From NCBI GenBank assembly GCA_963745075.1, contig CAVUWV010000017.1, positions 123,947-187,946 of the forward strand: a stretch of 64,000 nt of DNA, read 5' to 3'. Positions within the stretch are counted from its first letter, which is position 1. The number at the start of each line of letters is the position of its first letter. Positions 1 to 64,000 of the stretch are shown here, piece after piece. The notes beneath the pieces were generated by a model that ran no database searches, had not been told where the DNA came from, and saw nothing but the letters and a program-made list of their open reading frames with translations. This stretch comes from Candidatus Hydrogenedentota bacterium. Its GTDB lineage: Bacteria > Hydrogenedentota > Hydrogenedentia > Hydrogenedentales > SLHB01. Position numbers and translations under genes: made by a program.

Positions 1-390
1 GAACGGCGCAAGGATGCGGTGTCGCTCATGACAATTCACAGTGCAAAAGGGCTGGAGTTCCCCTTCGTCTTCGTGATGGGCGTGGAGGAAGGGCTACTGC
101 CGCACGACAAGTGCGTGGGCGAACGGGCCGTCGAAGAAGAGCGCCGTCTGTTTTACGTGGCACTGACACGCGGAAAGCGCCATGTGACGCTATTCGAAGC
201 CATCTCCCGCGTGCGCAACGGGCGGGAGCGCATGGCGTCGACCAGCCGCTTCGTCAAGGAGATTCCCGAGTCCCTGGTGAATCGTCACATCCGGGCCGCG
301 CACGACATGGTGCGTGCTCGCGTCGAGCCACCTGCGTTGAAGACGCGCCGCGGCAAGCCTAGGGCATCGACTCGCAGTCGAAAGCGATAA
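1..390 (+). CDS. UvrD/PcrA/Rep family ATP-dependent DNA helicase, C-terminal part (5' truncated by window)
   Basis: SF1A motif V (LMTIHSAKGLEFP) and motif VI (EEERRLFYVALTRG), then SRFVKEIP; frame is open from position 1. Confidence 0.93.
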   Translation, partial: ERRKDAVSLMTIHSAKGLEFPFVFVMGVEEGLLPHDKCVGERAVEEERRLFYVALTRGKRHVTLFEAISRVRNGRERMASTSRFVKEIPESLVNRHIRAAHDMVRARVEPPALKTRRGKPRASTRSRKR

Positions 391-427
391 AAAACAAACG
401 GACTGCGGCTTCACACCGCAGTCCGTT
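389..427 (-). terminator. Intrinsic terminator for the minus-strand peptide cluster (possibly bidirectional)
   Basis: 12-bp stem AACGGACTGCGG(397-408)/CCGCAGTCCGTT(416-427); the A-run at 389-394 gives a U-tract on the minus strand. Confidence 0.75.
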
Positions 428-481
428 CGAATCACCATTCAAGCGCCGGTCGAACCGGCGACTCTACTTTCGAATACCAGA

Positions 482-691
482 TTACTGGCCGTCAATGACG
501 CCGTTGCCGTTCCGGTCACCCAGCAGCCCTTCGGGCAGCAGGGTCCCGCCGAACAGCCAGCCCCACCACTTCTCCATGGTCAGGCCGATGACGACGACGA
601 TATCCGTCAAGCTCATGATGTCAAAATAGTTTCTCGGCACCTGATAGGCGGTAGCCGGAAGCGCCTTCGAAACGCGACCGATGTGCTTCAT
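482..691 (-). CDS. Small peptide P1 (69 aa), MKH..PxxA leader family
   Basis: SD AAGGAGGT upstream; MKHIGRVSKALPATA leader shared with neighbours; core has a hydrophobic stretch, WWGW and a C-terminal DRNGNGVID loop. Confidence 0.8.
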   Translation of the reverse strand: MKHIGRVSKALPATAYQVPRNYFDIMSLTDIVVVIGLTMEKWWGWLFGGTLLPEGLLGDRNGNGVIDGQ

Positions 692-815
692 GTTCCTTAA
701 ACCTCCTTAAGGTTTGTATCCCGGTTGAAACGCATTTACGAACCCCGCCGCCCCGCGAATGCGGGACGAACTTCAACCCTGGGGTGCCCATGCCGGGCGC
801 GAACCCGGTGGGCAG

Positions 816-974
816 TTACACGTCTCGGGGATCCAAGGAGCCGTTGGTGAACCAAAGCTGATTGATGTAGTTGGTCTTGGCACCAGTACCCTTCAGCTCA
901 CCGCCCTTACCGAACCAGCCGAACCACCAAGCGGTCACCGGCGCATTCTTCGATATCTTGCGAACGTGTTTCAT
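816..974 (-). CDS. Small peptide P2 (52 aa), MKH..PxxA leader family; not in the ORF track
   Basis: Hand translation MKHVRKISKNAPVTAWWFGWFGKGGELKGTGAKTNYINQLWFTNGSLDPRDV*; SD-like GAAAGGGT upstream; alternative ATG at 980. Confidence 0.78.
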   Translation of the reverse strand: MKHVRKISKNAPVTAWWFGWFGKGGELKGTGAKTNYINQLWFTNGSLDPRDV

Positions 975-1151
975 TGTCATTTACCCTTTCGCGAAACACT
1001 CCCATTGCACACAGGCATGGGTTGTTTTTTCCAATCCGTTGTCAATAGGAGCTTCGTTCGCGGAAGCCTTGGAATGGATAGATACCGGAGCTATCCCCTC
1101 CATCTCTCCTTCCGCTTTTACCCTCACGGGATTGTGTCATTGATTCGAATC

Positions 1152-1304
1152 CTAGCTCTGCAGCCAGTTATCGAATAACGCGACGAGCCAGTTCTGTTGC
1201 GCAGGACGCAACTTCAACGGCCCAAAAATGTTCTTCAATTCGACCCACGCGACCTGCTCGGCACGCACGGGCTTTTCGGTCGACAGCACCTTCACATGCT
1301 TCAT
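1152..1304 (-). CDS. Small peptide P3 (50 aa), MKH..PxxA leader family
   Basis: SD GGAGGTG before the ATG at 1304; MKHVKVLSTEKPVRAEQVAWVELKNIFGPLKLRPAQQNWLVALFDNWLQS*. Confidence 0.8.
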   Translation of the reverse strand: MKHVKVLSTEKPVRAEQVAWVELKNIFGPLKLRPAQQNWLVALFDNWLQS

Positions 1305-1468
1305 ATGGCGATTCACCTCCCTTCTCCTTCCGTCTTGTTGTTGGTTGGAAACCATTTCCCAATCCGCTTGGTCCAAACAATTGACCTGTCTGTACCCCTT
1401 ATTGTGAACGATTTGATCGCAATAAGCAACCCCTTGTGGGTGTCAACAACGGCGGGCACCGTATGTGC

Positions 1469-3040
1469 TTACTGCGCCCCGTTCAGCGAGATCCCCATCC
1501 CTCGCAAATAATCGAAGAGTGAGAGGTCCCCGGATTGCAGTATCCACCCGGAAATCATGTTGAGGAAATCGGTTCCGCTCTGACTGGAGAAGAGCTGATC
1601 CAACTCTTGGAAGAACCCGCCCAACTGGTCGATGCTCGTGACCAGGTCCGCCGTTTGTGACGTTAACTGATCGATTCCCTCAGGAGATTCAATTGTTGTG
1701 TAAAGCTGTTCAAGCACATCAATTGCGGCCGCCTGCATATCCAGTCCGGCCAATTGCTCCTGAGAAAGAGACGCCCCGGTCTCCACCTGCTGGCCCAACC
1801 GCTGTACGGCCTGCGCAATGTCTTGGGCGGTATTGTAATCCCCTACCGCCATATAGTCTTGGCCGTATTCTAGCAGATTCTTCCCTAGATCGCAAAGGAA
1901 ATTGTACTGATCCACTCCCGCTGTCAACGCGGATACGGCCTTGGCCTGATCGGCCGGAAGCCCGCTTGCCATAAGCGCTTCCGCCTTTGCCATCGCCGAC
2001 TCCAGCGAATAGGCGCTGGCCGTGGGCAGCGTCTGCGCGATCCGCAACGCTTCCAGCGCCCCGGCGAGGTCGTTCTGTTCCAGCCGAAGCTTCGCTTCCA
2101 GGTAGTAGGGCAAGGCGTTATTGGGATCGAGCGTATGGAGCGTCGGCACTTGTTCGAGGGCTTGCGTCTCCGATTCCGGCGTCGCGGTCTCGTCCAACGC
2201 TTTTGCCAATTCAAGCTGAGCGGGCGCGTTGTCTGGCACCTGCCCCACCACCGTCAACAACACTTGAGCCGCTTCTTCGCCCGTAAGCGATTCCGCCGCC
2301 CCCAACTTCACCTGAGGCGACGAATCCGGACTTCGAGCCAAGTCGATTGCCTCCTCTTTCTTGAGGCTGGCCCATTGCATCAGGCGGCTTATTCCCCGGC
2401 TGTCATTCGACGCGTCGCGCCGTGCCGCCAGGATTTCGTCCATCGTCGGCGTGTCCAGCGCAGGGCTTTCCGTAGCTTCCATCTCGCCCGAAGGCTGTCC
2501 GGACCGCGTCTCGTCGGGGATTCGTTTGCGCTTCTCATCAAACTGCTTGAGCCGAGTCGCGATCGTGGTGTCCAGTTGAGGCGTTGGCTCGATGGCGCGT
2601 TCTATCGGAGTCTTCTCCGGCGTAACCAATTGATTGCCGCCGCCGGGCACGTTCGCCGGCGTTGGAACTTCTTTGAACAGCACGTACCCCAGCAAGGCGA
2701 GAATCGCGGCCGCCGCCGCCGCTACACCCAACCAGGTCCGGCCACGCTCCCGCCGGCGCGCGCGTTCGGCATCGATGGACACAATCTTCTCGGGACGATT
2801 GGCCTGAGCTACGGTGTCCATGACGGATTCGACCAAGTCGACCTGAGGTGTCTTGGAGGCAAAGGCGCGGCCCATGGCATCCAAGTCCGCGTAAGCGGAC
2901 TGTAGCCACATGTGCTCCCGGCGATACGCGTCCGACGAAGCGATTTGCGCTTCCACGCGCCGCGCCTCCTCGGGGCTCAACTCGCCCTCCAGGAGAGCCA
3001 GTAGCTCTTCCTGGATCTTTTCCAGTTCCCCAGTGTTCAC
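1469..3040 (-). CDS. Putative anti-sigma factor: N-terminal anti-sigma-like domain, one TM helix, TPR-like exported domain
   Basis: LLALLEGELSPEEARRVEAQI (zf-HC2-like region lacking the Cys ligands); TM WLGVAAAAAAILALLGYVLF; TPR-like LDPNNALPYYLEA; overlaps the ECF stop. Confidence 0.75.
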   Translation of the reverse strand: MNTGELEKIQEELLALLEGELSPEEARRVEAQIASSDAYRREHMWLQSAYADLDAMGRAFASKTPQVDLVESVMDTVAQANRPEKIVSIDAERARRRERGRTWLGVAAAAAAILALLGYVLFKEVPTPANVPGGGNQLVTPEKTPIERAIEPTPQLDTTIATRLKQFDEKRKRIPDETRSGQPSGEMEATESPALDTPTMDEILAARRDASNDSRGISRLMQWASLKKEEAIDLARSPDSSPQVKLGAAESLTGEEAAQVLLTVVGQVPDNAPAQLELAKALDETATPESETQALEQVPTLHTLDPNNALPYYLEAKLRLEQNDLAGALEALRIAQTLPTASAYSLESAMAKAEALMASGLPADQAKAVSALTAGVDQYNFLCDLGKNLLEYGQDYMAVGDYNTAQDIAQAVQRLGQQVETGASLSQEQLAGLDMQAAAIDVLEQLYTTIESPEGIDQLTSQTADLVTSIDQLGGFFQELDQLFSSQSGTDFLNMISGWILQSGDLSLFDYLRGMGISLNGAQ

Positions 3041-3678
3041 AAATCGTCCTTTGCCGACTGATATACGTCCCGCAGCGACTTCAGGATGCGGTGCAGTCGG
3101 GTTCGCACCGCGCCCTCCGTGCTGCCGACGATTTCCGCAATATCGCGTGCCTGCATCCGTTCAAAGAACCGCAAGGTCACGATTTCCCTGGACTCATGAT
3201 CGAGCGAGGCCAGCGCTTCCGCCAACAACTCATAGCGCTCGGCCATCATGAGAAGCCCATCCGGCCCGTCTGCCGGCGACTGCAACACCTCGCCGGTCTC
3301 CTCCCGGGCGCTGCTCGCGTATTCCTCGAGGGATTCCATGGGTACCGCCTTCTTGCGCTTCAACTCGTTCAGACAAAGGTTGCGCGCGATGCACAGTACC
3401 CAGGGGCGAAACTTTCGACTCGCGTCGAACCGCGCCCGGGCCACATACACGCGGATGAACGTTTCCTGGGCCATTTCCCGGGCCCGTTCCACGTCCCGCA
3501 CGTAGTGGAGGCAGAATCTGAAAATGTCGTTCTGGTACCGGTGTACGAGCGTGCCCAGAGCGTCCGCCGTGCCCTCGCACAGGAGGACCATCAGCGCCTC
3601 ATCGGTTTGAGTGCTCGCGCTCAACCGGTAATCCATTGCCGGTAACGAGTTACGAGGGCCTTGCGGTTTCGTTGCCAC
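3037..3678 (-). CDS. ECF sigma-70 factor (start uncertain, possibly 3639)
   Basis: Region 2 (AREMAQETFIRVY...FRPWVLCIARNLCLN) and region 4 (REIVTLRFF...DIAEIVGSTEGAVRTRLHR). Confidence 0.92.
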   Translation of the reverse strand: MATKPQGPRNSLPAMDYRLSASTQTDEALMVLLCEGTADALGTLVHRYQNDIFRFCLHYVRDVERAREMAQETFIRVYVARARFDASRKFRPWVLCIARNLCLNELKRKKAVPMESLEEYASSAREETGEVLQSPADGPDGLLMMAERYELLAEALASLDHESREIVTLRFFERMQARDIAEIVGSTEGAVRTRLHRILKSLRDVYQSAKDDL

Positions 3679-3829
3679 GTTCCGGTCCCATCATTACTAC
3701 AGCCCATGCCATCAAACATCACAAGTGGTTGAGATCCCTGAGAATCGGCGATGCCGACCGTCCCTGCACCTCTCCAGTGTACGGCATTCCCGAGCACTTC
3801 GCCAACCTCCTCGGACACCGTGTCTCGCA

Positions 3830-4351
3830 TCATGGTGACTTCCGCCGCGGCGGTCTCGAGGCCGTAATCCGGTCTTCGACGGCTGCCGCCGCATCGAATA
3901 CGTTATCGGTCGCCAGTTGGCGCAGGTTGAGTTGGTCCGGTTCGCGCGCCATCGCTACCATTCGGTCCGCCGCGGCCAGCAAAGCCCCGAGGGCATCGCC
4001 CGAGGCCGGGGACGCCTGAATGCGACGTCGCACTTCGCTCGCGCGCGGTCCGAAGTAGTCCCGCGACCACAACTGAAAGTCGTCGCTCGGCGGGTTGCCT
4101 TCGTGCGAGGCCCGATCCAGATACTCTCGCATGAGATCGGTCAGGTTCTGAGAGAACCCCTGCAAAATCTCTTCTTCGGCCAGCGGCGTCGGCGCCGGAC
4201 GCACGAGCGGCGCCTCCCGCGCCAACGTCCACAACGTGGCGTGATACGCGAGTGTCATCATCAACAAACTACCGCCCAGCACCACGATGCCATACCGCAC
4301 CGTTCGCCCAATGCGATGGAAGATGGTGTTCCGCTGAGGCAGTTCCGGCAT
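3830..4351 (-). CDS. Hypothetical membrane-anchored helical protein
   Basis: 173-aa ORF with an N-terminal TM; co-oriented and 15 bp from the upstream gene. Confidence 0.6.
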   Translation of the reverse strand: MPELPQRNTIFHRIGRTVRYGIVVLGGSLLMMTLAYHATLWTLAREAPLVRPAPTPLAEEEILQGFSQNLTDLMREYLDRASHEGNPPSDDFQLWSRDYFGPRASEVRRRIQASPASGDALGALLAAADRMVAMAREPDQLNLRQLATDNVFDAAAAVEDRITASRPPRRKSP

Positions 4352-4366
4352 GGTGTTTGGTCCCGG

Positions 4367-5068
4367 TCAACGCAGCAGCATGCGCAAGTTGGCCGGTTTC
4401 GCCTGCCATGCTTCCGCGCGGTGAAAGTCCGGATATGCGCGTTCGATACGATTGAACTCCGCCGTGTGAATCCGGCGGCGGCCCGTGGCGCTTTCTTCGA
4501 TACCCAGATGGGCGTGCAACATCTCGTGATACACAATGTACCGGACAAAGAACTCGGGTACCCGTTCATTGTCGAGGTAGGGATGGATGCGGATCAAATG
4601 TTCCTCCACCGAATAGCTTCCAAATCGGATGGATCGCCGTCGCCCCGTGGTTGGCCGGCGGCCCCAGGTGATCGCCGCGTCGATAGCGCCGTCAAAATAT
4701 TGTGCGTTCACCTCGTCATACAACGTACGAAGATTGTATACCACGCCCTTCGTGCACAGTCGGCGCTGGATTCCGATTCGCCGGCGTATAAGATGGCGAT
4801 TCTCCCGGATGAACCGGTCGATCACCGCTCCGGACTTCCGGCACGACGGCTTCTTCAGCCACGCCGCCAGCGCCTGCACGACCGACGCATCCGCGCCCAG
4901 AAACATGTGGTGCATGCGCAACGCCACCACCCCCGATACCGGATGGTGTTTGACCGACATCACCGTGTGCGAATTGTCGGTGAGCACCACTTGAAGCCGC
5001 AGGCCGGAACGGCTCTCCAGCTCCTCATGAAGCGTCGAAGGATCGCGAAACGCAAATTCAAGTTGCAT
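4367..5068 (-). CDS. SprT-like/YgjP-like zinc metallopeptidase
   Basis: HEMLH zinc motif, FDGAIDAAITWG, GSY...IRIHPYLD and a downstream H (IHTAEF). Confidence 0.8.
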   Translation of the reverse strand: MQLEFAFRDPSTLHEELESRSGLRLQVVLTDNSHTVMSVKHHPVSGVVALRMHHMFLGADASVVQALAAWLKKPSCRKSGAVIDRFIRENRHLIRRRIGIQRRLCTKGVVYNLRTLYDEVNAQYFDGAIDAAITWGRRPTTGRRRSIRFGSYSVEEHLIRIHPYLDNERVPEFFVRYIVYHEMLHAHLGIEESATGRRRIHTAEFNRIERAYPDFHRAEAWQAKPANLRMLLR

Positions 5069-5296
5069 GGTGTCGAACGTACCGTAAAGAAACCCGACCT
5101 ATCCAGCGCGGCGCCCAACACACCAAAGATGTTGTGCCACGGCAAGAATCGTAGGCCACATCCTGTAGGGATTGCAATTGCGTAATCGCGCGAGTGGAAC
5201 GAACTGCGTGTCAGGTGGGCAAACTCACTTCTATTTAGGAAACTCGTGCATGTGACCTTGGCCCACTAGTCTCCACTTCGGGGCTTTGGTGAACAA

Positions 5297-5325
5297 TTGA
5301 CAAGGGTTTTTCCCTATGCTAGACT
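5297..5325 (+). promoter_or_regulatory. Sigma-70 promoter candidate
   Basis: TTGACA-N17-TAGACT with a TG extended -10. Confidence 0.65.
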
Positions 5326-5386
5326 GCCGATGCTCGCAAGCGGAAGCGTTGTATCTCTTTATAATGGAGAGGAGGGTCTCGTGGGA

Positions 5387-5764
5387 ATGTTCAAGAAATC
5401 CTGGGTGTCGTTTTTCGCGCTGGTGCTGGTGGCTGCGGTCGTGATTACGCCGTTGGCCGTCGTCGCGGAAAGCTATGACCCCGATCAGGAAATTCCCGCA
5501 CCGACCGGTTTCGAAAAGCGGCTGACCAAGCTGGGCCGGGGCCTGTCCAACGTATTGCTGGGCTGGGCGGAAATTCCGGTGACCTTCGATGAGAAACTCA
5601 AGGAAGGCAAGCCGCTGGGATACCTCGTCGGCGTGGTACCGGTACTCGGCACGACCCGCGCATTCCTCCGTACGGGTACGGGCGTGTTCGAGATGGTCAC
5701 GTTCCCGGTGTCCGACCTGGAAGTCAATTTCGAGCCGATCCTGGAGCCCGAGTACATCTTCTGA
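5387..5764 (+). CDS. Exosortase-system-associated protein (TIGR04073-like)
   Basis: Signal peptide, then KLGRGLSNVLLGWAEIP and RTGTGVFEMVTFP. Confidence 0.75.
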   Translation: MFKKSWVSFFALVLVAAVVITPLAVVAESYDPDQEIPAPTGFEKRLTKLGRGLSNVLLGWAEIPVTFDEKLKEGKPLGYLVGVVPVLGTTRAFLRTGTGVFEMVTFPVSDLEVNFEPILEPEYIF

Positions 5765-5775
5765 GGCCCGTTGCC

Positions 5776-6039
5776 ATGGATTGGAATCGCCAAGGCGCAG
5801 GACTCGTAAGTACCATCGAACTTCGTGACGGCCGCGAAGGGAAGGTCGTGCTGGTCGGATCGCGCGACAACCCAAAAGGGGCGATGCTTGTGCTCGCATC
5901 CCAAGCCTCGCAAGGCGCGCAGGCCGTGCCTCTCATAGAAGGCTCCCGATTCCTTCATCCCCGGCAAGTGGTCGAGATCCTTTGCGTGCAGGAGCGGGCT
6001 TTTGGAACGAGCGGACTGAATCCCGTCGAACTGCCGTGA
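5776..6039 (+). CDS. Hypothetical protein (87 aa)
   Basis: Fills the gap in the operon; its stop overlaps the next start (GTGA). Confidence 0.45.
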   Translation: MDWNRQGAGLVSTIELRDGREGKVVLVGSRDNPKGAMLVLASQASQGAQAVPLIEGSRFLHPRQVVEILCVQERAFGTSGLNPVELP

Positions 6040-6887
6040 CCGCCAACTACAACATCGATTCGCTCCTCGAAGAGATCGTCACTCTTCCCAGTCTTCCTGC
6101 GACCGTATCGCGAATCACCGAACTCGTTAACACGCCGGATTCCGCGCTGTCCGAAGTTGCGAAAGCCATTCAAACGGACCCCGCCCTTGCCATCAAAACC
6201 CTGCGTCTGGTCAACTCCGCCTACTACGGCTTGGCCCACAAAGTGACCTCCGTCGACCACGCGGTGGCGCTCCTGGGCATGAAGGTCATCAAGAACCTGG
6301 TGTTTACGGCGACTGTCTTCGACACCTTCAACAAAGGGACCGACGCGCTTTTGCGGCACAGTGTCAGTTGCGGTGTGGCCATGCGCATTCTCATCGCCGA
6401 AATCCCCGGCCACGCCGACATGGAGCCCGAGGAAGCTTTTGTGTTCGGCCTCCTGCACGATGTCGGGAAGATCATCCTCGAACAGTTCTTGGCGAAGGAA
6501 GTCGAGAGCGTGCAACTCCTCAGCCGAACCAACCAGATCCCGCTTTTCGAAGCGGAACGGCTGATCATCGGCGTGGACCATGCCGAGATCGGTAGCCGGC
6601 TCGCGCAACAGTGGGGGCTGTCCACCGAACTCGTAGGGGCCATCGCCGGGCACCACAATCTATCCGCCTGTCAATCGGACTCAGCCCGGTCCCTCGCCGC
6701 GACCATCGCGGTGGCGAATTTTATCTGCAACGCTAGTGGTATCGTTTCGTCGCCGAAAGCAGTGCTGCGCATTGCCGATGAGATGTGGGAAGTGTCAGCG
6801 ATTCCGGCGTCCGAGTATCCCCGCATCCTGGATCGTTTCTTCGAATCGCTCAGCAGCGTGGACGAACTCATCAGTATGGCATCCTGA
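6036..6887 (+). CDS. HDOD domain signal-transduction protein
   Basis: LPSLP...DPALAIKTLRLVNSAYYG, GLLHDVGKIIL, DHAEIG...W...IAGHH. Confidence 0.9.
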   Translation: MTANYNIDSLLEEIVTLPSLPATVSRITELVNTPDSALSEVAKAIQTDPALAIKTLRLVNSAYYGLAHKVTSVDHAVALLGMKVIKNLVFTATVFDTFNKGTDALLRHSVSCGVAMRILIAEIPGHADMEPEEAFVFGLLHDVGKIILEQFLAKEVESVQLLSRTNQIPLFEAERLIIGVDHAEIGSRLAQQWGLSTELVGAIAGHHNLSACQSDSARSLAATIAVANFICNASGIVSSPKAVLRIADEMWEVSAIPASEYPRILDRFFESLSSVDELISMAS

Positions 6888-6973
6888 CCGGCGGGCGCGT
6901 TCGCCCGAAACGCCCCGGATTGGTAGAATACCCGCCAAGCAACGACCCACAGGATGGATTCAAAACGGTATCC

Positions 6974-8050
6974 ATGCATCTCCTTAAACTGACCTGCGAA
7001 AACTTCCGCTGCCTGACGAACCTGTCGTTCGGCCCGCACTCGGGCGCAAACGTCATTTGCGGAGACAACGCGCAGGGAAAAACCTCCATTCTGGAGGCCA
7101 TTCTGTACTTGACGACATCCAAAAGCCACCGCACCAACGTGGAGCAGGAACTCGTGCGGCGCGGCGAAGCCGGATTTCGATTGAGCGCATCGGTGCGGCG
7201 GTGCGACCGGGAAGTTTCTTTAGAAGCCACGTGGTGGCAGGGCGCAAAGCGTATCCGGGTTAATGGGGTGAACCAGACCCGCGTCAGCGACCTGCTCGGG
7301 AAGATCAACGTTGTCTTTTTCTCCCCCGAGGACGTCGGGCTCGTCCGGGGGTCCGCATCGCTCAGGCGCACCTTCCTCGACATGGAACTGTCGCAATTGA
7401 GCCCGCGCTATTTGCACGCCCTGCAGCAGTACCGGCTCGTCGTGCGCCAACGCAACGAACTCCTGCGTCAACCGCGACCCGATGCCGCGGTGCTCGACGT
7501 GTGGGACGAGCAACTCGCCACCCATGGCGTTGTGCTCATGGATGAGCGCCGTCAGTTCGTCGAAGCCCTCGCGCCGAACGCTACTGCCGCGTACACGGCG
7601 ATCGCCGGTCACGAGCCCCTGGTGCTCACGTACCGCCCCGACGTGCGAGATGGCACGCCGTTCCTCGACGTGCTTGCCGCGTCCCGTGCCAACGACCTCC
7701 GCCAGGGCGTCACCACCCGGGGTCCTCATCGCGATGACATACTGTTTGCCGTCGATGAAAAAGCCGCCCGCCCCTTTGCCTCCCAAGGCCAACAGCGGAC
7801 CGCCGCACTCGCACTGAAACTCGCCGAACTGAAACTTATCCACACGCGCGTCGGGGAGTATCCCATCCTGCTGCTTGACGACGTGTTTTCTGAACTGGAC
7901 GCCAACCGGTCGCGCCGGCTGGTCGAGTCACTTCCCGCGAACGTCCAATGCATCATGACCACGACCGACCTCACCGACAAGGAAAGCCTGTTCCCGAAAG
8001 GCTGCGCGCGGTTTACCGTGAAGTCGGGAACGATCGACAGCGTCGTCTGA
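6974..8050 (+). CDS. recF: DNA replication/repair protein RecF
   Basis: ENFR, Walker A GDNAQGKTSILEAI, GPHRDD, ASQGQQR, PILLLDDVFSELD. Confidence 0.96.
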   Translation: MHLLKLTCENFRCLTNLSFGPHSGANVICGDNAQGKTSILEAILYLTTSKSHRTNVEQELVRRGEAGFRLSASVRRCDREVSLEATWWQGAKRIRVNGVNQTRVSDLLGKINVVFFSPEDVGLVRGSASLRRTFLDMELSQLSPRYLHALQQYRLVVRQRNELLRQPRPDAAVLDVWDEQLATHGVVLMDERRQFVEALAPNATAAYTAIAGHEPLVLTYRPDVRDGTPFLDVLAASRANDLRQGVTTRGPHRDDILFAVDEKAARPFASQGQQRTAALALKLAELKLIHTRVGEYPILLLDDVFSELDANRSRRLVESLPANVQCIMTTTDLTDKESLFPKGCARFTVKSGTIDSVV

Positions 8051-8093
8051 GATACCAGTCACGCCGCTGTTTGCAACACCACTCGAATCTTCG

Positions 8094-8131
8094 AAAGGGA
8101 AAGCCCCGGTCTCCTTGCGGAAAACCGGGGC
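8094..8131 (-). terminator. Intrinsic terminator after peptide P4
   Basis: Stem GCCCCGGT(8103-8110)/ACCGGGGC(8124-8131), followed on the minus strand by TTTCCCTTT. Confidence 0.6.
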
Positions 8132-8152
8132 CGCGATAAATCTGGACCAATT

Positions 8153-8326
8153 CTAATCGGCGCAGCTTCCGCCGCCCTTGGAACACTTGATGCAGTCCGC
8201 GAGACTTGGCACGCCGAAGAGGGGGTATTCGCCGGCCAGGAACCCCCTGAAGCAATCCCAAAGGTTGCTTCCGACAGCCAATGCCGGCAGCCGCTTCATC
8301 CTGGTAACACGCTTTACATGACTCAT
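8153..8326 (-). CDS. Small peptide P4 (57 aa), MxH..PxxA leader family, 4-Cys core
   Basis: SD GGAGGGAG before the ATG at 8326; MSHVKRVTRMKRLPALA|VGSNLWDCFRGFLAGEYPLFGVPSLADCIKCSKGGGSCAD*. Confidence 0.75.
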   Translation of the reverse strand: MSHVKRVTRMKRLPALAVGSNLWDCFRGFLAGEYPLFGVPSLADCIKCSKGGGSCAD

Positions 8327-8605
8327 CGGGACTCCCTCCAAGTTCGACGAGAGCACCATCTGCCCATACCAACATGGCGACGGCCCCCTCGTGCGGTAAA
8401 CGCTTTTCTGCGCTGACCCCTCGTGGCGAGTGGGTGCCTGACTCGCCAATTGGCGTGAGCCACGCACAGTCCAACGCTCGCCGGACGAATCACGAATGCC
8501 CCAGATTGTCGGCTCCTGGATACGTCCTCGATTGGACTATACTCGGCCGAGTATCCCCCGTATGGAATGGCCCCTGCCATTTAGCCCCAAGCCCCATAGA
8601 GCGCC

Positions 8606-8634
8606 AGTATATGTGCTCTCTCCGATTTCGTCAA
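8606..8634 (-). promoter_or_regulatory. Near-consensus sigma-70 promoter pointing toward P4
   Basis: Minus strand TTGACG-N17-TATACT. Confidence 0.7.
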
Positions 8635-8759
8635 CGCCGCTACTGACGCCCATCTTCCTTTCCGGTCCCATTTGTGGCCGATTGGCGAAGGGGCTCCCGG
8701 ACGCGTTAGAATACGGTTCTACGTGAAGCATTGTGTTTCTTCCAATTCCGAGCATATCC

Positions 8760-9116
8760 ATGGCGACGCGCAAGAAAAATGATTCCGACCGGCAAGCTCC
8801 CGCTGGTGTTGGCGAAATCCTCGAATCCCTGAAGGCCAAAACCCGCTTGGGCAAGCAGCTCAATCAGGCCCAGATCTGGGAGCAGTGGCCCGAGGTCGCC
8901 GGACAATACCTCTGCGGGCACGGTCATCCGGTTACCGTGAAAGACAAGACCTTGCACGTCGAAGCGTACAGCGCGGTCTGGATGCACAAATTCGCATACC
9001 ACAAGTGGGACATCATCAAACGAATTAACCGGATTGCGGGCCAGGAATTGGTGTCCGACATCTTCATACTGCTTGGCGACGGCTCGCAGCCCGGCCCTTC
9101 ACAAGATGACGTGTAG
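8760..9116 (+). CDS. dciA: DUF721/DciA family protein (replicative helicase loader)
   Basis: WEQWPEVAG...HP...LHVEAYSAVWMH...IIKRIN pattern; canonical position between recF and gyrB. Confidence 0.8.
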   Translation: MATRKKNDSDRQAPAGVGEILESLKAKTRLGKQLNQAQIWEQWPEVAGQYLCGHGHPVTVKDKTLHVEAYSAVWMHKFAYHKWDIIKRINRIAGQELVSDIFILLGDGSQPGPSQDDV

Positions 9117-9126
9117 GTGCTGCTGA

Positions 9127-11658
<2,532 letters not shown>

Positions 11659-11735
11659 CCGTACGGCCGGGGCGTCATCCGGCGTAGACCCGGCACTCTT
11701 CGTATACGGCGACCGTCGTGCGCGGAGAAGGGACA

Positions 11736-14258
11736 ATGCAAGAGGAAGAAATGGATACACCGACCGAACGAGTTGTGCCAATCGCCATCGAGCAGGAAAT
11801 GAAAACATCGTTCATGGATTATTCCATGAGCGTAATCGTGAGCCGCGCGCTTCCGGACGTGCGCGACGGGTTGAAGCCCGTGCATCGTCGAATCCTCTAC
11901 GCCATGCACGAACTGGGCCTCGTACACAACCGCGGCTACCGCAAATCCGCCGCCATCGTCGGCGAGACCATGGGGAAATACCATCCCCACGGCGACCAGG
12001 CGCTGTACGACACACTCGTGCGCATGGCGCAACCCTGGTCCATGCGGTATCCCCTTATCGACGGACAGGGAAACTTCGGATCCATCGACGGCGATAGTCC
12101 CGCCGCCATGCGGTACACGGAATCGAGAATGTCCGCGATCACCGCCGAAATGCTGGCCGATATCCAGAAGAATACGGTCGACACCCAGGACAACTACGAC
12201 AGCACCCAGCAGGAACCCACCGTACTTCCTTCGGCCATTCCCAACCTGCTCGTGAACGGCTCCTACGGGATCGCCGTGGGCATGGCCACGAGTTGTCCCC
12301 CGCACAACCTGACGGAAGTGTGCGACGCCGTCGTGCACCTCATTGACAATCCCGAAGCGAAGACCAAGGATCTAATGCGCTTCGTGCGCGCGCCGGATTT
12401 CCCGACCGGTGGCATCATCTACGGCTCCGAAGGCCTGACGCAGGCCTACCGCACGGGGCGCGGTCGCGTCATCGTTCGCGCAAAGGTTTCCATCGAACAT
12501 GATGAGACCAGCGGAAAAGATCGCATCATCGTTCACGAGATTCCCTATCAGGTCAACAAAGCCCGCGTCATCGAGAATATCGCGGACCTCGTGCGATCCA
12601 AGTCCATCGAAGGCATTACGGACCTGCGCGATGAATCCGACCGGGACGGCATGCGCATCGTCATCGAGATCCGCAAAGGCGATGAACCCCAGGTCATCCT
12701 GAACCAACTGTACAAACACACGCAGATGCAGGACACGTTCAGCATTCTGATGCTGGCCCTGGTAAACAATCAGCCGCGGGTCCTATCGCTGGTCGAAGTG
12801 GTCCAGTACTACATCCTGCATCGCTCGGAGATCGTGAAGCGGCGAACCGAGTACGATCTCGCCCAGGCCGAGGCCCGCGCCCATATCGTCGAAGGCCTGC
12901 TCAAAGCCATCGACCATATCGATGAAGTCATCGCCATTATTCGCGGATCCGACGACGCCGATATCGCCCGCGAACGGCTGAAAGAGCGGTTCGAATTCTC
13001 GGAAGTGCAAGCCAACGCCATTCTCGCCATGCGTTTGCGCCGTTTAACGGGGCTGGAACGCGAGGAACTGGAAAAGGAATATACCGACCTGCTCAAACAG
13101 ATCGAGATGTACCGGCAGATCCTTTCCAGCGAAAAGACCATTCTTGCGGAGGTTCGCAAAGAAATCCTGGCCGTCAAAGAGAAATACGGCGACGCGCGCC
13201 GAACCCAAATTCTCGCCGAGCGGTCCGAGTTCAGCGTCGAAGATTTTATTGCCGACGAAGACATGGTCGTGACGATTTCGAACCAGGGCTACATCAAACG
13301 CGTTCCCGTGAGCGCCTACCGGAAACAGCGTCGCGGTGGCCGCGGCGTCACCGGGATGGAAACGAAAGAAGAGGATTTCGTGAAAGACCTCTTCATCGCG
13401 TCGGCCCACGAGTATTTGCTCTTCTTTACGAATCAGGGCCGCGTGTATTGGCGCAAGGTACACGAGCTGCCAAAAGCCAGCCGGACCGCCAAAGGGCGCG
13501 CCATCGTGAACGTCCTCGACCTGACCGGCGAGGAAATGGTAACGGCCAGTTTGCCCGTACGCGATCTTGACGAAGACGGAAAGTTCGTCTTTATGGTGAC
13601 GGAAAAAGGCGTTGTCAAGAAGACCGCCTTGAAGGCGTTTAGCAATCCGCGTTCGACGGGGATCATCGCGCTGGATCTCGATAAAGACGACACCTTGATG
13701 GAGGTGTCCATCACGTCCGGAGAAGATAACATCCTCATCGCGACCTACCTCGGGATGTCCATCCGGTTCCCCGAGAAAGATGTCCGCGCCATGGGCCGGA
13801 CCGCGCGCGGCGTCATCGGCATCCGCATGGCGAAAGGCGACCGCGTGATCGGCGTTTCCATCGCCGATGACGACATGACCGTGCTCAGTGTAAGCGAGAA
13901 CGGTTATGGCAAACGCACCAAAGTCGGCGAGTACCGGCTCCAACACCGCGGGGGCCAGGGCATCATCAACATCAAAACCACGGAGCGCAATGGCAGCGTC
14001 GTCGGCATGATGACCGTCGACGACGGCGACGAAATCGTCGTAGTTAGTACCGACGGAATTATCATCCGGACAGCGGTGAAGGACATTCGCACCATCGGTC
14101 GCAACACGCAGGGCGTCAAGATTATGACCCCGACCGCCGGCGCCAAGGTGAGCGCGGTAGCCCGATCCATTGCCGAAGAAAAGCAGGATCAGGTGGCGGA
14201 CGAGGCAGCCGAACTTGCTGGCAACGCCGACCCGGATGCCGCCTCCGAAGAAGAATAG
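11736..14258 (+). CDS. gyrA: DNA gyrase subunit A (start 11736 or 11751)
   Basis: [19 protein letters not shown], catalytic AAMRYTE, GyrA-box QRRGGRG, C-terminal pinwheel repeats. Confidence 0.97.
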
Positions 14259-14296
14259 CGGTAAGAACAATCTTGCAGACGTGTACGATTCAAAGT

Positions 14297-14318
14297 GCCC
14301 GGCATGGTTGTGCCGGGC
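14297..14318. terminator. Hairpin between convergent gyrA and MATE genes
   Basis: GCCCGGCA/TGCCGGGC stem flanked by AAA and TTT. Confidence 0.6.
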
Positions 14319-14333
14319 GCCTTTGTTGTGTAA

Positions 14334-15719
14334 TCAGACGACGATCGGTTTCCAGCGGGCGCGGCCAAAGACGTAGTGCGTGAGCAGGTACCGCGTGAAA
14401 TGACTGATCAAAATCGCTTGCCAGATGGCGCCAGCTGTCAGTATGCCTAAAGAGTTATAGATCTGGCACACGCCCAGCAAGACGAAGATCTGCGTGACGA
14501 TGGCGATCCACATGGGCTTTTGCGTCTGGCCCGCGCCAATCAAGCCGCCCGTAAACGCGAGACCCGCCGAAAGGAAGATCCCGGAAATGGAAAGGTATCG
14601 GAGGAGGGATGTGCCGAATGCGACCACGTGCGGATCTCTCAAATTGAAGATCCCCAGAAAGAATTCCGCGTGGTTCCACATCGCTACGCCCCACACGAAC
14701 GCCCACATTACCCCCAACACCGCGGCGACGCGCACGCCCGACTTGCCTCGTTCGCTTTTCCCCGCGCCAACGTTCTGTCCAACCAACGCCGCGGCCGCAC
14801 TGCGCAACCCCAACGATGCCCACGTGACGAATGAAAAGAGCTGCGCATAGCAGACCGTGTAGGCCGCCATAGCCTCCGACGCAAAGTCGAGCCGGTCGAT
14901 GAAAACCACGATCCCGATTGCGCCGATGTTCAGGACAACGCCATTGATGGCCGTGGGGATTCCAATCCGCAGCACGGACTTCATGACACCCCAGTCGGGT
15001 CTCAAGGTCCAGCGGCGGGGTAGTTGAAGAATCAATCGGCCCCGATAGAGTAAGTATGCGGCGATGATGAGCCCTGGGATGGGAGCGAGGCACGTGCCCA
15101 AAGCCGCGCCCGCAGGTCCCATGGGCGGAAACGGACCGAGACCCGCAATGAAGACAATGGTGAATAACACGTTGAGGATTACGCTCAAGACCACGAGCAC
15201 GAGCGGAGTCCGCGGATCGCCGCTGGACTGCATCGCAGTGCCCATTAAGAAGTTGAAAGACAACGGTGCGCCGCAAGCGAACATCACCCGGAGATAAGGC
15301 AGGGCGTAATGTCTGACCTGGGGCTCGTCATTCACAATGAAGAGTAAGCGCAGAATGTGCGGCGCGAGCCAGTATCCCAACGGCGCTACCACGAAGATCA
15401 CCACATAAAATGTACACAATACCGTGTGATAGAGAACGTCGGACATGGCTTCCCGATTCTGCCGTCCGGCGTACTGCGCGATCATGACTCCCATGCCGTT
15501 AAAGAGGGAGGCTAAAGACACCACCACCACGAGGAAAAGGGTCCACGCCACACCAATCGCCGCATTGGCTTCGTGATGCTGTACATAATGACCCACCAGG
15601 ATCTGATCCACCATCCCCGGGACACCGTTGATGAGGTTCATCAACACAATGGGCCACGACAGCTTCCACACGGAGCGGACGATGCTGCCTGACACCAGTT
15701 CCTCGTCGAATGGTTTCAT
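14334..15719 (-). CDS. MATE family efflux transporter
   Basis: About 12 TM segments; LSWPIVL, GDPRTPL...LNV, MGPAGAALGT, LRIGIP, VGQNVGAG. Confidence 0.93.
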   Translation of the reverse strand: MKPFDEELVSGSIVRSVWKLSWPIVLMNLINGVPGMVDQILVGHYVQHHEANAAIGVAWTLFLVVVVSLASLFNGMGVMIAQYAGRQNREAMSDVLYHTVLCTFYVVIFVVAPLGYWLAPHILRLLFIVNDEPQVRHYALPYLRVMFACGAPLSFNFLMGTAMQSSGDPRTPLVLVVLSVILNVLFTIVFIAGLGPFPPMGPAGAALGTCLAPIPGLIIAAYLLYRGRLILQLPRRWTLRPDWGVMKSVLRIGIPTAINGVVLNIGAIGIVVFIDRLDFASEAMAAYTVCYAQLFSFVTWASLGLRSAAAALVGQNVGAGKSERGKSGVRVAAVLGVMWAFVWGVAMWNHAEFFLGIFNLRDPHVVAFGTSLLRYLSISGIFLSAGLAFTGGLIGAGQTQKPMWIAIVTQIFVLLGVCQIYNSLGILTAGAIWQAILISHFTRYLLTHYVFGRARWKPIVV

Positions 15720-15985
15720 TTCGTATTCCGATGAATTGCGTCGCCGCCAACGGGCGCGGGCGTTCGGCCGACGCCTCGGGTGGGTATCCCTGCTACAGAG
15801 TCCATCACATTTGGCCGATCGCTGGGAACGCCGGACTATACCACGTTTTGACCGGCGTTCTCATTTCCGCCGCAAGCCACGAATCTCCGTCGCCGGCCAT
15901 TCGCGAAACGTGACACCAATTCTCGCGGACATCTGCTATGATGGTATCGGGCGTGGCACACGCTGGGTCGTGGGAATTCGTTGCG

Positions 15986-16285
15986 ATGGATCACCAATTG
16001 TTCGCCTACGGAACGCTTCTAAGCGCGTCGGTTCAACGCGCGGTCATCGGCCGTGCCGTCTCGGGCGAGACTGCGGAACTGACCGGGTTTCGCAAGACCA
16101 CCCTCCAAGATGGTGATGAAGTATTCCCCAACCTTGTTCCCGCACCCGGCGAAACCGTTTCCGGCCAAGTGTTTGAAATCACCGAGTCCGAATTGTCCCG
16201 CGTCGATCGCTATGAAGGCGACCTCTACGCCCGCCACCGTGTGACGCTGACGGACGGCCGCGAAGTTTGGGTCTATTACTCCTGA
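15986..16285 (+). CDS. Gamma-glutamylcyclotransferase-like (AIG2/GGCT) protein
   Basis: LFAYGTL, VSGQV, DRYEG.Y.R, WVY. Confidence 0.85.
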   Translation: MDHQLFAYGTLLSASVQRAVIGRAVSGETAELTGFRKTTLQDGDEVFPNLVPAPGETVSGQVFEITESELSRVDRYEGDLYARHRVTLTDGREVWVYYS

Positions 16286-16289
16286 ATCC

Positions 16290-17780
16290 CTAACGCTTCA
16301 AGAGTAGCAATCCGTCCAGCCCGAAGTAATACCCCGCCGAGTCCACATTCTTGCCCACGTTGCGCACCGTCAGCGTGTGGGTCCCCGCGCCCAACTTGCG
16401 CGGGGGCATCTGGCGCTCGCGTGTGACCACCGTCGGATGGTACTGATCGATCGGCGTGCCCAGGGGAGCCCCATCCAATTCGTACTGAAAGATTCCGTAA
16501 TCATGCGAAAACGTCATGATGAGCACGATGGTGTATGTGTTCTCTTCCGTCACTTCAAACGGAATACTTATGCTCTGATTCGCCTCGGTTGGCGTCCAGA
16601 ACAACTGGGCGCCACCGCTCCAGGCGCCGCCCTCCTGCTTCGACAGGGGTCCCGCAGTGGCCGCCGTCTTGTCCAGGAGACCCTCCGCCTCCAGCGTATT
16701 GCTGAAATCGTAGTAAAGCCTATCGTATCCCACCGGCATCGCCGGATAGGCCTTGTGCGGTTCAAGCTGGTACCAGAACGCCACGGAAGAATCGTCGTCG
16801 GGCCGCTCGCCGTACCCGGACGTCATCTTGTCGTTCTCATCGAATACGGGACCGACGTGCTCGATTTCCACGCGCAGGGATTTCGTAAACGTCACGGGAT
16901 CGGTGATGTGCCAGCGATACACCGACGTCCGATCCCCGCGCTTGAATCCCTCGAACAAGGGCGCGCCGTAAAACGAACCGGATTGCACCCGGAAGCCCCA
17001 ACCGTCGCAGAAGTAATCCTCCGTGCCCGTGCCGCGAAGGCTGGGTTCGTTCTCCCCATCAATGTAAAAGAAGTCGTCTCCTTCCCCAAACCAACTCGGC
17101 ATGTTCTGCCGGCAGTTCAGTACCGTTCCGACATAGTGGCCGCGCCCCGCGATGTCCGCAATCAGGTACCGTTGCCCCATGGTGGCGGGAAACTCCTGGC
17201 GGTACATCGCATGAAAGTACGCCGTCTTCCTGGGGAGTTTTGGTAGTTTTTGCCAATCGACGTAGTAGTAGAACGCATCTGTTCGCAGCCGTCCCTCATT
17301 CGTGACGGTGATCTTCGCCGACTTCTTGAACGGCATCGGCCAATAGCAGTTCCGGCCGCGGCCATCCGACGTCACGCGCACAGGAAGCGAGTCAAAGGGG
17401 ATGTCCAAACCGTGTCCAATCCCGAAGAAATCGCCGATCGGCGCTTCAACGGACGGATGCTCTTCGCCGTCCCAATACATGCGCAACACGAGGAGCCGCG
17501 AATAGCCGCGCTCTTTTGACGCGATGGTATTCCAGATGTGATTGATGACGCCCGGCCCTTCCAGTTCCGCCACGACCAGCGTGTCGCCCGGTTCGATGGG
17601 GCGCGCGTCCCCATTGCCGCCTTGCCAATTGGGATCGCTGGACGACGCCCGCATCGTGTGGCCTTCCTTTAGCGTGGCGAGATCGTTCAGAGGGCCGTTG
17701 AAGAGCCCTTCTGCCCACACGGAAGTGGCGAATACTGCGGCCAAGAGTGCTGTTCCGAAATATCTCCCAATCGTACGCAT
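16290..17780 (-). CDS. DUF2961 (GH172-like) glycoside hydrolase, secreted
   Basis: Signal peptide; GPGVINHIW, PSVEAPIGDFFG, YWPMPF, WFGEGDD, GTGTEDYF, YRWH. Confidence 0.9.
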   Translation of the reverse strand: MRTIGRYFGTALLAAVFATSVWAEGLFNGPLNDLATLKEGHTMRASSSDPNWQGGNGDARPIEPGDTLVVAELEGPGVINHIWNTIASKERGYSRLLVLRMYWDGEEHPSVEAPIGDFFGIGHGLDIPFDSLPVRVTSDGRGRNCYWPMPFKKSAKITVTNEGRLRTDAFYYYVDWQKLPKLPRKTAYFHAMYRQEFPATMGQRYLIADIAGRGHYVGTVLNCRQNMPSWFGEGDDFFYIDGENEPSLRGTGTEDYFCDGWGFRVQSGSFYGAPLFEGFKRGDRTSVYRWHITDPVTFTKSLRVEIEHVGPVFDENDKMTSGYGERPDDDSSVAFWYQLEPHKAYPAMPVGYDRLYYDFSNTLEAEGLLDKTAATAGPLSKQEGGAWSGGAQLFWTPTEANQSISIPFEVTEENTYTIVLIMTFSHDYGIFQYELDGAPLGTPIDQYHPTVVTRERQMPPRKLGAGTHTLTVRNVGKNVDSAGYYFGLDGLLLLKR

Positions 17781-17967
17781 ACGAACCCCCTCTCCGAATC
17801 CGGTTCATTGTGAATGCCCTGGATTCCGCCAGCATGCGAAAGCATCGCGGAGGTTGTCAAGACGCACGTAACCGCGAAAGACGGCAATCGGTGGACTCAA
17901 CCCCGGAATTTCTGCTACGATCCGTCCCTTACAAAAGCAACAATCGTTTGCAGCCCAAGTGCCTTGC

Positions 17968-18059
<92 letters not shown>

Positions 18060-18133
18060 CTATGCTCTTGCGTTCCCTGTCCTGATATCCGCGTCGTGTT
18101 TACCCGCAATCGCTAATCAAATCTCGTCGGTTT

Positions 18134-18162
18134 TTGACACCCCGAAAACGCTTGTCTATACT
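18134..18162 (+). promoter_or_regulatory. Near-consensus sigma-70 promoter upstream of the oxidoreductase-sucrose genes
   Basis: TTGACA-N17-TATACT. Confidence 0.75.
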
Positions 18163-18323
18163 GATTTCTCATGACTTCTGAAGTATATGCGGCCGCGGTG
18201 TACGGCCAGCATTTCGACCCGCAACCGCATGACCCGTGCAGTGCGCCGTCCCTTCGAACCTCCAGATTGTCCCGCCGCTGCAACGGGCGTTCACGAATAC
18301 GCTGAATCCCGGAGTACCGCGTA

Positions 18324-19316
18324 ATGAGCGACCAAATTCGTTGGGGAATACTGGGTACCGGTGATATCGCCCGTCAGATGGCCGAGGATCTCCGCTCGGT
18401 TTCCGCAGCGGAACTGCGCGCCGTGGCGTCCCGCACGGCCGAACGGGCTGGGCAATTCGCGGATGCCCACGGCATCCCCGTCCGTTATGGCAACTACCAA
18501 GCCCTCGCCGCCGATCCCAACATCGATGTGATCTACATCGCGACGCCGCATGTCCGGCACTGTTCGGATACCCTCATGTGCATCGAGGCGGGCAAGGCCG
18601 TTTTGTGTGAGAAACCCCTGGCGATCAACGCCCTGGAAGCCCAGCGCATGGTGGACGCTGCGAAAGCGGCGAACGTTTTTCTCATGGAAGCAATGTGGAC
18701 GGCATTTTTCCCCGCCGTCCAGTGGGCGCTTGGCGCCATCGAGGACGGTGTGATTGGCACGCCGCGTTTCGTATCCGCCGATTTCTCGTATAAGGCTACG
18801 TTGGGACCGGAGAGCCGACTGTTGAACAAGGAACTGGGCGGCGGCGCGCTGCTCGACATCGGCATCTACCCGGTGGCGCTGGCGGATATGGTGTTTGCCG
18901 TGGAGCCGGAGCGGATCCAGTCCACGTGGATGCAAGGCGAGACGGGGGTAGACGTTGCCAGCGCCGTGGTGTTTGACTATCCCGGCCGCGGCCGCGCGGT
19001 CCTGAGTTCCTCACTCGAGTATTTCGCGCCCCAGGACGCGGTCATCGCAGGAGACGACGGATATATCGTTTTGCGTGACAAGTTCTCGCAACCCGACCGA
19101 TGCCGCATCGTCGACCATGGCAATGTCACCGACCGGGTTTTCGATCGTGAAGGCTATGGGTATCATTACGAAGCCTCGGAAGTTGTGGACTGTCTCAAGA
19201 ACGGGCGTACGGAGAGTATCCGTGCACCACTCGAAGCGTCGCTCCGGGTGATGAAGATCCTTGATCGTATTCGGGCGGATTGGGGCTTGCGTTACCCCAA
19301 CGATACTATGGCCTAG
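18324..19316 (+). CDS. Gfo/Idh/MocA family oxidoreductase
   Basis: IRWGILGTGDIA, VLCEKP, FLMEAMW, GGGALLDIGIY. Confidence 0.92.
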   Translation: MSDQIRWGILGTGDIARQMAEDLRSVSAAELRAVASRTAERAGQFADAHGIPVRYGNYQALAADPNIDVIYIATPHVRHCSDTLMCIEAGKAVLCEKPLAINALEAQRMVDAAKAANVFLMEAMWTAFFPAVQWALGAIEDGVIGTPRFVSADFSYKATLGPESRLLNKELGGGALLDIGIYPVALADMVFAVEPERIQSTWMQGETGVDVASAVVFDYPGRGRAVLSSSLEYFAPQDAVIAGDDGYIVLRDKFSQPDRCRIVDHGNVTDRVFDREGYGYHYEASEVVDCLKNGRTESIRAPLEASLRVMKILDRIRADWGLRYPNDTMA

Positions 19317-19331
19317 CAACATGCAGAAGGA

Positions 19332-21812
19332 ATGGATGACCGCGACATGGCACAACCAGCACCGGTAGAAACACCCATCGAAAGCACTAACGGCGACAGC
19401 ATCAACGACTGGGCGACGTCGCTCGCCGCGCGTGCACGTCCGGTTGAATTGCTCGATCCCGCATTCGTTCCGGTTGCGAAGCGTTTCCTCATGGGGCTTC
19501 GCGAACGGGAAGGTGAAATTGTGCTTCGTGACCGCATCCATCGGGCGCTTATCGACTTTCTCGAAACGGAAACTGACTCGGATCCCGAATTGACCAATGC
19601 CCTTCGGCGGGTGTTCCGGGGTTGCCAGGAGGTTTTCTACAGCTCCACCCATGTGTACGCGTTGTTACGGCCCCGTGTGGCCACCAAACGGATCGTGCGC
19701 CTGTATTTCGAGTCCGATCAGTTCGAAGAGGTAAGCCGGTATTACTTCCTGCAAGTAAAGGACGCCTACATTCAAGGGTGGGGGGAAGCTTGCCGGGCGG
19801 GGTTAGTTCTCGATTTTCGCCCGTTCTTCCATGAATACCCGAAGGTGCGGCAAGCGTCGGCCATGGGCAGCGGAATCTCCGTGCTGAACCGCCACCTCGC
19901 CGGGAAGATGCATCAGAATCCGGATCGATTTCGCAACGCGTTGGCGGACTATCTCCGGAGCTTTCAACTGGATCGCGTGAGTTTGCTCACCAACGACCGA
20001 ATCACCTCCGGCGCCGTGCTGCAGGAAAAACTTGAGACCGTCGACGATTGGCTTTCCGAAGAAGATACCGAGCGCCCATACCGCGAAATCGCGGACCGCT
20101 TGCGCCGGCATGGTTTTGAACCCGGTTGGGGCGCTACGGCCGGCGCCGTCCTGGAGAGCCTGGGCGGAGTGTCGGAGGTGTTGGACTCGGCCGACCCGGA
20201 ACGCCTGGAGCGGCTCCTAGGGCGGCTTCCCCTGACGCGTACCGTACTCATGGTGTCTCCGCACGGTTGGTTCGCTCAGAAAAACGTTCTTGGTAAGCCC
20301 GACACCGGCGGGCAGGTGACTTACGTGCTCGACCAGGCCCGCGCGCTCGAACGTGAAATGCGCGCGCGTTTTGTCGCGTGCGGCATCGACGCAAAACCCC
20401 ATATCGCCATCCTGACGCGTCTCATCCCCGAATCCGAAGACACCTCGTGCCACGAGCCGCGCGAACATGTCGAGGGCAGCGAGAATTGTTGGATCATCCG
20501 CGTTCCCTTCAAATATTCGGACGGAAATATCCATCCCCACTGGGTGTCGCGCTTCCACATCTGGCCGTATCTCGAGGGATTTACCCTTGACGCGAAAGAA
20601 GCGCTCCTCATGGAATTCATGGCGATCCCCGATCTCATCATCGGTCACTACAGCGACGGAAACCTGGTCGCCCACCGCTTGGCCGGCGATCTCGGCACGA
20701 CCCATTGCGCCGCCGTTCACGCGCTCGAAAAGACCAAGTACCTGATGAGTGACATGCACTGGGCGGACATGGAAAGCGAATACCATTTCTCGTGCCAGTT
20801 CACCGCGGACATGATCGCCTACAACGCTGCGGACTTCATCATCTCCAGTTCCTATCGCGAAATCGGCGGAACCGACACCGAAATGGGCATGTTCGAGTCC
20901 TACGAAACCTTTTCCATGCCGGGGCTTTACCGTGTAACCTCGGGAATGGATCCGCGGCTCGCCCGCTACAACATCGTGCCGCCCGGCGCCAGCGAAGAGT
21001 ACTTCTTCCCATACACGAACAAAGAAGATCGCTGTGAAGCCGCAGCGGAAAAACTTGGTTCGCTGCTTTTCGTCGCCGACGCGCCCGAAGGCTGCGTAGG
21101 CCGGCTGGCGAATCCCGACCTGCCGCCCGTGTTTGCCATGTCGCGTGTCGATCGGGTCAAGAATCTTCCGGGGCTAATCGAAGCCTACGGCCAGAGCGAA
21201 GCCCTGCGCGAATCGGCAAACCTCGTAATCATGTCCTCCATTACGCGCGTCGAAGAATCGAAGGACCAGGAAGAAATCGATCAGCTGCGCCGGATGTACG
21301 ATTTGATCGACCACTACCAACTGGACGGCTCGATCCGCTGGTGTGCCGCCCGCCTCGACAAGGCCGAGACCGGCGAGATCTACCGCGTCGTCGCGGACCG
21401 CGGAGGCGTATTCGCTCAGCCCGCGTTCATGGAAACGTTCGGGTTGACCGTCATTGAAGCCATGGCCTGCGGATTGCCCGTCGTCGTGACCTGCTTCGGC
21501 GGTCCGGCGGAAATCGTCGAGCATCGGCGCTCCGGCGAAGTGGTCGATCCCAATAACATGGAGGCCACGGCCGACGCCTTGCGGCGAATCGTTACCCAAA
21601 ACGACTTATGGCAGAACTACAGCCGGGAAGGAATCGAGCGCGTTCACCGGGCGTTTCATTGGAGAGCGCATGCCGAGCGCGTGCTGCGCCTGGCAAATAC
21701 CTATTCGTTCTGGGATTATCTTGACGTTATGAACCGACAAGCCCTCGACCAGTACATTCACACGCTCTACCACACGGTGTACCGCCCGCGCGCGGTCGAG
21801 GCACTAAGCTAA
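19332..21812 (+). CDS. sus: Sucrose synthase (GT4)
   Basis: 826 aa; SPHGWFAQ..VLGKPDTGGQVTYVLDQARALE, HYSDGNLVA, HALEKTKY, QFTADMIA, QPAFMETFGLTVIEAM. Confidence 0.93.
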   Translation: MDDRDMAQPAPVETPIESTNGDSINDWATSLAARARPVELLDPAFVPVAKRFLMGLREREGEIVLRDRIHRALIDFLETETDSDPELTNALRRVFRGCQEVFYSSTHVYALLRPRVATKRIVRLYFESDQFEEVSRYYFLQVKDAYIQGWGEACRAGLVLDFRPFFHEYPKVRQASAMGSGISVLNRHLAGKMHQNPDRFRNALADYLRSFQLDRVSLLTNDRITSGAVLQEKLETVDDWLSEEDTERPYREIADRLRRHGFEPGWGATAGAVLESLGGVSEVLDSADPERLERLLGRLPLTRTVLMVSPHGWFAQKNVLGKPDTGGQVTYVLDQARALEREMRARFVACGIDAKPHIAILTRLIPESEDTSCHEPREHVEGSENCWIIRVPFKYSDGNIHPHWVSRFHIWPYLEGFTLDAKEALLMEFMAIPDLIIGHYSDGNLVAHRLAGDLGTTHCAAVHALEKTKYLMSDMHWADMESEYHFSCQFTADMIAYNAADFIISSSYREIGGTDTEMGMFESYETFSMPGLYRVTSGMDPRLARYNIVPPGASEEYFFPYTNKEDRCEAAAEKLGSLLFVADAPEGCVGRLANPDLPPVFAMSRVDRVKNLPGLIEAYGQSEALRESANLVIMSSITRVEESKDQEEIDQLRRMYDLIDHYQLDGSIRWCAARLDKAETGEIYRVVADRGGVFAQPAFMETFGLTVIEAMACGLPVVVTCFGGPAEIVEHRRSGEVVDPNNMEATADALRRIVTQNDLWQNYSREGIERVHRAFHWRAHAERVLRLANTYSFWDYLDVMNRQALDQYIHTLYHTVYRPRAVEALS

Positions 21813-21828
21813 ACCAGCAAGGAGATTC

Positions 21829-24024
21829 ATGTACATACAGCTTATCAGCATCCACGGACTCATTCGCGGCCACGAAATCGAAATGGGCCGCGATTCCGAT
21901 ACCGGCGGGCAGGTTCGGTACGTAATCGACCTCGCCCGGACGCTCGGCCAGTTCGAGGAAGTCGAGCAAGTGGATCTCTTCACCCGTCGGATTCGCGACA
22001 AGCGTGTGTCGGCGGATTACGAGAAGACCATCGAGGAACTCGGACCCAAGGCGCGCCTCGTTCGGCTTCCCTGCGGGGGAGGCCGTTACCTTCGCAAAGA
22101 GCGCCTGTGGCCGTACCTCGATGATTTCGTCGATGGCATGATTTCGTTCACCCGGCGGGAAGGCCGGATTCCCAGTGTCGTCCACGGCCATTATGCCGAT
22201 GCCGGCTACATCGCCAATGAAGTCGCCTCCGCCTTCGCCGTGCCCTTTGTCTTTACCGGCCATTCCTTGGGACGCGACAAGAAGGCCTATCTCGAATCCC
22301 AGGGATGGTCGGAAGACGCGATGGAGAAGGAATTCCGCATCAACCATCGTATCGCCATGGAAGAACGCGCACTCGCGTCGGCGAACTTGGTGGTTACCAG
22401 CACGCGCCACGAACGGGATACGCAGTACGCCCGGTACGACAATGGCAAGGAACCCCGCTTCGAGATCATTCCACCGGGTACCAGCCTCGACCGGTTCTTT
22501 CCGTATTACGAATACGAACTCGCGCCCGATCACGTGCCCGAAGTGTACAAACAGGCGCGCATGAGCATGCAGGCGGAACTGGACCGCTTCCATTTCGAAC
22601 GGGACCGGCCCCTGATCCTCGCCATGTGCCGCCCGGATAAGCGGAAGAACATCGGCGCAATCATCGAAGCCTACGGGCGCGACAAGGAACTCCAGGCCCT
22701 CGCCAACCTTGCGATCTTCGCGGGCATCCGCAAGAATATCGCCGAAATGCCGGATAACGAACGGCAGGTATTGACGGACATCCTGCTGCACATGGACCAG
22801 TTCGACCTCTACGGCAAGATGGCGATTCCGAAACGCCACGATTCGGAACGCGAAGTGCCCGAGTTGTACCGTCTCGCCGCGTCGAAACGCGGCGCCTTCG
22901 TGAACACGGCTTTTGTGGAACCCTTCGGCCTGACGTATATCGAAGCGTCCGCCTGCGGACTGCCCTTCGTCGGCACGGAGAACGGCGGGCCTCAGGACAT
23001 CGTCCAGAACTGCGAGAGCGGCATCCTCGTCGATGTGGAAGATTATGATGCCGTCGCCGCCGCCATCAAGAAGATCCTCACCGACCGCGATCTCTGGGAG
23101 CAGTACAGCAACAACGGGATCAATCGCGTCCGCGAACATTACTCCTGGGACCACCATTGCGAGCTGTACATGAAGTCCGTCCGGGAAATCGTGGAGTCGT
23201 CTCCCAAGAGCTACGTCGCACAACAAAAAACGGAAGATGCGCCGGGCCGCCGCTTATCGAAGGTCAGCTCCGTGTTGATCACGGATATCGACAACACGCT
23301 GCTCGGCGACGATGACGCCTTGGCGCGACTTCTCGAGGTGGTCAAGGACGAACGCAACAGCCTGGCCTTCGGCGTCGCGTCCGGACGCCATTTGAACGCG
23401 GTGCTGGAAGTCATCGAAGCCCACCAGATTGATACCGTCGATGTCATTGTCTCCTCGGTGGGCACGGAGATTTACTATGGCCCGGAGCGCACCTTCGATA
23501 AGGGGTGGGCAAGCCATTTGCGCCATCGCTGGAATCGCGGTCGCATCGAAAAGGCGCTCGAAGCGTTGCCATTTCTATACATGCAGTCGGATGAGGAAAC
23601 CCAGCGCGAGTTTAAGGTCAGTTACGACCTCGACACAGACGCCATCTCGCCGGACGACGCGTTTCCTCAGATTCACGACGCACTGTATAGGACGAGTGTT
23701 CCGCATACCCTCATCTTCTCACACGGTATGTTCATCGATATTCTTCCCCAGCGCGCCTCCAAAGGGAAGGCGGTCCGTTACCTCTCCAACAAATGGAACG
23801 TGCCTCTCGAACGTATCGCCACAGCCGGTGACTCGGGCAACGATATCGACATGCTCCGCGGCCGTACGGCGGCCATTGTGGTCGGCAATTATTCCCAGGA
23901 GATGGAGCCGCTGAAAGACAGCGGTTCTCGCGTGTATTTCGCCAAAGGATGCTACGCGGAAGGCATTCTCGAAGGCCTCGAGCATTACGGGCTCATCCCG
24001 AAACAGGAGACCGTGTCCCGATGA
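21829..24024 (+). CDS. sps: Sucrose-phosphate synthase with a C-terminal HAD (sucrose-phosphatase) domain
   Basis: LISIHGLIRG..EMGRDSDTGGQVRYV, HGHYADAG, TGHSLG, EPFGLT; HAD DIDNTL, SKG, AGDSGND. Confidence 0.94.
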   Translation: MYIQLISIHGLIRGHEIEMGRDSDTGGQVRYVIDLARTLGQFEEVEQVDLFTRRIRDKRVSADYEKTIEELGPKARLVRLPCGGGRYLRKERLWPYLDDFVDGMISFTRREGRIPSVVHGHYADAGYIANEVASAFAVPFVFTGHSLGRDKKAYLESQGWSEDAMEKEFRINHRIAMEERALASANLVVTSTRHERDTQYARYDNGKEPRFEIIPPGTSLDRFFPYYEYELAPDHVPEVYKQARMSMQAELDRFHFERDRPLILAMCRPDKRKNIGAIIEAYGRDKELQALANLAIFAGIRKNIAEMPDNERQVLTDILLHMDQFDLYGKMAIPKRHDSEREVPELYRLAASKRGAFVNTAFVEPFGLTYIEASACGLPFVGTENGGPQDIVQNCESGILVDVEDYDAVAAAIKKILTDRDLWEQYSNNGINRVREHYSWDHHCELYMKSVREIVESSPKSYVAQQKTEDAPGRRLSKVSSVLITDIDNTLLGDDDALARLLEVVKDERNSLAFGVASGRHLNAVLEVIEAHQIDTVDVIVSSVGTEIYYGPERTFDKGWASHLRHRWNRGRIEKALEALPFLYMQSDEETQREFKVSYDLDTDAISPDDAFPQIHDALYRTSVPHTLIFSHGMFIDILPQRASKGKAVRYLSNKWNVPLERIATAGDSGNDIDMLRGRTAAIVVGNYSQEMEPLKDSGSRVYFAKGCYAEGILEGLEHYGLIPKQETVSR

Positions 24025-25011
24025 GTACGCAACCCCGCGTGGTGACGATGGGCGAATTACTGATCGATTTCCTGGCATCACCCCGCGTCAAACAACTCGA
24101 GGACGCCGAAAACTTTACTCCCAACGCCGGCGGAGCGCCGGCCAACGTCGCCGTCGGGGTTCGCCGCCTCGGTGTGCCCAGCGGCTTCATCGGGATGGTC
24201 GGCGACGACGCCTTCGGCCGGTTCTTGCGTCAGACGTTACAGGAACACAAAGTCGACGTTCGGTCGCTCGCAACCTCTGCGGGTCAACCGACCACCCTGG
24301 CATTCGTTGCGTTAGACTAAAAAGGGTGTTCCGGATTTCTCGTTTTACCGTCATCCGGGCGCCGATCTGTCCCTTCGGTTTTCCGACGTCGATTTGTCGG
24401 TTTTATCGGACGCCCGCGTCTTTCATTTCGGATCTCTGTCGCTTGTCGCTCCGCCTGCTGCCGATACCACGCAGGCTCTGCTGGCACTCGCCAACGAACG
24501 CGGCCTCTTCGTCACCTACGACCCCAACTACCGCGCGGCACTTTGGCCCGATGAAAACGTCGCCAATCAACGCATGGCCGAACCGCTTCCGCAGGTGCAC
24601 CTGCTCAAAGTGTCGGACGACGAACTGGAACGTTTGAGCGGTACGCGCGACGTTGCGAAGGGCTGCGCGAAACTCGCGAACGGCGGACCATCGTGCATCG
24701 TTGTGACGCGTGGGGGAGAGGGCGTGTCCGGCTGGCTATCGGGTGACCACTTCGACATCCCCGAGGAAGCGGTCGAGGTCAAAGACACCACCGGCTGCGG
24801 CGACGCACTCATGTCCGGTGTCATCGCGGGCCTCCTTCGCGCCTATCCTAATCTGGATCGGAATACGTCAATTGAAATGGAACCCTTCAAACGCGCGCTC
24901 GAATTTGCCAATTGCTGCGCAGCCCTCGCCGCAACGCAATCGGGCGCGATTCCGTCGCTGCCCACAGAGGACGATGTCCGAAAGCACTGGCCGGATCTTG
25001 AACTGCCGTGA
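24021..25011 (+). pseudogene. PfkB-family fructokinase with one +1 frameshift near 24318 (probably a sequencing error)
   Basis: GELLIDF, AGGAPANVA, VGDDAFG; after GAC-T-AAA the +1 frame continues KGVPDFSFYRHPGAD...YDPNYR...DTTGCGD. Confidence 0.85.
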
Positions 25012-25039
25012 GCTTGGCTCCGGCGAGTGGTGGCGGAAA

Positions 25040-25102
25040 ATGTAGCGCAGGCGTCCCGCCTGCTGAATCTGCGGGAAAGCAGGCGGGACGCCTACGCAAC
25101 AT
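25040..25102. repeat. REP/REPIN-like inverted repeat pair between convergent genes
   Basis: ATGTAGCGCAGGCGTCCCGCCTGC and GCAGGCGGGACGCCTACGCAACAT are reverse complements with 2 mismatches; GTAG followed by an internal palindrome. Confidence 0.65.
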
Positions 25103-25146
25103 ACGACTTCACATCGTTACCTGCACGCCCGCCGCACACTGCACGA

Positions 25147-26554
25147 TCATCGTACTCGGTTCCGAGAGCCCCGTTGTCGCACCGAACTCGAGTCTGATTC
25201 CGCCCGAGATTGAACTGCGGGCTGGCCGATCGCCCAAATGATATCGCCGGTACAGTCCCCGCCCTTGCAGCGTAGGGGCTTCGTACCGCCATCGTCGATC
25301 AGATCGGGTCCGACACTGTAGAGCACGTACCCTTCCCCGCGCCGCTCATACACGGAAGAAGCACCTGCAAATGGATCGTCGGGCATCCCATCACGCAAAT
25401 ACGGTGCCACCAATGCCAGCGCTTCCGGGTATTCCCCATGTTCCGCGTGAAATCGGGAAATCGCCAGCCCAATCTCCAGGAGCGAGGCTTGCGCTTCCAT
25501 CCGCTGCCACGCGTCGATGGACCGCAGCAGGGCCGGTGCCGTGACCTGGGTCAGGGCATAGATCACGTACGGGCCCTTTTCCGCAGTCTGTCGTGCTTGC
25601 GCGAGCAGTTCCCGTTGCCGGTCTATGTCTTTCGCCCGGACCGCGTCTACCATTGCGATCAGCACGTCGGTCATCCTGAGTTCGTTGAGCGACCACCATA
25701 GCCGGGGTCCCGCCTCATGCTGGCGGTCCCGCATGAATAGGTAATCGCCCGTCAACGTGCGAACGAAACTCTCCGGGTCGCGCAACGATCGGGTCTCGTC
25801 AAGAATCGCCGCGAACTCGTCCGGCGACACATCGGCGTCTGTGACAACCTGCTGCGCGGCCGGAAACGCGATACCCACCACAGCGATTTGAACGAGCTGA
25901 ACGATCAGCGTCCCGTTTTCTCCGAGCGTATTGGCGAGATGCAAGGTCGCGCGGACATAGGCCAGGGTAAGGTCGGTGTCCCCATCTCGCGCGGCGATCT
26001 CCGCGCGGGCGCACAGGTACCGGGCGAGACCGCGCGCCTCGGCCAGCGTCGGAAGTATCACCTCGGGATCGTTGGTCGGCGAGAGGACACCGTGATCGAA
26101 GGTTGCCGCCCTCAGAGCGACATCGAGACCAGGCTGTGCGGCCGCGAGTTTGCGCCGGACGTAGTCCTCGACCACATCCGGAGCGGGCGGCTCGTCCATC
26201 TTCATTGCGTCCGCAAAATTGTCTTTGTCGTGAAGGGCCGTATAGGGATCGAACCCTCCGTAGAGTCCGTTGGCTTTTGCGATGAGCGACCAGGCGTAGC
26301 GGTAGTAGCGTCCCGCGTCATCCTGTGCGGGAGGCAGTTCGGGCATCAATCCGTCCGCAGTGATGGTGCCGAACCGCTGGGCGAACTCCGCCCGTTGGGA
26401 CACGACCCGCCGCCACACGATCTGGTCCGCGAAGATGTAAACGATGACGAGTGCTATCACGAGCACGAGCAGAAACCGGAACGCCTTCGCACTCGAACAC
26501 GTCTCGCCGCCAGATCCCCCGATACGATGTCTCTTTCTTTGCTTCGGCTTCCAT
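25147..26554 (-). CDS. Membrane-anchored helical protein with a GspG-like C-terminus; likely frameshift near 26495
   Basis: SD plus ATG at 26554 (MEAEAKKETSYRGIWRRDVF) joins the main frame SAKAFRFLLVLV; C-terminus GEYP..L...DDPF...Y...YVLYSVGPD..DDGG. Confidence 0.6.
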
Positions 26555-26981
26555 GATGTTTCCTCGCGCTTAAGATGGCGTCCAAGCCCAACACTGTGCC
26601 ACCGCGTTGCGCAGTGGTGGTGCCCCATCCATGTACCCGTGGCTTTGGCCGGGCCATTGCGCGGCTCGTCAGATACTGCTGAAGTTCGGCGGCGGTGCCG
26701 CCGGGGACCGCTTTCGGCAGTTCAACTGCGATGACGCGTTCGCGTCGGCCATCGTTCGCGTTCTGTCTTATCCCGGCCAACCGTTTGTCCGTCTCGCGTT
26801 CCGACCACGCCGCACTCAGCGAAACCAAGATAAGCACTGCCAACGCCCAGCGCAGCGCCCGGCCCCACTTTGCCCGCTCGATGGCCGAATCCGAATCGGC
26901 CGCGGCGAGAATCCGTTGACGTAACCGTTCCGGCGGATGTACAGGCTGGAAACGGCGCAAGCGGAGTACAATCGTGTCCAT
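26457..26981 (-). CDS. Putative small anti-sigma factor (3' end uncertain)
   Basis: LRRFQPVHPPERLRQRILAA followed by one TM helix, directly after an ECF sigma. Confidence 0.55.
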   Translation of the reverse strand: MDTIVLRLRRFQPVHPPERLRQRILAAADSDSAIERAKWGRALRWALAVLILVSLSAAWSERETDKRLAGIRQNANDGRRERVIAVELPKAVPGGTAAELQQYLTSRAMARPKPRVHGWGTTTAQRGGTVLGLDAILSARKHHGSRSKERDIVSGDLAARRVRVRRRSGFCSCS

Positions 26982-27546
26982 TGTCTTCATCTCCAAGAAG
27001 TTCACGTAGTTTCGCCAAAGCGTACCGGTACCGGCTGGCCGCGGTGTTTGCCGAACACTTCATCACCCGCCCGATTTGGCGAAAGGTCATGTCTTGATAG
27101 GTTTTCAGCAGCACGACTTCGCGCTGGTCGACGGGCAGCGCGCCAAGGGCTGCGTTGATTTGTTGGCGGCTCTCCGTCTTCTCGATCGGGTCAATGGGTT
27201 CCAGAATGGACGACATCACAATCTGTCGGCTGGATCGCTCGCGCACGGCCTGACGCCGTAGCCGGTCGTAGGCGGCATTGCGCGCGGCGCGGTACATGTA
27301 GCCGACCGGGTTGCCCAATCCGAACAATTGCCGTTGCCGCCGCAGCGCGCGCTCAAACACTTCGTGCACAACGTCTTCAGCATCCACCACATCCGCGGTG
27401 ATGGCCAGGACGTAGGCATATAGTGCCGCCGCATGACGGTCGTATAGCGCCGCTATCGTGCTTTCTTCACCGGCGTTCGCATCATTCCTCAGTTCAGTCT
27501 CTCCCCGGTGCAGCGACGATGCGCGTATGGTGGTCTCGGTAACCAT
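26722..27546 (-). CDS. ECF sigma-70 factor (true ends uncertain; homology ends near 26990)
   Basis: ALYDRHAAALYAY...DAEDVVHEVF, QREVVLLK...MTFRQIG...NTAASRYRYALAKLRE. Confidence 0.88.
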   Translation of the reverse strand: MVTETTIRASSLHRGETELRNDANAGEESTIAALYDRHAAALYAYVLAITADVVDAEDVVHEVFERALRRQRQLFGLGNPVGYMYRAARNAAYDRLRRQAVRERSSRQIVMSSILEPIDPIEKTESRQQINAALGALPVDQREVVLLKTYQDMTFRQIGRVMKCSANTAASRYRYALAKLRELLGDEDNGHDCTPLAPFPACTSAGTVTSTDSRRGRFGFGHRAGKVGPGAALGVGSAYLGFAECGVVGTRDGQTVGRDKTERERWPTRTRHRS

Positions 27547-27623
27547 CGGTACTTTTCTAACGTACGACGGGACGGGATTTGTCTAAGTTGAGAATCGGAT
27601 TTTCCGGGCGCCACGTAGAATGG

Positions 27624-29573
27624 CTATTGCTTCCGTTTCCCGGGTACGCCGTAACTGTAGAGGTGCGATCCGCTGCCAAAGTAGATGCGACCGTCGAGAT
27701 AGTCGCCGCCGGGTCCGATAGGCACGGGGGAATCCGCGAACTGCGTAATTGCGTAGGCGCGTGGGTTTACTCGGGCAATGCCCTTTACGAACAGCATGTA
27801 CACGTCGCCGTCCGGGCTCTGAATGAAAACGCGCGGACCCTGGTGCGAAATGGTGGGACCCAGCGTTTCGTTGAGATCCTGCTCGTGGACCACGGTACGT
27901 GTCTTCGGGTCAAAGGCGAAGAACCGGGTTCGATCCGCGACCCCGTACACCATTCCGTTCGATGAATGGCACAGATCGGTATAGCCCTGCACGCCGGGGA
28001 AGACCGGTTCGTGCCACACAATGGACTTGCTCCGGAGATCGAGAATGTACAACTCGGCCTCTTTGCCTTTCTGCTCGCCCCCGGTACCGGGCGCAGTGGT
28101 CGATCCACCGATGATCGTGTTTCCATCGAGCGCAGCCGAGGCTCAGCGTTGCTTGCTCCGGCAATAGCTCCGTGTGTTCGACGAGTACGCGCTCGCTCGG
28201 TCTCCCGGTTCCAAAACAGTAGACCACCGCCGGTGTAGCCGTAGCCGGGCGTCCCCGCGAGAACAAGTGTCTTGCCGTCGGGGTGCGCGAGAAGGTCGTG
28301 CGGACGATGGATGGTGGGCGTGCAATCCGTCAGGAATAACGGATTACAGCCCGCTTGGCCCTTTGTTCGTCGTCCACCCATTCGCTCGCTGGGTCCCATT
28401 CGAGGAGAAAGCCGCCGCCATAACCGCCGACGAAGAAGCGGTCGCCCTGGCGCGCAACGGTGTTGCACTGTCCGTAGGCTGGCGCGGTTGACCCACGCGT
28501 CCGTCTTCGGGTTGTAGCTGAAGAACCGCATGGGGAAGGCCGTACCGCCGCAAATAGTGCCGTCGGGCGCGACGGCGACGCCCATGATGTGCGCGCCTTC
28601 GCTGGTGTAGTCGAAGGAGAGCTTCTTCGTCTCCCGGGTTTCCGGGTTTTCCACAACGAGGACCCGGTTTACGAGGTCGCAGGATTTGAGCACCTTGCCA
28701 TCGGGAAATTCCGTGTGAACGAGACTCTGACTGCCCGTGATGATGGGTTTGGGGTTCGGATCGGCCGGCTTTGTAATCGGGCGTAATCGTGCCCTTGTAC
28801 AGCTCGTACCAATCGTCGTCATTGCCGCTCCCTGAATGGCCGTAGACCTTGCCGTTCATGTCGCGGTATACCGAACCACTTCCCTTAACCCGTTCCTCCT
28901 CCGGAATCACGGGGATGGCCTCTCGCGTCTTCGGATTGAACGCGATGATCTGGCTCGCTGTGCTGCCGATGCCGAAATAGATCCAACCCGCATCGTCCGC
29001 CGCCACGTAGCGCTGGTACTGTTTCCAGTTCTGATCGTATACGTGATCCATAGTCCGTGAACTCCCGGGTCGCCGGATCGAACGAAACAACCCCGCTGTT
29101 CGGATAGGTCACCGACCAGATGACCCCGTTGTCGTCCTCCGTCATGCCCATGGCCATCTGTGGCGTGGTCTTCTCGAAGAACGTAAAGGCGCGCTTCGCC
29201 GGATCGAATTCGCAGAAATAGCTGTTGAAATGGGCGTAATACTTGTTCCGGCTCGAAAGAATCGACGCGTACGGACAGTCCCCGCCCGGCGGAAAGGGAA
29301 CCGGGTACTCCTGAGACTGTCGCCGGTTTCCGCGTCGATCATCAGCAATGCGTATCCGCCGCGATAGTCGAACAGCCACACCAGCACCACGTCGCGCCCC
29401 TCGCCATCCACTGTGGCCACGATGCCGCGGTGATTGCTGATCGGGCGTCGCGACGCCGTGGTGGAGAAAACCGTTGCCCAAGTCTTCGGTGGCGGCTCCA
29501 GCGGAAAAGGACAGGCTCGCCGATCACGAGAAAGTCCGGTGAGTACGAGATTGAAAACATTATTACGTAGCAT
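27624..29573 (-). pseudogene. Secreted beta-propeller-type protein split by many frameshifts
   Basis: At least seven overlapping ORF fragments can be stitched together; repeated propeller-like units (FCEFDP, VVSFDP, IIAFNP, FFSYNP, LLEWDP, FFAFDP). Confidence 0.65.
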
Positions 29574-29810
29574 GCCTGCCCCCTTTATGGCGTGTACAAC
29601 GGCCGATCGGCGTGGGAAACGCGAATTGCCTCAAGTGCCTATCTTTTCATCCTTGCCGAGTGGAAGCGCAAACGGAAGGCGTCGACTGGCGATACGTTGG
29701 CGAGACATCGAGCGCCGATGCCACGCGTGAAACCGTAGGTCAGTTCCAAAACGCATCGCGCGGTCGGCGACCGCGCGAGTACGAAAGATACAAGTGTGTT
29801 TTTGTACGGG

Positions 29811-30248
29811 TCAGTTCCAGCCGCGCCGACAACTCCGGCCGCAACCTTGACTATTACCGCGTCCACGTTGCTGGCCGTGTCTCCAGCGGGGGCCGCGGCG
29901 ATTGGCCCTGCCAGGCCCTGAAGCATTCCGCCCGTAGCCGCCATTCGCACATGGTTCGAAGGCCGGCAGGTGACGATCCCGCGACGCACTGCGCAAGGCC
30001 GTGAAGACCTGGATGAGTTCGAGGTTCTTCACCTTCGCCATGACCTTGTCGTAGATCGCCACGTTATCCTGTTCCGCTTGCGCGGCGGCGGCACAGGCTT
30101 CCGCCAAAGTGCAAGTACCGGGCCAACGAAATCCGTCTGCTTGCATCGATTTGCTGTGCAAAGGCAACACGATATCGATGATTGGTATACAAATATTGCA
30201 GGGCCGGGCCGGCATCGCAACTCGGATTCGACGCCGGTCCGGCCCCAC
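29811..30248 (-). pseudogene. C-terminal remnant of a ferritin-like DUF2202 protein
   Basis: TLAEACAAAAQAEQDNVAIYD...VFTALRSASRDRHLPAF followed by a Gly/Arg-rich tail; no plausible N-terminal half. Confidence 0.55.
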
Positions 30249-30272
30249 GGGCGGAGAGGGGTAATATCGATG

Positions 30273-31520
30273 CTACCGCGAGTCCCCGCTCCCGACGGGG
30301 TCCACCCGGGTCAAAGGCGGCGGTGTTGGGTGCTTCGACGGCTTGGGCTGTCTCGTAAATACCTCGTCCCAATTCACATCGGCGGTGACCTTCATCAATA
30401 CGGCCAGCGTGACCACCGATCCGATGGCGACCGTCAGCCCCGTGATGCCCTCCAGGAAGAAGCTGTACGAAAACAGGACCAGGAAGAAGATTTGTCCCGC
30501 GATGGCGACCTTCCAGGGGAATTGTCCCTTCAAGGCGGCCGACAGATAGCTCGTCACCAGCCCCACCGACACGATGGCGCAGATCACAAAGGCGATGTGA
30601 ATGCTGATGACCCCTACGAGGTACGCCAGCAGCAGGTGGAAGGCAAAGAACCCTGCTGCTACGAAAAGGTAATGCATGGGGTGGATGTTCACCTTGTACA
30701 GGATATTGATCGTCGCGACGAGCACGAAGAAGAAGAGCAGACAGACTGGAGCGAAGAACGTGATGCGCGACGTCAGCGGCCCCGGATTCAGCTTCTCCGG
30801 AATGATCACGCCGATACTTTCATGCGTAATCAGGTCGGAAGCCTTCCAGGTGAGCGCCATGCCGCCGCCCGATCGTTCGGTCGACATGGGGGAGAGGCAT
30901 CCTTCCGGATAGTCCACCGCGGCGAAATCCGTGTTCACGGTCAGGTTGAGATTCTTCACGCGTCCCGCGTTAGGATCCAGCGCATACCGCCACTCGCGAA
31001 TCCCGCGCGTTTCGTAGGTCACCCGGAACGTCGCGCTCTGGCCCGGCGCCAGTTCCACCATGTCGCCGACCCCTTCGGCGGTATTGATCGGCGTGGCGAG
31101 TTCCTCCCCATCAAGTGTCATCGAGAACGCGTCGTACGTGGCGTCCTTTGCCGGGAAGTCGAAGTGAATCCGCACTGTTTGTGCCACGGTTTCCTCGTTC
31201 GTGACGGTGTACGTGCCATCGAAGTTACAGACGTACGTCGGGTACCAGATGAGCCCCTTCTTGCGATAGTCCGCGGCAAGTTTCACCCTGATCTCGTTGT
31301 CCGTGGGAATCAGCCACCGGACCCGATCGCTTCCCGGAATCTCCACCGCGAACGTGGGGGCGGTCTGCACAATCGGTGCGCCCCATAACGCTTGCACCTG
31401 ACCGCCCAAGCGCCCACCGAACTCATTTGACCGCATCGTCGTGGTCACCCCCAGGGTCCACCATCCCACACATGCCAGCGCAAAGATCGCGGCGATGGCA
31501 ATCATTCTGTATACACTCAT
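30273..31520 (-). CDS. creD: CreD-like inner membrane protein
   Basis: N-terminal TM, periplasmic domain, about 6 C-terminal TMs with IHPMHYLFV; lies downstream of creBC. Confidence 0.7.
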   Translation of the reverse strand: MSVYRMIAIAAIFALACVGWWTLGVTTTMRSNEFGGRLGGQVQALWGAPIVQTAPTFAVEIPGSDRVRWLIPTDNEIRVKLAADYRKKGLIWYPTYVCNFDGTYTVTNEETVAQTVRIHFDFPAKDATYDAFSMTLDGEELATPINTAEGVGDMVELAPGQSATFRVTYETRGIREWRYALDPNAGRVKNLNLTVNTDFAAVDYPEGCLSPMSTERSGGGMALTWKASDLITHESIGVIIPEKLNPGPLTSRITFFAPVCLLFFFVLVATINILYKVNIHPMHYLFVAAGFFAFHLLLAYLVGVISIHIAFVICAIVSVGLVTSYLSAALKGQFPWKVAIAGQIFFLVLFSYSFFLEGITGLTVAIGSVVTLAVLMKVTADVNWDEVFTRQPKPSKHPTPPPLTRVDPVGSGDSR

Positions 31521-31593
31521 TCCGTACCTCCTTTCGGGACCATACTTGCCACGGTTACCCGCGAGGGTCCGCTCTCTGCATTTCGTTCAGGTA

Positions 31594-33234
31594 TTACCGT
31601 GCCCCGTCATCGACAGGTTCTTTGTACGAAATCGCCAGTGCCATGCCTTCACCCTTATAGAAGGCGCGCGAGAAGAAATACCGGTTGCCCACGAACTCTG
31701 TGGGGACGGGCCAGTCATCGCCCTTCGCCGGACTTACCGGTCCTTCCATCGACAGGAGTTCCACGCGCGCCGGCAAAGCGATACCGACGCGCACTTCCTG
31801 CGACGGCAAGCCGGTCTCCGGAATCGACGCCTCCAAGCGGCCCTGAAGTCCAAGTTTTTCCTTTTGCTCCAGGAACGCAAGCACCACATGCGACGGTTTC
31901 CCGCTGTCGAGTGGGATCATCCAGGTCCCATCGTCGCCGCCGTAGACCTTCTTCTTGACGTCGTTCACGGTTAACGACCAGATCTCTGCATCGGCAACGG
32001 CCTTCAGTTCGAGACGCGGACCCACGTCCGGCGGAACGTCCAGGATCAACACCGACAACACGTTCCCGTTCTCTTCAAAAGAACTGAAGAAGTACTGCGA
32101 CTCCAGAACGGTCACGGGGGTGCTGACCGGCTGGAACCGCGTCGGCGTGAGCGTGATTGGATTCTCCACCGGGACACTCATGTAAAACTGCGCGCCTGCC
32201 GCCGCCTGCTGGAGTGGTTCGGGGAGCCGGTCCGCCGGGATTCGCGTCACAAGACCGTCCGCCGTCGCATCGATTTGTCCGTCCTCCGGTTCTTCCAGGA
32301 CGAAACGGCCCTGCTGCCCGCCGTTCCCCTCGATAACCGGCAACGCCAGCGTAATCGGACCCGCTTCTCCGGGCGTGTCCAGCGCCCACTCGATCGAAAA
32401 GACGCCGCGTTCTTCCGCGGGAAGCGTCAACGCGTACCGGCCATCCTTCACTTCGCGGATGGACGACGTCCGAAGAGACGACGACAAGTACTTGGCCCCC
32501 GGCGGGGCGTCGATGACGAGCCCATCCGGCATGGGACGCAACGGCAGGAAAAGCGTCGCGATAAACGTCCGGCCGCGTTGCGCCGATATCCGGGACAACG
32601 TATCGATCTGGATAACCGTAGCCGCCTCCAGGCGCTGCTTGTTTGCATATCGCAACGCCAGCGATGGACTGGCCGAAAACCGGTAGATGCCCTCGCCATC
32701 GGCAATCCCCTGTGCATCGAGCAGCCGGAGATCCTCTGGCATCGTGACTTCCAGTGTGTTCTGTAACGCTCGGGGAATCGCGAAGGAAATACGCTGCGCT
32801 CCAGCGTCCTCCACGGCACGGACCAGCAACCGTGCCGCCACCTGGAACAACGCCGACGACCCGTCGGGCAGAATGGCCGTGGCGTCCAGGTCGGAGGGGC
32901 TCAGTACCGTGCATCCGCTGGCGTTGCTGATGGCGGTAATCACGACGTCACTGGTAAATAGCGGAATGGGTTTCGCCGGACCCGAGATGAGCTTTCCGGA
33001 AATCAGCACATCGACCTCCGCGCCGTCCGGTCGCAGACGACATTGATACTGCGCCTCGTCGAAGGAGTACACCTGGGGTGCAGGTTTTGGCTTTGCGACC
33101 GTCTTCATGATTTCCCGCTCGAGGTTGTCGCGATACAGCGTTTTAAACTCATTCCACGGGATGACTACGCCTTCCTCCCCCAAAACGGGCATCACCGCGA
33201 TCAGCGCCGCAATCAGGATCGTGACAAGCCGCAT
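31594..33234 (-). CDS. Hypothetical secreted beta-rich protein (546 aa), co-transcribed with creD
   Basis: SD AGGAGG, signal peptide MRLVTILIAALIAVMPVLG; long uninterrupted ORF. Confidence 0.7.
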   Translation of the reverse strand: MRLVTILIAALIAVMPVLGEEGVVIPWNEFKTLYRDNLEREIMKTVAKPKPAPQVYSFDEAQYQCRLRPDGAEVDVLISGKLISGPAKPIPLFTSDVVITAISNASGCTVLSPSDLDATAILPDGSSALFQVAARLLVRAVEDAGAQRISFAIPRALQNTLEVTMPEDLRLLDAQGIADGEGIYRFSASPSLALRYANKQRLEAATVIQIDTLSRISAQRGRTFIATLFLPLRPMPDGLVIDAPPGAKYLSSSLRTSSIREVKDGRYALTLPAEERGVFSIEWALDTPGEAGPITLALPVIEGNGGQQGRFVLEEPEDGQIDATADGLVTRIPADRLPEPLQQAAAGAQFYMSVPVENPITLTPTRFQPVSTPVTVLESQYFFSSFEENGNVLSVLILDVPPDVGPRLELKAVADAEIWSLTVNDVKKKVYGGDDGTWMIPLDSGKPSHVVLAFLEQKEKLGLQGRLEASIPETGLPSQEVRVGIALPARVELLSMEGPVSPAKGDDWPVPTEFVGNRYFFSRAFYKGEGMALAISYKEPVDDGAR

Positions 33235-33314
33235 TTCGCCGCCCTCCTTCCCCGCGGACACCCTGCCGCGCGAGTCGTACAAACCGTCCCTTGAACCTGT
33301 ACGTACTATGGCTC

Positions 33315-33347
33315 GGGAATGTGAAGGGCATTTGAAGGGAATGTGAA
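33315..33347 (-). promoter_or_regulatory. Triple cre-tag (CreB-binding direct repeats)
   Basis: Minus strand TTCAC-attccc-TTCAA-atgccc-TTCAC-attccc, 11-bp period, matching TTCACn6TTCAC; lies between creC and the X-creD unit. Confidence 0.75.
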
Positions 33348-33375
33348 ATCGGCTAGAATTCGGAAGGTTACAGCG

Positions 33376-34826
33376 TCAATACGTCCGCCGCGCAGGTTCC
33401 ACCGGTAGCGTCAACACGGCTTCAACGCCCCCACTGTCGTGGTTTGTCAGAGTAACGTTACCACCATGCAACACCGCCGCCTCCCGCACGAACGCAAGTC
33501 CCAGGCCTGAACTCTTTTTGCCCGTATCGGGACGACGAAGCGAATAGAATCGGTCGAATACCTTGTCCAGGGCATACTCGGGAATCCCCGGTCCATGATC
33601 GCGAACACGAATTGTCACGTTGCCGTCGTCTTTGACCGCGGAAATCTCAATCGCTCCACCCGCGTCCGAAAAATCGACCGCATTCTGAATCAGATTGGAG
33701 AGGGCCTGCCGCACCAGAAACCGCTCGCCGTTCACCATAGCCGGGCGCGTACCCTCAATGGTAACGTCTACGTCTTTCTGCGACAGAACCGGCTGCAAGA
33801 CTCTGCGCAATATCGCCTATCAGGTCCATCAGGTCCACCGCGTCCACATCGCGCAACTCGTTCCGGCCTTCCAGCGCCGACAGTTGCAGCATTCGGTCCA
33901 CGAGTCCCTGAATTCGGTGCGATTCCGACCGAATGTTCTCCAAAAACGGCTTCCGTTGTTCGAGGGGCATGTCTTCTTCGAGTAATTCGGCGGCGCCCCG
34001 AATGGCGGACAGCGGACTCTTCATCTCGTGGGTCAGCGTCTGGACATACTCCTCCACGTAGCGCTTGCCCTCCAGCGCGGTCCGCATTTCCTCAAAGGCG
34101 TAGCCCAGTGCACCGATCTCGCCCCGTCCGAACTTCGGCGGCGGCACCCGTTTGCCGTCGCGAACAGCCTTTGCGTACCGCGTGAGCCGTTCGATGGGCG
34201 ACGTGATCCACGCCGAAAACACCATCCCGAGCAGGACGACACAAACGGCCGCGATGATCCCGGCGGTGACGATTTTGCGCCGGGCCGTCTCCATAAACAG
34301 GGTGACGCTGTCCGCCGGTTTCGCCACGGTCAGCACGCCGACGATTTCCCCGTCGATCGTGATCGGAGAGGCCACGTGCAGGATGGACGTCTTCGGGATC
34401 GTCGGGATCTGTGCGCGTGGAGCGAGCGCCATATTCTCCTCGCATCGTTCGAGCCACGTCGTTCCATCGCGAATAGTCTTTCCCCTCGTCCCGGCCGTCA
34501 TCGGAATCAAACACGACGATTCCCTTGCGGTCCGTGACATAGACGCGCATGTTCAGGTGGGTTTTGGTGACGTCGTAGATTCTTGCGGAGAACTCTTTGT
34601 TCCGCGCCCGGTCGAAGGTGGTCCGAAAATCAGTGGTATCGACTGCGTCGTGCTCGATCTGGGTTTCCGCCAAGGACGCGAGTATCGTCGCCGTGTCTAC
34701 CATGGACTCCTCCATGGTTTCAAGATACCGGGGCCGTAGATCTTCGAGAATCCAGTCCACGAGTTCGTAGAAGCCGACGCCTACGACCAGGAGCAATGCC
34801 GCGAATAGCCGATAGCGGATCTTCAC
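33376..34826 (-). pseudogene. creC: Sensor histidine kinase CreC with two frameshifts (near 34395 and 33805; probably sequencing errors)
   Basis: MEESMVDTATILA, RVYVTD..GIVVFDS, DYSRWNDV, YVQTLTHEMKSPL, NLIQNAVDFS, DHGPGIP, SGLGLAFV. Confidence 0.85.
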
Positions 34827-35509
34827 CACGACTCCTTCAGCGAGTAGCCCAGCCCACGGTGCGTTTGAATCGGATCGACTTCCGGCCGGACCGACCGCAT
34901 TTTCGCTCGGATGTTCTTCACGTGCGCGTCCACCGTGCGATCCATACTCGATTCCGGCGCATCCCACGCCAGTTCCATCAGCTTCTCGCGCGAGTAGACC
35001 CACCCAGGCCGCTGCGCCAGCACTTCGAGGATGCGATATTCATAGCGCGACAAGTCGAGCGGCTTTCCGAAATACCACACCGTGGCCTTATGTTTGTCGA
35101 TGGTCAGTGGCGAGCCCGGCCGGGAAGGCGACGCGTCGGACTCTGCCCCAGGCGCACGGCGCAACACGGCCTTCACGCGGGCGGCCAATTCGCGTGGACT
35201 GAAGGGCTTGGCCACATAGTCGTCACCCCCGATTTCGAGGCCCACCACGCGATCGATTTCATCCGCCCGTGCCGTCAGGAAGATAATCGGTACCGCAGAA
35301 GTCTTCCGGATTTCTTTGCACAGGTCGAACCCGTTGCAATCAGGCAATCCAACGTCGAGCACGATCAGGCTCGCCCCATGGTCGTGGTAGATGCGAAGTG
35401 CTTCTTCTCCCGTGGCGCACCAGGCTACCTCAAAGCTCTCCGTCTCCAAAGCATACCGGATATTATCCGCGATGGCCGGTTCGTCCTCGACCACCAGAAT
35501 CCTGTGCAT
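34823..35509 (-). CDS. creB: Response regulator CreB (OmpR family)
   Basis: ILVVEDEPAIAD, LDVGLPD, DDYVAKPFSPREL, DRTVDAHVK, THRGLGYSL. Confidence 0.88.
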   Translation of the reverse strand: MHRILVVEDEPAIADNIRYALETESFEVAWCATGEEALRIYHDHGASLIVLDVGLPDCNGFDLCKEIRKTSAVPIIFLTARADEIDRVVGLEIGGDDYVAKPFSPRELAARVKAVLRRAPGAESDASPSRPGSPLTIDKHKATVWYFGKPLDLSRYEYRILEVLAQRPGWVYSREKLMELAWDAPESSMDRTVDAHVKNIRAKMRSVRPEVDPIQTHRGLGYSLKESW

Positions 35510-35654
35510 GTCATGAACCCTCCACGACATTGGCTGCACCGCATGGTCGCACGGTTCCGCCTCAGCCTGCAACCGGTTATTGAATCGGGACCGTCGGTCT
35601 TGCACCCGGCTCTCCAGTTCTCTATAGTCTGCGGCTGCAAGCAAGGAGGTCCTT

Positions 35655-35843
35655 ATGACCCTGCAGGAAATTCTCGTTCAAAATCTCGGACAGTTTCTCG
35701 AAACCCTGAACCAGGTCTTCGCCATCGCCGCCCAGAACTCGGTGGCATGGGCGCAGCAATTCGGTACCACGTGGCTCGCTGCCTATACCCAGCGCGCCAG
35801 CATCTTGCTGGGCGCCCTCGACGCGATTCTGCCGCCATATTGA
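35655..35843 (+). CDS. Small amphipathic hypothetical protein (62 aa)
   Basis: Strong SD AAGGAGGT just upstream; first gene of a plus-strand run. Confidence 0.6.
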   Translation: MTLQEILVQNLGQFLETLNQVFAIAAQNSVAWAQQFGTTWLAAYTQRASILLGALDAILPPY

Positions 35844-35871
35844 TGAATGGATTAGCTCCGGAAAGGGTTGC

Positions 35872-36798
35872 ATGATGGGTTCGATCGAATTGGGAAACGG
35901 CGCACACACCTATGAACTGGTCGAGGGGTGGGGCGAACCGCCGTCGCACATTCAATACGGCTACACCCACGGCGTCTGCGAAGACAGCCAGGGCCGCATC
36001 TATATCCACAATCAGAGCCCCCACGCCATGGTGGTTTTCGACGCCGACGGCGCCTTCGTCACGTCATGGGGCGACGAATACGCGAGCGGCGCACACGGCT
36101 TGCAACTTAACCGCGAGAATGGGGAGGAGTTCCTGTATCTCGCCCTCACCAGCCAGAGTCGTTGCGTAAAGACCACGCTCTCCGGCGATAAGGTTTGGGA
36201 TATCGGGTGTCCCATGGACTCCGGCGTGTATGAGAAGCCGGAACAATTCGTGCCCACCAATATCGCCATCGCGCCCAACGGGGACTTCTACGTCGCCGAC
36301 GGCTACGGCCTCAGCTACATTCACCAATACAACGCCAAGGCCGAGTACATCCGCACCTGGGGCGGCAAGGGCGATGCCCCGGGCCAGATGAACTGTCCCC
36401 ACGGCATCTACGTCGACACCCGTGGCGAAAGCCCCGTCCTCGTCGTCGCCGATCGCGCCAACGTGCGGCTGCAATACTTTGATCTCGACGGAAACCACTT
36501 GAGGTTCGTCACCGAGGAGCTGCGGTTTCCGTGTCATTTCGATCAACGCGGCGACGAAATGCTCATCCCGGACCTTTACGGCCGGGTCACCATCTTCGAC
36601 AAAGACAACAAGCTCGTCACCCATCTCGGCGACAATCCCGGCGTCGAAAAGACGGAAGGCTACCCGAATCTTCCCCACGACCAGCGCATTCCCGGCAAAT
36701 TCATCTCGCCCCACGGCGCAATCTGGGATCACGCCGGCAACATCTACGTCGTCGAATGGGTCAACGACGGCCGCGTAACGAAGTTGCGCCGAGTTTAA
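35872..36798 (+). CDS. NHL-repeat protein (PAL-like beta-propeller)
   Basis: PTNIAIAPNGDFYVADGYG, CPHGIYVD, VADRAN.RLQ.F, SPHG...D..GNIYVVEW. Confidence 0.85.
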   Translation: MMGSIELGNGAHTYELVEGWGEPPSHIQYGYTHGVCEDSQGRIYIHNQSPHAMVVFDADGAFVTSWGDEYASGAHGLQLNRENGEEFLYLALTSQSRCVKTTLSGDKVWDIGCPMDSGVYEKPEQFVPTNIAIAPNGDFYVADGYGLSYIHQYNAKAEYIRTWGGKGDAPGQMNCPHGIYVDTRGESPVLVVADRANVRLQYFDLDGNHLRFVTEELRFPCHFDQRGDEMLIPDLYGRVTIFDKDNKLVTHLGDNPGVEKTEGYPNLPHDQRIPGKFISPHGAIWDHAGNIYVVEWVNDGRVTKLRRV

Positions 36799-36811
36799 TC
36801 GTGACACGCAG

Positions 36812-38251
36812 ATGAAGCACCGGCCCGTCGAAACCCATGCCAGCGGCCTGATCGCCAAGCTTGGCCTGTTCACGGCCTGCATGATCATCATGGGCAACAT
36901 GATCGGGTCGGGCATCTTCAAGAAGTCCGCGCCCATGGCCGCCGAGTTGCAGTCGCCGGGACTTCTTCTCGCGTGTTGGCTCATCGCGGGGATCATCACC
37001 CTCTTCGGCGCGTTGACCAACGCCGAGATTGCGGGCATGATCGCCGAACCCGGCGGGCAATATCAGTATTTCAAGCGGATGTACGGCCGCGGGTTCGCAT
37101 TTCTGTACGGCTGGTCCTCGTTCACCGTCATTCAGACCGCGTCCATCAGCTCCATTGCGTACGTATTCGGCGAGTCCGCCAACGCCTTGATTGCCTTTCC
37201 CCGCTTATCTGCGGATCTTGAGGCTTGGTCGATATTTGGCCTCGTCTCCCCGCTGGACAACCTCGGCGTGAAACTCTTCACCATCTTCACGATTGCTGCG
37301 CTCACAACGGCGAACTATTTCGGCGTGGTATTCGGCGGTGTGATTGCCAGCATGACGACGTGTCTAAAATTGGTTGGGATTGCGCTGATCATTCTTCTCG
37401 GATTTTTCCTGGGAAATGGATCGGTGGGCCATTTGCAACCCGTCTTGGAAAATCCCCACGCGGAATATGGCTCGTCGCTCGGACTCTTCGGCGCCATGTT
37501 TGCTGCCTTCCTCGGCGCGTTCTGGGCTTACGACGGCTGGAACAACATCACCTCGCTCGGCGCCGAGGTTCGCAACGCGAAGCGGAATATCCCGCTGGCC
37601 CTCGGCATCGGCACGCTTGGCGTCATCGTCGTGTACATGATCGTCAATGCCGCCTACCTCTACATCATGCCCGTGGACAAAATGGCCGCGCTCGTCAACA
37701 CCAAAAACAGCATCGTCGCCGTCGAGGTTATGCGTACCTTCATGGGTGACCGCGGCGCCATGCTAATCGCCATTCTTATTCTGCTCTCCACCTTCGGCGC
37801 AACCAACTGCCAGCTCATGCCGCACTCCCGCGTGTATTTCGCCATGGCCCGGGACAACCTCTTTTTCAAATCGGCCGCGACCTGCCATCCCGTCCACAAG
37901 ACGCCCTCCACGTCGCTGATCATCCAGGCCGCCTGGGCCTCGTTGCTGGTAATGAGCGGTTCCTTCGATCAACTCACTGATATGGTGATCTTCGCTTCGT
38001 TCATCTTTTATGGCGCTGGCGCGTTCGGCGTCTTTGTCCTTCGCCGGACGATGGAGGGCGAGCCGCGGCCCTATCGTGTGACCGGATACCCGGTCGTCCC
38101 CGCGATCTTTGTATTGTTCTGCCTGGTCCTGGTTTGCGTAACCATCTATCAGGCCCCCCGGAACGCCGGCTTCAGCCTGGTACTCGTCTTTTCCGGCATT
38201 CCATTCTATTGGCTGTGGCGCAATCGCGCACCGCACATCCCCACATCGTGA
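36812..38251 (+). CDS. APC family amino acid permease
   Basis: GNMIGSGIF, AEI..M..EPGGQY, WAYDGWN, RPYRV.GYP; about 12 TM. Confidence 0.92.
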   Translation: MKHRPVETHASGLIAKLGLFTACMIIMGNMIGSGIFKKSAPMAAELQSPGLLLACWLIAGIITLFGALTNAEIAGMIAEPGGQYQYFKRMYGRGFAFLYGWSSFTVIQTASISSIAYVFGESANALIAFPRLSADLEAWSIFGLVSPLDNLGVKLFTIFTIAALTTANYFGVVFGGVIASMTTCLKLVGIALIILLGFFLGNGSVGHLQPVLENPHAEYGSSLGLFGAMFAAFLGAFWAYDGWNNITSLGAEVRNAKRNIPLALGIGTLGVIVVYMIVNAAYLYIMPVDKMAALVNTKNSIVAVEVMRTFMGDRGAMLIAILILLSTFGATNCQLMPHSRVYFAMARDNLFFKSAATCHPVHKTPSTSLIIQAAWASLLVMSGSFDQLTDMVIFASFIFYGAGAFGVFVLRRTMEGEPRPYRVTGYPVVPAIFVLFCLVLVCVTIYQAPRNAGFSLVLVFSGIPFYWLWRNRAPHIPTS

Positions 38252-38349
38252 TCCCGGGCCTTCATCCACGTATAATGGGGTTTACGGGCCGGTACCCCGT
38301 CCACTGCGAGGAAATTCCAATACTTCATCGATGAAAGGATCAGGCGACT

Positions 38350-39081
38350 ATGAAGCATCTGGTATTGGCGCTGGCGATGTGCTCCGTTGTGCTTCACGCA
38401 CAGGATGCTCCCGATAACACCCTCACCGCCGACGAGAAAGAGGCGGGGTGGGTTCTCCTGTTCAACGGAAAAGACTTGACCAATTGGATGAACGAAGACA
38501 AGGCTCCCAGCACAGCCAAAGTCGAGGACGGTGCCATCAACCCTGGCACCGCGTCAACTCCCCTTGTTGTGTACAAGGACTACTACGGCGACTGCATTCT
38601 CTCCCTCGACTTCAAGATCGGCGCCGGGTGCGACACCGGTGTATTTGTCCGGCTGTTTCCGTTGACGTCAGTCCGCGATCATCCTGTCTCGTGGAACGGT
38701 TTGGAAGTGTCGATTAAGGATTCCACCGGCACGGACTATACCGACACGGGTGCCATATACGATTTAGTCAAACCATCCTCCAACGCAATGAAGCCCGTCG
38801 GCGAATGGAACCACATGGTGATCACCTGCAACCGCAACCTGATCACCGTCGAATTGAACGGTGAAACCGTCACCAATATGAACCTGGACGATTTCAAGGA
38901 ACCCATGCGCCGCCCCGACGGGTCCGAACACAGCTACGACAAGTCCTGGTACACCCACAGCCGCCAAGGCTACATCGCGCTCCAGAACGGTAGCAGTCCC
39001 TGTTGGTTCAAGAACATCAAACTCATGCCCCTGAACGCCGACGCGCGGGGCCGCCGCGAGTCCAACCGGATTATCAAGTAA
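38350..39081 (+). CDS. DUF1080 (3-keto-disaccharide hydrolase-like) secreted protein
   Basis: Signal peptide; GWVLLFNGKDL, TGAIYD, GEWNHM, GYIALQ, FKNIK. Confidence 0.88.
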   Translation: MKHLVLALAMCSVVLHAQDAPDNTLTADEKEAGWVLLFNGKDLTNWMNEDKAPSTAKVEDGAINPGTASTPLVVYKDYYGDCILSLDFKIGAGCDTGVFVRLFPLTSVRDHPVSWNGLEVSIKDSTGTDYTDTGAIYDLVKPSSNAMKPVGEWNHMVITCNRNLITVELNGETVTNMNLDDFKEPMRRPDGSEHSYDKSWYTHSRQGYIALQNGSSPCWFKNIKLMPLNADARGRRESNRIIK

Positions 39082-39084
39082 CCC

Positions 39085-39369
39085 ATGGACGTCGCGCGGC
39101 CGAGAGTGGTCATCCACTACTGCACGCAGTGCCGCTGGCTCCTGCGCGCCGCCTGGATGGCTCAGGAACTCCTGACCACCTTCGATCGCGAACTTGGCGA
39201 GGTGGCCCTGAGTCCGGGAACCGGCGGCGTCTTCAATGTGACGGTGGATGATCGCTTGGTCTGGTCGCGAAAGGCCGAAGGGCGCTTCCCCGACATCAAA
39301 GAACTCAAACAACGCGTGCGAGATCGCGTCGCCCCGGAAAAGGACCTTGGGCACAGCGACCGCCCTTGA
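39085..39369 (+). CDS. SelT/SelW/SelH (Rdx) family protein
   Basis: IHYCTQCRWLLRAAWMAQELLTTF, PGTGGVF, ELKQRVRD. Confidence 0.92.
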   Translation: MDVARPRVVIHYCTQCRWLLRAAWMAQELLTTFDRELGEVALSPGTGGVFNVTVDDRLVWSRKAEGRFPDIKELKQRVRDRVAPEKDLGHSDRP

Positions 39370-39399
39370 CCGTACGGCAGCAACGTGCCGGAGAACGAT

Positions 39400-40176
39400 A
39401 TGGCCGCCCAGAGCCGCAACAGCAGCGAAGAGCGTGTCAGCCCCTTGCGCATAGGTGCGGCATGGGGCGTTCACCTGTTTACCGCGTCGGGCGCGGTCGC
39501 AGCATTCTGGGCAGTACTGGCGATTGGCGACGGCCGCTGGATGACCGCCTTCGCCTGGATGGGCCTCGGCATCCTCATCGACGGCGTCGATGGATTGTTG
39601 GCCCGGACAGTCGGCGTCAAGCAGGTGCTGCCAAACTTCGACGGTGCGCTGCTCGACAATCTTGTCGATTACTTTGCCTATGTGCTGGTCCCGGCGCTGC
39701 TCGTGTGCGACGCCCATCTGTTGCCACGCGGGTGGAATCTACCCGCAGCCGCGGCCATGATCCTCAGCTCCGCGTACCAATTCTGTCAGGCCGACGCCAA
39801 GACCGACGATCACTACTTCAAGGGCTGGCCTTCGTATTGGAATATTCTCGTCTTCTACCTGTTCGTGCTCCGCGCGAACCCTGTGTTAAGCCTCGTGCTG
39901 GTCCTCGGATGCGCAATTCTGGTTTTTGTTCCAATCCGGTATCTATACCCGTCGCGCGCAAAACGATTTCGAACCCTTCACCTGCTTCTGGTTGCGGCCT
40001 GGGCGGCTACGCTCATCCTGATGTGGTTCCAACACCCGACGATTCATCCCGCCGTCATTGCGCTCTCACTCCTGTACGTGGTTTACTATAATCTCGTGAG
40101 TTTATACGCAACGTTTCGACCAAACCGATCTCCCAACGCGCGTCTCGAACCTGCGCAGAAAGGATTACCACGATGA
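39400..40176 (+). CDS. pcs: Phosphatidylcholine synthase-like CDP-alcohol phosphatidyltransferase
   Basis: VHLFTASG, DGVDGLLAR, FDGALLDNLVDY, KTDDHYFKGWPSYWN. Confidence 0.8.
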   Translation: MAAQSRNSSEERVSPLRIGAAWGVHLFTASGAVAAFWAVLAIGDGRWMTAFAWMGLGILIDGVDGLLARTVGVKQVLPNFDGALLDNLVDYFAYVLVPALLVCDAHLLPRGWNLPAAAAMILSSAYQFCQADAKTDDHYFKGWPSYWNILVFYLFVLRANPVLSLVLVLGCAILVFVPIRYLYPSRAKRFRTLHLLLVAAWAATLILMWFQHPTIHPAVIALSLLYVVYYNLVSLYATFRPNRSPNARLEPAQKGLPR

Positions 40177-40532
40177 AACTCTGCATTATCGTCGGATACG
40201 GAGACGACAACGTGGACAAAGCGACCGTGAGTCTGACGCTCGCCCATGCCGCGTTGGACGAAGGTGATTCCGTTACCGTTGTATTGATGAGCGAAGGCGT
40301 CCGGTTGGCGGTATCCGGTCACGCGGATACGCTGGACAATGGAGAACCGTTCAAACCGGTCCAGGAACTGCTTGCCGGAATCGATGAGAAGAATGGCCGG
40401 CTTTGCGTGTGCTTGCCTTGCCTGAAGAACCGCGGAATTTCAGAGAAGGACCTGGATTCGCGCTTCAAGAAGATCGCCGGCAGCGACGTACTGCGCATCA
40501 CAAGAGAAAGCGAACGCATGCTGCAACTGTGA
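40173..40532 (+). CDS. DsrE/DsrF-like family protein
   Basis: VVLMSEGVRLA and VCLPCLKNRG. Confidence 0.8.
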   Translation: MKLCIIVGYGDDNVDKATVSLTLAHAALDEGDSVTVVLMSEGVRLAVSGHADTLDNGEPFKPVQELLAGIDEKNGRLCVCLPCLKNRGISEKDLDSRFKKIAGSDVLRITRESERMLQL

Positions 40533-40543
40533 GGCGACACCCG

Positions 40544-41161
40544 CTATTGGTACGGTTCCTCGTCCTCGACGGGTTTCGCAATTCCCGCGTCAACGAGGTA
40601 GTGCAGGCCGTCCTCCGTATCCAACATCGCCGCGATCGCGTCGTTGATCGCCGCCTCCCATTTGGCCACGCTGCTCTCCGGTTGCTGGACGGCGACGGCT
40701 TCTTCAATCGCGCGCCGGACCGTGTTCGAGATTTCCTGATGCGGCGTATACTCCGCGAAGCCCTTCACTTCGTGCTTCAGTCCCCACGAACACTTCGGAG
40801 GCGAAGGCCCCGCCCACAACACGCCTTCTTCCAGGGCCCACGGCTTCCAGTACCGCGCGCCAAAATCGACGAGTTCGATGCCCTCCGCGCCGCGATCGCA
40901 TTCGATCCACACGTAGTAACCATGAATGTCGATGTTCTCGATATGCGCCTGTATACCAAACGGAGCCCCGCCGCACCGGACTTCCACCGACCCCGCGACA
41001 GGGACGTACCCGTCGCCCGTTAAATGCTTCAGCAAGAAACAACCGATCGTGTTGATCGGTCCGATGTGCATCACGGACGGCTCCATGAACTTCAGCAGCG
41101 CCCCGTGTAACGAATCGGCAATGACCTCACGCACCGCAGGCGTGAGCGGGTACTTCGCCAT
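40544..41161 (-). CDS. Hypothetical protein (about 205 aa)
   Basis: SD GAGGAG; protein-like ORF; no family recognised. Confidence 0.6.
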   Translation of the reverse strand: MAKYPLTPAVREVIADSLHGALLKFMEPSVMHIGPINTIGCFLLKHLTGDGYVPVAGSVEVRCGGAPFGIQAHIENIDIHGYYVWIECDRGAEGIELVDFGARYWKPWALEEGVLWAGPSPPKCSWGLKHEVKGFAEYTPHQEISNTVRRAIEEAVAVQQPESSVAKWEAAINDAIAAMLDTEDGLHYLVDAGIAKPVEDEEPYQ

Positions 41162-41348
41162 AAACACCAACTCCTCTCCTCTCCCATGACCCTACCGTAA
41201 CGCGAAGCCACCGGCTGTTTCAACGACGACCCGCCCGGAATCCAACGGGGGGGAACCGGCATGCTTTTGTCGGGTGGAAGTACACGCGGCCGCCTCGTAT
41301 ACTGAAGCGATTTCAACCAGCGGGGGTGCACCTTCAGAGGGTAACACT

Positions 41349-42764
41349 ATGGCGAACGAAAACAACAGCATGGATCGGCGGGATTTCCTGCGACGGACCA
41401 GTCAGGGTACGGCACTTGCCGGACTGGGAGTCGTCGCCGCGCAAGCCGCACGCGCTCGGCGTGCAGTGCAACGGGCGGATCCGCACGCCCCGAAGACAGG
41501 CCATCTATTGAAAGACGGCGAAACCATTGGCCTCGGCATCATCGGCGTCGGCGGAATGGGCGGCGGCCATCTCGGCGATCTCATCGCGCGCGAAAGTAAT
41601 GGGGAAAACCTCCAGGTCCGCGCCGTATCCGATTGCTACACCCGTCGCAACAGCAGTGCAAAACAACGTGTCAAAGACGGAACCGGCCGGGAAATCGATT
41701 CCTATTTCGACTACCGGAAACTCTTGGAGCGTGACGATATCCACGGGGTGGTCATCGCAACGCCCGACCACTGGCACGCGCGGGTCACTATGGACACCAT
41801 AGAAGCCGGCAAGGATGTGTATTGCCAAAAACCGGTGACCCTTACCATCGAAGAATCCCTCGACGTGCGCGACAAAGTCTATGAAACCGGCCGCGTCTTT
41901 CAATGCGGCGCCCAGCGATGCTCGGACGACTTTTGGTGGCAGGCAAAGAAGTTTATCCAGGAAGGCGGAATCGGTAAAGTCCTTTGGGCGCAAGGCGATT
42001 ACAGCCGCAACTCCGCCGGCGGCCCCAACGATCGCGGCGGCGAGTGGAATTACCACATCGATGCCGACACCACCGACGACCCTGCCGCGGGCGACGCCTA
42101 CATCGACTGGCAACAATGGCTGGGGCCCGCTCCAAAACGCCCCTTTTCCCGGGCGCGTTTCTTCCAGTTCCGGAAATACTGGGACTATTCCGGCGGCATC
42201 GCGACGGACCTTATGTACCACTTCATCGCGCCGTTAACGATTGCCTTGGGCGTCAGCGCCCCCGAGCGGGCCAGCGCCGCGGGCGGAATCTTCGTGCAAC
42301 ACGACGACCGGGAAGTGCCGGACACCTTCATGGTCACGCTGGATTATCCCGAAGATATTACCGTCGTACTGACGTCTTCCATGGCGAACCGCCAAAGCAA
42401 CCCCGTTCTGATTCGAGGGCATCGCGCCACGATTCGCCCCCATGACGACGGCATGCAGGTCACGGCGGAAGACGAATTCAAGGAATGGTTTAAGCAGCGA
42501 TACGGCGATACCGAGATCATCGTGCCCCTCGAACCGCGCGAGGAACACGTGACAAACTGGTTAAACGCGATGCGCACTCGAGGCGCCGTTCACTGCGATC
42601 CCCAAACTGCGTACCGCGCCATGGCCGCCGTCAGGATGGGCTGCGATTCATGGCGGCAAGACAAAATGATATTCTGGGACAATGCCCGCGAGCGATACGT
42701 TCGGAATCATCCGCGTCCGAAACGGACCTCGCGATGGCCTCAGGAACCCGAGCCGACGGCATGA
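41349..42764 (+). CDS. Tat-exported Gfo/Idh/MocA oxidoreductase
   Basis: DRRDFL twin-arginine motif; IGVGGMG, ATPDHWH, DVYCQKP, WLGPAP, WDYSGG. Confidence 0.9.
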   Translation: MANENNSMDRRDFLRRTSQGTALAGLGVVAAQAARARRAVQRADPHAPKTGHLLKDGETIGLGIIGVGGMGGGHLGDLIARESNGENLQVRAVSDCYTRRNSSAKQRVKDGTGREIDSYFDYRKLLERDDIHGVVIATPDHWHARVTMDTIEAGKDVYCQKPVTLTIEESLDVRDKVYETGRVFQCGAQRCSDDFWWQAKKFIQEGGIGKVLWAQGDYSRNSAGGPNDRGGEWNYHIDADTTDDPAAGDAYIDWQQWLGPAPKRPFSRARFFQFRKYWDYSGGIATDLMYHFIAPLTIALGVSAPERASAAGGIFVQHDDREVPDTFMVTLDYPEDITVVLTSSMANRQSNPVLIRGHRATIRPHDDGMQVTAEDEFKEWFKQRYGDTEIIVPLEPREEHVTNWLNAMRTRGAVHCDPQTAYRAMAAVRMGCDSWRQDKMIFWDNARERYVRNHPRPKRTSRWPQEPEPTA

Positions 42765-42828
42765 CGGGAGCCCGACTCGGGAAAAATAAAACCAGGTCCG
42801 TGAAAGGAACGGACGAGAGGAGAGACTG

Positions 42829-43845
42829 ATGAGATTGCGACTGTGCACGATCGTGGGACTTGCCGTATTTGCGACGGCGTGCGGCGGACCTACACCCGAA
42901 CCGGCCGCGACCACGCCCCCAACCGATACCGCCACGACCGCTGAACCGGAAAAGGCTCCCGAGTCGGCTGAACCAATCCGTGTCGCGTTCGTCACCAACA
43001 ATACTTCCGACTTCTGGACCATTGCCGAGGCGGGTACCAAGAAAGCCGCTTCGGAGTTGGGCTGCGAAGTCATGTTTCGCAAACCCTCCATGGGAACCGC
43101 CCAGGAACAGCAGCAGATCATCGAAGATCTCATCGTGAGCGGCGTATCCGGAATCGCCATCAGTCCCAACGACCCGGAGAACTGGACGGAAACCCTCAAC
43201 TCCTTCGCAGATCAGGTCAACCTCATCACCCAGGACTCCGACGCGCCCGACAGCAATCGCGCGTGCTACATCGGCACCAACAACTACGACGCCGGCGTGG
43301 CTGCCGGTGAATTGATCAAGAAGACGTTGCCCGATGGCGGTGAAATCATGATGTTCGTCGGACGACTCGACGCCCAGAACGCCCAGGACCGCAAACGCGG
43401 CATCGAGGATACCCTCAAGGGAACGGGGATCAACGTGATTGGGACCTTAACCGACGAAACCGACCGTGCCAAAGCCATGGCCAACGTGCAAGACACTCTC
43501 GTTACCCATCCCGAAGTGGATTGCATGGTCGGGTTGTGGAGTTACAACGGTCCCGCTATCCTCAACGGAGTCCGCGACTCCGGAAAACTGGGACAAGTGA
43601 AGATCGTCTGCTTCGACGAAGAAGAAGAAACGCTGCTCGGCGTCAGCAACGGAAACATCGTCGGCACCATCGTCCAGCAACCCTTCGAATTCGGATACCA
43701 GTCCGTGAAGCTGTTGGCCCAACTCGCGAAAGGCGATCGCTCCGGGATTCCCGCCGACAAGCAGTTATTCATCCCGGTCAAGACGATCACCAAAGACAAT
43801 GTGGAGGAGTTCCGGGCCACGTTGAGCGAGCAGATTGGTCGATAG
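42829..43845 (+). CDS. Sugar ABC transporter substrate-binding lipoprotein (RbsB-like)
   Basis: Lipobox ATAC; DFWTIAEAG, YIGTNNYDAG, IVQQPFEFGY. Confidence 0.9.
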   Translation: MRLRLCTIVGLAVFATACGGPTPEPAATTPPTDTATTAEPEKAPESAEPIRVAFVTNNTSDFWTIAEAGTKKAASELGCEVMFRKPSMGTAQEQQQIIEDLIVSGVSGIAISPNDPENWTETLNSFADQVNLITQDSDAPDSNRACYIGTNNYDAGVAAGELIKKTLPDGGEIMMFVGRLDAQNAQDRKRGIEDTLKGTGINVIGTLTDETDRAKAMANVQDTLVTHPEVDCMVGLWSYNGPAILNGVRDSGKLGQVKIVCFDEEEETLLGVSNGNIVGTIVQQPFEFGYQSVKLLAQLAKGDRSGIPADKQLFIPVKTITKDNVEEFRATLSEQIGR

Positions 43846-44822
43846 TGAGAAAGGCACTCGGTCTACTGGGTATCTTGGCGGCGCTGGTTGTGCTCACTTC
43901 CGTGTGGGAGTGGCAGACGGGGGATGGCCGTATCAGTTTCCTGACCACAGCGAACCTGCGCAATATCTTGACGTGGGTGGGGTTGTTCGGGATCCTGAGC
44001 CTGGGCCAGGCCCTCGTCATCGTGACCGGCGGCATCGACTTGTCGGTGGGCAGCGTGGCCGGATTAATCGGGATCAGCGCCGCGCTCATGATGGACCGCG
44101 GAGACGGCATGCATCCCTCTGTCGCCATACTGTTGTGCCTGTTGCTCGGCGTCGTGATCGGCCTGTGGCACGGCGTTCTCATCGCGAAGGTCCGCCTGCA
44201 ACCCTTTGTCGTCACCCTGTGCGGATTGTTCTTCTTCCGGGGCATTGCGCGCCTGCTTACGAATGATCAGAGCCAGGGGTTTGGAACTTCCTACCCCGGA
44301 CTCCGGTGGTTCGGAAATGGGTTCGTCGCCGAAATCATTCCGGCCCCTTTCATCGTGTTGGCCATCCTTTCGATCATTGTGGGGGCTTACCTTCATTTTT
44401 CACCCCAGGGCCGCCATCTGTTCGCTATGGGCGCCAACGAGGAAGGCGCCCGGTTCAGTGGAATTCGCACCGACCGGCTCATGATCGGCGCCTACGTCAT
44501 CTGTAGCTTGCTGACCGCCGTCGGCGGCATCCTGCTCGCCTTCAAGATAAACTCCCTGGGCCCCAGCGATTTCGGCAGTTTCTATGAGCTGTATGCCATC
44601 GCCGGCGCGGTGCTCGGCGGATGCAGCTTACGCGGCGGCTCCGGTAACGTGCTGGGCGTGCTCATCGGCGCCTCGCTCATCGTCATTCTCAAGAATCTCG
44701 TAAACATTCTGGAGATTCCAAGCCAGTTGGAGTACGTTGTCATTGGCGGCGCCATTCTGTTTGGGGTCGGTGTGGACGAATTGTTCTCCCGGCGCAACGC
44801 CGCCCGCGTCGGCGCAGACTGA
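43845..44822 (+). CDS. Sugar ABC transporter permease (RbsC-like)
   Basis: GGIDLSVGS, PFVVTL, GANEEGARFSG, YELYAIAGAVLGG. Confidence 0.92.
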   Translation: MRKALGLLGILAALVVLTSVWEWQTGDGRISFLTTANLRNILTWVGLFGILSLGQALVIVTGGIDLSVGSVAGLIGISAALMMDRGDGMHPSVAILLCLLLGVVIGLWHGVLIAKVRLQPFVVTLCGLFFFRGIARLLTNDQSQGFGTSYPGLRWFGNGFVAEIIPAPFIVLAILSIIVGAYLHFSPQGRHLFAMGANEEGARFSGIRTDRLMIGAYVICSLLTAVGGILLAFKINSLGPSDFGSFYELYAIAGAVLGGCSLRGGSGNVLGVLIGASLIVILKNLVNILEIPSQLEYVVIGGAILFGVGVDELFSRRNAARVGAD

Positions 44823-44827
44823 TTCCG

Positions 44828-47095
44828 GTGTCGGATATGAACATGCTCTACGAATACGCAGGGTACCTCAAAAACATCCTCTACGCTCCCGACGCAAGCG
44901 AACGGGACCGCCTTGAGTACATCGAATTTAGCGCAGAGGACATCGCCCACTGGTCCACGCGCGATCTCGAGGCGGACCGCGAATGGAAGAAAACCCCCGT
45001 TCATCGCGCCCGCACGGATGACGGCGTACGGCTCGTAGGCCGCTTTGAAGACGTTCGCCGAATGGACACCCTGGCGATCGACGATCCCAGCTTCTGGGTG
45101 CCGCTGGGCACGGTCGGCTGGAGCGACTCGCGCTTTCCCGTCGACGTGACGCGCTATCCCATCATCGAAGTCACATACCGCTGCACGAGCGACAACGCAT
45201 TACCGGTCTGCGTCTGGACCTATACCGGCGGCGTACATATCGATCGCCTGGCCCAAACCCGCCAATGGACCACCTCCGCCCGGTTGATCCCTCACAACGG
45301 GGTCCCCGCCCAGATCGACGCGCTGATCTTTCGCCTGTATTCAACCACCCGCACCACCGAATCGGTCGAAATCGCGTCCGTTCGCTTCCGGGCCACGAGT
45401 GCGACCGAACGGGAAGCGTTGGAGAAATACCAGGCGCGGTTGGAGAAACAGGGCCCCCAAAGGCGCTACGACATACTCGACGCCTTCCTGCCCCTGGGGG
45501 TTTGCATGGATGCGGAAGCGGCCCGGCGCAACGCCGAACTCCTGGGCGTTTCCCTTGGCGAATACTGGGATCTTGCGCTCGAAGATATCGTAACCCATCA
45601 TCACAATTGTATCGCCATGGAAAATGTCGACCGGCTCACGATTCCCGAATGGGAGGAACTACTAGCCCATTGCGAAACCTTCGGCGTGAAGATTGCCGCC
45701 TCCCATCAGATCAATCTCGAAGACGAACCGCAAGAATTACGCGACTTGATCGACATGCGGATCAAACCCTACGCCGGCTCGCCAACGGTCTTGTCGTGGT
45801 GCTTGAAAGAGAAACCGTCGGAAAGCGACTTTCAGGATCTGATGAAGGTCAAGGGCTGGGTCGAAGAAGCCGATCCAACGCACCCCGTCAGCGTCGTCAC
45901 CCACTACGCCAGTGCGTTTCCCCTGTACGCGCCAAACTTTTCCGTCGCAGGGGTTACCCACTTTACCTCGCATTCGCCGTGGGACATCGGCGCCATCGTG
46001 CGCGCGAACGCTCCGCTCGCCAAGGGACAACAATTCTGGATGGTTGGACCCGCATTCATCTACGCCACGGGCGCGCCCGAATGGAGCACCTGCCCGGAAA
46101 TGCGCCTCATGGTAAATCTGGCTTTTGCCAACGGCGCCAAGGGCTGGTTCAGTAGTGCCTACCACAACGACCCCATCTGGGTCTCGGGAAGCTGCCAGCG
46201 GACACTCACCGGACCGTTCCTGATGTTCAGTGATCTCTGGCTCGAACTCGACCGGCGGATGGAGGGCCTGGCCGCCCTCGCACCCTTGTTGCTGGCGTCC
46301 CGTCCCGCCAGGTTGTCCCCGGATTGGTTCTCCGCCAGCGCCACCTCCGACGATTTGACCATTCTTCCGGAGGGGGTGTCCCCGACCTCCTCCTATCGTC
46401 TGCGGGGCCCCGACTTCAATCTTTTCCTGATTGTGAGCAACGACGTCCGCGGAATGTCGAGCCTCAACATCAGCGTTTCCCCGAATACCCTGCGGGGCAA
46501 CCACATCTACGACCTCAGCGACTTCGTTCGCAAACGCGTATGGGCTCCCATGGATCTGGAACGGCATCTGGAAATGTTCCCGGGCCAGTCCCAAATGGTG
46601 ATTGTTGCGGAACCCGATGTCTGCGCCCGCTGGCGCGATATCATCGCCGAGCGCCTGATCGACGACGACAAACGCCAACTGGCCTTCAATCTCAAACTTG
46701 CCAAGACCTACGGCCTCGACATCGCCGAAATCGAGGAGATTCTAGAGCGGGCCGGCGAGGGCCATGCCATGGAAAACCTCGCCACCATGGACCGTGCGCG
46801 CGATGCCTTGGTCAATTTGATGTACGACTCGCCTTCCATTCGCGACACCCGGAGCAGCATTATCGAGGCCTGCGCCGCCATCTGTGCCTGCGACGGGGTC
46901 CTCTGCCGGCTCATTGGCCGTGGAAAGGTCGATCTGGCTAAAGAATGGGGGCAAAAGGTCTTGCCGCTTGCTCGGGAAGTCACCCACCTTCGCCTGGAAC
47001 TGCGCCGGGGCAAGGGTGCCAACATCCTCGACTACTGCCGCGACGTCGCGCATCGCACCCTGAACCTTCTCACCGACCTTCGCGCCCTCAACTGA
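44828..47095 (+). CDS. Hypothetical 755-aa cytoplasmic protein, possibly glycoside-hydrolase-like
   Basis: Long ORF; FLPLGV, DPTHPV, A.ANGAKG motifs suggest a TIM-barrel GH; no signal peptide. Confidence 0.55.
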   Translation: MSDMNMLYEYAGYLKNILYAPDASERDRLEYIEFSAEDIAHWSTRDLEADREWKKTPVHRARTDDGVRLVGRFEDVRRMDTLAIDDPSFWVPLGTVGWSDSRFPVDVTRYPIIEVTYRCTSDNALPVCVWTYTGGVHIDRLAQTRQWTTSARLIPHNGVPAQIDALIFRLYSTTRTTESVEIASVRFRATSATEREALEKYQARLEKQGPQRRYDILDAFLPLGVCMDAEAARRNAELLGVSLGEYWDLALEDIVTHHHNCIAMENVDRLTIPEWEELLAHCETFGVKIAASHQINLEDEPQELRDLIDMRIKPYAGSPTVLSWCLKEKPSESDFQDLMKVKGWVEEADPTHPVSVVTHYASAFPLYAPNFSVAGVTHFTSHSPWDIGAIVRANAPLAKGQQFWMVGPAFIYATGAPEWSTCPEMRLMVNLAFANGAKGWFSSAYHNDPIWVSGSCQRTLTGPFLMFSDLWLELDRRMEGLAALAPLLLASRPARLSPDWFSASATSDDLTILPEGVSPTSSYRLRGPDFNLFLIVSNDVRGMSSLNISVSPNTLRGNHIYDLSDFVRKRVWAPMDLERHLEMFPGQSQMVIVAEPDVCARWRDIIAERLIDDDKRQLAFNLKLAKTYGLDIAEIEEILERAGEGHAMENLATMDRARDALVNLMYDSPSIRDTRSSIIEACAAICACDGVLCRLIGRGKVDLAKEWGQKVLPLAREVTHLRLELRRGKGANILDYCRDVAHRTLNLLTDLRALN

Positions 47096-47124
47096 CCGGA
47101 ACGAAAGCACCCGCACGGAATGCC

Positions 47125-47156
47125 CCGCCGGGAATGGTGACCGCCGGGAATGGTGA
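47125..47156 (+). repeat. Exact 16-bp tandem duplication
   Basis: CCGCCGGGAATGGTGA twice, with a degenerate partial copy at 47111-47122. Confidence 0.85.
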
Positions 47157-47186
47157 TTGACTTCACATTTCGGGGGTTGCTATACT
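47157..47186 (+). promoter_or_regulatory. Sigma-70 promoter for tRNA-Gln-prs-rplY-pth
   Basis: TTGACT-N18-TATACT with a TG extended -10. Confidence 0.65.
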
Positions 47187-47319
47187 TTTGCAATTGTCTT
47201 GTGCGCGGGAAGTTAGCAATTTATCGCACACGAGTACCGCCTCGCGGACCGGGAGTCCGGGCCGTGGCGCAGGGTTCTGTGCCCGATTCGGGCGCTTCAG
47301 TCCGTGCGAAATCCAAGTT

Positions 47320-47394
47320 TGGGGCGTCGCCAAGTGGTAAGGCACCGGCCTTTGGAGCCGGCATTCGCAGGTTCGAATCCTGCCGCCCCAACCA
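47320..47394 (+). tRNA. tRNA-Gln(TTG)
   Basis: TGGGGCG/CGCCCCA acceptor, anticodon arm CCGGC-CTTTGGA-GCCGG, GTTCGAATC, encoded CCA; typical position before prs. Confidence 0.96.
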
Positions 47395-47421
47395 CTTTTT
47401 TGACTTAGGGATAGGGTATCG

Positions 47422-48369
47422 GTGGCTTACAGCAAGAGCATCAAGATACTTTCCGGGAGCTGTTCGGAAGTACTGACCGACGGGATTTGCTCCCAGTTGG
47501 AGCTGACCCGCGCCAAAGCGACCGTCAGCAAATTTAGTGACGGCGAGATCAAGATACAGATCGGCGAGAACATCCGCGGCAGCGATGTCTTTATCGTGAA
47601 CAGCACGAGTCCGCCCGTAAACGATCACTTGATGGAACTGCTGATCCTGATCGATGCTGCGTGCCGTGCGTCGGCGGACCGGGTCACCGCCGTCCTGCCC
47701 TATTTTGGATATGCCCGGCAGGACCGAAAAGACCGCCCGCGGGTGCCGATTACGGCGAAGCTGGTGTCGAACTTGCTCGTCGCGGCGGGCGCCGATCGGG
47801 TCCTGACGGTCGATCTGCACTGCGGTCAGATTCAAGGGTTTTTCGATATTCCCGTGGATCATCTGAGCGCCGACGTAGTTTTCGTGAACTACTTCATGGA
47901 ACAGGGCGTCGAGAATATCGTCGTCGTGTCGCCCGATACCGGAAGCGTGGCGCGAATCCGCGAGTTTGCACGGCGTCTCGACGCACCCCTAGCCATCGTG
48001 GACAAGCGGCGGCCCAAGGAGAACGAAACGGAAGTGATGAACGTCATCGGAGACGTGGCCGGTAAGCACGCGCTTATCTTCGACGACATGATTGATACCG
48101 GCGGTACGCTCGTCAAAGCGGCCAAGGCCATTAAAGTCCGCGGCGCACTGGACGTGATTGCCTGTTCCACCCATGCGGTGTTCAGTGGCGAAGCGGTCTC
48201 CCGGATTCGCGATTCGGTCCTTGACGAAGTGCTCGTTAGCGATTCGATACCGTTGAAGCCGGAAGCCCAGGCTTGTGACAAGATAAAAGTTCTATCGATT
48301 GCCTCCCTCGTAGGAGAGGCCATACGGCGGATTCATCAGGAAGAATCACTGAGTATCTTGTTTCGATAG
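47422..48369 (+). CDS. prs: Ribose-phosphate pyrophosphokinase
   Basis: FSDGEI, PYFGYARQDRK, DLHCGQIQGFF, DDMIDTGGT. Confidence 0.97.
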   Translation: MAYSKSIKILSGSCSEVLTDGICSQLELTRAKATVSKFSDGEIKIQIGENIRGSDVFIVNSTSPPVNDHLMELLILIDAACRASADRVTAVLPYFGYARQDRKDRPRVPITAKLVSNLLVAAGADRVLTVDLHCGQIQGFFDIPVDHLSADVVFVNYFMEQGVENIVVVSPDTGSVARIREFARRLDAPLAIVDKRRPKENETEVMNVIGDVAGKHALIFDDMIDTGGTLVKAAKAIKVRGALDVIACSTHAVFSGEAVSRIRDSVLDEVLVSDSIPLKPEAQACDKIKVLSIASLVGEAIRRIHQEESLSILFR

Positions 48370-48462
48370 ATAGCACTGGCCCGAACCCGGCCCTGTGTTT
48401 CGGGAACGGTCCCACGGAAATCGACGGGCGCGAGCCCACTTGGTTCAGGAGGCAGAGTCATC

Positions 48463-49122
48463 ATGGAATTGCAGACATTAAAGGCGTCCACGCGCGTCGC
48501 AAAAGGCAAAGGTGACGCGGGTCGCGAACGCAGAACCGGCAACGTGCCTGGCGTTCTGTACGGCGGTGGGGGAGAATCGATTTCCCTCAAGCTCGATGCG
48601 CGCGAGTTCGAACGCCTTATCCACTCCGGCGGCGAGCACGCGATCGTACAGCTCAGCGTCGAAGATCAGCCCGAACTGAGCAGCCCCGCCATGCTGCGCG
48701 CCGTCCAGCATCACCCGATCCGCGGCGAAGTGTTGCATGCCGACTTCCAGCGCATTCGTCTGGATGAGCGCATCACGACCCTCGTGCCGCTCGAACTCGT
48801 CGGCCACTGCAAAGGCACCATCGAAGGCGGCGTACTCGACTTCCAGCTTCGCGAAATCGAAGTGGAATGCCTCGCCCTCGAAGTTCCGGAAAAGATCGAA
48901 ATCGACACCACCGAACTAGGCATTGGCGACAGCATTCACGTTGAACAGATTCCGGCGCCGCCCAACGTTACCATCGTGACCGAACTCACGCGGAGCGTCG
49001 TGGCCGTCCATGCGCCGCGTGTGATCAAGACCGCTGAAGAAGAAGCCGCGGAAGCCGCTGCGGAAGCGGAGGCTGCCGAAGACGCAGCCGCGGCTGAGTC
49101 CGAAGCAGGCGGCGCAGAGTAA
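48463..49122 (+). CDS. rplY: 50S ribosomal protein L25/general stress protein Ctc
   Basis: VPGVLYG, VQHHP...LHADF, TL5-type C-terminal domain, acidic tail. Confidence 0.95.
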   Translation: MELQTLKASTRVAKGKGDAGRERRTGNVPGVLYGGGGESISLKLDAREFERLIHSGGEHAIVQLSVEDQPELSSPAMLRAVQHHPIRGEVLHADFQRIRLDERITTLVPLELVGHCKGTIEGGVLDFQLREIEVECLALEVPEKIEIDTTELGIGDSIHVEQIPAPPNVTIVTELTRSVVAVHAPRVIKTAEEEAAEAAAEAEAAEDAAAAESEAGGAE

Positions 49123-49152
49123 CCGCCGGTTGCCGGAGCGGGAGGTCGCCGC

Positions 49153-49731
49153 GTGAAGCTTATTGTGGGGCTTGGCAATCCCGGACCCCGGTACCGCAAC
49201 ACCCGGCACAACGTGGGGTTTCAGGTCTTGGACCTGCTCGCCGTGCGAATGGGCGCGGCGTTCGATCGGGAAAAGTTTCACGGTTTATTGGCGGTCTCCG
49301 GGCAGGGCGCGAAATGTGTCATGTTGTTGAAACCGCTGACCTATATGAACCGAAGCGGTATCGCCGTGGCCGAAGCGGCCCGGAACAAGGTCACGGATAT
49401 GGACGATCTGCTCGTTGTCGTGGACAACGTCAACCTGCCCTTCGGACGGCTCCGCATGCGCGAACGGGGCAGCGCCGGCGGGCACAACGGGCTCAAATCC
49501 ATCATCGAGCATGTGGGTACGCAGGATTTCCCCAGACTGCGCATAGGCGTCGGAGTCAATAAGGCGGGCGAATCCCTGACCGACCACGTGCTTGGAGGCT
49601 TTCGGCCGGAAGAACGGGCCGAACTCGAGGGGCTGATCGAACGGGCCGCCGACGGCGTGATCGCGTTCCTGGAGGATGGTGTAGTCGCTGCCATGAACGC
49701 CGTCAACAAAATGCCCGATCCGGACGCATAG
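49153..49731 (+). CDS. pth: Peptidyl-tRNA hydrolase
   Basis: LIVGLGNPG..Y..TRHNVGF, KPLTYMN, GGHNGLKS, RLRIGV. Confidence 0.96.
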   Translation: MKLIVGLGNPGPRYRNTRHNVGFQVLDLLAVRMGAAFDREKFHGLLAVSGQGAKCVMLLKPLTYMNRSGIAVAEAARNKVTDMDDLLVVVDNVNLPFGRLRMRERGSAGGHNGLKSIIEHVGTQDFPRLRIGVGVNKAGESLTDHVLGGFRPEERAELEGLIERAADGVIAFLEDGVVAAMNAVNKMPDPDA

Positions 49732-49775
49732 CTCGCAACGATGCGGCTGCCGCAAGGGGCTAGGTTGGAGAAACA

Positions 49776-50279
49776 ATGAAACATACGATCAGCGTTCTCG
49801 TCGAAAATCATTTCGGTGTCTTGGCCCGGGTTTCCGGTATGTTCAGCGCCCGAGGCTACAACATCGACAGCCTGTGCGTGGGCGAAACGGAAGACCCGTC
49901 CGCCTCGCGCATGACCGTCGTCGTCCGTGGCGACGACAGCGTGCTCGAACAAATCGTGAAACAGTTGAAGAAGCTCGTCGAGGTCATCCAAGTAATCGAC
50001 TTGACCCGCGAAAGTTACGTCGAACGCGAACTCGTTATGATCAAGATCGCGGCCGACGGATCCCGGCGCAGCGAAATCACGGATATCGTGAGCGTTTTTC
50101 GCGCGAAAGTCGTCGACATCAGCACCGGCGCCATGACGGTCGAAGTCACCGGCAGTGAGGGTAAGGTGACGGCGTTCATCGACATGATGCGGCCGTTTGG
50201 AATCCGGGAACTCGTCCGAACCGGACGGATCGCCATCGCACGCTCGAACAACGGCAGCGCCAACGCCGAGGAAAACTGA
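49776..50279 (+). CDS. ilvN: Acetolactate synthase small (regulatory) subunit
   Basis: [33 protein letters not shown]. Confidence 0.95.
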
Positions 50280-50280
50280 A

Positions 50281-51276
50281 GTGGCGAAGATTTATTATCA
50301 AAATGATGGCGACCTTTCGGCCTTGAACGGCCGGACCGTTGCCGTCATCGGATTTGGAAGCCAAGGGCATGCCCACGCCATGAACCTGCAAGACAGCGGC
50401 GTCCAGGTTGTTATCGGCCATCGCGGCGGCGCCGGCAGCAAGACCTGCCAAGCCGCGAAAGAAGCCGGGTTCGAAGTGCTCCCCGTCTCCGACGCAGTCA
50501 AGCGCGCCGACATCGTCATGGTGCTCGTGCCGGATACCATCCAGAAAGAACTCTTCGAAAGCGATATCAAGCCGAACCTGGAAGCCGGCAATTCGTTGAT
50601 GTTCGCCCACGGATTCAACATCCATTTCAAGTGCGTCGTGCCGCCGAAAGACGTGGACGTTTTCATGATCGCCCCGAAAGGCCCCGGACATCTGGTTCGG
50701 GAAGAATTCGAGCGGGGCGCCGGCGTCCCCTGCCTGGTTGCGATCTTCCAGGATGCCACGGGCGAAGCCCTGAAAAAGGCATTGGCCTACGGCATCGGTG
50801 TCGGCGGCGCGCGCGCCGGAATCATCGAAACCACCTTCCAGGAAGAGACCGAGACCGACCTTTTCGGCGAGCAGACCGTGCTGTGCGGAGGGTCGGCGGC
50901 CCTGATCAAAGCCGGGTTTGAAGTGCTCTTGGAAGCCGGCTACCAGCCGGAGATCGCCTATTTCGAAGTCATGCATGAGTTGAAGCTCATCGTCGATTTG
51001 TATTATCGTGGCGGTTTGAAGTTCATGAATCATTCGGTCAGCGACACCGCCGAATACGGCGGAATGTCCGTGGGCAGCAAGATTGTTACTGAGGATACGA
51101 AAAACGCCATGCGGGCGGCGCTCAAACGGATTCAAAACGGCGAATTCGCCAAAGAATGGCTGGACGAATACCAGTCGGGCGGCGCAAACTTCAACAAGTT
51201 GCGCAAAGCCGAGGCGGAGCATCCCATCGAAAAAGTCGGGGCCGGGCCTCGAAAGATGATGCACTGGATTACGTAA
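50281..51276 (+). CDS. ilvC: Ketol-acid reductoisomerase
   Basis: GTG start; [36 protein letters not shown]. Confidence 0.96.
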
Positions 51277-51281
51277 CGCGC

Positions 51282-51310
51282 GCCACGCCTTCGGGCGTGG
51301 CCCTTTTTTT
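51282..51310 (+). terminator. Intrinsic terminator after ilvC
   Basis: GCCACGCC-TTCG-GGCGTGGC followed by CC and a T7 run. Confidence 0.85.
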
Positions 51311-51377
51311 AGTTGAATCGTCTTACTTTTCCGTCCCGTCCTGGCGGGATGGAACCGAATACACTGCGAGGAGATCA

Positions 51378-52112
51378 TTGCTCTTGAAAACGTTGTTGCC
51401 TTTGCAGGAACTTGACCTGAAGATCGAAAAGTGTCGGCTGCGGGAGGTCGAGATTCCGAAGCAGAAGGGAAAGTTCGACGTGCAGAAGAAGCGGCTCGCC
51501 GCCGAACTCGACGAGCGCGAAGAGGAGCTGACGAAGCTTCAACTCGAGCAGCGCGAGTGCGAAAGCGAAGTCGCGCAAAAACAGGAGCAGATCGGCAAGT
51601 ACGAACAACAACTCCTCGGCGTCAAAAAGAATGAGGAGTATCAGGCGCTCCTCCACGAGATCGATCTGCTCAAGAAACAGATTGGGCAAAAAGAGGAACG
51701 CATTATCGCGGTGCTGGTCGAAATCGACGCGGCCAAGGAGCGCCTCGCGGAAGACAAGAAACGGATCGAAGCCGAGCGCAAAGCCATCGACGGTCAGTGC
51801 GCCGAAATTGACACGGAACTGGAAGAAGCCGTCGCGGCGCGGGGAGAACTCGAAAAGCAGCGAAAGGCGTTGGAATCACAAGTCGATTTGACTCTGTTGT
51901 CCCGTTACAAACGCATTCGCGCCAATAAGAAGACCGGCCCCGCTGTCGTGCCGTTGAACGGCAGCACGTGTACGGGCTGCCACATGGCCGTGACGGCGCA
52001 GACCGTGAATGAGATTCTGGCGGGGAAAGTACACGCCTGTGCACACTGCGGCAGGCTCCTTTACCACCCCGACAACGTGGAAAGTGAAGACGCGCGCATA
52101 GCGTCGCAGTAG
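51378..52112 (+). CDS. Coiled-coil protein with a C4 zinc ribbon (DUF164/zf-RING_7 family)
   Basis: LQELD, EYQALLHEI, CTGC...CAHCGRLLY; TTG start after GAGGAG. Confidence 0.88.
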   Translation: MLLKTLLPLQELDLKIEKCRLREVEIPKQKGKFDVQKKRLAAELDEREEELTKLQLEQRECESEVAQKQEQIGKYEQQLLGVKKNEEYQALLHEIDLLKKQIGQKEERIIAVLVEIDAAKERLAEDKKRIEAERKAIDGQCAEIDTELEEAVAARGELEKQRKALESQVDLTLLSRYKRIRANKKTGPAVVPLNGSTCTGCHMAVTAQTVNEILAGKVHACAHCGRLLYHPDNVESEDARIASQ

Positions 52113-52188
52113 CAGCGCGTCGTATACTGTATCCGGTGGGCTTCGCCACAAGGGAACGGCGCGGTCCTCCATCGCGAGATTTTCAACC

Positions 52189-53040
52189 ATGCCCTTTCTA
52201 AAACGCAGACGCTTTGTTTCGGTCATCGGCCGCAAGAGTCACGTGCCCGACGGCATGTGGAAGAAATGCCCCGGCTGCAACCAGGCCGTCACCAGTAAGG
52301 AAGTGGAAGACAACCAACAGGTTTGTACCCACTGCGATTACCACCATCGTATCAGCGCCCGCAAGCGTGTCGAATTCCTCGTGGACCCCGATACCTTTGA
52401 AGAGACCCATAAGGGCGTCGTCTCCGGCGACCCCCTGGGTTTCGTCGTCGAAGAAACGTCCTATTCCTACCCGAAGAAGGTCAAAGAGTCCACGGAAAAA
52501 TCCGGAATTTCGGAAGCCATGGTGACCGGTTTTGGCGCCATCGAAGGCGCGCGTACCGCCCTTGGCATCATGGAGTTCGGGTTCCTCGGCGGCAGCATGG
52601 GATCCGCGTTGGGCGAGAAATTCGTCCGCGCCGCAGACGACGCCATCCGGGAACGCGTTCCGCTGATCGTCTTCTCGTCGTCCGGTGGCGCGCGCATGAT
52701 GGAAGGCATCCTCAGCCTCATGCAGATGGCCAAGACCTCCGACGGCGTCCGCGCCATGAACGAAGCCGGTATTCCGTATATCTCCGTGCTCACCCATCCC
52801 ACGACCGGCGGCGTCTGGGCAAGCTTTGCGGCTCTGGGCGATATCATCCTTGCCGAACCCAAAGCCCATATCGGTTTCGCGGGTCCTCGTCTCATCGAAG
52901 GCGCTCTGAAGGTAAAGCTGCCCGAAGGGTTTCAGTCGGCCGAATACCAGTTCGAGAACGGTTTCGTCGACGAGATTGTGAATCGCACCGAGATGCGGAG
53001 CTTCCTCGGAAAACTCCTCGCGTATCTCGCCCCCAAGTAG
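52189..53040 (+). CDS. accD: Acetyl-CoA carboxylase carboxyltransferase beta subunit
   Basis: WKKCPGC...CTHC, FLGGSMG, SGGARMMEG, PTTGGV, GFAGPR. Confidence 0.96.
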   Translation: MPFLKRRRFVSVIGRKSHVPDGMWKKCPGCNQAVTSKEVEDNQQVCTHCDYHHRISARKRVEFLVDPDTFEETHKGVVSGDPLGFVVEETSYSYPKKVKESTEKSGISEAMVTGFGAIEGARTALGIMEFGFLGGSMGSALGEKFVRAADDAIRERVPLIVFSSSGGARMMEGILSLMQMAKTSDGVRAMNEAGIPYISVLTHPTTGGVWASFAALGDIILAEPKAHIGFAGPRLIEGALKVKLPEGFQSAEYQFENGFVDEIVNRTEMRSFLGKLLAYLAPK

Positions 53041-54308
53041 TGAACCCTCGCGACTACCTTTCCGGGCTCGAGTTTCATGGCATCAAGCTCGGTTTGGACA
53101 ATATCCGCACCCTCCTTGGCGCCGCGTCCCAGCCGCATCGCGATTACCCCGTCGTCCACGTCGCCGGCACTAACGGCAAAGGCAGCGTCGTTGCCGTTCT
53201 TGATGCCATTCTCCGTGCCGCCGGCTACAGCGTCGGCCGGTTTACCAGTCCTCACCTTATCAACGTCGAAGAGCGCTTTCTTGTCGACGGCACACCCATC
53301 GCTCCGGATGAATTGGACGCCGAGATAGCCTTTTTCCAAAGTGTGGCGAACGGTATGGAGAATCCGTCCACCTATTTCGAGCTGTGCACCGCCGTGGCGT
53401 TCCAATGGTTTTCCAAAATGAAGGTCGACATCGCCCTCGTCGAAGTCGGGATGGGTGGTCGCTTCGACTCCACCAATGTGGTCGAACCCCTCGCTTGCGC
53501 CATCACGAACATCGACCTCGAACACACCGCCTACCTCGGCTCGACCCTTGAAGCCATCGCCTTCGAAAAGGCCGGGATCATCAAGCGCAACGTACCGGTG
53601 GTCGTATCCGAACGCCAACCGGAACCCCTTCAGGTCATTCTCGCCAAGGCCGAAGAAGAGAACTGTCTCGTCCGGCGGATCGGCGCGGACTTCCACTGCG
53701 CCCTTCACGGCGAACCATTCTCACAGACCATCGACTACACGGGGTGGCGTCTCGTGATTCAGGACGCGCCGCTGGCGTTATGCGGCCGGTACCAGGGCGA
53801 CAATGCGGCCACGGCCCTGGCCCTCGCCGAACTGCTCATGGACCACTTCCCCGAAATCACGCGCGACGCCATTCACACCGGACTCGCCTCCGTCCGCTGG
53901 CCCTGCCGCATGGAGCGCGTCCTGGACAATCCCCCCGTGATTCTCAACGTCGCGCACAACCCCGCCGGCATGCGGCGCCTCGCCGCCGACCTTCCCAACT
54001 GCGTCGTCGTCCTTGCCGTGTCCTCCGACAAAGCCGCCGCCCAAATAATCGAAGCCCTCGACCCCGTCGCTGAAGAATTGATCCTCACCCAATTCACCGG
54101 GCACCGCGCCACCCCTGTCGACGCCCTCCGCGATGCCGCCGGTTCACGCCCCCACCGTTGCACCGAGTCCCTCGATCCCGCCATCGCCATGGGCCTGGAA
54201 TCCGCCTCATCCCACCGCCCCCTCGTCATCACCGGCTCCATCTTCACCGCCGGCGAGGCCCGCCAAATCCTCGTCGAGCGTTACGGCGCAGCCCCACTGC
54301 AATTCTGA
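53040..54308 (+). CDS. folC: Bifunctional folylpolyglutamate synthase/dihydrofolate synthase
   Basis: HVAGTNGKGS, FTSPHL, EVGMGGRFDSTN, EKAGII, AHNP, TGS. Confidence 0.95.
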   Translation: MNPRDYLSGLEFHGIKLGLDNIRTLLGAASQPHRDYPVVHVAGTNGKGSVVAVLDAILRAAGYSVGRFTSPHLINVEERFLVDGTPIAPDELDAEIAFFQSVANGMENPSTYFELCTAVAFQWFSKMKVDIALVEVGMGGRFDSTNVVEPLACAITNIDLEHTAYLGSTLEAIAFEKAGIIKRNVPVVVSERQPEPLQVILAKAEEENCLVRRIGADFHCALHGEPFSQTIDYTGWRLVIQDAPLALCGRYQGDNAATALALAELLMDHFPEITRDAIHTGLASVRWPCRMERVLDNPPVILNVAHNPAGMRRLAADLPNCVVVLAVSSDKAAAQIIEALDPVAEELILTQFTGHRATPVDALRDAAGSRPHRCTESLDPAIAMGLESASSHRPLVITGSIFTAGEARQILVERYGAAPLQF

Positions 54309-54330
54309 TCCCCGGCCTCCGCCGCACTTC

Positions 54331-54363
54331 CTCCACCGCGTCCATCGAGTTCATATCGTCCAT
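54331..54363 (+). repeat. 9-bp-period GTCCAY-like repeat (4 units), intergenic
   Basis: CTCCAC-n3-GTCCAT-n3-GTTCAT-n3-GTCCAT. Confidence 0.5.
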
Positions 54364-54389
54364 CAAGATTCCGGCGATGATTCCGCGCA

Positions 54390-57300
54390 CTACTCCTCCA
54401 ACGCGATATCCTGCACTACCGTTTGCCCATCCACGACGTTCACCGTAGCTTCGTAGACCGTATATTCTTCATCGCCGTCATGACGTATCAGTTCAAGCAA
54501 TACCGGTCCCGCAGGCACACGCTCGAACCGATAGGTCCCGCTACGTGAACACCCTCCCGGGTATCGAAACACGGCTCCGGCCGTTTGAACGGCCGAGAGT
54601 TTCGGATACACATCCTGGACCGGTTGACCCTGCCGTGTGACTCGGCCAGTGACCGTTCCCATTCCTTCGTTGGCCACCAGATCGACGTGCAGATTCTCGT
54701 TACCGGACACGGCGAAGTCGCACTCCAGGCTACGCGCTGATGCCTTCTCTTCCTGCAAATAGCCAATGAGCGTTCCCGCGCCCGAAGGCACATGCTCAAA
54801 CCGAAACCTCCCGTAATCGTCCGACCGGACACTGCCCATGTGAACGCCGTCGATCTGAATCAACACGGCCTCGTTGGCAACGGGCGCCGTACCACGGAAG
54901 AGGCCACCTTCGATGGACGCGCCTTCGGGCAACACAATATCGACGCCGTCAACATCCGCCCCCGTCAAACGCACCTCCGTTTCCGCTGGCGCATAGTCCG
55001 TATGGTATGCGGAAAGGACCTGCGTTTCACCGGGATTCACGTGCACAGCAAACTGCCCCGCCTTATCTGTCTTAGCCATGGCCATGTAAGTTCGCATCTG
55101 CTGTTCCGGAATGGGACTTAGATAAACCAACGCCTCGGGAACCGGATGACGATGTGCGTTCAGAACCCGTCCCTTGACCGTCACGTCGCGCGATAGTGCA
55201 ATTCGAAGTCCATCTCGCGTTCTTCCTGGTTCCAGATCTGGCACGTGGACGATTGCTTGTGCATAACCTTCCGCGCGCGCGAACAGCGTGATTTCCCCGG
55301 GACCTACTCTGCGGATTTCGAAGCGTCCATCCTGATCGCTGTGTTTGCGGTACTGCCACATGATGCTCCCGTCAATCTCATCAAGAAGCCCTAATGAATA
55401 GGCCAGATCGAATTGCGGGATCGGATCGCCAGTCGTCTCATCCACCACGACTCCCTGCACATCTGCGGGTGTCGAAAACACGATTTCCAGATCGGTTGTG
55501 CCCGCGCGAACATCGGTTATCTTTTGAGATCGGCGTTCCGTACTATTCGGATCTCCTGCATGGATCGTGTAGATTCCCTCCGGAATTCCCTGAAATGTAA
55601 ACGCACCCTGCGAATCACACGCTGCATGTCGAAACACCGGACTGTAGATCGTCATCGCCAATGCGGAAACGGGTTGGCCGTCTGTATCCACAACGTGTCC
55701 GGAAATCTCATATTCGCCCTCTGATGGCCTTACCAGTATGAGGCCAGTTTGCTTATCACCGGGGCCAACCGTAATGCGGGCCGCTTCATTGCCGATCGAC
55801 CACGTGCGACCGTCTTGTCCCGCCAGGACGATGCGATGCTCTCCCGGAAATAGACGTCGAATAGTGAACGTACCGTCTTTTTCTGATGTGGTTTGGCCTA
55901 AGGGCCCGTCACCGCCAACGAGTGGCCACGCGGCTACTCCGGCACCTTCCACGGGCTTGCCGGCAGGATCAACGATGGTACCGCTGACGGTGGCGTCCTC
56001 AACCATCGTCAGGGCGACTTCCCGCAGTCCCGACGCGGGTACCTTCAGATCCTGCATCATCGGCATGGCGTATCCCACTTTTGCGGCCTTCACCTCAAAA
56101 CCGGTTCCGCCGCTACCGAAACCCACAACACGAAATGTTCCGTCGGCCGCCGACTGCGCGTTGTGCCAACGGTTTTCCTGGTTAGTCATCCCGCTCACGT
56201 CAACGCCCGCCAACGGCGCGCCGTTCACGTCCGTGACGATACCGCTAATCGACACACCCGTTTCCAACGCCAGGTCGTACATAGTCGTCTTACCCGGCCG
56301 CACCTCGACCGTTTCATCGAGTTCTCCGTACGAATATCCATTCAACGTGGGATTCCGGAATTCATACGTGCCGGCGGGCAAGTCTTGTATCTCATACGCA
56401 CCGCCTGCCGAAGTAACAACCGGATGAAGCGAACGCTTTTCACCGTTGACGAGTTTCTGTGGGTAGAGCGACAGTTCGACTCCCGCAACGGTTTCGTCGG
56501 TCGCCGAATCGTAGACGTACCCCGCGATACTGCCGGTCATCGCCTTGCGCGTCGCGGCGAATTGGGTCAACACCGTTGCGGCCGCATCCGCGAATGGTTT
56601 CTGGTTTTGATCCAGTTGCGCCGCGGGTGGAGACGGTGGTTCCACGTCCTGGGACTCGATGCTGCGTTTCTGGGCAACTGCGACCGGTTCGTCGCTGCCG
56701 TCGCGGTTGGCCAGATACCACGCACCACCACCAATAATAACAACCGCCACACACCCCGCGACGGCCTTTACGGCCAATGCCGTAGCGCCAGCCGCTGCCG
56801 CCGCCTTCGCGGGAATCGGCAACGCCATGACGGCACCCATGATGCGTTTGATCTGCTCCTCGCGATCCTTCGGGTCCTCGCCTTGCTCGATGCGGTCAAA
56901 CATCTGCCGGCCGAGCGTTTCGCGCGCCCGTTGTACCCGTTTTTTGGCTGCGTTTGGCGTGATCTCCAGGAGCGTGGCCAACTCCCGAATGCTCAGTCCG
57001 GAAAAGTACCGGAGCAACAGCAGTTCCCGTTGTTCGGGCTCAAGCTGCATGATCGCGCGATGAACCGTCTCCCGCAGTTCCCGCTGTTCCACGTCTGGAG
57101 CGATTGAGGGTGGCGGCGGCGGCAGTTCGGCCACCACCTCCGCCTCCCGCGCTCGCGAGCGCAACAATTGCGTCGTTGCATTGCGCGCAATGGTCATGAG
57201 CCACGGACCGAACTTGCCCCGGTCCCGTAACGTGTCCAGCCGCTGAAACGCCCGCACAAATACGTCCTGGGCGACATCGTCGGCGTCGGTTGCATTGCCC

Positions 57301-57428
57301 AGCCGCGCATAGGCAACCGCGTGCACGACGGGTAGATACCGCCGCACCAGCACCCCAAAATCGTCCCGTCGTCCCCGCAGAACCGAGAGGACCAACCGGC
57401 TGTCGGATGTTCTCGTTCGTTGAAACAT
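54390..57428 (-). CDS. ECF sigma factor fused to a TM helix and tandem carboxypeptidase-regulatory-like beta-sandwich domains (1012 aa)
   Basis: Sigma2 (DADDVAQDVFVRAF...FGPWLMTIARN), sigma4 (RELLLLRYFSGLS), TM, repeated ISG.V.D..G.P units. Confidence 0.88.
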   Translation of the reverse strand: MFQRTRTSDSRLVLSVLRGRRDDFGVLVRRYLPVVHAVAYARLGNATDADDVAQDVFVRAFQRLDTLRDRGKFGPWLMTIARNATTQLLRSRAREAEVVAELPPPPPSIAPDVEQRELRETVHRAIMQLEPEQRELLLLRYFSGLSIRELATLLEITPNAAKKRVQRARETLGRQMFDRIEQGEDPKDREEQIKRIMGAVMALPIPAKAAAAAGATALAVKAVAGCVAVVIIGGGAWYLANRDGSDEPVAVAQKRSIESQDVEPPSPPAAQLDQNQKPFADAAATVLTQFAATRKAMTGSIAGYVYDSATDETVAGVELSLYPQKLVNGEKRSLHPVVTSAGGAYEIQDLPAGTYEFRNPTLNGYSYGELDETVEVRPGKTTMYDLALETGVSISGIVTDVNGAPLAGVDVSGMTNQENRWHNAQSAADGTFRVVGFGSGGTGFEVKAAKVGYAMPMMQDLKVPASGLREVALTMVEDATVSGTIVDPAGKPVEGAGVAAWPLVGGDGPLGQTTSEKDGTFTIRRLFPGEHRIVLAGQDGRTWSIGNEAARITVGPGDKQTGLILVRPSEGEYEISGHVVDTDGQPVSALAMTIYSPVFRHAACDSQGAFTFQGIPEGIYTIHAGDPNSTERRSQKITDVRAGTTDLEIVFSTPADVQGVVVDETTGDPIPQFDLAYSLGLLDEIDGSIMWQYRKHSDQDGRFEIRRVGPGEITLFARAEGYAQAIVHVPDLEPGRTRDGLRIALSRDVTVKGRVLNAHRHPVPEALVYLSPIPEQQMRTYMAMAKTDKAGQFAVHVNPGETQVLSAYHTDYAPAETEVRLTGADVDGVDIVLPEGASIEGGLFRGTAPVANEAVLIQIDGVHMGSVRSDDYGRFRFEHVPSGAGTLIGYLQEEKASARSLECDFAVSGNENLHVDLVANEGMGTVTGRVTRQGQPVQDVYPKLSAVQTAGAVFRYPGGCSRSGTYRFERVPAGPVLLELIRHDGDEEYTVYEATVNVVDGQTVVQDIALEE

Positions 57429-57571
57429 GGCAAGTTCTCCTCACTCTACACAAAAGATGCGTGAGCAAGGCAATTGGGGCCGCGAAGTCGTTGTTTCTCT
57501 CGTTGGTTGTTCATTTGTGTTGTCCTGCGCTATCCTAATCCTACAACGCGCAAATCGGGGAGGTGCACGCC

Positions 57572-58678
57572 ATGAACGATCTTTCGACGTGGTGGAACGG
57601 GTTGAGCCAAGGCGTCCGCTGGACGATTCGCGACGGCTTCATTGTGGTAGTCGGCCTTTGCGCCGGTCTTATCGCGGGCCGTATCGTCAGAGGCCTACTC
57701 GTTCGGAAAGGCATTGACCGCTACCTGCGCGCGCCATGGACCGCACACGACGACGCGGAGCGCCCCATCGGCATGAAGCGGGAACCATCACTCCTTTCGT
57801 CGGTAATCGGCTGGTTGTTCACGCTGACCGTGTGGGTCGCAACCCTCTGCATCATCGGATGGTTCCGTCAGATCGATGACCTGGTCGATTTCGGGCAAAT
57901 GGTTCTCACCCGCGGCTGGCAGGTCGCCGTGGTTATTCTTGCTGCGGTGCTCGCCAGCGGCTGGCTCGCGCATACGGTCTACGGACTTTTCCAAACCCCC
58001 TGGTTCAAGCGAGAACTCGATGCGCTAATCGTGCCAAGCGGTAAGGCGGAAGGCTCGTTTTCCGAAACCGCAGCGCGCGCCATTTGTGTCTTCATCTACG
58101 CCGCCTTCCTGCTCCTCGTGCCCGTCGCCATCGCGGGCCTCTTCAATATCGCGTCCTTCGCCCCCCTGGTGGCGCCCGCTTGGTACCTCTGCGCCCGGCT
58201 GCTCACCGTTCCCGTCGCTTTTGCGGTCGGCTACCTCGGGCTTGCCTGGGTCCGGTCTCAGAGCAACGCTACCGGTAAGGAGGGCGTCGATCACTCCGAA
58301 CTCGAGTACTACGTCGGACTCGGCATCATGGTCGGCACCACCTTGTTCGCGCTCGCCCTGCTACTCGGCGTCTCCAGCGGCGCCGGCGCCATCGCCGTCG
58401 TCGCGCTGGTCGGCTTCTTGGCCTTCTTGTTTTGGCCAATTCGGAAACACGTTCGCGACATCTGGGCCGGGGTTCTTCTTCGACTCCAGGCGGTAAAGAT
58501 GATCCCGGTGGATGGATCGGCCTTCGAGATCAAGAAAGTCGGACTGCTCATGACTACCGTCCAACACGATGGGGAGGAGTTTTCTCGAAAGAATTCCGAC
58601 GTATTGACCGATGTCCTGAAAGCGGCGAAGAAACCGGAGCCTCCCGACCGCCCCTGGAAAGGCCTCAGTGAGCCGTAA
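57572..58678 (+). CDS. Multi-pass membrane protein, MscS/CmpX-like
   Basis: About 8 TM helices; C-terminal IKKVGLLMTTV...NS resembles a truncated MscS beta domain. Confidence 0.55.
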   Translation: MNDLSTWWNGLSQGVRWTIRDGFIVVVGLCAGLIAGRIVRGLLVRKGIDRYLRAPWTAHDDAERPIGMKREPSLLSSVIGWLFTLTVWVATLCIIGWFRQIDDLVDFGQMVLTRGWQVAVVILAAVLASGWLAHTVYGLFQTPWFKRELDALIVPSGKAEGSFSETAARAICVFIYAAFLLLVPVAIAGLFNIASFAPLVAPAWYLCARLLTVPVAFAVGYLGLAWVRSQSNATGKEGVDHSELEYYVGLGIMVGTTLFALALLLGVSSGAGAIAVVALVGFLAFLFWPIRKHVRDIWAGVLLRLQAVKMIPVDGSAFEIKKVGLLMTTVQHDGEEFSRKNSDVLTDVLKAAKKPEPPDRPWKGLSEP

Positions 58679-58847
58679 CCCCGCGATCGTTGGTATGCCG
58701 AAGCGTTTTACCCCAAATTGACCGTTTGAAATCGTGGTGCCGGATCGGCACTCTCTATGGGTGTGTGTCGTGCCTGTCTTATAGACCCGGCGCACCGAAG
58801 GGCAAGACGATCGTCTAAGGGTCACACACCCGGAAAGAAGTCTAACC

Positions 58848-60290
58848 ATGAACAGCAGTAAGTTCCTCAGAATCTCGCATGTTACTACATTGGCGACCGC
58901 GTTCGTCGCAGTGTTGGCCGTGGGGCTCGTTACGCTCCCAGCAGCGGCAACACCGCTGGACGACTACGTGGCCAAACCCGACGCGGCCTTCTCGTACAGC
59001 AAAGAACCCGTCAAGGTGGTCGACACGGATGCCTACACTGCGAACATTTACAAGTTGGTGTCGCAGGAATGGCTCGATCCGTCCAAGGTGGACCGCACCA
59101 AGTGGGAACACTGGGTCGTCGTGGTCGTGCCGAAACAGATCGAGCAATCCAAGGCGCTCGTCTTCATCGACGGCGGCAGCAACGGGGGCACCGAACCTCC
59201 GTCCGTGGACGGCGCACTCGCCCAAGTCGCCGTAATGACGAAGTCGGTTCTCGTCGACGTGAAACAGATCCCGAATCAGCCCTTGAAGTTCACCGGCGAG
59301 AAAGATGAACGCTACAAGGAACACGGCCGTTCCGAAGATGCGTTGATCACCTACGGCTGGGACAAGTTCCTCGTAACTGGCGATCCCATCTGGCTGGCGC
59401 GCCTGCCGATGACAAAGGCCGTCGTACGCGCCATGGACATGGTCCAGGACGTGCGCCCGGAAATCGACGGATTCTACGTCGCGGGCGGTTCGAAACGGGG
59501 CTGGACGACCTGGACCGTCGCGGCCGTGGACAAACGCGTCATTGGCATCACGCCCGCCGTTATCGATGTGCTTCAAGTCGACAAGAACATGGACAACCAC
59601 TTCGCGGCCTATGGGTTCTGGGCGCCCGCCGTGGGTGACTACGTCGACATGCATATTGTCAATCGCCGACATACGGCCGAGTTCAAGAAACTGGAAGCGA
59701 TTGTCGATCCCTACAGTTACATCGACCGGTTGACCATGCCGAAATACCTTCTGAACTCCGCAGGCGACCAGTTCTTCCCATCCGATTCGTGGAAGCTCTA
59801 CTTTGACGACCTGAAAGGCGAGAAGTACCTGCGTTACGTCCCCAATTCGGACCACGGGTTGAACCTGCAGGCCTACTTCAATCTCGCGTCCTTCTACCAC
59901 GCCATCATCGCGGGCACGCCGCGTCCGAAGTTCACGTGGAAGAAGGAGCCGAGCGGCGCCTTGGAAGTCCGTTGCGAGACCAAGCCAACCAAGGTTCTCC
60001 TCTGGCAGGCCATCAACCCCGAGGGCCGCGATTTCCGCATGGAGAAGATCGGCAAGGTTTGGGAGAGCACTGAAGTCAAGGACGACGGCAACGGCGTGTA
60101 CCGGGCCGACGTGAAGGCGCCGGATAAAGGGTGGACGGCCTTCTTCCTGGAAATGGAGTTCCCTAACCCCGATTACGCGTCGCCTTTCGTTTTCACGACG
60201 GGAATCAGCATCCTTCCGGACGTAATGCCCTTCGCGGGCGCACCGGAGCCTGAATCCGGCCACGGCTACCCGGAGGGTAAGCCCCAGTAA
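58848..60290 (+). CDS. PhoPQ-activated pathogenicity-related (PqaA-type) alpha/beta hydrolase, secreted
   Basis: TPLDDYV, SQEW, QIPNQPL, PMTKAVVRAMD, GGSKRGWTTW, DPYSY, PNSDH. Confidence 0.88.
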   Translation: MNSSKFLRISHVTTLATAFVAVLAVGLVTLPAAATPLDDYVAKPDAAFSYSKEPVKVVDTDAYTANIYKLVSQEWLDPSKVDRTKWEHWVVVVVPKQIEQSKALVFIDGGSNGGTEPPSVDGALAQVAVMTKSVLVDVKQIPNQPLKFTGEKDERYKEHGRSEDALITYGWDKFLVTGDPIWLARLPMTKAVVRAMDMVQDVRPEIDGFYVAGGSKRGWTTWTVAAVDKRVIGITPAVIDVLQVDKNMDNHFAAYGFWAPAVGDYVDMHIVNRRHTAEFKKLEAIVDPYSYIDRLTMPKYLLNSAGDQFFPSDSWKLYFDDLKGEKYLRYVPNSDHGLNLQAYFNLASFYHAIIAGTPRPKFTWKKEPSGALEVRCETKPTKVLLWQAINPEGRDFRMEKIGKVWESTEVKDDGNGVYRADVKAPDKGWTAFFLEMEFPNPDYASPFVFTTGISILPDVMPFAGAPEPESGHGYPEGKPQ

Positions 60291-60316
60291 ACCGGTTGCA
60301 TTCGATCGATCGAGAT

Positions 60317-60351
60317 GAAGCGCGGCGTATGCGGAACGCCGCGCTTCTTTT
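60317..60351 (+). terminator. Intrinsic terminator
   Basis: GAAGCGCGGCGT/ACGCCGCGCTTC stem followed by TTTT. Confidence 0.8.
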
Positions 60352-60411
60352 GGTCTTCCGCACGTGCGTGATTGGCTTCATCTTTTACAGAAGCAGGGGA
60401 GAGGGGGATCG

Positions 60412-63298
60412 ATGAAGAAGTTTCTAGCGTTGCTTGTCGCGGCTGTGCTGACGGCGTTGCCGGGGTGGGCCGGGGAAGACGCCGGGCCCATCCGTGTCTA
60501 CGATCACCTGCTCGACCCTGCCACAAATCCGGACTACACCCGCCGTCCCGTCCAACCGCCGACCTGGGATACCTTTGGCAACCGGACCCGCTTCGTGACG
60601 CTACGCGGATTCGGGATTCAGGACGACCAGATTGTCGACTATCAGCAGGAGTTGGACAAATACACGAAGACGTATCGCCTCGGCAACGTCATCTGGCCAT
60701 CCTATCCCATCATCTTCGCGGACAACCTGGGCGACCTAGCGGACGAAATCAAGCGCCGCGATCTCTTCCTGTTCGACATTTGGGGCTATGTTCCCGGATC
60801 CGGTCCGGGCGGGTATTGGCAGCAATACCACCCGCCGGCGGGCGTGTTCGACATGCTCGAATCCAAACTCGGGGACCACTGGCTGGGCATGGACGTCGGC
60901 GAACAGGACGGCCGCTACGTGGGCGGTTACGCGACGCAGATGTATCCCATCTCCGACGACCGCGTGGCGCAATACCTCAATTTCCAACACCACTTCCAGG
61001 CCATGACCGATGAACTCGGCAACAAGATGTCTACGCTCGTCTCGCTGAATTTCGGTCATTACTTTCTGAAGGAGGGTGTGTACACCACCATCGGCGCGGA
61101 GACTGCGCAAGGCCTGCCGAACGGCCAGGTCTACTACGCCTTCATTCGCGGCGCGGGCAAGCAATACGGCGTGCCCTGGTTTGGCAATGCGTCCGTGTGG
61201 AATCGCTGGGGCTACAAAACCTACGGTGCGGAAGGCGACAACCACGGTCCGGACAAGGGCACCAGCCTGAGTTTGTTGAAACGTCTGCTCTACAGCCACA
61301 TCCTGTACAACTGCGTCTTCGTTGGATACGAATCGGGCTGGTTGAACGGCGACGAACTCACCCCCATCGGCCGCATGCAACAAGCGGCCCGCGAGTGGAC
61401 CGAAACCAATGGCCAACCGGGCACAATGCTGACGCCGGTTGCCGTCATGACGGACTTCTTCTCAGGCTGGTCGTTTCCGCGACACTTGTACACCAACAAC
61501 GTCCTGCGTGTCTGGGGCAATCTCCCGTACGAGTCCGGCGACTACCTCACCGACAACGTGCTCGACCTGTTCTATCCCGGGTATCAGGACTCTTCGTTCT
61601 TCCACGACGAAACCGGGTTCATCGTCCCGACGCCGCGCGGCGACAGCGTGGATTGTCTGTTGAGCGACGCGCCGGGCTGGGTGTTGGCGCAATACCCGTT
61701 GCTCATCATCGCCGACGAGCTTCACGGCGGTGCGGAACTTCGCGATAAGCTCGCCGCCTACGTCGAGCAAGGTGGACATCTCGTCATCACCGCCGGAAGC
61801 TTGGCCAACTTACCAGGCGGACTGGGCGGTATTCGAGTCGCTGGTGCGCCCGTCCGAGTGAACAGTGTCGTGACCGAGTCGAACGGTCGGCAGTACGACG
61901 AAGACCCCTTCGACGTGGTCCCCCTCGATTGTTCGGGTGCCACCGTCGTTCAGACTTGCGTTGCGCCGTCCGGCGAAGAGTTGCCCGCTACCGTCGAACT
62001 AGAATCTGGGAAGGGGCACATCACCGTGTTCGCTTCGCCCTTCGGTTTGGCGGCGGAAGCGCGGAGTGGCGTCATTCACAACGATATCGACAAGGCGTAC
62101 GCTACGCCCTATCCCATGTTGCACCATGTCCGCGCGAAGCTGAACGATCTGGCGCACGAACAATGCCTTTTTGAAACGCCGGAAGGGTTGAGCCTTATCG
62201 TGTGCCGGCGCGCTCCCGGTGAATACACCTTGGGACTTTGCAATGATTCGTTATCGCCGAAACCGTTTACCATTGTCTCGCGTTGCGGTCCCATCCAATC
62301 CATCGAAGATCTGCCCCTGGACCAATCGGAAAAGGGCGCGGCCGGATACCTGCCCACCGGTCTCGACGGCACGGATGTCGGTACCAGCACAGACACAACG
62401 ATCGCCGCCGGCGATGTGAAGATCTTTCGAGTTACGGTACGCGAGGAGAATGTCCAAGAGATACCCGTTACCACGCCGCCGACGCGCCCGGAAGGCCGGA
62501 TTCTTCCCCTTCGCGCGTGCACGTCTATCCAGGAGGCGGTTCTCATCCGGCCCACCTTCTTCCAGCACTTTGACTCCGTCGCCGTCGATTGGCGCTACGT
62601 GCACGAACGCGATGCCCAGACGCTCGCGCGTGAAGCCGATTGGATTGGCAAGCAAAGCCTTCGCGTGTATGTCGACCTGACCTCGGGTGTCAATCTGTAC
62701 CCCGATCTCCGCCTGGTCGATAACGATCCCGATGCGTTCGGCGCGAGCATGGAGATCGTCCATGATGTGCTCGATAAGATGACCGCCCTGAGGATCCACC
62801 GATCTCATCGTGTCCCTGCACCGCCGCCCCGAAAACAATTTCACCGGCGAACAGACCGAGCAATCCTTCGACGAGACGTTGCGAACGCTTTGCGCGGATG
62901 CCCAGTCACACGGCATCACCGTCTACCTCCGCCAAAGCCCCAAAGCCGGGGATCGGTTGCAGGCCATCGTCGATCGCATCGATCGCGTCGGCGCTCCCAA
63001 CCTGCGCTGGGCCGCGTCAACCGCCTTACTCCTGCACCAGAAAGCGGACCCCGGCGAGGTTGCCGCGCTCGTCAACGGCACGCCTGGCCTGTGGCTGGCC
63101 AGCGCGCCCGCTTACGATATCGCCGGCACCCCATGGACCATGAATGCCCCGCTCGCCCGTAACGTCGGCCGTGAAACCCTCGCCAAACTCCTTGCCGCCG
63201 CCCCGGCCGCCCCCATCTTGGTGGACGCTGTTTACACCGATTGGGACGGGGAGTACCTGGAAATACACTTCGCCGACGCTGCCATCGCCGACCGCTGA
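60412..63298 (+). CDS. Large secreted hypothetical protein, possibly carbohydrate-active; +1 frameshift near 62790
   Basis: Signal peptide MKKFLALL; GEQDGRY and AETAQ acidic motifs; after CTG-A-GGA the 62810-63298 frame continues a protein-like sequence. Confidence 0.65.
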
Positions 63299-63315
63299 TC
63301 CACACGTTGGGTCCT

Positions 63316-63339
63316 GTCCATAGCGTCCATACCGTCCAT
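63316..63339 (+). repeat. 9-bp-period GTCCAT repeat (3 units), intergenic
   Basis: GTCCAT-agc-GTCCAT-acc-GTCCAT. Confidence 0.55.
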
Positions 63340-63454
63340 CGTTTCTCGAATAGCCTGCGCCCCGCCACCAACCTCACCTTTTCTCCCCCAATATCGACTA
63401 GTCAGTGAATTCAGAGGCGGCAGCGGTCCATACTGAAACGGAGAGGATGCGGAA

Positions 63455-64000
63455 ATGTCCGACGCGGAAATCGTTACCCAGGTGCTTGCGGGCAACACGG
63501 CCCGGTTCGAGGCGCTGCTGCGCAGATACGCCCCCATGGTGCGCGGGCTCTGCGCCAGCCATGTGTACGACCCGAGCGCCCTGGACGACCTCGTCCAGGA
63601 ATCCTTCGTCGCGGGTTACGTCAATCTGCACACCCTCAGAGACCGCCGGAAGTTCGGACCGTGGATTGCCCAAATCACGCGGAACAAATGCCAGTCCTGG
63701 TTGCGGCAACGCGTGCGCGAAGAACGCGGCCAAGACCGGCTCCAGGCCGAACCGACGACCAACGCTTCGCCGGACCCCCTGAGCCAACTTGCGCGCAAGG
63801 AACTGTGCGAATGGGTCCGCAACCAGATCGGCACGCTTCCGGACAAGACCCGTGAGGCTATGCTCCTCTGTTACGTGGAAGGATTGAAGATCCGCGAAGC
63901 CGCCGAGTTTCTCGACGCCAGCGAGTCCTCCATCAAGAAACGCCTCCAATACGGCCGCGACCAACTCGGCGAAAAGATCTGGACCGAGCTCGGCGAACTC
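63455..64000 (+). CDS. ECF sigma-70 factor (3' truncated by window; not in the ORF track)
   Basis: Hand translation MSDAEIVTQVLAGNTARFEALLRRY...DDLVQESFVAGY...KFGPWIAQITRN...REAMLLCYVEGL...SIKKRLQYGR; no stop before the window end. Confidence 0.88.
   Translation, partial: MSDAEIVTQVLAGNTARFEALLRRYAPMVRGLCASHVYDPSALDDLVQESFVAGYVNLHTLRDRRKFGPWIAQITRNKCQSWLRQRVREERGQDRLQAEPTTNASPDPLSQLARKELCEWVRNQIGTLPDKTREAMLLCYVEGLKIREAAEFLDASESSIKKRLQYGRDQLGEKIWTELGEL

Follow-up and report, generated by a model that had tools for sequence, protein, structure and literature searches.

A three-gene peptide array of Hydrogenedentota as a putative satellite precursor operon in a RiPP-like pathway spanning the phylum

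The peptide array and its conservation

In the window, by which we mean the whole 64,000-nucleotide stretch of DNA analysed (C17:123947-187946 of the source genome, G000), three small ORFs follow one another on the minus strand. Precursor gene A (1152..1304, 50 amino acids) has a leader of residues 1-15 and a core with near-invariant Lys24, Gln36 and Trp39; precursor gene B (816..974, 52 amino acids, or two residues longer from an in-frame ATG at 980) has a core that begins Trp-rich; and precursor gene C (482..691, 69 amino acids) is the most variable of the three. The cores end in Ser, Val and Gln, respectively, all contain Trp and Lys, and none contains Cys. The Shine-Dalgarno site of gene A (1314..1320, minus strand) is strong and conserved in the aligned upstream regions, that of gene C is also strong (701-708), and that of gene B is weak (AAAGGG, 984-989). 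A sigma-70-type promoter (1401..1429, minus strand) is predicted upstream of gene A, read from the sequence as TTGCTT, a spacer of 17 nt and CACAAT; it was not in the output of a consensus scan, and both hexamers and their spacing (TTGC.T-17-CACAAT) are kept across 30 aligned upstream regions. The array ends in an intrinsic terminator with a 15-pair stem (395..429, minus strand) that faces a convergent UvrD-like helicase gene, and RNA folding of positions 380-481 gave z = -6.05. Judged by these signals, the three ORFs are a small operon with its own conserved sigma-70-type promoter and a strong terminator, and its transcript is predicted to run from about 1395 to about 390. A sequence-only reading of this DNA had described three co-oriented minus-strand ORFs with a conserved leader, a Shine-Dalgarno site each and a terminator; the description holds, including the leaders it quoted, which we read from the sequence and its translations, with the site of gene B being weak and the stem lying as given here.

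The spacer between genes A and B contains conserved complementary 7-mers (1060..1115, minus strand) that could form an RNA stem, with 87% of cells paired; covariation in this stem is no higher than in shuffles, and RNAalifold found no consensus structure and no pairs in 18 A-B spacers. A conserved CGGAAGGAGA-like motif occurs twice, at 1322-1333 upstream of gene A and in the A-B spacer (1060-1115); the spacer copy is able to pair with the complementary 7-mer downstream. The repeated GGA motifs at these two places are reminiscent of CsrA/RsmA sites. Rfam gave no match over window positions 300-1600.

Are A, B and C versions of a single gene with a rapidly changing core? The three leader pairs are alike, with 0, 26 and 0 of 2000 shuffles attaining their scores, and the core pairs show no likeness above chance (515, 1855 and 166 of 2000), as had been proposed from the letters alone; Lys has to be added to Trp as a residue common to all three cores. 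Gene A was found in 33 of the 135 phylum genomes, namely the source genome, 31 of the 53 others of its family and one of another family. The order A-B-C is maintained across genera of family f1, with occasionally one gene absent or a fourth extra, and the array is absent from 14 regions of other families. Nei-Gojobori dN/dS values, set against window genes and taken from 9, 8 and 5 non-independent pairs of closer, well-aligning relatives (A, B and C), came to 0.09, 0.27 and 0.40 in the cores, while in the leaders they were 0.29, 0.19 and 0.08. Gene B, too, is conserved and under purifying selection. Because each core is under purifying selection, A, B and C are to be read as conserved paralogues, each a separately conserved orthologous lineage, rather than as hypervariable cores. 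The hypervariable core of the sequence-only reading is therefore not supported, and the conservation argues against the fast-diversifying kind of antimicrobial among the diverse products it had envisaged. It suggests that A, B and C fit envelope or signalling peptides better than bacteriocins, since long-term conservation favours a housekeeping role in the envelope or in signalling over arms-race killing.

Pfam and NCBIfam searches with the A, B and C peptides, and NCBIfam with 19 gene A orthologues, gave one chance match (E 0.22), and a gene B profile had a single chance match in the PDB. In the ESM Atlas, gene A retrieved 30 unnamed hypothetical clusters without Pfam. Its profile matches 80 database proteins; all the named ones are called 'hypothetical', and their organism labels are of the Candidatus Hydrogenedentota type except for one plain 'bacterium'. 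Many gene A homologues lie on contigs of ~900-1100 bases, matching the predicted transcript size, which may be assembled transcripts or the result of a length filter.

Parts of the stretch occur in 20 public runs from 15 studies, 17 of them recorded as RNA. The runs stem from relatives, because the best shares 0.27 of the words of the stretch and none reaches half. Contigs from four RNA runs, each of a different study, match portions of the array, in most cases with >90% identity; some span B-A or C-B, and one continues into the anti-sigma gene upstream. Relatives of the array are present in RNA libraries, which says nothing on level, strand or a single transcript. RNA contigs of the flanking genes are thin or absent; as the runs were selected by the array and contigs cannot rank genes, this carries no statement on expression level.

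The leader family and a remote cassette

How widespread is the leader? Trained on 199 peptides from other genomes, a profile gave 22 matches of at least 12 bits among 26,339 Shine-Dalgarno-preceded short ORFs of the source genome, compared with one among 34,959 ORFs of the reversed genome, which bears out the expectation that the motif occurs above chance; the scores of A, B and C themselves are inflated because the training set contains their orthologues. Two of the 22 (C10:71884 and C9:142786) were judged spurious, which leaves about 20 leader genes. They are mostly solitary and dispersed among unrelated genes, as is a fourth member in the window (8153..8326, minus strand, 57 amino acids, 12.7 bits), which has a Cys-containing core. 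Loose regular expressions for the leader returned mostly noise; a strict DNA pattern had matches in 77 of 135 genomes and none in the control. Just below the family threshold are two mutually similar peptides of 58-59 amino acids with a divergent, His-less leader (C18:193492-193668 and C9:115753-115932).

A rule that cuts after P-x-x-A or a similar Ala assigned a site in 208 of 216 peptides and gave leaders of 11-19 residues ending in Ala. Among the 216, 156 end in [AV]-x-A and 152 in P-x-x-A, in a collection whose rule demanded an Ala; the 100% figures for His3 and Ser/Thr are likewise not evidence, because collection rules fix both. Of the 208 sites, 73% have Pro at -4 and 63% have Ala/Val at -3, frequencies partly built in by the cut rule, and the P1' residues are highly mixed. 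On the Eisenberg scale, none of the 208 leaders has a 7-mer above 0.7, and the best 7-mer mean is 0.14. A Sec substrate was rejected for want of this hydrophobic h-region, although the A-x-A site with an upstream Pro is present, and a double-glycine bacteriocin was rejected because the leader does not end in Gly-Gly and the candidate exporter ATPase stands alone rather than in a peptidase-containing transporter; the leader had earlier been called neither double-glycine nor Sec, and rightly so. The 208 cores fall into 39 clusters and, computed for the whole family and per cluster, are mildly amphipathic, with 150 of 208 exceeding their own shuffled mean.

The genes that could serve such peptides lie together on a different contig (G000 C20:133687-140571), preceded by a predicted TTGACA-17-TATACT promoter. 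This cassette comprises two precursors, three GNATs (GNAT1, GNAT2 and GNAT3), a CPBP protease, an ABC ATPase, an ABC-2 permease and a homologue of the radical-SAM maturase CteB, and its genes are single-copy in the source genome. In a set of 20 regions from across the phylum, the complete cassette order with leader peptides directly upstream is seen in 17, one region is cut by its contig and two are rearranged. Where 6 kb or more of upstream sequence was available, 41 of 49 loci have GNAT1, GNAT3, CPBP and permease; the genomes of these loci overlap with those of the 20-region set. GNAT2 is a duplicate of GNAT3 (41% identical) seen in few loci only, so the usual kit is two free GNATs and a fused one. 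The protease belongs to PF02517 and keeps the EE..R, H and H..N/D motifs, and the stand-alone ATPase (346 amino acids; best match DrrA, below cut-off) has the ABC-2 permease as its partner. The cassette has no gene for a membrane-fusion protein or a TolC-like or other outer-membrane channel; the source genome encodes outer-membrane barrels. The CteB homologue was found in 124 of 135 phylum genomes, including 53 of 53 in this family, and in 83 of 86 high-quality genomes, in a tally that counts partial matches and one weak match. The sequence-only reading had inferred a family of precursors served by machinery encoded elsewhere and suggested a search for co-occurring peptidase, ABC exporter, radical SAM or RRE genes; the scattered members and the cassette are what it anticipated. 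Of the 205 ORFs neighbouring family members, 58 were scanned for maturation enzymes, and those outside C20 were unrelated genes except near C30:9898. There, an asparagine-synthetase-like amidotransferase gene, a possible local tailoring enzyme, immediately precedes a Lys/Pro-rich member of 32 amino acids (both within L023:8402-10474).

It would surprise us greatly if the peptides were small membrane proteins that function uncleaved, their common N-terminus being left over from duplication or acting as a tag for interaction. Their cores are hydrophobic and conserved like those of ordinary small proteins, and cleavage or modification has so far not been observed; but a single tag is borne by about 20 unrelated cores, it is itself under purifying selection (the leader dN/dS values of 0.08-0.29), and across the phylum it adjoins protease and exporter genes.

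What of the genes beside the array? Upstream lie an anti-sigma factor-like gene (1469..3040, minus strand), with a zf-HC2-like N-terminus and a TPR-like region whose matches are below curated cut-offs, and its partner, an ECF-type sigma factor gene (3037..3678, minus strand), which is a neighbour only. That the array encodes signals for, or targets of, this pair, independently of the C20 cassette, is very unlikely. Among 27 loci with 1 kb or more of downstream sequence, the anti-sigma gene precedes the array in 16, its TPR-like region could be counted in favour, and SCIFF products, those of the CteB type of system, are reportedly tied to quorum sensing (PMC8326336). However, the anti-sigma gene is present in 114 of 135 genomes as against 33 for gene A, the array adjoins another gene in genus g8, the array promoter is of the sigma-70 type, and the cassette precursors bear the identical leader type. 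An obligate link was thus rejected, the pair being far more widespread and apart from the array in g8, and the anti-sigma gene is probably a usual, not obligatory, upstream neighbour outside the peptide system. The anti-sigma-like protein (window 1469-3678) is mostly single-copy in those 114 genomes and has no family above cut-off.

The CteB homologue and leader recognition

The CteB homologue has 640 amino acids, and its model (pLDDT 87) contains an RRE, a barrel, a SPASM remnant and a C-terminal GNAT; Foldseek placed CteB first and SpeG-type GNATs next. Its N-terminal profile matches residues 5-104 of 5WGG (E 1.5e-13), so that a CteB-type RRE is present. The radical SAM motif CxxxCxxC is missing in 49 of 49 homologues, with a disordered variable loop in its place, and the TIGR03974 score is 77.7 against a cut-off of 425. 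Four Cys are invariant (393, 396, 402 and 425) and the Aux I ligands are lost, leaving fewer ligands than two auxiliary clusters call for; we take the four to be consistent with Aux II ligands. A search of 1.84 billion representatives gave 47 clusters that scored better than E 1e-16, with full-length members of ~600-680 amino acids; of the weaker-scoring proteins of ~450 amino acids, six were fetched and all six keep CxxxCxxC. P0046 and P0047 are divergent RRE-dead rSAM-SPASM-GNAT fusions that keep more of the SPASM Cys and, by sequence, are possible evolutionary intermediates. Close relatives of the cassette protein carry the labels Hydrogenedentota, -tes, -tales or Hydrogenedens in 58 of 80 records and other or no labels in 22.

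How would this protein recognise the array peptides? According to two reports, the precursor leader of CteB extends the RRE sheet as a β-strand (PMC6231123, PMC8326336). We translated SCIFF peptides from 43 of 80 ScfB-like metagenome loci, 34 of them distinct; 17 have [KR]-H-[IVL] near the start, and the His-anchored ones have V/I/L at position 7. The Hydrogenedentota leader has V/I/L at position 7 too, and resembles SCIFF leaders at positions 2, 3, 4 and 7. The earlier statement that the leader family is unrecognised stands as far as Pfam and NCBIfam are concerned, where it has no match, and falls for the first seven residues, which resemble SCIFF leaders. A complex prediction of the RRE (residues 1-95) with peptide A (1-30) scored 0.24 and 0.14, the mark being 0.32 and the controls unfolded, and speaks neither for nor against binding. 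Within the RRE, the strand predicted to take up the leader contains CFCFEC (residues 23-28; L021:2293-2607, C20), whose Cys are kept in 46-47 of 49 homologues and are absent from CteB; a metal site or an acyl relay might arise from these Cys and His3 of the leader.

Co-occurrence was followed in 30 chosen genomes: 18 have a strong match to the CteB homologue, and the other 12 are all those that lack one. In family f3, none of eight genomes (three genera) without a strong match has leader matches, and all five with the homologue do (1-4 each), a co-loss that may represent one to three events only. Three genomes, G057 (94% complete), G022 (93%) and G087 (60%), have leader-pattern matches without a match to the CteB homologue or GNAT3, and in G069 and G073 the cassette is present and the leader pattern gives no match.

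On balance, we favour the view that the array supplies satellite precursors to a RiPP-like pathway present throughout the phylum, one of RRE docking, Lys acylation, cleavage and export. The leader start K-H-[IVL]-x-x-[IVL] would bind the RRE of the CteB homologue as a β-strand, and the homologue would no longer do radical chemistry, acting as a docking scaffold instead. One or more of the SpeG/RimL-fold GNAT domains would acylate a core lysine with an acetyl or fatty acyl group, the CPBP protease would cleave after P-x-x-A, and the ABC-2 transporter would carry the hydrophobic, Trp-rich cores through the inner membrane. Their likely destination is the periplasm or envelope, the simplest choice because the cassette has no membrane-fusion or TolC-like gene. 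Most likely the pathway works like a RiPP pathway and descended from the SCIFF system.

Core lysine and comparison with known systems

Lys is present in 207 of 208 cores, where about 32 without it would be expected by chance, and residues of similar frequency show no such excess. Taking one core per cluster, 1 of 39 is without Lys against 3.8 expected, so the excess is weak after kin are collapsed. Within core families, a Lys column is retained in 42 of 45, 40 of 44 and, for gene A, 28 of 29 cores; the best column is retained in only 17 of 24 gene B and 9 of 18 gene C cores. No sharp sequence motif was found around the core Lys.

Are the GNATs active? In GNAT3 the glycine-rich CoA loop is altered, with Arg102 as the sole invariant residue there, and GNAT1 and GNAT2 appear more degenerate than GNAT3; for these reasons the cassette GNATs may be pseudo-enzymes. 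The same cassette could then be a pure exporter built of dead enzymes, in which the RRE docks, GNAT folds chaperone, CPBP cuts and the ABC transporter exports, and nothing is acylated. The altered CoA loops, the already dead radical SAM site, the high diversity of the cores and their mild amphipathicity all speak for this, yet the near-universal core Lys and the many invariant residues of GNAT3, Arg102 among them, together with a near-invariant Asn135, speak against it, and we think it unlikely.

Acylation might also fall elsewhere than on the core Lys, either on the new N-terminus after leader removal or on the leader itself, so that signal peptidase I, not CPBP, cuts at A-x-A. The P-A-x-A end of the leader is compatible with signal peptidase I too, as are the Pro at -4 and Ala/Val at -3 of the 208 sites; the GNAT fold is common to the RimL/RimJ N-alpha-acetyltransferases, and other RiPP GNATs reportedly acylate N-termini once the leader is off (PMC13647313). 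Against this, the residues at P1' vary widely, a hydrophobic h-region is missing from every leader, the operon carries an intact CPBP protease, and the core Lys would be left unexplained, which makes it quite improbable. We prefer Lys acylation to both N-terminal acylation and modification-free export because of the Lys excess, the GNAT fold and the precedent of the selidamides.

The selidamides (kamptornamide, phaeornamide and nostolysamide) are reported to be acylated by GNATs on the side chain of Lys or ornithine in a manner that depends on the leader (PMC8784127, PMC13647313), and Lys side-chain acylation by a GNAT is the proposed likeness here. Their leaders are of the NHLP or Nif11 type with a Gly-Gly site, unlike the 11-19 residues ending in Ala here, and they form lanthionine rings via a class II synthetase, of which there is none among the cassette genes; leader type and the missing synthetase exclude selidamide identity. 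IatT (9IY3), a lasso-peptide Lys acetyltransferase, acts on the mature peptide without leader, according to a preprint (bioRxiv 10.1101/2024.12.31.630886). Its likeness to the cassette is a SpeG-like GNAT fold with a peptide lysine as substrate. The GNAT3 model matches 9IY3 with Z 16.8, rmsd 3.1, 179 aligned residues and 18% identity, which shows the fold only because SpeG, PseH, RimJ and IatT folds are all tied near Z 17, along with many unrelated GNATs.

The nearest relative is the SCIFF system (CteA-CteB, 5WGG; TIGR03974, PF13165), which shares the RRE, TIM-barrel and SPASM architecture of the cassette protein and a leader start of K-H-[IV]-x-x-[VIL]. The differences are clear: the cassette protein lacks CxxxCxxC and the Aux I ligands and has a fused GNAT; GNATs, CPBP and ABC-2 genes have been added; A, B and C have Cys-free cores in place of the six-Cys core of PF13165, which had no match over cut-off in the source genome; about 20 dispersed precursors replace one adjacent gene; and the leader has S/T at position 8 and a P-x-x-A end, where SCIFF leaders have Thr at position 6. 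Ranthipeptide identity is excluded by the Cys-free cores, the missing CxxxCxxC and the single Aux-type Cys set. Daptides are reminiscent of the array in their several short-leader precursors, hydrophobic helical cores, RRE-guided processing and intramembrane leader peptidase (PMC10036551). Their peptidase is an RRE-fused site-2 protease, and their chemistry requires an invariant C-terminal Thr (PMC10036551); the protease here is a PF02517 CPBP member with no such fusion and A, B and C have no C-terminal Thr, which excludes daptide identity. Phenol-soluble modulins with PmtCD are reported to be amphipathic peptides of several loci, also served by one dedicated ABC exporter. To our knowledge, phenol-soluble modulins have neither a cleaved leader nor a docking scaffold. 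We found no description of the present system in the open-access literature, although a genome-mining supplement may mention it; the system is a candidate new RiPP class, familiar in its RiPP logic, with a type of cassette for which no description was found.

Could the satellite precursor operon belong to something more general? The retooled radical-SAM maturase could be viewed as the receptor of a general, phylum-wide route of peptide lipidation and export, a tentative and somewhat doubtful extension. Any short ORF gaining the 15-residue SCIFF-derived tag and a lysine would be acylated, cut by CPBP and sent to the envelope, in a lipoprotein-like sorting independent of Sec and Lgt. The route would serve both abundant, conserved peptides of the envelope, with A, B and C as examples, and a changing lineage-specific set.

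The favoured pathway, if true, would be a new RiPP class with a catalytically dead radical-SAM enzyme as its leader-recognition part, in a protein that is nearly a core gene of a widespread uncultured phylum. With this array, some of its substrates would be ancient, conserved peptides whose genes turn up in RNA libraries from the environment, which favours a basic physiological role over occasional antibiotic production. One machine appears to take dozens of unrelated cores, which is sought by peptide engineers for acylation and export, and the CPBP protease would gain a concrete candidate substrate and cut site. The complete pathway amounts to seven small genes and is rebuildable in E. coli.

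Three further observations concern other parts of the genome and window. A 51-amino-acid ORF at C10:373502-373657 has a TTLAxGEE motif repeated twice, and we take it to resemble a graspetide precursor. At least six loci (C1:141370, C8:19626, C10:502797, C14:74093, C15:177628 and C24:206603) share an identical upstream and N-terminal sequence, pointing to a dispersed repeat or mobile element. On the plus strand of the window, positions 5297-5764 encode an exosortase system-associated protein that matches TIGR04073 above cut-off.

Follow-up and report, generated by a model that had tools for sequence, protein, structure and literature searches.

The P4 gene at the recF-dciA junction

We analysed a 64,000-nt stretch of DNA (the window) from the 6.8-Mb genome of a Candidatus Hydrogenedentota bacterium, referred to below as G000. 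A short ORF, P4, was found on the minus strand between recF and dciA, together with candidate expression signals. The features of this junction are as follows.

6974..8050, plus strand: recF (PF02463), flanking gene, convergent with P4
8092..8132, minus strand: intrinsic terminator-like hairpin and tail of P4 (13-bp hairpin at 8132-8102, T-rich tail)
8153..8326, minus strand: P4 precursor gene, an ORF of 57 aa, assigned from orthologues and dN/dS
8156..8275, minus strand: P4 core, residues 18-57, with Cys25/45/48/55, Lys47 and Lys50 (K50 is the candidate acyl acceptor)
8276..8326, minus strand: P4 leader, residues 1-17, with an N-terminal H-V-K-R-V-T motif, a P14-x-x-A17 end and no hydrophobic h-region
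8332..8339, minus strand: Shine-Dalgarno (SD) sequence GGAGGGAG of P4, 5 nt before the ATG, invariant in 6/6 genus genomes
8348..8391, minus strand: 5'-UTR hairpin adjoining the P4 SD on its upstream side, conserved across 6 genomes of the genus
8606..8634, minus strand: sigma70-type promoter TTGACG-17-TATACT of P4, found by sequence scan, hexamers conserved in the genus
8707..8712, plus strand: TAGAAT, a -10-like hexamer upstream of dciA in G000, G003, G004 and G005
8760..9116, plus strand: dciA (PF05258), flanking gene, divergent from P4; gyrB and gyrA come next

The first-pass annotation had placed P4 antisense between recF and dciA. It is indeed on the opposite strand but overlaps neither gene. 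The four-Cys core was read as it had been described, with cysteines at residues 25, 45, 48 and 55 of the ORF translation, and the leader does carry two extra residues, running 17 residues to PxxA as against 15 in the related peptides P1-P3. An SD, a promoter and a terminator belonging to P4 had also been proposed, and all three were found. Both promoter hexamers are kept in 6/6 genus genomes, including two in which the gene lies elsewhere; the spacer between promoter and SD differs in length and sequence across the genus, whereas hexamers and SD stay the same. Both the SD and the hairpin of the terminator are kept in 4/4 aligned genomes. Promoter and terminator are each the sole match in 1 kb (shuffle means 0.4 and 0.8), and either match taken singly is not beyond chance. 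The 5'-UTR hairpin sits within a 5' UTR of about 270 nt; RNAalifold with six sequences gave 18 pairs, of which three show two-sided change and several are broken. No Rfam match was obtained for the recF-dciA junction, this hairpin included, and P4 itself had no match in Pfam, NCBIfam (E<=1) or the ESM Atlas.

A genome search found P4 in 11/135 phylum genomes, G000 included. After the match in G026 had been left out for its internal stop, orthologues remained in nine other genomes: 5/5 other genus members, 3/3 of a second genus and one genome of another family. Pairwise dN/dS ranged from 0.07 to 0.41 (10 pairs from five genus genomes; G002 was excluded for a one-codon indel), and 106/173 differences among four genus genomes fell at third codon positions. 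In 15 P4-subfamily proteins, down to 33% identity, M1, H3, P14, A17, C25, G32, S41, D44 and C45 are invariant. C48 and C55 are present in 14/15 and were lost jointly in one protein (P0307), the orthologues carrying 4, 6 or 7 Cys in all. K50 is found in 10/15, and the other five have a Lys elsewhere in the last 15 residues.

We considered whether the ORF does not code for protein at all, or whether translation begins at the GTG at 8467 and yields an unrelated 104-aa protein; the second of these risks had been raised at the outset. In G000 and G005 the frame stays open over 127 codons, and some of the sequence upstream is conserved within the genus. Against this stand the dN/dS values and third-position differences given above, and the SD is invariant at the ATG. 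The 8467 codon is not conserved as a start: upstream of the ATG, G003 has a shifted frame, and in the four more distant orthologues the frame closes within 14 codons; the residual upstream conservation coincides with the 5'-UTR hairpin. We consider this explanation hardly credible, and on comparative sequence grounds P4 can be taken as confirmed as a real, separately transcribed gene that starts at the ATG.

We searched 40 relatives and read the recF loci of 29 in order to examine the junction. In 22/29, recF and dciA abut directly, with dciA within about -40 to +47 nt, as had been expected for a junction that is empty in relatives. Inserts of 2.1-5.1 kb in G003, G004 and G005 hold P4 and two further genes of 269 and 149 aa, which are absent from the junction in G000, and the G021 junction holds about 6 kb of other genes. 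In G015 and G002 no dciA was found in the DNA read, and the G001 contig ends. P4 lies in other neighbourhoods in G001, G002 and four distant orthologues, with the same promoter in G001 and G002, which argues that the P4 unit is self-contained and has relocated. The earlier placement of P4 as an insertion in a normally contiguous block was thus right, but the unit is not tied to recF-dciA, because two of the five other genus members and all four more distant orthologues have it elsewhere; two more genes, moreover, share the insert in G003, G004 and G005. Judged from these comparisons, recF-dciA is a variable insertion site and not part of P4 function. The TAGAAT hexamer probably gives dciA-gyrB-gyrA a promoter of its own in the genus.

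The 269-aa and 149-aa insert proteins (L031:11630-12885, L033:2172-3424, L035:7748-9000) are unannotated and apparently secreted; G000 has no match to the former and only a distant one, on C14, to the latter. In G005 an 894-aa ECF sigma factor fused to carboxypeptidase-regulatory/Ig-like repeats is encoded between recF and P4 (L033:4274-6958, minus strand).

A leader-peptide family dispersed through the genome

P4 shares its N-terminal leader with an array of three short genes near the start of the window, which were identified by profile scans.

482..691, minus strand: P1, family member (array)
816..974, minus strand: P2, family member (array)
1152..1304, minus strand: P3, family member (array)

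Motif and profile scans of G000 gave 27 aligned family members of 32-73 aa on 13 contigs and a probable 28th of 88 aa. The suggestion that four copies in the window meant many per genome was therefore correct. None of P1-P4 has a Pfam or NCBIfam match. P4 fits the M-x-[HR]-[IVL]-x-x-[IVLM]-[ST] start preceded by an SD. The condition named at the outset as refuting its membership, failure to score on a profile of further members, did not hold: P4 was recovered by profiles built without it. It ranked 25th of 411,301 start candidates with a profile in no training set of which it occurs, and 32nd of 77,324 short ORFs with a profile trained solely on 71 operon-linked peptides from other genomes. 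The latter profile placed 26 of the 27 G000 members in the top 34 of the 77,324 ORFs. The leader score of P4 is among the lowest of the family members. With shuffled N-termini, a mean of 5.7 of 172,805 reached the P4 score, none of them with a strong SD.

In the family, PxxA or [KRQ]A closes the leader at residue 12-21, and P4 conforms. None of this leader sequence is a hydrophobic stretch, for which reason the leaders are not Sec signals. P4 was considered separately as a Sec/SPase I substrate and rejected, since there is no h-region before the AxA-type site; the maximum 7-residue hydropathy of its leader is 0.19 (family median 0.44). Within this leader, H-V-K-R-V-T is the presumed strand for binding an RRE and P14-x-x-A17 the presumed cleavage site. 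Behind the leader the G000 members other than P4 have unrelated cores, and core diversity is extreme.

We looked for local machinery beside P4 or P1-P3. This was rejected because their neighbours are uvrD, an ECF/anti-sigma pair, SprT-like, HDOD, recF and dciA, and because the neighbours of the other, dispersed G000 members are unrelated to one another (61 proteins scanned of about 200 called). The ECF sigma/anti-sigma pair (window 1469-3678, minus strand) lies directly upstream of the P3-P2-P1 array on the same strand, and pair and array are kept together in G002 and G003. Also in the window, at 5297-5764 on the plus strand, is an exosortase system-associated protein (TIGR04073, above cut-off).

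At the level of the phylum, a DNA pattern of SD plus leader was found in 131/135 genomes, with 728 matches compared with 22 for the reversed control, a count that includes ordinary gene starts, such as those of phosphofructokinase-like genes. Because of these, the pattern counts were not used for co-occurrence and matches were read individually.

A candidate maturation operon on another contig

The peptides that trained the second profile come from a conserved gene cluster, which in G000 was found by domain searches.

G000:C20:133.7-140.6 kb, on a different contig from P4: candidate operon

The operon holds two precursors, three free GNATs (GNATa, GNATb and GNATc; PF13302/PF13420), a CPBP/Rce1 protease (PF02517, E 1.2e-9), an ABC ATPase and an ABC-2 permease. 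It also encodes a 640-aa fusion protein in which a CteB-like RRE is joined to a radical-SAM barrel, half a SPASM domain and a GNAT domain. By sequence the best PDB match of the fusion is CteB (5wgg_A, E 1.5e-20), the N-terminal RRE included, and its model (pLDDT 86) matched 5wgg/5why first and SpeG/RimL-type GNATs next. The fusion is present in 124/135 phylum genomes and in 83/86 high-quality ones. Of 35 operon loci read, 14 end too soon; 19 of the 21 that reach far enough show the same order with 2-5 leader peptides upstream, and in the other two (L122 and L127) no upstream leader peptides were detectable. The operon also occurs in a second class and in another family, and some lineages have two free GNATs, not three. 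A tblastn search of plasmids with the fusion N-terminus gave no match. In G000, plsX and fabG converge on the 3' end of the operon (L066:8663-11535).

The CxxxCxxC motif is kept in 0/115 full-length fusion homologues, and the fusion scores 77.7 bits against TIGR03974, for which the cut-off is 425. Judged by motif loss, the radical-SAM barrel is catalytically dead. Four SPASM cysteines (393, 396, 402 and 425) are kept in 115/115. A CxCxxC has been gained in the RRE strand region (residues 23-28 of P0001; L048:188-2107, minus strand) and is present in 98-99% of the 115 homologues; it is a possible metal site near the leader His and may bind metal together with that residue.

We next compared the leaders with those of SCIFF peptides. 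In the 15 ScfB-type loci read (of 75 returned), a SCIFF-type precursor was present in 14, with three distinct precursor N-termini, which scored 19.8, 11.7 and 6.0 on a leader profile built without SCIFF. In 11 of the 14 loci carrying one, the SCIFF precursor ranked first among short ORFs on this profile. The CteA chain was not recovered when PDB sequences were searched with the family profile or with a single member. In CteB the RRE binds the CteA leader, which extends the RRE beta-sheet (PMC6231123). A CteB-type RRE and a matching N-terminal leader are both present in the Hydrogenedentota family, so each of the two descends from the SCIFF pair.

Co-occurrence was followed in individual genomes. 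Among 10 genomes with no or marginal fusion match, 0/16 motif matches were an SD-led ORF of 28-80 aa. All five sister genomes with the fusion carry SD-led leader peptides of this size, the genomes being kin and the pattern reflecting perhaps few loss events. On the other side, true leader peptides occur in G101 (60% complete) and G102 (88%), where the search did not find a fusion. A predicted complex of the RRE (residues 1-98) with P4 scored 0.03 and was counted neither way. It had been proposed that the family is dispersed and served in trans by shared machinery. The dispersal stands, with members on 13 contigs. A candidate for the shared machinery exists in the operon on C20, its physical link with P4 being inferred. 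We consider it likely that P4 takes part in this pathway at all.

Alternatively, P4 could have no need of the operon and be a small CxxC protein of the cytoplasm, with a metal-binding or redox role, or else a regulatory peptide; the leader similarity would then be ancestral or incidental. P4 lies on a contig other than that of the operon, has a CxxC motif and a low leader score, and possesses its own conserved promoter and 5'-UTR hairpin. This reading is nevertheless unlikely, as M1, H3, P14 and A17 are as invariant as the Cys in the 15 subfamily proteins, distant orthologues bear the canonical family leader, and about 27 other members have unrelated cores behind the same leader.

CPBP/Rce1 proteases are characterized by the motifs EExxxR, FxxxH and HxxxN/D, and the operon CPBP keeps EExxxR, FxxxH and HxxxD in an alignment of 30 homologues. 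GNATs bind acyl-CoA through an R/QxxGxG/A loop; in the operon this loop is non-canonical in GNATc and absent from GNATa, GNATb and the fused GNAT, which look degenerate. Among the free GNATs, GNATc is the best conserved and has SWRNRSC and N..SWR as invariant blocks. The nearest GNAT folds are SpeG/RimL-type acetyltransferases, not lipid transferases. A term search for CAAX, CPBP and Abi in a review on the leader proteases of RiPPs gave no match (PMC10885120), and for this reason the role of the CPBP protease rests on operon context.

Lysine, cysteine and the proposed pathway

The earlier reading had singled out the four Cys of the P4 core. Across the family, the conserved core residue is Lys and not Cys. 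It is present in 126/126 distinct cores (a set that includes one probable false positive) and is the sole residue found in all; Ala (121/126), Leu (116/126) and Thr (106/126) are more frequent than Lys but not universal. By sequence cluster, Lys is present in 43/43, compared with about 30/43 expected from matched protein C-termini (P about 1e-7). It is missing in 12 of the 34 non-members among the top 60 ORFs of the operon-linked profile. For the G000 cores alone, with 8.1% Lys, 27/27 is not significant against their own composition (p 0.13). In most single-Lys cores the residue follows a hydrophobic helix, a few residues from the end, though the excess of Lys after a hydrophobic window is modest (17 vs 11.9; 31 vs 24.2). 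P4 has K47 and K50 in its core; in a low-confidence model (pLDDT 58.9) the core is predicted to form two short helices, 21-30 and 42-49, the second of which is capped by K50.

Cys is absent from 62/72 operon-linked cores. Disulfides or thioethers had both been suggested for the P4 Cys; we favour the former. Disulfides C25-C45 and C48-C55 are predicted, a pairing derived from the single joint loss of C48 and C55 (1/15) together with the invariance of C25 and C45. Thioethers are unlikely, since the motif needed for catalysis is gone from the cognate radical-SAM homologue. For P4 to be a ranthipeptide or sactipeptide, an active radical-SAM would have to install them in trans. The leader is SCIFF-like, and one radical-SAM of G000 (C36:219923, with a frameshift in the assembly) has an intact motif and weakly matches PqqD/RRE. 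Set against this are the 0/115 count and the low frequency of Cys in operon-linked cores; P4 lacks the SCIFF Cys spacing, and no G000 protein reaches the TIGR03974 cut-off, the only other match looking like an anaerobic sulfatase maturase type. Such a route is very improbable.

We propose that P4 is a stand-alone precursor of a phylum-wide, RRE-dependent pathway. Leader residues 2-9 would bind by adding a beta-strand to the RRE, in the manner of CteA on CteB. One of the GNATs, with GNATc docked on the fusion the likeliest, would acylate a core Lys, most likely K50 in P4; the CPBP protease would cut after P14-x-x-A17, and the ABC-2 system would export the core, whose cysteines would form the two predicted disulfides outside the cytoplasm. 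This would give a miniprotein of about 40 residues, acylated on Lys and held by disulfides, that is located in the envelope or secreted. For this full scheme, with Lys acylation at K50, cleavage at Ala17, export and disulfides, we judge the chances to be about even.

The same pathway may also operate without Lys acylation. The dead radical-SAM and degenerate GNATs would then be a non-catalytic receptor or chaperone that passes leader-tagged miniproteins on to the CPBP protease and the ABC exporter. If the GNATs did any chemistry, it would be plain acetylation, of the newly formed N-terminus for instance, and the Lys would be a recognition or second cleavage determinant. Several observations agree with this: the acyl-CoA loops are non-canonical or missing in all four GNAT domains, the nearest folds are the SpeG and RimL acetyltransferases, core sequences are extremely diverse, and the operon CPBP is weakly similar to myxosortase-type C-terminal proteases (E 0.002-0.005). 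The invariant blocks of GNATc argue the other way, as does the universal Lys, which is what an acyltransferase acceptor predicts. We regard the version without acylation as possible but somewhat doubtful.

If the proposed acylating pathway is right, an uncultured phylum runs a near-universal peptide pathway in which a dead radical-SAM is the targeting platform for acyl transfer to dozens of unrelated cores. It would be an undescribed RiPP class and a case of pseudo-enzyme repurposing, and could offer a very promiscuous tool for site-selective acylation of Lys, needing a tag of about 17 residues. From the window comes a client subfamily that contains Cys, relocates and is conserved across genera: with P4, the clients would include conserved miniproteins, probably folded by disulfides, which travel through the genome as self-contained units and go unnamed in standard annotation. 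A bolder version, which we put forward tentatively and think rather improbable, is that a ranthipeptide maturase has turned into a non-radical leader receptor at the core of a general lysine-lipidation and export route. The lipobox Cys, Lgt and LspA would here be replaced by a Lys acceptor, an RRE-read tag, a GNAT acylase and an Rce1-type protease, making this a second 'lipoprotein' pathway, one for miniproteins. Any gene gaining the 15-17 residue tag and a helix-capping Lys would then become a membrane-anchored envelope protein, and folded disulfide miniproteins like P4 would be among the proteins so anchored.

We compared the family with four known systems. It resembles the SCIFF/ranthipeptide pair (CteA-CteB; TIGR03973/TIGR03974; PDB 5WGG, 5WHY) in its N-terminal leader motif and in a maturase homologue with RRE, barrel and SPASM. 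The Hydrogenedentota maturase, however, lacks CxxxCxxC and part of the SPASM Cys and gains the RRE CxCxxC and a C-terminal GNAT; SCIFF has one conserved six-Cys core whereas there are about 28 unrelated cores here, and the operon adds GNATs, a CPBP protease and an ABC-2 exporter. The P4 core gave no NCBIfam match at E<=1 to the six-Cys TIGR03973, has four Cys, and its spacing is unlike that of the SCIFF precursors read.

Acylation of Lys by a GNAT has precedent among RiPPs in the selidamides (kamptornamide, phaeornamide, nostolysamides), which likewise have a GNAT-family maturase and a Lys presumed to be the acyl acceptor (PMC8784127). Selidamides use NHLP/Nif11 leaders, LanM and PF00583 GNATs, whereas the family has leaders of 12-21 aa, PF13302/PF13420 GNATs and an RRE/pseudo-radical-SAM. 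No NHLP or Nif11 leader was found in P1-P4 by Pfam or NCBIfam; the C20 operon has no LanM among its seven genes, and its GNATs match PF13302/PF13420 only, not PF00583.

The prochlorosins (ProcA/ProcM, SyncA/SyncM) share the arrangement of one promiscuous machinery with tens of hypervariable, scattered precursors, 29 and 79 in number (PMC10783134), but have their own leader, lanthionine chemistry and a patchy spread; here the system is near-universal in the phylum and the P4 core is conserved across genera. Daptides are RRE-dependent and have several short amphipathic precursors per cluster, an invariant core residue, an intramembrane protease and an ABC transporter (10.1101/2023.03.08.531785). 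They differ in an invariant C-terminal Thr, an RRE-site-2 protease fusion and dehydrogenase/aminotransferase/methylase chemistry, none of which is in the C20 operon.

From these comparisons the family is a candidate new RiPP class that descends from the SCIFF pair and falls outside both SCIFF and selidamides. No description of the pathway was found in a search of the main texts of mostly open-access literature on Hydrogenedentota peptides and RiPPs; judged by their listings, the papers linking Hydrogenedentota with RiPPs are surveys on other subjects.

Several further loci were noted during these scans. Secreted M4 (thermolysin-type) protease genes are followed by five and two leader peptides at L041:4977-8201 and L047:4494-6911, respectively. 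These peptides form an Arg-type subfamily with two Cys and a Lys in between, and an M4 C-terminal fragment lies inside the first array (L041). P0196 (656 aa) is another CteB-like protein without CxxxCxxC and with a different C-terminal domain, which looks like an S26-type peptidase; it may be an independent leader receptor of the dead radical-SAM kind. A stand-alone PqqD/RRE gene next to glycosyltransferases (G000:C26:71884-72607, L068) is apparently unrelated to the leader family, and the gene adjoining it is presumably lasso B2-like. At L055:6503-7600 (G000:C10:373502-374600, plus strand), a 51-aa ORF with two TTxxxGEE repeats precedes an ATP-grasp (RimK-like, PF08443) gene that is apparently frameshifted in the assembly. 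We take this locus to be a probable graspetide cluster, and the N-terminus of its 51-aa ORF ranked 15th on the leader profile from operon-linked peptides.
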